A DNA stretch of 63,559 bases, the filler included, from Pirum gemmata (Eukaryota), in NCBI GenBank assembly GCA_002812295.1. It is 17 parts of 17 records of this genome, joined end to end, with 100 filler letters (N's around TTAATTAATTAA, not from the genome) between each part and the next. Parts side by side here need not be neighbours in the genome. Positions count along the whole stretch, not along the records: positions 25,850 to 29,488 come from PDIN01002224.1; positions 29,589 to 33,195 come from PDIN01002225.1; 15 more parts are not named here. One strand, 5' to 3'. The notes under the pieces were generated by a model. It was not told the DNA's origin, searched no databases, and worked only from the letters and a program-made list of their open reading frames with translations. Shown here piece by piece: positions 1 through 63,559 of the stretch. Position 1 is the first letter of the stretch. The number at the start of each line of letters is the position of its first letter. The translations under genes were made by a program, and so were the position numbers.

Positions 1-24626: not shown

Positions 24627-24940
24627 CTTGTTTAATTTTTTTATTTATTTGTTTGTTTTGTTTGTTTATTTTGTTTGTTTGTTATATTATTTTGTGCTTA
24701 GTAAATTATCTTATTCTATTCCAATATGTTTTTTTTCAGGGATCATTAATTTAATCAATCAATCGCAAACTTTGGAATGCAGTGCAAAAAATTCAAAAAT
24801 AACTATAACTCAAAGTACGTTTTTTATTTTTATTTTGTTTGTTTTTTATTTTGTTAAAATATATTTTANTATTTTATAGGAGTTTACACTTCGTAAATTC
24901 TGTTATTTATACCTGTTTTTAATGTTTATGATTTTTTATG

Positions 24941-24985
<45 letters not shown>

Positions 24986-25076
24986 TTTCTAGTATTATTT
25001 TTTAAAAGTTTTTTGTGATTTCGTTTTACACAAGGATAAATATTATTCCACAAAAAATATGGTCGCCTTTTTTTTA

Positions 25077-25124
<48 letters not shown>

Positions 25125-26431
25125 GATATAGGGGGTGTTTTGGAGGGATTCTGAAGTGATGTATAATATTTGTTACTTATAAATGATAATAATGTTTACT
25201 TATAATAATATATAACATATATATAATAATATATTTAATTATATAGCTGTAGTGTCATCAATGTCATAGTATAAATAGAAAGGGAAAACGTAAAAGCATT
25301 GTAGAAAAAGTATTCTGCAAAGTTTACTCTAGTATCTAATACTATCTAATTAAGGATTGTAAATAAAATGAAGAAATGACGAGCAGTATTAATTAAGTTG
25401 TTAATCAAAAATTGAAATTATTTATAATTAAAAGTAGTTATATAAATACGTATACATTATAAATTACTTTGGTATTTAATATTGTAAGTTATAATATGTA
25501 TTATATTATTTATTTAGTAAACATGGTTGTGTATATTATAATAATATTATACTCTCAACAATATAAATTAATACGCTACAAAAATTTAATTATTTTACAA
25601 CACTCAAACAAAATAAAACCTTACACAAATTATAATCTTACTCCTTTGATTACAACTATTATAGCAAGTAAAAAGAGGCAACTGGTACCATTATTTTGGA
25701 AAGACCGCTACCTTTATTAACTATATTATAATCATACTTTCTAAACCTANNNNNNNNNNNNNNNNNNNNNNNNNNNNNNNNNNNNNNNNNNNNTTAATTA
25801 ATTAANNNNNNNNNNNNNNNNNNNNNNNNNNNNNNNNNNNNNNNNNNNNATGTTTCAAATCGAAAAGGGTTAGTTTTTCAATCATTTCAAACCTAATTAA
25901 AGTATACATTCGAATAGAAATTCTATGACGAATTCGAAGTATTATAATAAAAATATATTTGGGGGTTTCAAGTTTGTTTTGGTTTATTATGATTAATAAA
26001 ATGTGAAAAGGGGCGTCAGGAAAGTTGAAATTTATTTTTTATTAATAATATTGCCATATATAAAAGTAACAAGCTCTATCACACCTAGCTGAGTAATTCT
26101 AATTTGTAAGTATCACATTAACTTGAAAAATTATAAAAGAAGTCGAAATTGAAGCAAAAAAACTAATAACTCGCTCTATTGTAAAATAAAATAACCAAAG
26201 TTTTAACGTTATTCTTTTTTTATAAAATTTACTTTACTTTAAATTTACTTGGAGATATGGGAAAACATAATCGAATCAAACAGCTCGATCCTAATTATTA
26301 AATAGTGACAATTTTGAAATGATATTCTTTTTTTTTTTCGAGTTTCAAGTCTTCCTATAATATTCTAAGATTTTTTTAAGAATTTTTAAAAAAGTGAGTC
26401 AGTACTTAAAATTAGATCGAAAAATTTACAC

Positions 26432-26985
26432 CCAGGAAGTGCCCTCTCAACAAATCGTAACTCGATAAAGAATGCTAATGGTAGCTGGTACAACATAGTA
26501 AGTGATACTGTAGCTGATGCTGCCAACGGTAACCCAATCGCATTCAGCGGGAGCTCGATGTATGAAGATCAAAAACGTGGAGTTGAATCTTTTGATGACG
26601 TTAACCATTCTGTGAAAGGCTTGATTGGTAGTGTTAATAATAGGGGACTATAAGGACTATAGGGGACAATTCAAAAAGGATGTCAGTGTGTTATAGCAAA
26701 CTTCTAATATTTAGAATTGTGAATAAACATACATTGTTTACAATATTGTAAAATGCCAATTTATCAATAAAAGATGCCTAAACGTAAGATCATAGTGACA
26801 ATCCTTTTTGAACAGTTCCTAGTTTCGGTAAACAATGTAGAAGACTGAGATGTATATCGATCCTGATTGTGAGTGTGTGATCTAGCATGATTTAAAGTGT
26901 TCTTCGAAAAACTTAAAACATGCCTTTGACTCCTGTATAGTTATAAATTCGAATCAACTTGGGGACGTGGTGAAAGAATATCAAT
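26432..26985 (+). pseudogene. Possible decayed coding fragment between and under MITEs
   Basis: About 73 open codons (PGSALSTNRNSIKNANGSWYNIVSDTVADAANGNPIAFSGSSMYEDQKRGVESFDDVNHSVKGLIG). A MITE follows at 26661-26820, then coding-like sequence with in-frame stops. No family recognised. Confidence 0.35.
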
Positions 26986-27153
26986 GCTAATACTAATACT
27001 AATATTAATACTAATACTAATACCAATACTAATACTGATAATACTAATACTGATAATACTAATACTAATACTGATACTAATACTAATACTAATACTAATA
27101 CTAATACTAATACTAATACTAATACTAATACTAATACTAATACTAATACTAAT
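26986..27153. repeat. (CTAATA)n microsatellite; a (GTTATA)n tract follows at about 27325-27595
   Basis: Direct reading. Confidence 0.95.
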
Positions 27154-28139
27154 ACGAATGTGGATATGAAAATTAAAAAGATAAACTTGATAACACATCA
27201 TACACTCATCATACGATAAAAATGTATATTTATAATTCTTGTTTTTGAACAGTCGAATATTTTAATATCTTTGTTATATATTAATGAATGAAAAATTATA
27301 ATTATATAGTCACAGATAGTCATAGTTATAGTTATAGTTATAGTTATAGTTATAGTTATATTTATATTTATAGCAATAGTAATAGTTAGTTATAGTTAGT
27401 TATATGATAGTTATAGTTATAGTTATAGTTATAGTTAGTTATATTTATAGTTATAGTATAAATATAAAAAAAATAGTTAGTTAGTTATAATTATATTTAT
27501 AGTTATAGTTATAGTTATAGTTATAGTTATAGTTATAGTTATAGTTATAGTTATAGTTATAGTTATATAGTTATAGTTATAGTTATAGTTATAGTATCAA
27601 ATTTACGGCGTTTACCTCATACTTTAGACGTCATGGAAACAGTTAAAAAAAATTATTCTTCTATTGATGTATTTATTGACTTTTAAATTTTAAAAATTAA
27701 AAATTAACAACTAAATAACTGTTTTACATTAATTAAACTGTTTTACATTAAACTGTTTTACATTATGGAAAAATCACTGGGAAAAATCACCAACCAAAAA
27801 TAAAATTCCAGAAATCTTGCCTGTATTATTTGCTTCCTTCCGGAAATCTTCCCTGCGCTTTAGTAAATTTCATAAATATTACCTGCGTTTTTATTTCACT
27901 TCCGGGAATCCCTGCAATTTTTTTAAGTTAAAAAAAAACTGTAAAAAATCCCTTAGGTGGAACGAATTTTTTTTTATATATCGACTACACTTGTAGTCTA
28001 AAGTGATGACGTAATTACACCCCTCATATTATTGAGCTACCTTCAAAAAGTATCCCTTTCCAATTTCCAATTTCCGAGGAGGAAAATTATAAAAATCTTT
28101 GTCTTTTTTTTTTTTTTTTTTTTTTTTTAATAAAAATTT

Positions 28140-28187
<48 letters not shown>

Positions 28188-28295
28188 GAAAAACAAAAAA
28201 AAAAAATGCAAAAAACTTAAAACTCAAATGATATCATTCCAGTTCTAAAACATGGATACCTAGTTAACTATGGATTAGAGTAGGAAATCTACATC

Positions 28296-28519
28296 TAGGA
28301 GATACGGGAAAACATAATCGAATCAAACAGCTCGATCCTAATTATTATATAGAGACAATTTTGAAATGATATTCTTTTTTTTCGAGTTTCAAGTTTTTTC
28401 ATCAAATTGCCAAGAATTTTTTAATGAAATCAAAGGTGGGCCATTACTTAAAATTAGATAGAAAATTTTCGAAAGTTTCGAACTAGTCTCGATTCGATGG
28501 CTTTTCCCGCATCTCCCTA
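28296..28519. mobile_element. MITE family E (~220 bp)
   Basis: TIR GGAGATACGGGAAAACATAATCGAATC ... GATTCGATGGCTTTTCCCGCATCTCC. Other copies at about 8960-9090, 26251-26430 and 54012-54246. Confidence 0.8.
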
Positions 28520-29190
28520 TATTTTGATCTAGATTTCGATCTAGAAGCTAAAAAATCAAATGAAAACCGAAAAAAAAAAATCTCCGATTAGATTTAAAGA
28601 GTGTGATTAGACTTTTTTTTTCGATATTTTTTAACTTATCTTTTCTACTTTCTTTTTAATTTTTTCTACTTTTTTCTACTTTTTTCGAGTTTTTTTCGAG
28701 ATTATCCGAGCTTTTTCCAATATAATCTAAATTTATTCGAAAGAAAAATATTTTTTATAAACCCCTCCCATTAAAAATAATGATAATAAATAATACAAAA
28801 TAAAAACACAAACAAAAAGATGATAAAAAACATTCTTATTACCCGATATTCTTGATTTTGAGATCAAACTTTTTGAAATTCAGTTTTGAATTTTTCGGTA
28901 TCAGGTTAACAAAAAAATACAACAATTTCAAAATCAAATAGTGAAGATAAAATAATTTCGAATTCAAAAAATACCAATTTCCTAAGCAGTAAATTTAAAA
29001 AAAAAAAAATACTACATTTTTCGAAATTTCCAGCTCAAACTAATATTCCCAATTATTCTTTCACGAACACACACTAAGTAATAATAAGACAATTTTTCAT
29101 TTTTGTTTTTGCTTTTGTTTTTGCATTTGTATTTTTGCATTTTTTACTTTTTCATTGACAAGACCTAAGTTAGTTTATTGAACCAGGGCT

Positions 29191-29384
29191 TCATTTGTTG
29201 GTTTCAAACGTTTGCGTTAGCCAAGTTAACCCGTCCGCTAAGCCTTCATTCCGGGTAGCACATGAAGGTTGCACGTGCCAAGGCCGATCTTTTATTTGCC
29301 GCATTGCAAGTTTTTCGGAGATTTCTTCTAATGACATAGCTTCTGGGAGGTCTTGTTTATTCGCAAATATAAGAATAATCGCAT
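29191..29384 (-). CDS. ARF6: Last exon of an ARF6-like small GTPase
   Basis: [64 protein letters not shown]. It has the NKQD G4 motif and the ARF6-type [21 protein letters not shown] and GLTWL. Acceptor CAG at 29385-29387. Confidence 0.85.
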
Positions 29385-32297
29385 CTGTATTATATCATTA
29401 TTGTTATTATTGTTGTTATTACTATTATTATTATTATTATTATTATTGATAATGTTACATGTTCTTATTATTATTCTAATTTTTTATCNNNNNNNNNNNN
29501 NNNNNNNNNNNNNNNNNNNNNNNNNNNNNNNNTTAATTAATTAANNNNNNNNNNNNNNNNNNNNNNNNNNNNNNNNNNNNNNNNNNNNGTTAGGGTTAGG
29601 GTTAGGGTTAGGGTTAGGGTCAGGGGTAAGGGTTAGGGGGGGTAGGATTTGGTAATAATAGACTATCATAGTCCTAAAGATTTTTAGAACTAGCTCTAGC
29701 TACTAGCTAGTCTAGTAGAGGAGTCACACGTAGCTACAGTCTACTGCTGCAACTACTGCAGTCTAAATATGATAGGTCTACTATGCTAGGTCTACTATGT
29801 ATTGATATCGTCTATTTCATTGCAGTTGTCCTCAATCTTTAATTTGGTACTGTTTACTTTTAAATGTATAATTGAACTTGTTTATAAATACAAAACATTA
29901 AGTATAAAATACCAAAATAATTAAAACATGTCTCTGATAGTTTAACGATAATAATAATTTGGTAGGTTTATTTCAGTTTTTGAACTGGACAACACTATTG
30001 AAAAACACAATATCCGATATTTATTCAGGTACCGTATACGATACAGTCTATGATATCATATATATATATAAATCAAAGTATTTATTTTAATATCATATAT
30101 ACGATAAATCATGTGATATAGGATACTGTGGATTCCCCCGTCTTCGCTTCCCCCGTGTATTAATTAATAGTGTACTATTTTAATATTTTATATTATCATA
30201 TCATAATAAGACTCGCTGCTTTTTTTTCAGTAGACGTCTCTAGGTAGACGTCTAGCTGGATGTAATTTTTCAATGTAATTTTTGTAGACCTAGACAGTAC
30301 CTAGACCTAGCTAGATTGAAGAAGAAATGATAATCTAGTAGCATGGGTCTCTGAGTCTGGGTCTCGAGTAGCATGGGTAGTCTATATTTTAGTCTAGCTA
30401 GACTAAATGCCACTTTTTTTTTTATGAATGATTTATTATAATAATATTATGATACTTTTATTATTTTGCTTTTCATTTATTATGTCACTCATTTATTTGG
30501 TTGGTAATATTATTTAAGTTGACATTTTTAAAAATGAATAAATAGATAATATAATATACCAAATTAAATTAAATGGATTTATATAGTATTAATTCGGTAT
30601 TCTTTATTGTATATTTTATGATGACAGAATTTAGACCTCTACCAGGTAGCTAGTACCAGGTAGCTACTCTAGGGTAGCTACTAGTCTACTAGCTAGCTTA
30701 GCCTAGCTAGCTATGATAGGTCTACTCAGTATCGATATGATACTATCATAGCTATTAGACTATCATACTAGCTAGCTAGACTACTCCTACTAGTCTACTA
30801 GCTAGCTAGCCTACTAGCTAGAGCGGCACTGCTGCGGTATCTATATCTAATATTTATGAGAAACATATCGATATCTATATATATGATATATCAACTATAT
30901 ATCAGCTGATCTATATAATAATTATGATATCGACTGAGAAATAGTGAGAAAAACTGAGAATAGTTCTAAGAATCGATACCAGTATTTAAAAGTACTATTT
31001 ATTTAGTCTACTTATTTAGTTAGATACTTATTATGTTATGTCTAGACTAGACCTATGATTAAAGTCTATGATAATATTTAGTGTTTTTCCATTGTGTTTT
31101 TCCAGTTCAAAAACTGAAATAAAAGTACCAAATTATACAATTTATAGTAATTTATTTTATACTCAAATTATTATAATTAATAAACTATCGGGAATGTTTT
31201 TTAAAAGGTATGTGGCTCAGTCAGTGCTGAGGTGGCTCAGAGAACTCTCAGAGAGTCGAAGAGACTGTCAATTTCTAGTCTACTGTGAGTCTGTGACTGT
31301 CTACACCTAATAGTTTAATTTTTTAATAAATACTATGGACGTGCGTCACGTGACTACTACTAGCTAGGACCTGACTCTAACTAATGGTCTCGAATAATCT
31401 CGATAGCTGTCTGGTAATATTATATAGACTATAGACTGCTATCATATATTGTCAAGATGTTAAACTCTTGCCAAAAGTCACATCTGGCTTCTAACATCGG
31501 GTTCATAATTCATATATACTACAGTATTACTACTAGCTCATAACATTATGATGAGATTGTATATGTAAATATTAATAATATTATTGATGATATATCATTA
31601 TGATGTATCATAATAATTAAAGACCCAGGTAAAAAATCCTGGGGTCTTTCACCCATATTCGATATAGACTAGTACTAATGTAGTCCACTAATGTAGATCT
31701 ACAAAAATTTCATCGCTTTACCAATTACCATATTTTTAATATGTATCATAGTAGCTATCATAGTTGAAACAGTATTTGAACACTTAAAATTTTGAACACT
31801 ATTTGAACAACTATTTGAACAGTAGACCTATGTGAACGCTCCGCTCCCATACGTACCACAGTACTCCACAGCAGCTGCTCCACAGTGGTGGACAGTTGGT
31901 GATAGGAGACCTGCCACAGTGGAAGCCTCAGTGGAAGCCTGGTCTCATACTATGATAAATTGATAATATATCTAGCTAGCTAGCTAGAGTGGCATTACTG
32001 TGGCATTGCTGTATATAATTATGCATAAGATAAGAGCTAAGATAAGTATGATTATAGTATGATTATAATGTATCTCACGAGCTCGCTGCTATCCGATATT
32101 GATATTTTTATCATATGATATTATCTATTAGTAGCTTTTTAGTTATCATAGAATAAGTCATAGAATAACTGATAGGTCTACTAATATCCACATTTTTATA
32201 TGATATGTCATATCAATATAATATCTGTATTATAGACTATCATATTTATATACCCAGTATTCAAGAGGAACGGGCCGCGTTACGGGCGTCTTTTTTT

Positions 32298-32436
32298 TTG
32301 AAGTCCTTGATAAACTTTATATATATCTATATATATAGCAAAAAAGTGGTTATTTTCGCCGCGAAAATAACCACTTTTTTGCTATATATATATCCAAGGA
32401 CTTCAAGAAAGTTTTTTTTACATGAAGTCCTTGATA
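32298..32436. repeat. Perfect 32-bp-arm hairpin flanked by TCAAGGACTTCA/TGAAGTCCTTGA termini
   Basis: 32328-32359 is the exact reverse complement of 32361-32392. TGAAGTCCTTGATA occurs at 32299 and 32423, and CAAGGACTTCAA at 32395. The same terminus forms a mini-palindrome at 36280-36311. Confidence 0.85.
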
Positions 32437-32945
32437 TATGCATTTAATATCATATCTATATTAACCCTAACCCTAACCCTAACCCTAAAGACTCCAAAAA
32501 CTGTCTTTGATCATAGACTAGCTACTAGCTAAGCTAGTAGTGTTTCTACGTATCGATATTATTAACGTATACAATAATTACGATACATGTATAGTCTACG
32601 ATACCACTACGATACCACAGTTCTACAGCTGTTCTACTACTACAGGTTAGAGAGTTTAATACTTTAGAATTCTACTACGATAGTCTAGTACGATAGCTAT
32701 TAGCTAGCTAAGCTATTATCAATATGATATCTCATATCTGATAACTATTATGATATATACAATGATTCATATTAGCAGCTCTAGCTGCAGCTCTAGCTAG
32801 TGTATTTTTCGTTACAAAAATTTCTCGGAATTTTTTTCCAGTATGATATGATTATGATATTATACTGATATTATGATAAAAAAAATCATAAATTAGTCTA
32901 TTACAAAGAGGTACGAGTCCGTACGACTGTACGACCATACGAAAA

Positions 32946-33058
32946 GTACTACCGAATGAGGGGTAACGAATCCACACGATCGTCGATATGACTCCGTGAC
33001 TTCGGCGCTTCGCAGCCCCCATTTCCCCGCAGCATCACTCCTACTTGTAATGGTATAC
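32946..33058 (-). ncRNA. Candidate structured ncRNA (113 nt) downstream of tRNA-Ile, family unknown
   Basis: GC-rich island. The 5' GTATACC pairs with the 3' GGTAGTAC directly before TTTT. Internal helices contain G-U pairs only on this strand. Folded by eye only. Confidence 0.45.
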
Positions 33059-33092
33059 TTACATTAACACTTTCTTTTCTCTCCTTAAGAAA

Positions 33093-33166
33093 TTCCCCCT
33101 GCAGGGGTCGAACCTGCGACCTTGGCGTTATTAGCACCACGCTCTAACCAACTGAGCTAAGGAGGA
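33093..33166 (-). tRNA. tRNA-Ile (anticodon AAT)
   Basis: TCCTCCTTAGCTCAGTTGGTTAGAGCGTGGTGCTAATAACGCCAAGGTCGCAGGTTCGACCCCTGCAGGGGGAA. Acceptor TCCTCCT/AGGGGGA, anticodon arm TGGTG-CTAATAA-CGCCA, T arm GCAGG-TTCGACC-CCTGC. Confidence 0.95.
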
Positions 33167-33585
33167 TAACTAAAAAAACGAAAAAAACAAAACCANNNNN
33201 NNNNNNNNNNNNNNNNNNNNNNNNNNNNNNNNNNNNNNNTTAATTAATTAANNNNNNNNNNNNNNNNNNNNNNNNNNNNNNNNNNNNNNNNNNNNAAAAA
33301 AAAAAACCAAACAGAAAACCAAACAAAAATCTGAAAAATCACTAAATGCTACAATTTTAATAAAAGTACTACCAACTAAAAAACTTTGTTATGAATAAAT
33401 TGGCAGTTTTTAAATAATTTGGCTAGTTAGAAGGTTTTAGAAAAGAAATCTAAAAAAAAAAAAGATTTCTACAGTTTTACCCAGCATGACTGTTAAATTT
33501 TTTTTTTTTTTGAAATATATTAGCACGAACCATTTCAGAGGAACCATTTAGACTATAATTTTTTTTTTTTTTTTTTTCATCAAAT

Positions 33586-33616
<31 letters not shown>

Positions 33617-34058
33617 AACCATAGCATAGTAGCAGTCTAGTTTTCTAGGGTAGTTTAGTTTTTTTAAAAAAAGTTCACAAAGGGGTATTTTAGATTATAC
33701 CGGGCAGAAATGTAGTGCTAGGGTGGTGGGGGGGGGCTAGCTAGTTAGCTATCTAGAGCTAGAGGGTAGTTCTGACGGTAGTCACTGGGTAGAGACTACT
33801 TTGTAAGTAAGGAGGGTATTTTATTTATTTATTATTATATCATAAATGATATCAATATTTTATTATGCCCTAGTAGAGTCCTAGTCGACTAGTAATAACG
33901 AGACTGTTCGGCTCTCTTTTATTACCTGAGCAGATTCCTCATCAAAGCTATTTTCCATTGGATTATTCAAAAATTGACAATTTTGTGTACTTTTCATTAG
34001 TCTAAAATAGAGCCAGTAAAATACTACTAAAATAGCTACTAAAATACTGTGATGGCCA

Positions 34059-34292
34059 AGTAGGGGTGAGATATCTACTGGAACTTTTTTCGAACAGATG
34101 ATTATCGAGCCGACCTTAGTTCCGTGTTTCTTACTAATAATAGCAGTAATATAGCTTAAAACAGTAAATGTAATTATTGTAGATACCAATTAAAGTAATA
34201 CTATTAACATTAATAGTAATAAAAACCATAAAAATCGGAAAAGTTCCGGCAGCTGTTCGGTAATAATAAAATGACGTCATCTCACCCCTACT
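34059..34292. mobile_element. MITE family D, 14-bp TIR and 8-bp TSD (hAT-like)
   Basis: GATGGCCA|AGTAGGGGTGAGAT ... ATCTCACCCCTACT|GATGGCCA. Truncated copies at about 21488-21703 and 34730-34890. Confidence 0.9.
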
Positions 34293-37093
34293 GATGGCCA
34301 CCTAATTTAGGTATTTAGGTAGTAATGAAAAAATACTAGTATGCATTATTGCTACTATGCTGGCCAGGGGGCGTTCAAATAATACGTCACATCAAAGGGT
34401 AGGTAGGTAGGCGGTATTTGACCAAAAAGAAAACGTCAAGGGGTAGATACATAGATTTGAAGCAGCATTTTACCGAAATTAGGGTTACGTAGTACCTGAA
34501 CGCTCCCTGGCTAGCTAGTAGACTAGAGTTAGCTAAAGTAGACGGTCTAGCTAGGCTAGCTAGCTAGAGCTATCATAGCTGGAGTGGGCTATGATAGTTT
34601 AGCTACTAGCTAGAGCTAGCTACTAGTAGTAGTGCTGCAGCTGCTGCTATCCCCGTCTAGCTATCATAGCTATATGATAGCTAGGTCTAGCTAGCTGGCT
34701 AGCTCTGGCTAGCTACTGGTATAAGTTATAACAATTAGCAGTTAAATAGCTTAAAATAGTAAATGTAATTATAATATATACCAATTAAAGTAATAATATT
34801 AACATTAATAGTAATAAAAACATAAAATCGGAAAAGTTCTGGCAGGTGTTCGGTAATATCATAATAAAATGACGTCATCTCACCCCTACTATATCATATC
34901 ATAAATTCATAATCAGTATCGATTGAGTCTAACTAGAGTCTAACTAGACTCTAACTAGCTAGTAGTACATTAATTAATAATAATAAAAAGGAAAATACCA
35001 AATAAATACCCTAGACCAAATAATTAAATAATATTATAATCTATAAATTATAATAATTATTATAATAAATTTAGGCTATCTATTAGATAAATTTACTTTT
35101 TTTAATTAATTAAAAGCAATAAATTAATAAAAATAAAACCACATATCATAATATAATCATTTTTATGATTAAATTATGGATAATTATCGATAAAAAAGAA
35201 ATATTGGTTTTTTTACTAGCCAGCTATGGTTTTTTTAATAACCTTCGTTCCTAGCTACTAACTAGAGTATCATATTATCTGGCTTTATAAATATTGTTAA
35301 ACGTTGTATCCGATATGATAGTAGTTGTAGTCAGTTGTTGTGGATATTGTTTTTTTATCTCCAACTACCTAGTAATAATCCATATCATATGTGAGGATAA
35401 TGTGTCTGACTTCTATCATAAAGAATTTTCGGTAGTTTTGATATTGATTCATCTCAAATCATTACTGGTGGTCTACTAAGCTACTACTCTACTAGAGATA
35501 TCAGATAGTAGATACCTCTTAGCTAGGTAGCTAACCGTAGCTTAGCGTCCTTCTAGCACGCGGTGATAGTCTCTAGTCTCTTTCTTGAAGCGAGACGAGC
35601 TTTGAAAACTTTTTGAAAATGTACACACATGTATGTAAAAAAGTGTATGCATATGAAAACTTTTTGGAAATGCGCTTTTCATTTATTTTGTCATTCTTCC
35701 GAGTATTTATTTGGTTGGTTGTAATTTTTTAACTGACATTGTTAAATGAATAAATGGATAATAAAATATACCAAATTAAATGAAATGGATTTATATTATA
35801 TTAATTTGGTAGTCTTTATTGTATATTTTATGATGAAAAAACAATGAAACCGAAAATCGCTGGCTTGCGCCATTTTAGGTTTTTAATATTATCGATAGCA
35901 GTGGTGGGTATACTACATGACGTAATCTATTAATAAATGCTCTCAACGCTATAATATGAAAAGTAGTATTTTGGCCCCTCTCAATTTTGACTTACTATTA
36001 ATTGGTGCGTATCTTAGTTACTATATATAGTAATTTTAAAGTAGACAGGGACAATTTAATGACGTCAATATCAGTTTTTTTAAAAAAAAGGCTCGAAAAA
36101 ATAATAGTAAAATTCGATCTACAGTCACTTTGTTAAAAAAGAAAGGAATGATGAAAAAAAGCACTCTAGATCCGAAAAAAAACAAGGAAAAATGAAAGAT
36201 CGATTCGATGATTGGTGTTGATTTTGGTATCATGTCAATGATGTCATTGAAAAAAAAAAAAAATGAAAAAAAAAATAGTTATCAAGGACTTCAAATTTGA
36301 AGTCCTTGTTATAATATTATACTCTTGTTATCATAATATTATACCTGCAACACAAATATTTTAAAAAAAACAAAACTTCAATGCTATATTGAATCTATTG
36401 AATCATAAAACACTAAAAAGTGACAATTTCACCTTGTTTTTCTTGAAAAATCCTAAAATTTGAGCTATTTTTTATTAAAATTGGACCATTTACGGTTCTC
36501 CAAGGTACGTTTCTGCACAAAAAAAGTTCATTTTTTAATTAGTAGAATGACCAACTGTTACAGTCTTACAGAACTGTCTACAAAAACGATTATTTTAGTG
36601 AGTTCAACTATGAATTGTAAATGTTATTGCAAATGCAACAAAGGTAGATGCTATGTTTGTGATAGTTGTGTATCATAATAAATATCCATATTTACATATT
36701 TATAAATGCTTATCGATACTTTATCGATACCTAAAAATTTTTAAGAGAGAGGATCTATAATAAAAAAAGGTCCATAACACAGGACCATAGGGGTTTACAA
36801 CTTTACAAGACCAAAATAAATATGAGGAGAACGCTAAGTGAAAGTCACGAAATTTCGGTGGATGGACGAGAGGGGAACAACCTCCCCCCCCCACACCCAT
36901 CAAGAATAAGAGAAGAGAATAGCAATATAATAANNNNNNNNNNNNNNNNNNNNNNNNNNNNNNNNNNNNNNNNNNNNTTAATTAATTAANNNNNNNNNNN
37001 NNNNNNNNNNNNNNNNNNNNNNNNNNNNNNNNNTATTATCATTATCATTATTACACATCAATACTAATGTTAATATAATGTTATTGTTAATAG

Positions 37094-61600: not shown

Positions 61601-62614
61601 CACTCCCTTGTCCTATTAAAGTTAAAAATTTGATTTTCGCTTGTTATATAGATTAGAAATAGACTATTGGGTTGTTCCACTGTTGTTCCACTGTTGTTCC
61701 TTTTATTTTTAAAATTTTTTAAAAATAATAATATTGTATCAATAGATTACAGCGTAGACGGTAGACAGCGTAGCTGTCACTTGCCTATCAGTGGTTTCAA
61801 GACTCAAGTTTATTTTTTTATTTAGCTTACAGTTAGTATAGGATAGGCCTGTTAGTATGTATGATAAGAAAACTGTTAGTAGCTTGCTAGCTAGCTAGCT
61901 ATCGATAAGACTATACGTGTTATTCCTGTGGTTGTTTGTTATTCTTGTGGTTGTAGTCTTGTAGGGCTACCCACGGTGGGTCATAGACTAATGTAGCTAG
62001 CTACTACTAACTAGTCCTATCGATAGCTGGCTAGCTAGCTAGTAGTAGGAGCTAGCTATCAATACATAAAACAGCTATCATAATATTGTTCATAATATAA
62101 AAAGTCTAGCTTTATTTTATAATTAAAAATAGACTAGTATGACAGAATAGAAAAATAAAAATGCACCTACTAGTAGCTAGCTAGCTACTGGTGGTCTCGC
62201 CTCTGGTCTTTTCTACATTGACCTCAACCAAAATCCTAACCCCTTACTAACCCTATATATAACCCTACCCCTACCCCTAACCCTACCCCTAACCCTAACC
62301 CTACCCCTAACCCTAACCCTACCCCTAACCCTAACCCTAAATGTATCATATTATATAGTTTTTTAACGTTTGTTCTTGAAATAATTTTTAGTTTGACCAA
62401 GGACTTCAAAAAAAAAGACTTGGTTTGACTCATAAAAAGAGAGGACGAGTCTAGCTACTACTAGCTAGCTAGCTAGCTAGCTAGAGCTAGAGGTAGCTAG
62501 TCTAGCTAGGAATTTTTTTCATTACTATATATGAATGTGGTTCTCCAAAAATAGAATTCAAATGGATAAAACTATCTAAAAAAGGTAACTCTATAAGTAT
62601 TTTTGGTAAACTAA

Positions 62615-62766
62615 GGGAGCGTTCAAATACTACGTAACGCCAATTCCCAGTCAAATACAGCTTCAAATACCCCTACCTAGTACCTACCTACCCCTCGACG
62701 TTAATTTCCGGTCAAATACCACCTACCTACCTACTCCTTGACGTGACGTATTATTTGAACGCTCCC
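62615..62766. mobile_element. MITE family B, PIF/Harbinger (Tourist)-like, 152 bp
   Basis: TAA|GGGAGCGTTCAAATA ... TATTTGAACGCTCCC|TAA (3-bp TAA TSD, GGG ends). Copies at 61463-61607, about 3285-3412, 15398-15528 and 34367-34507; subfamily ends at 3599-3641 and 14680-14756. Confidence 0.92.
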
Positions 62767-63559
62767 TAAAGTCTAACTAAGTGTTCAAAACTAGGTAGTA
62801 GCTAGAGCTCTAGCTAGAGTAGTTTAGTAGACCCCTTTAGCTAGCTAGTAGTGTAGTCAAGCTGTCGTAATGACTCGTATCTATGATACTATCCGTATGA
62901 TACCTGGTAGGGTAGTAGACTTTCATCATACTATCGTGCTTTTCAGTTGTTTTGTTATCATAAAATACCAAATTAATATAAAACAAATCCATTTCATTTA
63001 ATTTGGTATAATTTATTATATATTTATTTATTTAAAAGTATCATTTTAAATATTATAACCAACCAAATAAATATTCGGAGTGACAAAATAAATGAAAAGC
63101 GGTATAGTCTAGCTAGACTCTAGCTAGAAAGAACATAATAATATTATCATATCGATACTCTATAGTCTTTAGTTGCTTTTCAGTGGTTTTGTAATATCAT
63201 AAAATATACAATAAATGATACCAAATTAATATAATATAAAACCATTTCATTTAATTTGGTATATTTTATTATATATTTATTTATTTAAAAGTATCATTTT
63301 AAATATTATAAACAACCAAATAAATATTCGGAGTGAAAAAATAANNNNNNNNNNNNNNNNNNNNNNNNNNNNNNNNNNNNNNNNNNNNNNNNNNNNNNNN
63401 NNNNNNNNNNNNNNNNNNNNNNNNNNNNNNNNNNNNNNNNTCATTTAATTTGGTATATTTTATTATATATTTATTTATTTAAAAGTATCAATTTAAATAT
63501 TATAAACAGCCAAATAAATATTCGGAGTGACCAAATAAATGAAAAGCACAATACTATCA

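What the first reader, a model, noticed from the sequence alone, without database searches (positions are those of the whole stretch)
30712..30820. Intergenic DNA parses into TA-delimited words equal to local MITE termini: stacked excision footprints
Seen: this tract reads TA-TGA-TA-GGTC-TA-CTCAG-TA-TCGA-TA-TGA-TA-C-TA-TCA-TA-GC-TA-T-TA-GAC-TA-TCA-TA-C-TA-GC-TA-GC-TA-GAC-TA-CTCC-TA-C-TA-GTC-TA. The small vocabulary recurs in many contigs as reverse-complement pairs (TCA/TGA, GAC/GTC, GACC/GGTC, CTC/GAG, TCGA). Several words equal the ends of TA-flanked elements in this window: GAC..GTC (14917-15213), GACC (8475), TCA..TGA (32299, 32423, 36280), and TCG..CGA joined via CG to TCGA (families A and C). 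Known: Tc1/mariner excision leaves TA + 2-3 terminal nt + TA (Sleeping Beauty TACAGTA/TACTGTA), which regenerates targets. Inference: much of this intergenic DNA was written by repeated insert-and-excise cycles and records past transposon traffic.
Basis: partly seen in the sequence, partly recalled or inferred. Interest (0 to 1): 0.85.

Follow-up and report, generated by a model that had tools for sequence, protein, structure and literature searches.

The report
Stacked transposon scars between genes
The non-coding DNA of a single-celled relative of animals is strewn with a few short TA-bounded words that match the ends of its small jumping elements, and these are most likely scars left each time an element cut itself out, which would make a known side-effect of transposition a measurable source of new DNA.

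Summary
The parse of 30712-30820 is exact, and a contig of a public run matches it without differences. The window is 17 short scaffolds of Pirum gemmata (ichthyosporean), packed with TA-flanked MITEs. In 30.6 kb of masked non-coding DNA, words between two TAs far exceed local shuffles: TCA/TGA 77 vs 17, GAC/GTC 58 vs 11, TCGA 20 vs 1, GC 92 vs 23. The five most enriched of 28 three-letter pairs are all local TIR ends. The words are strand-balanced, and the three-letter ones do not sit in tandem, which argues against slippage. One MITE copy carries the predicted exact TCATA insertion at a TA (1 of 16 insertions of 3-7 nt); a second is inferred. Accumulated Tc1/mariner-type excision footprints fit best (0.75). 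Corrections: CTC/GAG is not enriched; recognisable words make only 4-5% of non-coding DNA (12% of this scaffold); GC and G/C runs are partly microsatellite; the tract holds a 21-nt duplication. No transposase, allele pair or excision event was seen. Footprints are textbook; build-up on this scale was not found in print, but this scan already noted it in algae and diatoms with other words.

The parts
30712..30820 (.). Focal tract of TA-delimited words (wider tract about 30633-30821)
   Evidence: Parse exact; 15 core words vs 3.1 in shuffles; matched by a contig of run X1 without differences
30678..30698 (+). 21-nt direct repeat, second copy at 30787-30807: local duplication inside the tract
   Evidence: Longest direct repeat 21 vs 14.0 in word shuffles, p about 0.01
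30464..30630 (+). Family A MITE copy that lacks its last ~17 bases and abuts the tract
   Evidence: Alignment with 21 other hits; summed contig depth about 4.4e6 vs 350-1300 in neighbouring unique bins; 80 contigs continue into the missing end, which reads ...GCACGA then TA
29808..30010 (+). Family C MITE, TA|TCG ... CAA|TA
   Evidence: summed depth up to 3.3e6
14919..15211 (.). Family G element, 20-bp perfect TIR, GAC..GTC ends, TA on both sides; likely source of GAC/GTC/GACC/GGTC/GACTC words
8477..8658 (.). Degenerate G-like element (GAC at one end, TAC at the other), TA-flanked
36282..36309 (.). Family H mini-element made only of TIRs, TCA end; likely source family of TCA/TGA words
32393..32434 (.). 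Family H element in the focal scaffold (a further TCA-type end at 32310)
32338..32382 (.). 45-bp hairpin element with GCA..TGC ends, TA-flanked, between the H ends
34857..34863 (+). TA-TCA-TA inside a family F copy where two other copies have a single TA: exact 5-nt footprint-type insertion
39621..39627 (+). TA-TCA-TA at the end of a family A copy nested in a family C copy: second, inferred TCATA insertion
   Evidence: needs one C-to-T change in the host copy to make the original TA, so weaker

Best explanation
The TA-bounded words are likely stacked excision footprints of Tc1/mariner-type cut-and-paste elements, whose small non-coding copies with TA flanks are abundant in this genome. Shown: the words are enriched, strand-balanced, absent from long ORFs, equal to local element ends or to joins of a left and a right end, and one exact word-plus-TA insertion sits in a repeat copy. 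Inferred from known Tc1/mariner chemistry: insertion doubles a TA; excision leaves 3' overhangs of up to three terminal bases; end joining keeps a left-end prefix and a right-end suffix. TCA ends would give TCA/TGA and TCAGA/TCTGA; GAC ends would give GAC/GTC, GACC/GGTC, GACTC/GAGTC, GC and G/C; TCG ends would join through CG to TCGA, or give TCCGA/TCGGA and 2+1 joins that again read TCA/TGA. Each cycle adds 3-7 bp and one more TA target, so a site would be hit again and scars would pile up. Slippage and short duplications likely then expand the GC and G/C words into (TAGC)n and (TAG)n runs.
For: (1) The top five of 28 three-letter word pairs under local shuffling (TCA/TGA, GAC/GTC, TCG/CGA, TTG/CAA, GGG/CCC) are all termini of TA-flanked elements in the window; a rough, after-the-fact hypergeometric value for the top four falling among 7 termini is 0.0017. 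(2) Words whose first and last bases are complementary are enriched (O/E 1.79 at 3 nt, 1.72 at 4 nt) and others are not (0.96, 1.03); seven other flanking dinucleotides show no such contrast. (3) Longer enriched words are left+right joins of the same ends. (4) Orientation is balanced: TCA 67/TGA 65, GAC 39/GTC 39. (5) In 31 word-rich tracts same-word neighbours are 159 vs 156 in word shuffles; TCA, TGA, GAC and GTC have 0 same-word neighbours there. (6) Exact TCATA insertion in 1 of 3 family F copies; chance that at least 1 of the 16 insertions of 3-7 nt reads as a core word is about 0.017 (0.07 with single G/C allowed). (7) 43 of 48 hand-picked element ends are TA-flanked, and 14 of the 43 have a vocabulary word just outside, against 15% background (p 0.003); core words are 26/kb next to ends, 9.8/kb in background and 7 in 5,210 nt inside 29 copies. 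(8) MITE count and word density correlate over 17 scaffolds (Spearman 0.64, p 0.005; 0.54 without GC). (9) Sleeping Beauty leaves CAG, CTG, C, G, CG, CA, TG or nothing between TAs (10.1101/659086, passages); the GAC analogues GAC, GTC, G, C, GC are the enriched ones here.
Against: 15 of 16 insertions of 3-7 nt in repeat copies are not vocabulary footprints, and 15 of all 34 insertions of 2 nt or more are plain tandem duplications. None of the 12 indels shown by the read-laying tool is a footprint (115 more were not shown). The 2-nt words GA/TC, which the Sleeping Beauty spectrum would predict for both GAC and TCA/TCG ends, are depleted (33 vs 49.6). Two local termini give no enriched word (GCA/TGC 8 vs 15; TTC/GAA 9 vs 22), and under the Markov ranking CAG/CTG, not a local terminus, ranks fourth. 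The most abundant families (A, C) end in TCG/TTG, yet TCG/CGA is only weakly enriched (12 vs 5.7). One scaffold (48218-52964) has 14.6 words/kb and no listed MITE copy. No transposase domain among 138 frames scanned in the window. No filled/empty/footprint alleles seen.
Confidence: 0.75

Rival explanations
1. Cryptic simplicity: replication slippage and short duplications in AT-rich DNA spread a few motifs, and the match to element ends is coincidence.
For: TRF finds (CTAG)n arrays at several places and long (TAG)n runs; 15 of 34 insertions in repeat copies are tandem duplications; the focal tract has a 21-nt direct repeat. This probably does explain part of the GC and G/C counts.
Against: Enrichment survives masking of all TRF arrays; three-letter words have no same-word neighbours in tracts and occur equally on both strands; slippage does not predict complementary first and last bases or a match to TIR ends.
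Confidence: 0.1
2. A repair process unrelated to excision (templated or snap-back synthesis at breaks, as in polymerase-theta end joining; recalled) writes short quasi-palindromes at TA-rich sites, and MITEs simply insert there.
For: The words are quasi-palindromes; MITE ends lie in word-rich flanks, as expected if elements target such DNA; an earlier scan note on an alga reports an element landing in scars rather than making them (unchecked).
Against: Longest inverted repeats in 13 tests on tracts are not above word shuffles; only a few of the possible quasi-palindromes are enriched, and they are the local termini.
Confidence: 0.08
3. The words are protein-binding motifs kept by selection (TATGATA contains a GATA core; TATCGATA equals the Drosophila DRE motif; both recalled).
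For: TATGATA/TATCATA and TATCGATA are among the most enriched words.
Against: The base after TATGATA is T 48, G 36, A 30, C 18, not the purine of WGATAR; TGATA follows TA 132 times while AGATA follows TA 9 times; GAC/GTC and GC are unrelated to GATA; scaffolds with long ORFs and no MITE have 0-1.2 words/kb.
Confidence: 0.05

Closest known systems
Sleeping Beauty and other Tc1/mariner excision footprints (PMC6943129, passages; bioRxiv 10.1101/659086, passages)
   Same: TA + up to 3 terminal bases + TA; both orientations; shorter 1-nt and 1+1 forms beside the canonical 3-nt forms.
   Different: Known from single experimental donor sites; here many families' scars appear stacked in natural non-coding DNA. 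The 2-nt forms seen for Sleeping Beauty are depleted here, and longer joins (3+1, 2+2, 3+2) are enriched.
Stowaway MITE footprints and re-insertion in the Triticeae beta-amylase intron (PMC1925063, passages)
   Same: Natural footprints of 1-4 bp TIR fragments inside the TA duplication; a new element inserted at the TA next to an older footprint.
   Different: One site and two or three events; here tracts of up to about 40 words and a window-wide word bias.
DNA transposon excisions between two rice species (PMC4423477, passages)
   Same: Excision scars as a source of non-coding change, mostly from MITEs.
   Different: Rice scars are mostly deletions and foreign filler (8 of 94 perfect); here the scars look short and stereotyped.
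Repeat-rich, AT-biased Pirum gemmata genome (PMC5560861, section 9 and passages)
   Same: Recent TE invasions; TEs plus simple repeats up to 34% of the genome; fragmented assembly.
   Different: Annotation there was by RepBase matching; the passages read mention neither these MITE families nor footprints.

Membership tests
Tc1/mariner excision footprints | Word between two TAs equals terminal bases of a TA-flanked TIR element of the same genome | tested here: met
   Top five of 28 three-letter pairs are local termini; two local termini give no enriched word
Tc1/mariner excision footprints | Left-end and right-end forms occur about equally | tested here: met
   TCA 67/TGA 65; GAC 39/GTC 39
Tc1/mariner excision footprints | Arises as an insertion of word+TA at a single ancestral TA | tested here: inconclusive
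   1 clean case of 16 insertions of 3-7 nt, 1 more inferred; 0 of 12 displayed of 127 indels in laid contigs
Tc1/mariner excision footprints | Footprint spectrum like that of studied elements (3-nt, 2-nt, 1-nt, 1+1) | tested here: inconclusive
   3-nt, 1-nt and 1+1 forms enriched; 2-nt GA/TC depleted
Tc1/mariner excision footprints | Filled, empty and footprint alleles at one locus | not testable with these tools
   Only one run holds the stretch, as contigs; no whole genome held
Tc1/mariner-type MITEs (families A, C, F, G, H, I, D) | Short, non-coding, TIRs, TA target-site duplication, multi-copy | tested here: met
   43 of 48 hand-picked ends TA-flanked; copies and depth
Tc1/mariner-type MITEs (families A, C, F, G, H, I, D) | A DD34D/E transposase with matching TIRs in the genome | not testable with these tools
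   None in 138 frames of the window scanned against Pfam; rest of the genome not held
Microsatellite / cryptic simplicity | Same motif repeated in tandem on one strand | tested here: not met
   Not met for TCA/TGA and GAC/GTC; (CTAG)n and (TAG)n arrays do exist

The most novel reading that the evidence does not exclude
In Pirum gemmata, insert-and-excise cycles are a self-feeding writer of non-coding DNA: every excision adds a few bases and a new TA target, scars seed the (TAGC)n and (TAG)n microsatellites, and together they account for a large share of the low-complexity DNA behind this genome's expansion. The word spectrum is then a readable record of past transposon families, predicting CCG-, TGC- and CC(A/T)-ended families not seen in this window (CCGG 4 vs 0.3, TGCA 5 vs 1.5, CCAGG/CCTGG 2 vs 0.3).
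Probability: 0.3. Interest if true: 0.75.

Novelty: new variant of a known kind. Interest (0 to 1): 0.5.

Why it matters
Footprints are usually treated as rare local scars. If they pile up until they set the commonest short words of a genome's non-coding DNA, then (a) excision is a measurable source of new sequence and of genome growth, (b) word counts can date and identify transposon families that have left, and give excision rates that insertion counts cannot, and (c) motif searches in such genomes will report scars as regulatory elements. This would be a case in a unicellular relative of animals, where the nature of the expanded intergenic DNA is stated to be uncharacterised (PMC5560861, passages).

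Tried and rejected
No whole genome is held, so all counts are for this window. A family A motif found 0 matches in metagenome and viral contigs. No RNA holder listed; this says nothing on expression. Laid contigs showed no allele inside the tract, and only 12 of 127 indels were displayed, all within MITE copies and none a footprint. Run X3 (another organism) gave 11 short partial matches, not used. CpG decay as the cause of the TTG/TCA variants of family A ends was considered; PMC11244446 (passages) reports no DNMT1/3 in ichthyosporeans other than Amoebidium, so I do not rely on it. Family B (GGG ends; TAA on both sides of the copy at 62615-62766, PIF/Harbinger-like by recall) was not counted as a TA element. 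A possible GAC and GACTC insertion in the family A copy near 2190 did not align cleanly and was dropped. A first blind TIR scan was swamped by telomere-type repeats and by ends of neighbouring copies; element ends were therefore picked by hand. The RepBase table in supplement 6 of PMC5560861 (first 22 of 418 'mariner' places seen) was uninformative. The tract definition uses the vocabulary, so it tests word order, not enrichment. Rfam found nothing on the tract. Supplements of bioRxiv papers could not be seen and might hold footprint frequencies.

Full report
Setting. The window is 17 scaffolds of about 3.6 kb joined by N spacers, 26-34% G+C. The ORF at 54763-56262 equals a protein labelled Pgem_evm1s5783 at 427 of 428 residues apart from two gaps that look like annotated introns, so the organism is Pirum gemmata, an ichthyosporean. 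No whole genome is held; every count below is for this window. A published account says TEs and simple repeats make up to 34% of this genome, with recent invasions by few families (PMC5560861, section 9).

Observation. A 431-base contig of run X1 covers 30690-31120 with no difference. The tract has 15 core words against 3.1 in 1000 dinucleotide shuffles. I counted TA-x-TA words under four levels of masking. At the strictest (30,563 nt; local dinucleotide shuffles) TCA/TGA is 77 vs 17.4, GAC/GTC 58 vs 11.2, TCGA 20 vs 1.0, GC 92 vs 22.9, TCAA/TTGA 16 vs 5.2, GACC/GGTC 6 vs 1.5, TCAGA/TCTGA 6 vs 0.8, C/G 235 vs 185. The words are absent from 10,584 nt of long ORFs.

The elements. Self-comparison gives many short repeat families. 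Of 48 ends picked by hand, 43 are flanked by TA. Termini: family A TTG 8, TAG 5, TCG 2, TCA 2, other 4; family C TCG 6, TTG 2; G GAC 3 of 4; H TCA 3 of 5; I GCA 2; F GTA 4; D GGG 2; E CTA 2. Contigs laid on a truncated A copy continue into an end reading CGA then TA (80 contigs), so TCG/CGA is the usual A end beyond this window too. Summed contig depth over A and C is 3-4 million against 350-1300 in neighbouring unique bins; this is no copy number but marks very abundant families. No transposase domain was found in 7 long ORFs and 131 of 177 shorter frames (the 46 left out are those long ORFs or frames overlapping them).

Words against ends. Under local shuffling the five most enriched of 28 three-letter pairs are TCA/TGA, GAC/GTC, TCG/CGA, TTG/CAA and GGG/CCC; all are local termini. 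A rough value for the top four lying among 7 termini is 0.0017, computed after the fact. Under the Markov ranking, CAG/CTG, not a local end, is fourth, and GCA and TTC ends give no enriched word. A test free of element boundaries agrees: words whose first and last bases pair are enriched (O/E 1.79 and 1.72 at 3 and 4 nt), others are not (0.96, 1.03), and seven other flanks lack the contrast. The longer enriched words read as left prefix plus right suffix: GAC+C, G+GTC, GAC+TC, TCA+GA, TC+TGA, TC+GA, TCG+GA.

Against slippage. Strands are balanced (TCA 67, TGA 65, GAC 39, GTC 39). In 31 word-rich tracts, same-word neighbours number 159 against 156 in word shuffles, and the three-letter words have none. 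Slippage still contributes: (CTAG)n and (TAG)n arrays exist, and the focal tract has a 21-nt direct repeat (30678-30698, 30787-30807; p about 0.01), the only one of 12 tracts tested to stand out.

Direct test. Among 34 insertions of 2 nt or more in repeat copies, 9 can be written as TA-x-TA and 15 are tandem duplications. One is the predicted event: a family F copy has TA-TCA-TA at 34857-34863 where two other copies have one TA. The chance that at least one of the 16 insertions of 3-7 nt reads as a core word is about 0.017; the other 15 do not. The only other 5-nt insertion is also TA-NNN-TA (TAA). A second TCATA is inferred at 39621-39627, at the end of an A copy nested in a C copy, with one extra assumed substitution. 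Laid contigs showed 12 of 127 indels, none a footprint.

Clustering. A vocabulary word lies just outside 14 of 43 TA-flanked ends against 15% background (p 0.003); density is 26/kb beside ends, 9.8/kb in background, and 7 words in 5,210 nt inside 29 copies. MITE count and word density correlate across 17 scaffolds (0.64), with one word-rich scaffold lacking listed copies. This fits repeated use of the same TA-rich sites but cannot tell cause from target preference.

Mechanism. From established chemistry: Tc1/mariner elements duplicate TA, are cut a few bases inside the ends, and end joining leaves the first or last 2-4 bases between two TAs (PMC6943129, passages); Sleeping Beauty also leaves C, G, CG, CA, TG or nothing (10.1101/659086, passages). 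Inferred for this genome: 3-nt overhangs whose outer bases pair (TCA, GAC) give the 3-nt words; TCG overhangs pair through CG and give TCGA; trimmed or filled joins give the rest; each cycle adds 3-7 bp and one more target. The depletion of GA/TC (33 vs 49.6) is not explained. Which family made TCA/TGA is open: H ends directly, or the far more abundant TCG families by 2+1 joins.

Scale. Excess words cover 4.3-5.0% of non-coding DNA, 12% of the focal scaffold and about 53% of the tract. Decayed scars are missed, so these are lower bounds, but 'much of the intergenic DNA' is not shown.

Novelty. Footprints and re-insertion beside a footprint are known (PMC1925063, passages); rice excisions are mostly messier (PMC4423477, passages). 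Eight searches of the held library (listings read) returned no report of footprints dominating a genome's short words, nor of these MITEs in Pirum; most subscription papers are outside that library. This scan's earlier notes describe the same pattern in algae and diatoms with TA-CC(W)GG-TA and GGTACC words (unchecked by me, seen after my own reading was fixed). The case here adds a holozoan, a different vocabulary tied to several families, and one exact insertion. Verdict: real; most likely stacked excision footprints (0.75); a new variant of a known kind; interest 0.5.

Noticed in passing
window 40919-43480 (-): 853-aa ORF with 9 EsV-1-7 cysteine-rich motifs (PF19114), a run of ERRGRKPK-type repeats and a poly-Q tail.
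   Followed up: partly
window 23142-24626 (-): Intronless 494-aa glycoside hydrolase family 17 with a weak carbohydrate-binding domain; nearest hit only 32% identical, a Pirum paralogue. Candidate for lateral origin, untested.
   Followed up: partly
window 46089-47831 (-): Intronless 580-aa ORF with a P-loop (GTARQGKST) and coiled tail that looks like a guanylate-binding/atlastin-type GTPase by eye; no Pfam family at E 0.001.
   Followed up: partly
window 3965-6354, 8734-8924, 20023-20567, 62230-62340: Many internal (TTAGGG)n arrays in both orientations, several facing each other across ~500 bp, plus variant arrays (TTAGCG, TTAAGG); some lie inside long inverted repeats (20116-20639).
   Followed up: no
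window 39362-39660: Family A copy nested in a family C copy; families A and C share similar ends (TCGTG/TCGTC...TTTCA), suggesting one transposase lineage.
   Followed up: partly
window 62615-62766, 61463-61607, 34367-34507, 3285-3416, 15402-15533: Family B, ~150 bp, GGGAGCG ends with TAA on both sides of one copy and internal (TACC)n blocks: PIF/Harbinger-like MITE (label recalled).
   Followed up: partly
window, family A ends: The second and third bases of family A ends vary (TTG, TAG, TCG, TCA) while the next nine are conserved; unexplained in a lineage reported to lack DNMT1/3.
   Followed up: partly
window 11804-12598, 18084-18269, 29194-29394: Exons of Fcf2, an RRM protein and an Arf-family GTPase.
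   Followed up: no
scaffold 29589-33195: Holds one tRNA-Ile(AAT) gene and no protein family hit.
   Followed up: no
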